From Colwellia polaris (GTDB lineage: Archaea > Nanohalarchaeota > Nanosalinia > Nanosalinales > Nanosalinaceae): 10,039 bases of DNA. Positions 1 through 10,039 of the stretch are shown piece after piece (position 1 is the first letter of the stretch; each line of letters opens with the position of its first letter). The stretch spans positions 1-10,039 of the forward strand of contig JBLGBK010000018.1 in assembly GCA_047617785.1 (NCBI GenBank). The letters are read 5' to 3'. The notes beneath the pieces are model-generated. The model was not told the origin of the DNA, ran no database searches, and saw only the letters and a program-made list of their open reading frames with translations. The translations under genes were made by a program, and so were the position numbers.

Positions 1-709
1 TACTGTACTGGGTATCCCCATCAATGACTGGGTTGAATGATACTTTACCCCATACAAGTGAGCCGGAGCTCTGTGTACCCGTTCCAACTTCTTGGGAGAG
101 ATCTGTGAAGCCGCAACGGCTGTAAAAATGGCCGTAGAAATCATTGGTTTGAAGTCGAATAAATGGATCTTCCAGTCCTTCAATACTGCTGGTAGTAGTT
201 GAAGTAGTAGTCTTGTTAAATACAGTGTTTGTTGATGGATCGCGCAGAGTTGAATACATTGTAATATTAGAACGCATCTGGAACTCGGAATTTGCTTTCT
301 CCACATTCTGGTTTTCAAAACTATAGCTGAATTCGTATCCTGCTCCTTCTGCTGCGTCTATAACTCTTCCACCCCAGTTAGTCAAGGAGGCATTTTGAGT
401 GTAGTTTAGTTCATACTGTCCAGTGGAGGCGTTGACGGTTGCGTGTGAAATATTTTCTCTTGGTTCTTCCATCGGTATTCCTTCGCTTACCATGTAGCTG
501 GTTACGCCAGACATTGCGCGATCGAAAGCGATATTGAAGGATCTGTCTTTATCGTCGTGTATTTTATCGTGGTAGAAACTTGCCTGTCCTATCAAGGCTG
601 CGTCGCCGTCCGTGCTTACGTCCAGTCCGGAGTATGGCATTATCATAAGTGAGAGCAATACTGCCGAACCCATTACTGCAAAGGTTGTGTAGGTCATTCC
701 TTTTCTCAT
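1..709 (-). CDS. Class III signal peptide-containing surface/pilus-associated protein, 3' end outside the window (at least 236 aa)
   Basis: Not in the ORF track. Hand translation from ATG at 709-707, which overlaps the upstream TGA as ATGA, is open to the window edge: MRKG|MTYTTFAVMGSAVLLSLMIMPYSG...TTTSTTTSSIEGLEDPFIRLQ...GDTQYS. It has a basic RKG followed by a hydrophobic stretch, several N-x-S/T sequons (NIS, NAS, NYT, NIT, NKT) and an SD-like GAGGTGG upstream. Confidence 0.85.
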   Translation of the reverse strand, partial: MRKGMTYTTFAVMGSAVLLSLMIMPYSGLDVSTDGDAALIGQASFYHDKIHDDKDRSFNIAFDRAMSGVTSYMVSEGIPMEEPRENISHATVNASTGQYELNYTQNASLTNWGGRVIDAAEGAGYEFSYSFENQNVEKANSEFQMRSNITMYSTLRDPSTNTVFNKTTTSTTTSSIEGLEDPFIRLQTNDFYGHFYSRCGFTDLSQEVGTGTQSSGSLVWGKVSFNPVIDGDTQYS

Positions 710-2607
710 TCTTCCCACCTCACAAGTGTAACTGTGGATGGACCCCATAAACGTCTTTCTCCACCGATAGTCACCGAACTTGGCTCAATATTTTCGAAGT
801 TAAAGAAGTCTCCAGACTTGTTCTCAAGTCTTTCAACAGCATCTTCTTGAGCAGCTTCTTCTGAATCAAATACAGGTCCATAACCTACTCTAGGCTCAAC
901 AAAAGTACTGTACTCAAACAGCGAATGTTCTAAGAAGCGGGTATCATCATTAGCGTCTGATAGTCTAACAAAGTTATTTTGATCAAAATCAACTATATCC
1001 GAGCCAATCGAGATAAAGGTCGGTTTGGTTTCAGATGAGCTGAAAATAGTCTGATAGGGGTCAGTCCCTGATTTCACCTCAACCTCAGTATTATCTGCAT
1101 CAAAAACTGACATATATAGGCCTACTTTGGAGAAGTAATCGTAATCCGTGAACTGTCTTTCATAGGTTACGGGATTTCCATTTTGTCCAAACTCTTCAGA
1201 TATAGTGGATTCATATTTTCCGTATCCAACATCTTCCTTATCTCTGTACTTGACTTCTATATATGAATGATCAGCAGTACCTGGGTTCGAATTCAGTACA
1301 GTATTCTGTCCTCCCCAGTAATTGCTTCCATCATGATTGATGAGTATCCTCATCAGGTTGCTACCAGGCTTAATTTGGTCGGTGATATCAACCGTGGTTT
1401 GGTACTGGCCATTAGCTGATTCTTGAATGACTACTTCCTCGTTTAGAGTGGCTTGAACATCCCACCCATCAGGAGATTCTTCCGTTCCAACACTGTCCGC
1501 ATCTAAAGTAAGATTAGCACTGATGATCTCGGAATTTCTGGGCAGTCCGAAGTTTTCTATGTCAACTATCCCGGATGATTGTTCTCCGCCTCCACCACCT
1601 CCAGAAAATTCTGAATAAACGTATTTAAGAGGGATTCGCCGGGTTTTAACTTCATCAGTCTGTAAGGCGGCTGTTTTAGTGTAATTTATTTCTACTCTGC
1701 TACCAGGATTGAGCAGGCCTCCTTCGAAGAAAATAGACTCTGTTGTATAGGTTATGCTGTTGTTTTGACCGATCTCTAGATATTCAGCAATGTTGTAGCG
1801 ATAGTAGCTGTTCCCGCCTTCTCCGCCTCCACCACTTTCTGAATCAAGTAGTTGCGCATTTGAATCAGGGACTTCATTACCGTTTACAAATACCTGGAAA
1901 TCATCACTTGGCTCTTGCTGTAAATTAAGATCTAGTGTTCCGGAATTGAGTGCAACGATATCATCGTCTTTTATAGGCACATATTTCGTTGTTTCAAATC
2001 TTCCATTTCCACTTCTTCCTGGAGCATCAGGTAGATTGCCTGAAGGTGAGATAGGGCTAATCTCAGTTCGTAGACTCTGGCCTTGAAGTACACTAGCGCG
2101 AGCACGATAGCCAGAGTTTGAAGCATTCAACCGGTGACCTGAGACAAGACTGGAAGCAGTAGTGACAAACTCTGTTTTCTCCGGGCGTTCAACATCCTGA
2201 GGTAGCGTGTACGTTTTTCCACCTTCTTTTATCTGTATCTGGTAGTTTCCATCCACTCGTGGACCAAAATATCTTTCAGTTGCTTCTTCTGCATAGCTGA
2301 AATTTCCTGCCGCCCATAGATAGGTTATGCCGTTAAGAACAGTTTTATCCATATCCTCTTCACTCATAACTGAGTTGGCGACCAGTTCATCTTGGAAGCT
2401 TTCATTGTATGTTTCAAAGCTTTCTGCGGACGCCAGACTCATAACATCTCTTGATTCTGTACGCAGATTGTTCGCTGCGTTGTCATCTTGGTTGTACTGA
2501 CTGTAGTTTGTACCCATCATAGTCAGCATCATAACGAGAGTTGCAGACATCACTGTCAATGCCAGTATTGCATCGAACGAGAAGTAGAATCCTTTTCTTA
2601 TCTCCAT
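706..2607 (-). CDS. Large type IV pilin-like protein/putative adhesin (class III signal peptide, beta-rich extracellular domains), 633 aa
   Basis: N-terminus IRKG|FYFSFDAILALTVMSATLVMMLT is a class III signal peptide with a hydrophobic helix. The body is rich in S/T/N/G, has many sequons (NYS, NES, NFS, NAS, NNS, NYT, NLT) and ends LWGPSTVTLVRW. It overlaps both neighbouring genes. Confidence 0.8.
   Translation of the reverse strand: MEIRKGFYFSFDAILALTVMSATLVMMLTMMGTNYSQYNQDDNAANNLRTESRDVMSLASAESFETYNESFQDELVANSVMSEEDMDKTVLNGITYLWAAGNFSYAEEATERYFGPRVDGNYQIQIKEGGKTYTLPQDVERPEKTEFVTTASSLVSGHRLNASNSGYRARASVLQGQSLRTEISPISPSGNLPDAPGRSGNGRFETTKYVPIKDDDIVALNSGTLDLNLQQEPSDDFQVFVNGNEVPDSNAQLLDSESGGGGEGGNSYYRYNIAEYLEIGQNNSITYTTESIFFEGGLLNPGSRVEINYTKTAALQTDEVKTRRIPLKYVYSEFSGGGGGGEQSSGIVDIENFGLPRNSEIISANLTLDADSVGTEESPDGWDVQATLNEEVVIQESANGQYQTTVDITDQIKPGSNLMRILINHDGSNYWGGQNTVLNSNPGTADHSYIEVKYRDKEDVGYGKYESTISEEFGQNGNPVTYERQFTDYDYFSKVGLYMSVFDADNTEVEVKSGTDPYQTIFSSSETKPTFISIGSDIVDFDQNNFVRLSDANDDTRFLEHSLFEYSTFVEPRVGYGPVFDSEEAAQEDAVERLENKSGDFFNFENIEPSSVTIGGERRLWGPSTVTLVRWEE
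715..721 (-). promoter_or_regulatory. Shine-Dalgarno-like site for the 1..709 gene
   Basis: Minus strand reads GAGGTGG, 5 nt before the ATG at 709, matching the archaeal GGAGGTGA consensus. It lies within the upstream coding sequence, so it could be coincidental. Confidence 0.5.
1582..1835. repeat. 17-bp exact direct repeat TTCTCCGCCTCCACCAC (1582-1598 and 1819-1835) encoding GGGGE
   Basis: Both copies read directly from the sequence; they are 237 bp (79 codons) apart and in frame within the 633-aa gene. Confidence 0.85.
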
Positions 2608-3125
2608 ACCACGTAGTTCATCTCCGCGTCCCGTAGTTCTCCCGACCGATTTACAGCCACCTGTCTGTCAATATTAATTACCGTGCTCGCCTGAGAGTAT
2701 TCATCTATACCCATATCGAAAGGATTTTCTTCTGCATCCCCTTCATAATCTAGAATTTCACCCGATTGTGGATCTCTGAACTCTAGTGTAAAGTTCTGTG
2801 TCTTTGTAAGATGTGTTTGGCGTTCGTAGCTCAGGTTGTGGAATGCTTCCAGCTTTTCCATTGATAGTATGTTTTCACCAGTTGCAAATCCAGGAATTCT
2901 TACCTCCACTCCTGTTTCTTCCCAATTATTCGGATAGCCTTCAGTTGTTACCATGAAATCAGCCGTACGTTCTGCCTGACTTCTCAGAAGGTCTTCTTGG
3001 TCGAAACTTTCTTGGCTGTCGACTCCGAGCCCCCACATAGTCATGAATAGTGTTATCATGGCGCCGAATATAGCCACTGAAGCCATGAAATCAGTCATGA
3101 ATGCTTGGGCTTTTCTACGATTCAT
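2598..3125 (-). CDS. Minor pilin-like protein with class III signal peptide, 175 aa
   Basis: MNRRKA|QAFMTDFMASVAIFGAMITLFMTMW: basic leader, Q at +1, D at +6, hydrophobic helix. Overlaps the upstream gene by 11 bp and the downstream gene by 10 bp; GGGGTG SD-like motif upstream. Confidence 0.8.
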   Translation of the reverse strand: MNRRKAQAFMTDFMASVAIFGAMITLFMTMWGLGVDSQESFDQEDLLRSQAERTADFMVTTEGYPNNWEETGVEVRIPGFATGENILSMEKLEAFHNLSYERQTHLTKTQNFTLEFRDPQSGEILDYEGDAEENPFDMGIDEYSQASTVINIDRQVAVNRSGELRDAEMNYVVWR

Positions 3126-3513
3126 TTATGTACACCCCTGACTCGTTGTGGATTACTCGGAAGGTGTTGGTTTCGTTAGTATTGAATTTCAATTCTCTGC
3201 CGCGGTAAAGTGTGGGCATCACGAAATTGCTGTTCTCCCAATTGACTACAAGCGTTGAGTTGATTACCCTGACATTATATGGTTCTCCTGCGATCCTGTT
3301 TGGTAGTATGAACCGTCTTTCATATCCTTCTCCCTGTGCTAACGCCATCTCTGCCTGAAATGCTACGTTCTTTCCCGCCATCTGCGCATCCATAGTATTG
3401 GAACGCATCGACACCTGATTCTGCTTCATTGTTACTGCAGACATCAGTATTACGAGTATAAGAAGCGAAAAGCTTACAAAAGACATAAATTCTATTGATG
3501 ACTGTCCTTTCAT
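3115..3513 (-). CDS. Type IV pilin-like protein (class III signal peptide, Q+1/E+5), 132 aa; start revised from 3555
   Basis: ATG at 3513 gives MKG|QSSIEFMSFVSFSLLILVILMSAV, a canonical KG|QxxxE motif (Class_IIIsignal/DUF361-like). It lies 5 bp after the upstream stop at 3519, avoiding the overlap implied by the 3555 start. Confidence 0.85.
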   Translation of the reverse strand: MKGQSSIEFMSFVSFSLLILVILMSAVTMKQNQVSMRSNTMDAQMAGKNVAFQAEMALAQGEGYERRFILPNRIAGEPYNVRVINSTLVVNWENSNFVMPTLYRGRELKFNTNETNTFRVIHNESGVYINES

Positions 3514-3518
3514 GGTTT

Positions 3519-3953
3519 TTAGTTCGCCTCTGAAATGTTTACCTGATCCTGCCACGCTGTAACACTTATCGGGTACTTGCCCTGTGAATCGGGAAGACCA
3601 TCACCAGTTTCTGCTATCTTTGTATCAAATATACGCGAGACATTAGTTCTTCCTGACGGAGTTTCTACTGTGTAGACAACTGCTCTGTTTTTTACGACAT
3701 ATGCTCTTTCAACGTTCCCGGGGACATCCATTGCGAACGTTCTCTTGGCTGGCGGCCCTGAAGCTTCTACTGTTGTAACTGCGGTTTCTAGTTTGTCCAG
3801 AGAGTTCTGAAGAGTGGCCGAGTCAGCACCTGTCTGAAGCTGGATTAGAGAGCTCTGAGCAGCCACTATGAATGGAGCCGCCATAAGCATTGCGAGTCCG
3901 AATACAGACAGGAATTCTATTGAAGACTGGGCTTTCCGAATTGCTGGTCGCAC
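3519..3953 (-). CDS. Type IV pilin-like protein (class III signal peptide, Q+1/E+5), first gene of the operon, about 144 aa
   Basis: RKA|QSSIEFLSVFGLAMLMAAPFIVAA. No in-frame ATG precedes the signal peptide. GTG at 3953 is preferred over TTG at 3962 because TTTTAA lies 25-30 bp upstream of it, which fits a leaderless transcript. Confidence 0.82.
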   Translation of the reverse strand: MRPAIRKAQSSIEFLSVFGLAMLMAAPFIVAAQSSLIQLQTGADSATLQNSLDKLETAVTTVEASGPPAKRTFAMDVPGNVERAYVVKNRAVVYTVETPSGRTNVSRIFDTKIAETGDGLPDSQGKYPISVTAWQDQVNISEAN

Positions 3954-3977
3954 ATTATACAATATATTAGAGACGGG

Positions 3978-3992
3978 TTAAAATCAACTTTC
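3978..3992 (-). promoter_or_regulatory. Putative BRE/TATA promoter of the pilin operon
   Basis: Minus strand GAAAGTTGA-TTTTAA, with the TATA at -30 to -25 from GTG 3953. Confidence 0.5.
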
Positions 3993-4040
3993 CCCTACAG
4001 CGGAGAAACAGTATTTTTTACACTGCTCACTCATAACGCG

Positions 4041-4050
4041 TTTTTTATAT
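4041..4050 (+). promoter_or_regulatory. Putative TATA box of ppsA
   Basis: TTTTTTATAT ends 27 bp before ATG 4077. No SD motif is present, consistent with a leaderless or short-leader mRNA. Confidence 0.6.
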
Positions 4051-4076
4051 GGAAGCCTATACAAACCGTAAACATT

Positions 4077-6611
4077 ATGGAAAATGTTCTCTGGTTCGAA
4101 AACATAAACGCAGACGATACAGCCAAGGTCGGTGGAAAGAGCGCCAACCTGGGAGAGCTTCAGAACGAAGTTGAAGTACCTGTTCTTCCCGGATTCGCTA
4201 CAACCTCCGATGCATACGACCGTTTCATCAAAAAGACGGAGCTAAAAGATAAAATAGAAAGATTACTAGACGGCCTGGACAACGACGATGTTACAGACCT
4301 CCAGAAAAGAGGTGAAAAAATCCGGGCGCACATCAAGGAAGCAGAAATGCCTCAGGACTTGAGAGACGACTTTATCGAAAGCTACGAGGACCTTGAAGAA
4401 AAACTAGGTGTCGAAAATCCCGAAGTAGCTGTGCGTTCTTCAGCAACAGCAGAAGACCTTCCTGGAGCTTCATTCGCAGGACAGCAGGAGACCTACCTGA
4501 ACGTATCCGGCAAACAGGACCTGATCAAGAGAATTAAGGACTGTTATGCCTCGCTGTTTACTAACAGAGCTATCAGTTATCGAGAGGACAAAGGCTTCAA
4601 CCACTTTGACGTTAAGCTTTCAGCAGTAGTCCAGAAGATGGGGCGTTCCGACATCGGAGCAGCAGGAGTAATGTTCACACTAGACCCTGACTCCGGTTTC
4701 GACAACGTAGTAACCATCAACGGAAGCTACGGACTAGGAGAATACGTCGTACTTGGAGAAGTCAATCCAGATGAGTTCACAGTATTCAAGGAGAACCTAG
4801 GAATCATCGAGAAGAACAAAGGAGAGAAAGAAATCAAGCTTGTACGGAACGAAGATCATGAATCAGGTGACGGACAGGAAAACATCGAGAAGGAAGTACC
4901 TCAGAGCGACCGCAACAGCTTCTGTATAACCGACAATCAGGTTAAAGAACTGGCTAAGTATGCAATGCAGATCGAGGATCACTACGACAAGCCTATGGAT
5001 ATCGAATGGGTTCTCGACGGCCAGACAAATGAACTATACATTGTACAGGCCCGACCTGAAACAGTTCAGGCAGAGAAAGACGAAAACGTAATAGAAGACT
5101 ACAAACTGAAAGAAGAATCGGAAGTACTGCTTGAAGGTTCTGCAATCGGATCGAAGATTGGGAACGGAAAGGCGCACGTGCTTGATTCTCCGAAACAGAT
5201 CGACCAATTCGAGGAAGGAGAAGTGCTTGTAACTGACATGACCGATCCTGACTGGGAACCAATCATGAAGAAAGCAGGAGCAATCATAACAAACAAAGGA
5301 GGGCGAACTTCGCACGCAGCGATCGTTTCACGTGAACTAGGCGTGCCTGCCGTCATTGGTACGGAAACCGCAACATCATCGATCGCAGACGGCAAAGAAG
5401 TCACAGTCGACTGTTCAAGCTCAACAGGAAAGATTTGGGATGGAAAACTCGACTTCGACGTCGAAAGACATCACCTAGACGAAGTACCTGATACTGATAC
5501 AGAGGTACAGGTCAACATAGGAGAGCCTTCAGAAGTCTTCCATGTAGCACAGTTACCTGTAGATGGAGTAGGCCTCGCACGTGAAGAGTTTATCATCTCT
5601 TCACACGTTGGAGAACACCCACTAAAGCTGGTTGATGAAGGCAGAGGTGACGAATATGTCGAAGCACTACGGTCCGGAATCGGAAAGATCGGAGCAGCAT
5701 TCTATCCAGATCAGGTAGTTGTACGGCTTTCTGACTTCAAGTCAGACGAATATGCAGAGCTTGAGGGTGGAGAAGAGTACGAACCGGATGAAGCCAATCC
5801 AATGCTTGGTTTCAGAGGCTCTTCACGTTACTACGACGATCTTTTCCAGAAAGCTTTCGAGCTTGAATGCAAAGCACTGCGTAAATGTGTTGACGAGCTT
5901 GGGCTCGACAACCTGACGATCATGGTTCCGTTCTGCCGTACAATCGAGGAAGCGAATAAGGTTAAGGCCAAGATGAAGGAGTACGGACTTGATAAGGGAG
6001 ATATCGAAGTCTACGTTATGGCAGAGGTACCTTCCAATATTATCCGTGCCGAAGAGTTCGCAGAAGTATTCGACGGATTCAGCGTTGGTACAAATGACCT
6101 GACACAGCTAACCCTTGGAGTTGACAGAAACAGCGACAAGCTGAAAGGCCTGTTCGATGAAAGAGACGAAGCTGTAAAGCAGTCAGTTAGTCGTTTGATT
6201 GAGAGAGCTCATAGACATGGCAACCACGTTGGTATATGTGGAGATGCTCCTTCAACCCACGATGGTTATGCAGAGTTCCTTGTAGAAGAGGATATCGATG
6301 CTATCAGTGTTTCACCTGACGTCGCTCTTGAGACTATCCTAAAGGTTGCAGATGTTGAGGAAGAGCTGGGTAAATCTTCAGGTAAAGGCACTGAGGTCGA
6401 GGTAAACGTTGATTTCCAGGTAGGTGAAACTGCTGGAAGGATCTACGACCGGCTTGATGAGCATGGACGTGCGACAGTTGAGAAGTTGAAGAGCTGGACT
6501 AATTCTGATATTGATGAGCGTCTTCTTGAGCAGGGTCTTGGATGGCTTGCAAAGGAGGATAAGATTCAGGTCCGGGAAGAAGATGATAAGACTGTTTACG
6601 AGCTGAAGTAG
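4077..6611 (+). CDS. ppsA: Phosphoenolpyruvate synthase (pyruvate, water dikinase) with C-terminal winged-helix extension, 844 aa
   Basis: Motifs appear in the expected order: VGGKSANLGEL, VAVRSSATAEDLPGASFAGQQETYLN, PMDIEW, YIVQARPETV, GGRTSHAAIVSRELG (phospho-His413, codon 5313-5315), EANPMLGFRG, FSVGTNDLTQLTLGVDR, VGICG. Confidence 0.96.
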   Translation: MENVLWFENINADDTAKVGGKSANLGELQNEVEVPVLPGFATTSDAYDRFIKKTELKDKIERLLDGLDNDDVTDLQKRGEKIRAHIKEAEMPQDLRDDFIESYEDLEEKLGVENPEVAVRSSATAEDLPGASFAGQQETYLNVSGKQDLIKRIKDCYASLFTNRAISYREDKGFNHFDVKLSAVVQKMGRSDIGAAGVMFTLDPDSGFDNVVTINGSYGLGEYVVLGEVNPDEFTVFKENLGIIEKNKGEKEIKLVRNEDHESGDGQENIEKEVPQSDRNSFCITDNQVKELAKYAMQIEDHYDKPMDIEWVLDGQTNELYIVQARPETVQAEKDENVIEDYKLKEESEVLLEGSAIGSKIGNGKAHVLDSPKQIDQFEEGEVLVTDMTDPDWEPIMKKAGAIITNKGGRTSHAAIVSRELGVPAVIGTETATSSIADGKEVTVDCSSSTGKIWDGKLDFDVERHHLDEVPDTDTEVQVNIGEPSEVFHVAQLPVDGVGLAREEFIISSHVGEHPLKLVDEGRGDEYVEALRSGIGKIGAAFYPDQVVVRLSDFKSDEYAELEGGEEYEPDEANPMLGFRGSSRYYDDLFQKAFELECKALRKCVDELGLDNLTIMVPFCRTIEEANKVKAKMKEYGLDKGDIEVYVMAEVPSNIIRAEEFAEVFDGFSVGTNDLTQLTLGVDRNSDKLKGLFDERDEAVKQSVSRLIERAHRHGNHVGICGDAPSTHDGYAEFLVEEDIDAISVSPDVALETILKVADVEEELGKSSGKGTEVEVNVDFQVGETAGRIYDRLDEHGRATVEKLKSWTNSDIDERLLEQGLGWLAKEDKIQVREEDDKTVYELK

Positions 6612-6622
6612 AAAACCCCGGC

Positions 6623-6646
6623 TTTTTCTTTTTTCTCTCTTCTTTC
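6623..6646 (+). terminator. Archaeal oligo-T/pyrimidine terminator after ppsA
   Basis: TTTTTCTTTTTTCTCTCTTCTTTC starts 12 bp after the TAG. Confidence 0.65.
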
Positions 6647-6710
6647 TATCGTTCAAAGGTCAGCATGAGTTAAAACATTAACAGGCTGAAAGTTCTAACA
6701 GTAGTTATAC

Positions 6711-6793
6711 GCCGGGGTAGCCAAGTGGCCAAAGGCGACGGACTTAAGATCCGTTCCCGTAGGGGTTCCCGGGTTCAAATCCTGGCCCCGGCA
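6711..6793 (+). tRNA. tRNA-Leu(UAA), no intron, CCA not encoded
   Basis: Acceptor stem GCCGGGG/CCCCGGC plus discriminator A6793; D arm GCC...GGC; anticodon stem ACGGA/TCCGT with loop CTTAAGA (TAA at 6745-6747); long variable arm TCCCGTAGGGG; T arm CCGGG-TTCAAAT-CCTGG. Confidence 0.97.
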
Positions 6794-6855
6794 AACGTCT
6801 TTCTTACTCTAAATTATTTCTAGAATTGGTCAAAAACCCAATCCTCCTTCTCAAT

Positions 6856-6868
6856 GCAAACATTTAAA
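6856..6868 (+). promoter_or_regulatory. Putative BRE/TATA promoter of the dikinase-like unit
   Basis: GCAAACA-TTTAAA, with the TATA at -31 to -26 from ATG 6894. Confidence 0.6.
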
Positions 6869-6869
6869 T

Positions 6870-6892
6870 TTGTTACTAACTAATAGTAACAA
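6870..6892. promoter_or_regulatory. Perfect inverted repeat TTGTTACTA-N5-TAGTAACAA, candidate operator
   Basis: 9-bp arms at 6870-6878 and 6884-6892 fill the space between the TATA box and the ATG. Confidence 0.65.
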
Positions 6893-6893
6893 T

Positions 6894-8237
6894 ATGAGGG
6901 ATCGGATAAAGCACATAGGAAAACCGGTACTCACACCGGAAACCACAGACTGGGGAGGAAAAGGAGCCAACCTCCTAGAACTCGCACAGTTCGAGAATGT
7001 CCCAAAGGGCTTCGTGGTCAACGCAGAAGCCTACGACAGATTCACTAATCAGCAGGAAATACAAAATCTAGAATGGATCAACGAAGGTAACGTAGACCTA
7101 GACTGGATCGAAGAAAACCCAGAAACAGAGCTTGAAGAAATTCAGAACACCACTCAAGAAGTGTTTCTAAACAATAATTTACCAGCAGAATACAGAGAAG
7201 ACATAACTTCAGCAATACACCAATATGAAGGAGAAATGTTTGCACGTAGCAGCGCAGTAAACGAGGATGGAGAAGAAAACTCCGGAGCGGGCAGACTAGA
7301 GAGCTTCGGACCAATGAGCAGAGGAGAAATACTTGAAGGAACCAAAAAAGTATTCGCGTCAGCTTTCGACGAGAAAGCAATCAAATATTTGACCGAAAAC
7401 AATATAGACAGCTTTGGAGGCGTAGCAGTAGTAGTACAGGAAGCAGTCGACCCTGCTTTCGGAGGAGTAATGTACAGTTCTGATCCAAACGGCAACCCCG
7501 ACAAAGTCTACATTGAAGCAAATGAAACACCGTGGCAAGTAGTAGACGACGACATAAGAGACATTATACACGTAGATGCTGATGAAATCCCAAGCGGGAG
7601 AAGTGGAGAAGGAAACTTCCAATACAAGAACAACAAAGGGAATAGCGAGCCATTACCAGATGCAGAACAAGTTATGGAAATTTCAGGAGCCGGTAAAGAC
7701 ATAGAAGACGTTTATAACTCGCCCATGGATATAGAATTTGCCTACAATCAGGAAGGCGAACTTTACATACTTCAAGGACGTCCTATCACGGTTGAAGGAT
7801 ATGGAGAACCTGATTTCAATATACCAGACGATATACGTGATATAGATAATGAAGAAGTTCTTGCAGAAACTAGTATCGTAAGAAACGCAGGAATACTAGA
7901 AGAATTACCAGCAGTAGTAATCGATGACGCAAATTCATCAGGAATGTATCAAACAGAAGGCAGTCTTGAAGAATACAACAATCAATTCTCAGAGGGATAT
8001 GTAGTTGTAACACCTGTAATGAACGAAAATATTGAAAACAGGACAGATAACGCAGCAGGACTTGTAGCAAGTGAAGGAGGAAAAACAAGTCATGCATCAA
8101 CAGTAGCAGATGAAAGTGGAATGCTTTACATGGGTGCGCTTGAAAGCGAACCTCAGGAATACTTAGAACATGGAGACAATGTCTACATGGCAGTCAACGG
8201 ACACGAAGGAGTCTTTGCACGAGGTGAAGAATTCTAA
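6894..8237 (+). CDS. PEP synthase-like protein with PPDK_N (ATP-grasp) and phospho-His swivel domains only, 447 aa; start revised from TTG 6870
   Basis: WGGKGANLLEL, VPKGFVV, FARSSAVNEDGEENSGAG, AVVVQE, GGVMYS, PMDIEFA, LYILQGRPIT, EGGKTSHA (His400, codon 8091-8093). It ends at the end of the swivel domain and has none of the NPMLG/GTNDL/GICG barrel motifs. ATG 6894 fits the TATA spacing. Confidence 0.88.
   Translation: MRDRIKHIGKPVLTPETTDWGGKGANLLELAQFENVPKGFVVNAEAYDRFTNQQEIQNLEWINEGNVDLDWIEENPETELEEIQNTTQEVFLNNNLPAEYREDITSAIHQYEGEMFARSSAVNEDGEENSGAGRLESFGPMSRGEILEGTKKVFASAFDEKAIKYLTENNIDSFGGVAVVVQEAVDPAFGGVMYSSDPNGNPDKVYIEANETPWQVVDDDIRDIIHVDADEIPSGRSGEGNFQYKNNKGNSEPLPDAEQVMEISGAGKDIEDVYNSPMDIEFAYNQEGELYILQGRPITVEGYGEPDFNIPDDIRDIDNEEVLAETSIVRNAGILEELPAVVIDDANSSGMYQTEGSLEEYNNQFSEGYVVVTPVMNENIENRTDNAAGLVASEGGKTSHASTVADESGMLYMGALESEPQEYLEHGDNVYMAVNGHEGVFARGEEF
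8221..8227 (+). promoter_or_regulatory. Shine-Dalgarno site for the 8238 gene
   Basis: GAGGTGA lies 10 nt before ATG 8238. Confidence 0.65.
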
Positions 8238-10039
8238 ATGGCAGCAGCCGAAAACGTAAATACTACAGATCCTGAAGAACAAACTCAGGAAGTCTACCCT
8301 TCCAGAAGCCAAGAAGACCTTGAATCAATTATCAATGAGATGGAAGAAGTTGAGAACGAAGAGATAGAAGAATCAGTAAGAGAGATAAGCAGTTTAGCAG
8401 ATGGAAATCTTCGTGAAGGACGTACAGGAGTCACAGAACACTTTGAAGCGCCTATTCGATCACTTAACAACCCTACAGAAAACACTGTAGAGCTTGAAGA
8501 CGGCACCACCGCTGAAGTCGTAGGAGAAGAATACTTTCTAGGCCAGAACCTTCCCGGTTTCCAGGATGTAGGAAACATCAAATGGTGGACCATAATGGAC
8601 GAGAACTCCTACAGAGAGGAGACCAGAAACGGAGGGCTTGAACACCTCCAGCTTAACAACGAAGGAGAAATCCACAGCTACAGAGTAGAACTGGATGGAG
8701 AGCCTCTTAACCCAGAGCAGGTACAACGACTGGAACGAAACCTGAACATTCGAGCACAAGGACAAGTAACAACAGAAAACAGAGTTGTAGAAGACATAAT
8801 TCAGTACAGCTCCAGAGAAGAAATTCTGGAGAATGAAGACCTTACAGAAGACGAATACATTCAACAAGTTAAAGAAGCACAAGAATACGGACTGATAAAC
8901 GAAGATGGAGAACTCACTTTGAAAGGATTCATTACAGGTCAAGACATGGAAGCCAGAGATCTCAGGGCTCTTGACAATGCCTCTAACGGAGCAGAAACAA
9001 TTGAAACTTCTACACAAGGAGTTCTGGATAACTTTTCTGAAGGAAGCTTTAACGAGAGTATAGAACTCAGATTCACAGGTTTTGCAAGAGATCTTGAAAA
9101 CATGCGGTTAGAAGCTGACTCATCAGACGGAGAAATAACCGTTCCAAACTCCGGATTCGGACGCCACATAAGCATAGATGAAAACGGAATGAGAATAGGT
9201 TTAGAAAACAATAACGTTCCTGCCTCTGCAGTTCTCAATGAATACTTCCCAAATGAAGTAGTGGAAAACGGAGAAGTAAATATACCGGAACTAGAACAGC
9301 GCAACCCTGATCTAGCAGGAAGCCTTATCCAGAGAGCAGAACTTTCCAACAACAATGTAGAATACTCAGATGCTTCAGGTCAAGCATCACTAAACCTATA
9401 CACTCCCGAAGATGAACCTGAAGAACCTCACCGAGAAATGCTGGAATCTGAGTTTAGTCTAAGCATTGAAGAACTAAGCGAAGAGCTAGAGAACAACTCC
9501 TCTATCGAAGTTGAGGAAGGAAACATAACAATAACTTATGAAGGGGACGAAATACCGGAGAGACTTGTTAAAGGAATAGAAAGGGAAAAAAGCCCTAAAT
9601 GGGAAGATGGCGAAATCGACATAAGTCATGGTCTAAGCGCAATTAATTCAACGGCGCAACTAGTACTACATCAATTTGAGGAAGAGCTTGATGAGAAACA
9701 CGACTATAACACTTCCTCCTCACGCGTATACGAAAGAATATCAGCCTATCAAGACATCAGCACAGAACTAGATCAAAAGATCCAGGAGCTTGAGGAAACA
9801 GGCATAATCAAGACAGAAGTTATCGAAAGAGAACCTGCAAAAGTCAGTCTCAACCCTGAAGACAAAGAAGACTATCGACTTATAGATCGGCTTAGTAGCG
9901 AAACAGATCTAGATCTTCCTTCAGAAATCAAAGAGCTAAGCACCGAGAACCTGGAAACGGAGACAGCACGGATAGGAAGAGATATGCGCGATATAGAGGA
10001 TCTCGACGAAGAACTTGAAGAATACAAAGAAGAAATAAC
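8238..10039 (+). CDS. Large, very acidic hypothetical protein (at least 600 aa, runs off the window) with possible winged-helix segments
   Basis: Not in the ORF track. The ATG directly follows the upstream TAA (TAAATG). Hand translation is open to the end: MAAAENVNTTDPEEQTQEVYPSRSQEDLES...KEAQEYGLINEDGELTLKG...DISTELDQKIQELEETGIIKTEVIEREPAKVSL...LDEELEEYKEEI. No signal peptide or transmembrane helix is seen. Confidence 0.9.
   Translation, partial: MAAAENVNTTDPEEQTQEVYPSRSQEDLESIINEMEEVENEEIEESVREISSLADGNLREGRTGVTEHFEAPIRSLNNPTENTVELEDGTTAEVVGEEYFLGQNLPGFQDVGNIKWWTIMDENSYREETRNGGLEHLQLNNEGEIHSYRVELDGEPLNPEQVQRLERNLNIRAQGQVTTENRVVEDIIQYSSREEILENEDLTEDEYIQQVKEAQEYGLINEDGELTLKGFITGQDMEARDLRALDNASNGAETIETSTQGVLDNFSEGSFNESIELRFTGFARDLENMRLEADSSDGEITVPNSGFGRHISIDENGMRIGLENNNVPASAVLNEYFPNEVVENGEVNIPELEQRNPDLAGSLIQRAELSNNNVEYSDASGQASLNLYTPEDEPEEPHREMLESEFSLSIEELSEELENNSSIEVEEGNITITYEGDEIPERLVKGIEREKSPKWEDGEIDISHGLSAINSTAQLVLHQFEEELDEKHDYNTSSSRVYERISAYQDISTELDQKIQELEETGIIKTEVIEREPAKVSLNPEDKEDYRLIDRLSSETDLDLPSEIKELSTENLETETARIGRDMRDIEDLDEELEEYKEEI

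Follow-up and report, generated by a model that had tools for sequence, protein, structure and literature searches.

The two genes at the right end of the window (the whole 10,039-nucleotide stretch analysed) encode a dikinase lacking the PEP/pyruvate barrel and, directly downstream, a partner protein. Judged from their sequences, the chances are about even that the pair forms a two-subunit His-swivel dikinase, the third, acceptor-binding domain of which would be new and supplied in trans. His-swivel dikinases are modular, with the third domain setting the target (pyruvate, rifampin, phenols, glucans or glutamine), and in all enzymes with ATP-grasp and swivel domains that are, to our knowledge, characterised, the phosphoryl is passed on to a site that another domain or subunit provides. 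If true, a conserved, separately encoded third module of no known family would widen the chemistry and architecture of dikinases. The features concerned are as follows.

4077..6611, +, full-length PEP synthase (PpsA), context only; all three domains and a C-terminal DUF2582 winged helix (Pfam)
6711..6793, +, tRNA-Leu (anticodon TAA), context only; between PpsA and the module
6863..6869, +, TATA-like box TTTAAAT, read from the sequence; about 28 nt upstream of ATG 6894
6870..6892, no strand, inverted repeat TTGTTACTA-N5-TAGTAACAA; 9+9 nt, 100% complementary
6894..8237, +, barrel-less ("headless") dikinase, 447 aa; from Pfam, NCBIfam, PDB match, alignments and tree
about 6954-7799, +, ATP-grasp domain (PPDK_N) of the dikinase (Pfam)
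about 7989-8237, +, phospho-His swivel domain of the dikinase (Pfam)
8091-8093, +, codon of the catalytic His400, numbered from ATG 6894
8221..8227, +, Shine-Dalgarno-like GAGGTGA within the dikinase 3' end, 10 nt before ATG 8238
8238..10037, +, partner protein, N-terminal 600 aa (full length estimated at 850 aa); open 3' end
8238..8765, +, beta-rich domain of the partner, residues 1-176; AF2 model from 46 sequences, pLDDT 86.9
8439-8441, +, codon of partner His68, from conservation counts
8640-8645, +, codons of partner Glu135-His136, from conservation counts
8769..8951, +, winged-helix domain of the partner, residues 178-238; superposes on solved winged helices

The dikinase gene and its upstream region

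The first-pass annotation had described the dikinase gene as a PEP-synthase-like ORF without a substrate domain, and the Pfam scan agreed with this: PPDK_N (PF01326) was found at residues 21-302 (E 4.6e-45) and the PEP-utilizers mobile domain (PF00391) at residues 366-413 (E 8.1e-7), and PEP-utilizers_C was absent from the 447-aa protein. In the orthologue alignment the C-terminus follows immediately after the swivel domain. The histidine of the T-S-H motif (His400) and the ATP-grasp motifs GGK, RSS..ED and Q.RP are invariant in all 8 barrel-less orthologues aligned. Lacking a pyruvate/PEP site, the window dikinase and its orthologues cannot carry out the PEP-to-pyruvate reaction alone. The full-length PpsA encoded upstream is not part of the dikinase-partner module. 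PpsA is located elsewhere in other genomes, away from the pair, and in the tree a branch of length 2.43 (support 100/100) divides the barrel-less enzymes from the PpsA proteins of the same phyla, with the subclades of the barrel-less dikinases following gene order.

The dikinase ORF as listed begins with a TTG (6870-8237, 455 aa). ATG 6894 is most likely the true start, since this start is conserved in the orthologues and the TTTAAAT box lies at a suitable position upstream of it. The box is found at equal distance in 3 loci (the window, L017 and L018), with a TA-rich equivalent at its position in L029. A sigma-70 promoter scan was inapplicable because the host is an archaeon; the conserved box supports a putative promoter of the pair's own, and its spacing implies a leaderless or near-leaderless mRNA. 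Between the box and the start codon sits the palindrome reported in the first-pass annotation, which proved real, with fully complementary arms TTGTTACTA (6870-6878) and TAGTAACAA (6884-6892) separated by 5 nt. GTTACT-N3-8-AGTAAC occurs once in the 787-kb genome (0.44 expected), as the window copy. GTTACT-N4-AGTAAC also precedes the L029 orthologue, whose dikinase is 28% identical, and the repeat is imperfect upstream of the L017 and L018 orthologues. The inverted repeat is a candidate operator or 5' hairpin.

The partner protein and its conserved domain

The dikinase stop codon (TAA, 8235-8237) directly abuts the partner ATG at 8238, giving the TAAATG junction with the Shine-Dalgarno-like motif as originally described. 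GAGGTGA, GGAGGTGA or GGAGG(A/G) is present at a comparable distance in L017, L018, L019 and L029. Of the 6 Nanohaloarchaeota loci examined, at least 5 combine such a motif with a start codon that touches or overlaps the stop. The two genes are probably translationally coupled.

The partner gene is truncated by the assembly, the window being the whole of contig C18, and tblastn found the rest of the gene on no other contig of the assembly. The 600-aa ORF had no Pfam match at E<=0.01 and no NCBIfam or PADLOC family. It had been singled out as an acidic ORF of at least 600 aa; its length and composition (600 aa, D+E 25%, pI 4.1) stand, but the acidity is nothing special, since the neighbouring PpsA and dikinase are likewise acidic (D+E 21% each), which makes it a trait of the proteome.

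With the ORF cut at 600 aa and a full PpsA just upstream, the pair might be taken for a simple split PEP synthase, with the partner ORF carrying the PEP/pyruvate barrel beyond the contig end. However, a Pfam scan (E<=0.001) of 38 members of the partner family, complete or partial, detected no PEP-utilizers_C. P0006 (848 aa), the full-length orthologue nearest to the window partner, shares 61% identity with it, is colinear over window residues 1-586 and contains no Pfam domain. At their C-termini the orthologues have instead a short motif, LDP(M/L)NF..YE..ETEF.Y, which is conserved. The absence of a barrel, noted at first for the visible part of the partner, therefore extends from the window ORF to the full-length orthologues (505-912 aa). 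Since these are barrel-less, the pair is not a split PpsA; this explanation is refuted for the orthologues and retains next to no probability overall.

The conserved N-terminal domain of the partner (about 250 aa) consists of a beta-rich part and a winged helix, and is followed in the halophile forms by a long, fast-evolving tail. In the AF2 model, the beta-rich domain is composed of a helix, seven or eight strands and a long helix. Fold searches gave no convincing match for it, and no ligand pocket was recognised in it; it was also considered as a candidate for the M23/LytM-like "duplicated hybrid motif", a fold that includes PTS EIIA-Glc, the criteria being superposition on M23 or EIIA-Glc structures and an HxxxD/HxH motif or two active-site His residues. 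Among the aligned sequences of the family, His68, Pro79 and Glu135 are conserved in 46/46, Arg59, Ile73 and His136 in 45/46, Gly154 in 45/45, Gly96 and Asp110 in 43, and Arg74 in 42. This pattern appears enzyme-like, and from its position and conservation the N-terminal domain is a candidate acceptor-binding site. Residues 61-70, the stretch with His68, have a pLDDT of 64. The winged helix has three helices and a beta-hairpin wing superposable on solved winged helices.

In the model, His68 in its lower-confidence stretch and the winged helix would fit a phospho-acceptor regulator equally well. The dikinase could then be an ATP-driven histidine kinase in a protein phosphorelay, with the partner as acceptor on His68 or His136 and phosphorylation switching the winged helix or the tail, e.g. 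for autoregulation of the operon through the palindrome. We regard such a phosphorelay as unlikely. It is favoured by the invariance and location of His68 and by GTTACT..AGTAAC, a sequence found only once in the genome, in the gap from the TATA-like box to the ATG, and found again before the distant orthologue L029; the established phosphorylation of PRD regulators on His by the PTS was also counted in its favour. However, in the alignment the presumed recognition helix is acidic or neutral, which holds for the non-halophile members too, and the best winged-helix fold matches include non-DNA-binding winged helices of helicases. Furthermore, the conserved Arg, Asp and Glu near the His residues resemble a catalytic site more than a simple acceptor, and two phosphoanhydride bonds would be an unusual cost for signalling.

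Distribution and bacterial fusions

The partner family is rare (1.84 billion proteins yielded 46 clusters at 50% identity), and this rarity limits the immediate reach of the finding. The gene-neighbourhood conservation that the first-pass annotation had proposed as a check was observed, and none of its refuting conditions that could be checked in silico applied. The relatives that carry names also agree with the DPANN host presumed in that annotation. Strong matches to the partner profile were obtained in 7 of the 70 genomes of the phylum, and an orthologue-grade barrel-less dikinase is present in the same 7, as full frames (457-486 aa, 494-616 bits) in 5 and as fragments at contig ends in G056 and G062. 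All remaining matches of the dikinase search in the 70 genomes are full-length PpsA proteins (<=223 bits). Among the 20 loci that have the partner as a separate gene, 19 place it next to the dikinase gene: 7/7 in Nanohaloarchaeota, 3/4 in Woesearchaeota or Nanoarchaeota genomes (the fourth being truncated 122 nt upstream) and 9/9 in metagenomes. Gene order is variable (dikinase to partner or partner to dikinase) and flanking genes vary, only the dikinase-partner pair being common to all loci. At three non-halophile loci, a gene for a HAD-like hydrolase lies just upstream, its Pfam matches being weak and below cut-off. The partner family was also found in 1 of 301 sampled genomes of a Woesearchaeota-type phylum; patchy occurrence of this kind (7/70; 1/301) says little on function.

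In four bacterial-looking fusion proteins, P0053 (541 aa), P0054 (565 aa), P0055 (527 aa) and P0056 (599 aa), a swivel domain is followed by a partner domain, which takes the position of the PPDK barrel. The PPDK model (TIGR01828) matches P0053 and P0054 over its positions about 293-517 (E 7.9e-54 and 7.8e-46), a stretch comprising the last grasp subdomain, the linker and the swivel His. The partner domain was aligned for P0053 only among the fusions (BLASTP against P0031, 6e-17, 29% identity; hhalign E 5.7e-5, probability 66%), and P0055 and P0056 match P0053 at E about 1e-52. The bacterial fusions have Lys instead of His136 (GEKL). No N-terminal ATP-grasp half was found in the fusion proteins or within 4 kb of them.

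The fusions bear on two of the alternatives. They position the partner domain at the PPDK acceptor site, which counts against the phosphorelay. They also bear on a functional link without phosphotransfer to or through the partner, in which the partner would be a scaffold, regulator or localisation factor of a kinase acting on other cell components, or the pair an accessory or defence-type module. The patchy occurrence, the variable neighbourhoods, the fast evolution of the long tail and the lack of a recognisable catalytic fold in the partner would suit such a link. However, PADLOC matches neither the dikinase nor the partner, the fusions and the conserved polar residues favour direct chemistry at the partner domain, and the dikinase itself contains no other acceptor domain. 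A link of this kind is quite improbable.

A more general reading, tentative and in our view unlikely, is that the N-terminal domain of the partner is a new acceptor module for swivel-His phosphotransfer, used in trans in DPANN archaea and in cis behind the swivel in bacteria. In its boldest version, the module would be phosphorylated on His68 and its winged helix would act on the GTTACT..AGTAAC site; if true, this would be an archaeal ATP/AMP-sensing phospho-His relay independent of two-component systems or the PTS. Alternatively, the module may phosphorylate a polymer or a host-derived compound, which could matter for symbiotic life.

Proposed mechanism and comparison with known dikinases

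For the two-subunit dikinase, we infer binding between dikinase and partner, phosphotransfer, its direction and the acceptor. The 447-aa protein would bind ATP in its ATP-grasp domain and transfer the beta-phosphoryl to His400 of the swivel domain, a charging step expected from the chemistry of the family. Since the dikinase lacks an acceptor site, the phospho-His would dock on the N-terminal domain of the partner, which would replace the PEP/pyruvate barrel of PpsA/PPDK or the rifampin-binding domain of Rph. The phosphoryl would then move to an acceptor, most likely non-protein, with Arg59, His68, Arg74, Glu97/98, Asp110 and Glu135-His136 serving in binding and catalysis. The roles of the winged helix and, in the halophile forms, of the long tail would be accessory. 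Being small and expressible, the pairs from non-halophiles (about 350 aa plus 450 aa) suit a search for the acceptor.

The best sequence relatives of the dikinase are PEP synthases (PpsA, EC 2.7.9.2; TIGR01418, NF005057), the best PDB match being PEP synthase 8a8e (E 1.6e-23). Both have the ATP-grasp domain, the swivel domain and the T-S-H histidine. In contrast to PpsA, the window dikinase has no PEP-utilizers_C, belongs to a separate clade and scores far below the family cut-offs (NF005057, E 1.7e-47, 162 bits vs 598; TIGR01418, 155.9 bits vs 739.75). Its close homologues are named "pyruvate, water dikinase" or "PEP/pyruvate-binding domain-containing protein", and homologues are called PEP synthase or pyruvate, water dikinase in annotation despite the missing pyruvate/PEP site. 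A genome paper on Ca. Nanohalococcus assigns three loci to PpsA at the PEP-to-pyruvate step (PMC10266531).

A dikinase lacking the barrel is not in itself new: VadK (Rv1127c), a barrel-less PPDK from Mycobacterium tuberculosis, has, like the window dikinase, ATP-binding and phospho-His domains only (PMC13400623). VadK autophosphorylates on its swivel His422 and binds methylcitrate-cycle enzymes, its proposed partners, which is a precedent for the phosphorelay, although phosphoryl transfer to protein is itself only proposed there (PMC13400623). The two differ in origin: VadK derives from PPDK, whereas the window dikinase derives from PpsA (NF004531, E 4.9e-5, and TIGR01828, 1.6e-10, vs 1.7e-47 for PpsA). 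Moreover, the available part of the VadK report describes no dedicated adjacent partner gene (PMC13400623). PPDK itself (EC 2.7.9.1; TIGR01828) is matched by the bacterial fusions up to the point where the partner domain replaces its barrel. Unlike PPDK, the fusions lack about 290 N-terminal residues of the nucleotide-binding domain and carry, in place of the barrel, a non-homologous beta-rich and winged-helix domain.

PpsAB, HpeHI and CreHI are relatives of rifampin phosphotransferase. The partner contains no swivel domain (Pfam), no NCBIfam Rph model matched it, and no Rph chain is among the fold-search matches listed for it. PpsAB (phenylphosphate synthase), HpeHI and CreHI are two-component small-molecule dikinases, split into an ATP-grasp subunit and a subunit with the Rph-like substrate-binding domain and the swivel (PMC12167813). 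Like the window pair, they have separately encoded subunits, and in them the swivel His carries the phosphoryl between polypeptides (PMC12167813). In contrast, the window protein has ATP-grasp and swivel domains in one chain, with only the putative acceptor domain separate, whereas the bacterial swivel-partner fusions, which lack a full ATP-grasp domain, do resemble the PpsAB/HpeHI/CreHI mode of splitting.

The barrel-less dikinase and its surroundings

The window comprises the entire contig C18 (10,039 nt) of a 787-kb genome in 22 contigs (96.6% complete) that falls among the Nanohaloarchaeota judging from its named relatives, and contains the following features relevant to the gene pair.

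Features of the window
4077-6611 (+): ordinary PEP synthase with PPDK_N, mobile domain, PEP-utilizers_C and C-terminal DUF2582 winged helix (Pfam)
6711-6793 (+): tRNA-Leu(TAA)
6863-6869: TATA-like TTTAAAT, upstream of gene 1
6870-6892: perfect 9+9 inverted repeat, 3' of the TATA-like box and one base short of ATG 6894
6894-8237 (+): gene 1, barrel-less dikinase
8221-8227: SD-like GAGGTGA
from 8238 (+): gene 2, the partner; TAAATG junction with the gene 1 stop; 600 aa, open at the contig end

The first-pass annotation described gene 1 as a headless dikinase, a PEP-synthase-like ORF without a substrate domain, and this is borne out by Pfam, which detects PPDK_N (E 4.6e-45) and a swivel domain (E 8.1e-7) and none besides. 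In the alignment, the protein ends a dozen residues past the last swivel strand, where PpsA runs on to its linker and barrel. The ATP-grasp motifs and His400 are invariant in 8/8 orthologues. The ORF listing begins gene 1 at TTG 6870; judged from orthologue alignments and upstream comparison, in which the start is conserved, it most likely begins at ATG 6894, giving 447 aa. The palindrome, TAAATG junction and SD-like motif of the annotation are likewise real, with the ATG of gene 2 (8238) directly following the gene 1 stop. The inverted repeat occurs as a single copy across the genome; GTTACT..AGTAAC is also present before the L029 orthologue, and an imperfect version was found in loci L017 and L018. 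None of the 18 runs listed for the window stretch is an RNA run; 71–91% of its words were found in the sediment metagenome runs X1–X14.

The DUF2582 winged helix is an extra C-terminal domain of the window PEP synthase (residues 781–840, E 2.7e-13). At 2-3962 (-), five ORFs lie in a row (249 aa, open-ended, then 633, 175, 146 and 147 aa), each with a short, charged N-terminus followed by a hydrophobic stretch; in our reading, this layout resembles that of archaeal type IV pilin-like proteins. Their sole Pfam match, to DUF7266, is weak (E 7.7e-6, below the cut-off).

Extent, family and predicted fold of the partner

Pfam, NCBIfam and PADLOC gave no match for the partner. Gene 2 had been described as an acidic ORF of at least 600 aa; the acidity stands (D+E 25%) but is not distinctive to the partner, being at the level of the whole proteome. 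The remainder of the gene is not on any other contig, since a tblastn search of all 22 contigs, with three full-length orthologues as queries, matched the window copy alone. Full-length orthologues of 858 (G024), 683 (G016), 505 (G015), 725 (G051) and 802 aa (G056) were found, and others are numerous in metagenomes. Since P0006, the closest of them (848 aa, 61% identity), is colinear with the window partner over window residues 1–586, about 250 aa are missing from gene 2. The annotation saw no PEP-utilizer barrel in the visible part. A split PpsA with its barrel beyond the contig end was rejected, as the orthologues are all barrel-free: PEP-utilizers_C is absent from all partner-family proteins scanned, full-length ones included (Pfam, E<=0.001). 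The only other family matches at this threshold were one weak wHTH and one Lactamase_B_2, the latter in a marginal member.

A search of 1.84 billion representative proteins with the N-domain profile returned 46 matches at E<=0.001, 24 of them at E<=1e-30. They could be divided into two groups, one of long (500–912 aa), very acidic proteins and one of proteins of 270–900 aa that are not acidic, with one member from a Woesearchaeota MAG. Family members have a conserved N-terminal domain (about 250 aa) and behind it a variable stretch; the halophile forms end in a short C-terminal motif, LDP(M/L)NF..YE..ETEF.Y, to which the hydrophobic-(D/N/H)-P..F ending of some short non-halophile partners bears a tentative likeness. 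Common to the family are the motifs H..IRxLNxP, GEE(F/Y)FG, D(V/I)xD(V/I)xWW, GEHL and NG..L. Across the alignment of 46 sequences, three residues (His68, Pro79 and Glu135) never vary, and Arg59, Ile73, Arg74, Gly96, Asp110, His136 and Gly154 hardly do; this conserved Arg/Asp/Glu/His set looks like a catalytic site. The partner, including its winged helix, shows no similarity to the C-terminal winged helix of PpsA. Repeated winged helices in the partner tail were considered and dropped, the winged-helix profile matching 1/30 tails versus 0/30 shuffled ones (iE<=0.05).

Two AlphaFold2 models of the same 255-aa partner construct were built, one from 46 sequences (pLDDT 86.9, pTM 0.83) and one from 4 (pLDDT 70.9). 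Residues 1–176 are predicted to form a helix, a beta domain of seven or eight strands and a long helix. Foldseek found no match at E<=0.001 to PDB with either model, nor to BFVD; the sequence profile matched nothing in PDB below E 0.3, and ESM Atlas gave no usable match for residues 1–178. For the family member P0031, recognition in ESM Atlas was low (1681), with scattered restriction-enzyme recognition domains (0.89–0.92) that the tool itself rated probably wrong. Since the VIA-align lists were occupied by winged-helix matches, they barely probed the beta domain, for which no convincing structural relative was found, the sole recurring rows being weak ones of the M23/LytM type (VIA-align, BFVD). 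From these models we make no claim of a new fold.

Co-occurrence, gene order and phylogeny

That the two genes co-occur in relatives was one of the tests set by the annotation, and the result agrees with it. Strong matches to the partner profile were found in 7 of the 70 genomes of the phylum (G000, G024, G016, G015, G062, G051 and G056), and orthologue-grade matches to the barrel-less dikinase in the identical seven, the two genes being adjacent in 7/7 nanohaloarchaeal loci. An eighth genome has a partner-profile match of 44 residues alone (E 8.7e-4). Five of the dikinase frames are full (457–486 aa, 494–616 bits) and those of G056 and G062 are contig-end fragments; the remaining dikinase-profile matches in the phylum are long PpsA frames, all at <=223 bits. 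Neither gene was found in two genomes of the same genus (74% and 89% complete). In G016, dikinase and partner are separated by a 238-aa ORF, P0003 (L018 8629-9345, -), the stop and start codons of successive genes overlapping; it has a hydrophobic Gly/Ala-rich stretch, matches no family and lacks an equivalent at the remaining loci.

A pattern scan beyond the phylum, based on 8 sequences and covering 185,579 species genomes, yielded 4 more loci in Woesearchaeota and Nanoarchaeota MAGs; the barrel-less dikinase adjoins the partner in three, and in the fourth the sequence breaks off 122 nt upstream of the partner gene. The dikinase is also adjacent on all 9 metagenome contigs with a separate partner gene, L035 being counted once with L019 (identical ORF lengths and scores) and L048 and L049 being left out of all counts (tblastn, 26% identity, E 6e-5 and 1e-4); the partner profile gave no confirmation for L048, where the neighbour is a WD40 protein gene. 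The module is rare, being present among 301 sampled genomes of the Woesearchaeota-type phylum in the starting genome alone. The order is dikinase–partner in some loci and partner–dikinase in others, and the other neighbours vary. In L031 (6001-9781), L036 (4001-7476) and L038 (1647-3045), two partner paralogues, one short (about 350 aa) and one long (800–900 aa), stand in tandem after one dikinase, which gives a one-charger, two-partner layout. In the non-halophile locus L034, the pair measures 357 aa plus 452 aa.

Two other genes were noted near the pair. HAD-like hydrolase genes lie directly upstream of the dikinase at L031 3887-4519, L036 1934-2614 and L038 2-277, with weak HAD_2 matches (E 8.5e-5 and 5e-3, below the cut-off). 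A family of about 200 aa, A8, stands beside the pair in five non-halophile loci, with two copies in L031 and a position between both genes in L044. Pfam gave nothing for this family at E<=0.001 and the PDB sequence search nothing meaningful, and the window's genome lacks a copy.

Members of the A8 family
L031 2643-3852 (two copies)
L032 5007-5618
L036 1251-1871
L037 1201-1773
L044 588-1238

In a tree of 27 ATP-grasp plus swivel regions, from which a coverage filter excluded the fragments L030, L052 and L053, a branch of length 2.43 (support 100/100) parts 10 PpsA from 17 barrel-less enzymes. The latter form three supported groups that track phylum and gene order, with long branches for L019 and L029. 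This separation indicates that the PpsA adjoining the module in the window is no recent duplicate; its adjacency to the module is not conserved. One PpsA-like match (G067:C10:26116-27405) lies in an open frame of 1290 aa, against the usual 760–930 aa.

Close homologues of the dikinase carry PEP synthase-type names. For Ca. Nanohalococcus, the available text of the genome paper gives three loci under PpsA and places the single unmethylated GDGCHC site of the genome inside a 'ppsA' coding sequence (PMC10266531). At least one protein of this organism, P0069 (483 aa, PPDK_N alone on record), is of the barrel-less type. Full-text searches, covering listings, abstracts and selected passages, returned no publication on the dikinase–partner pair.

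Swivel–partner fusions and a candidate acceptor domain

Fusions of 541 and 565 aa were found at three metagenome loci (two of identical sequence), one of which looks bacterial from a nearby ECF sigma factor gene; two more, of 527 and 599 aa, came from a protein search. P0053 and P0054 match the PPDK model over about 293–517, i.e. the last grasp subdomain, linker and swivel His (NCBIfam). Residues 344–529 of P0053 align with P0031 (E 6e-17, 29% identity; hhalign E 5.7e-5 for the partner domain) directly after the PPDK-like part, so that the partner domain occupies the position of the PEP/pyruvate barrel of PPDK. The fusions carry Lys for His136 and are without the first ~290 residues of the nucleotide-binding domain, a piece that was not found within 4 kb of the fusion genes. 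As for single-chain three-domain forms, a search with P0053 residues 300–541 gave just 3 proteins (527–599 aa), and none was found with P0031 against longer proteins, which the search tool rated weak evidence. Next after the fusion genes comes a conserved ORF (about 200 aa; L045 4557-5159, L047 4504-5088) with a weak TrmB-type HTH match (E 1.7e-3); it is unrelated to A8 (hhalign probability 0.08%).

To our knowledge, in all characterised ATP-grasp plus swivel enzymes the site that receives the phosphoryl belongs to a third domain or subunit. Split versions of such enzymes are known (PMC12167813). Given the strict co-occurrence, the variable order around a constant pair and the fusion at the barrel position, the partner N-domain is the leading candidate for such a third part in trans, and it is very probable that dikinase and partner are functionally coupled. 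As to the specific mechanism, we see an even chance that the N-domain would supply the acceptor part to the swivel His of the dikinase, with an acceptor that is not a protein. In the main rival, which we regard as rather unlikely, the partner itself would be phosphorylated by the dikinase, by analogy with VadK, a PPDK without barrel for which autophosphorylation and binding to metabolic enzymes are described (PMC13400623). This rival draws some weight from His68, which does not vary in the family, from the winged helix and from the palindrome that is conserved ahead of the operon.
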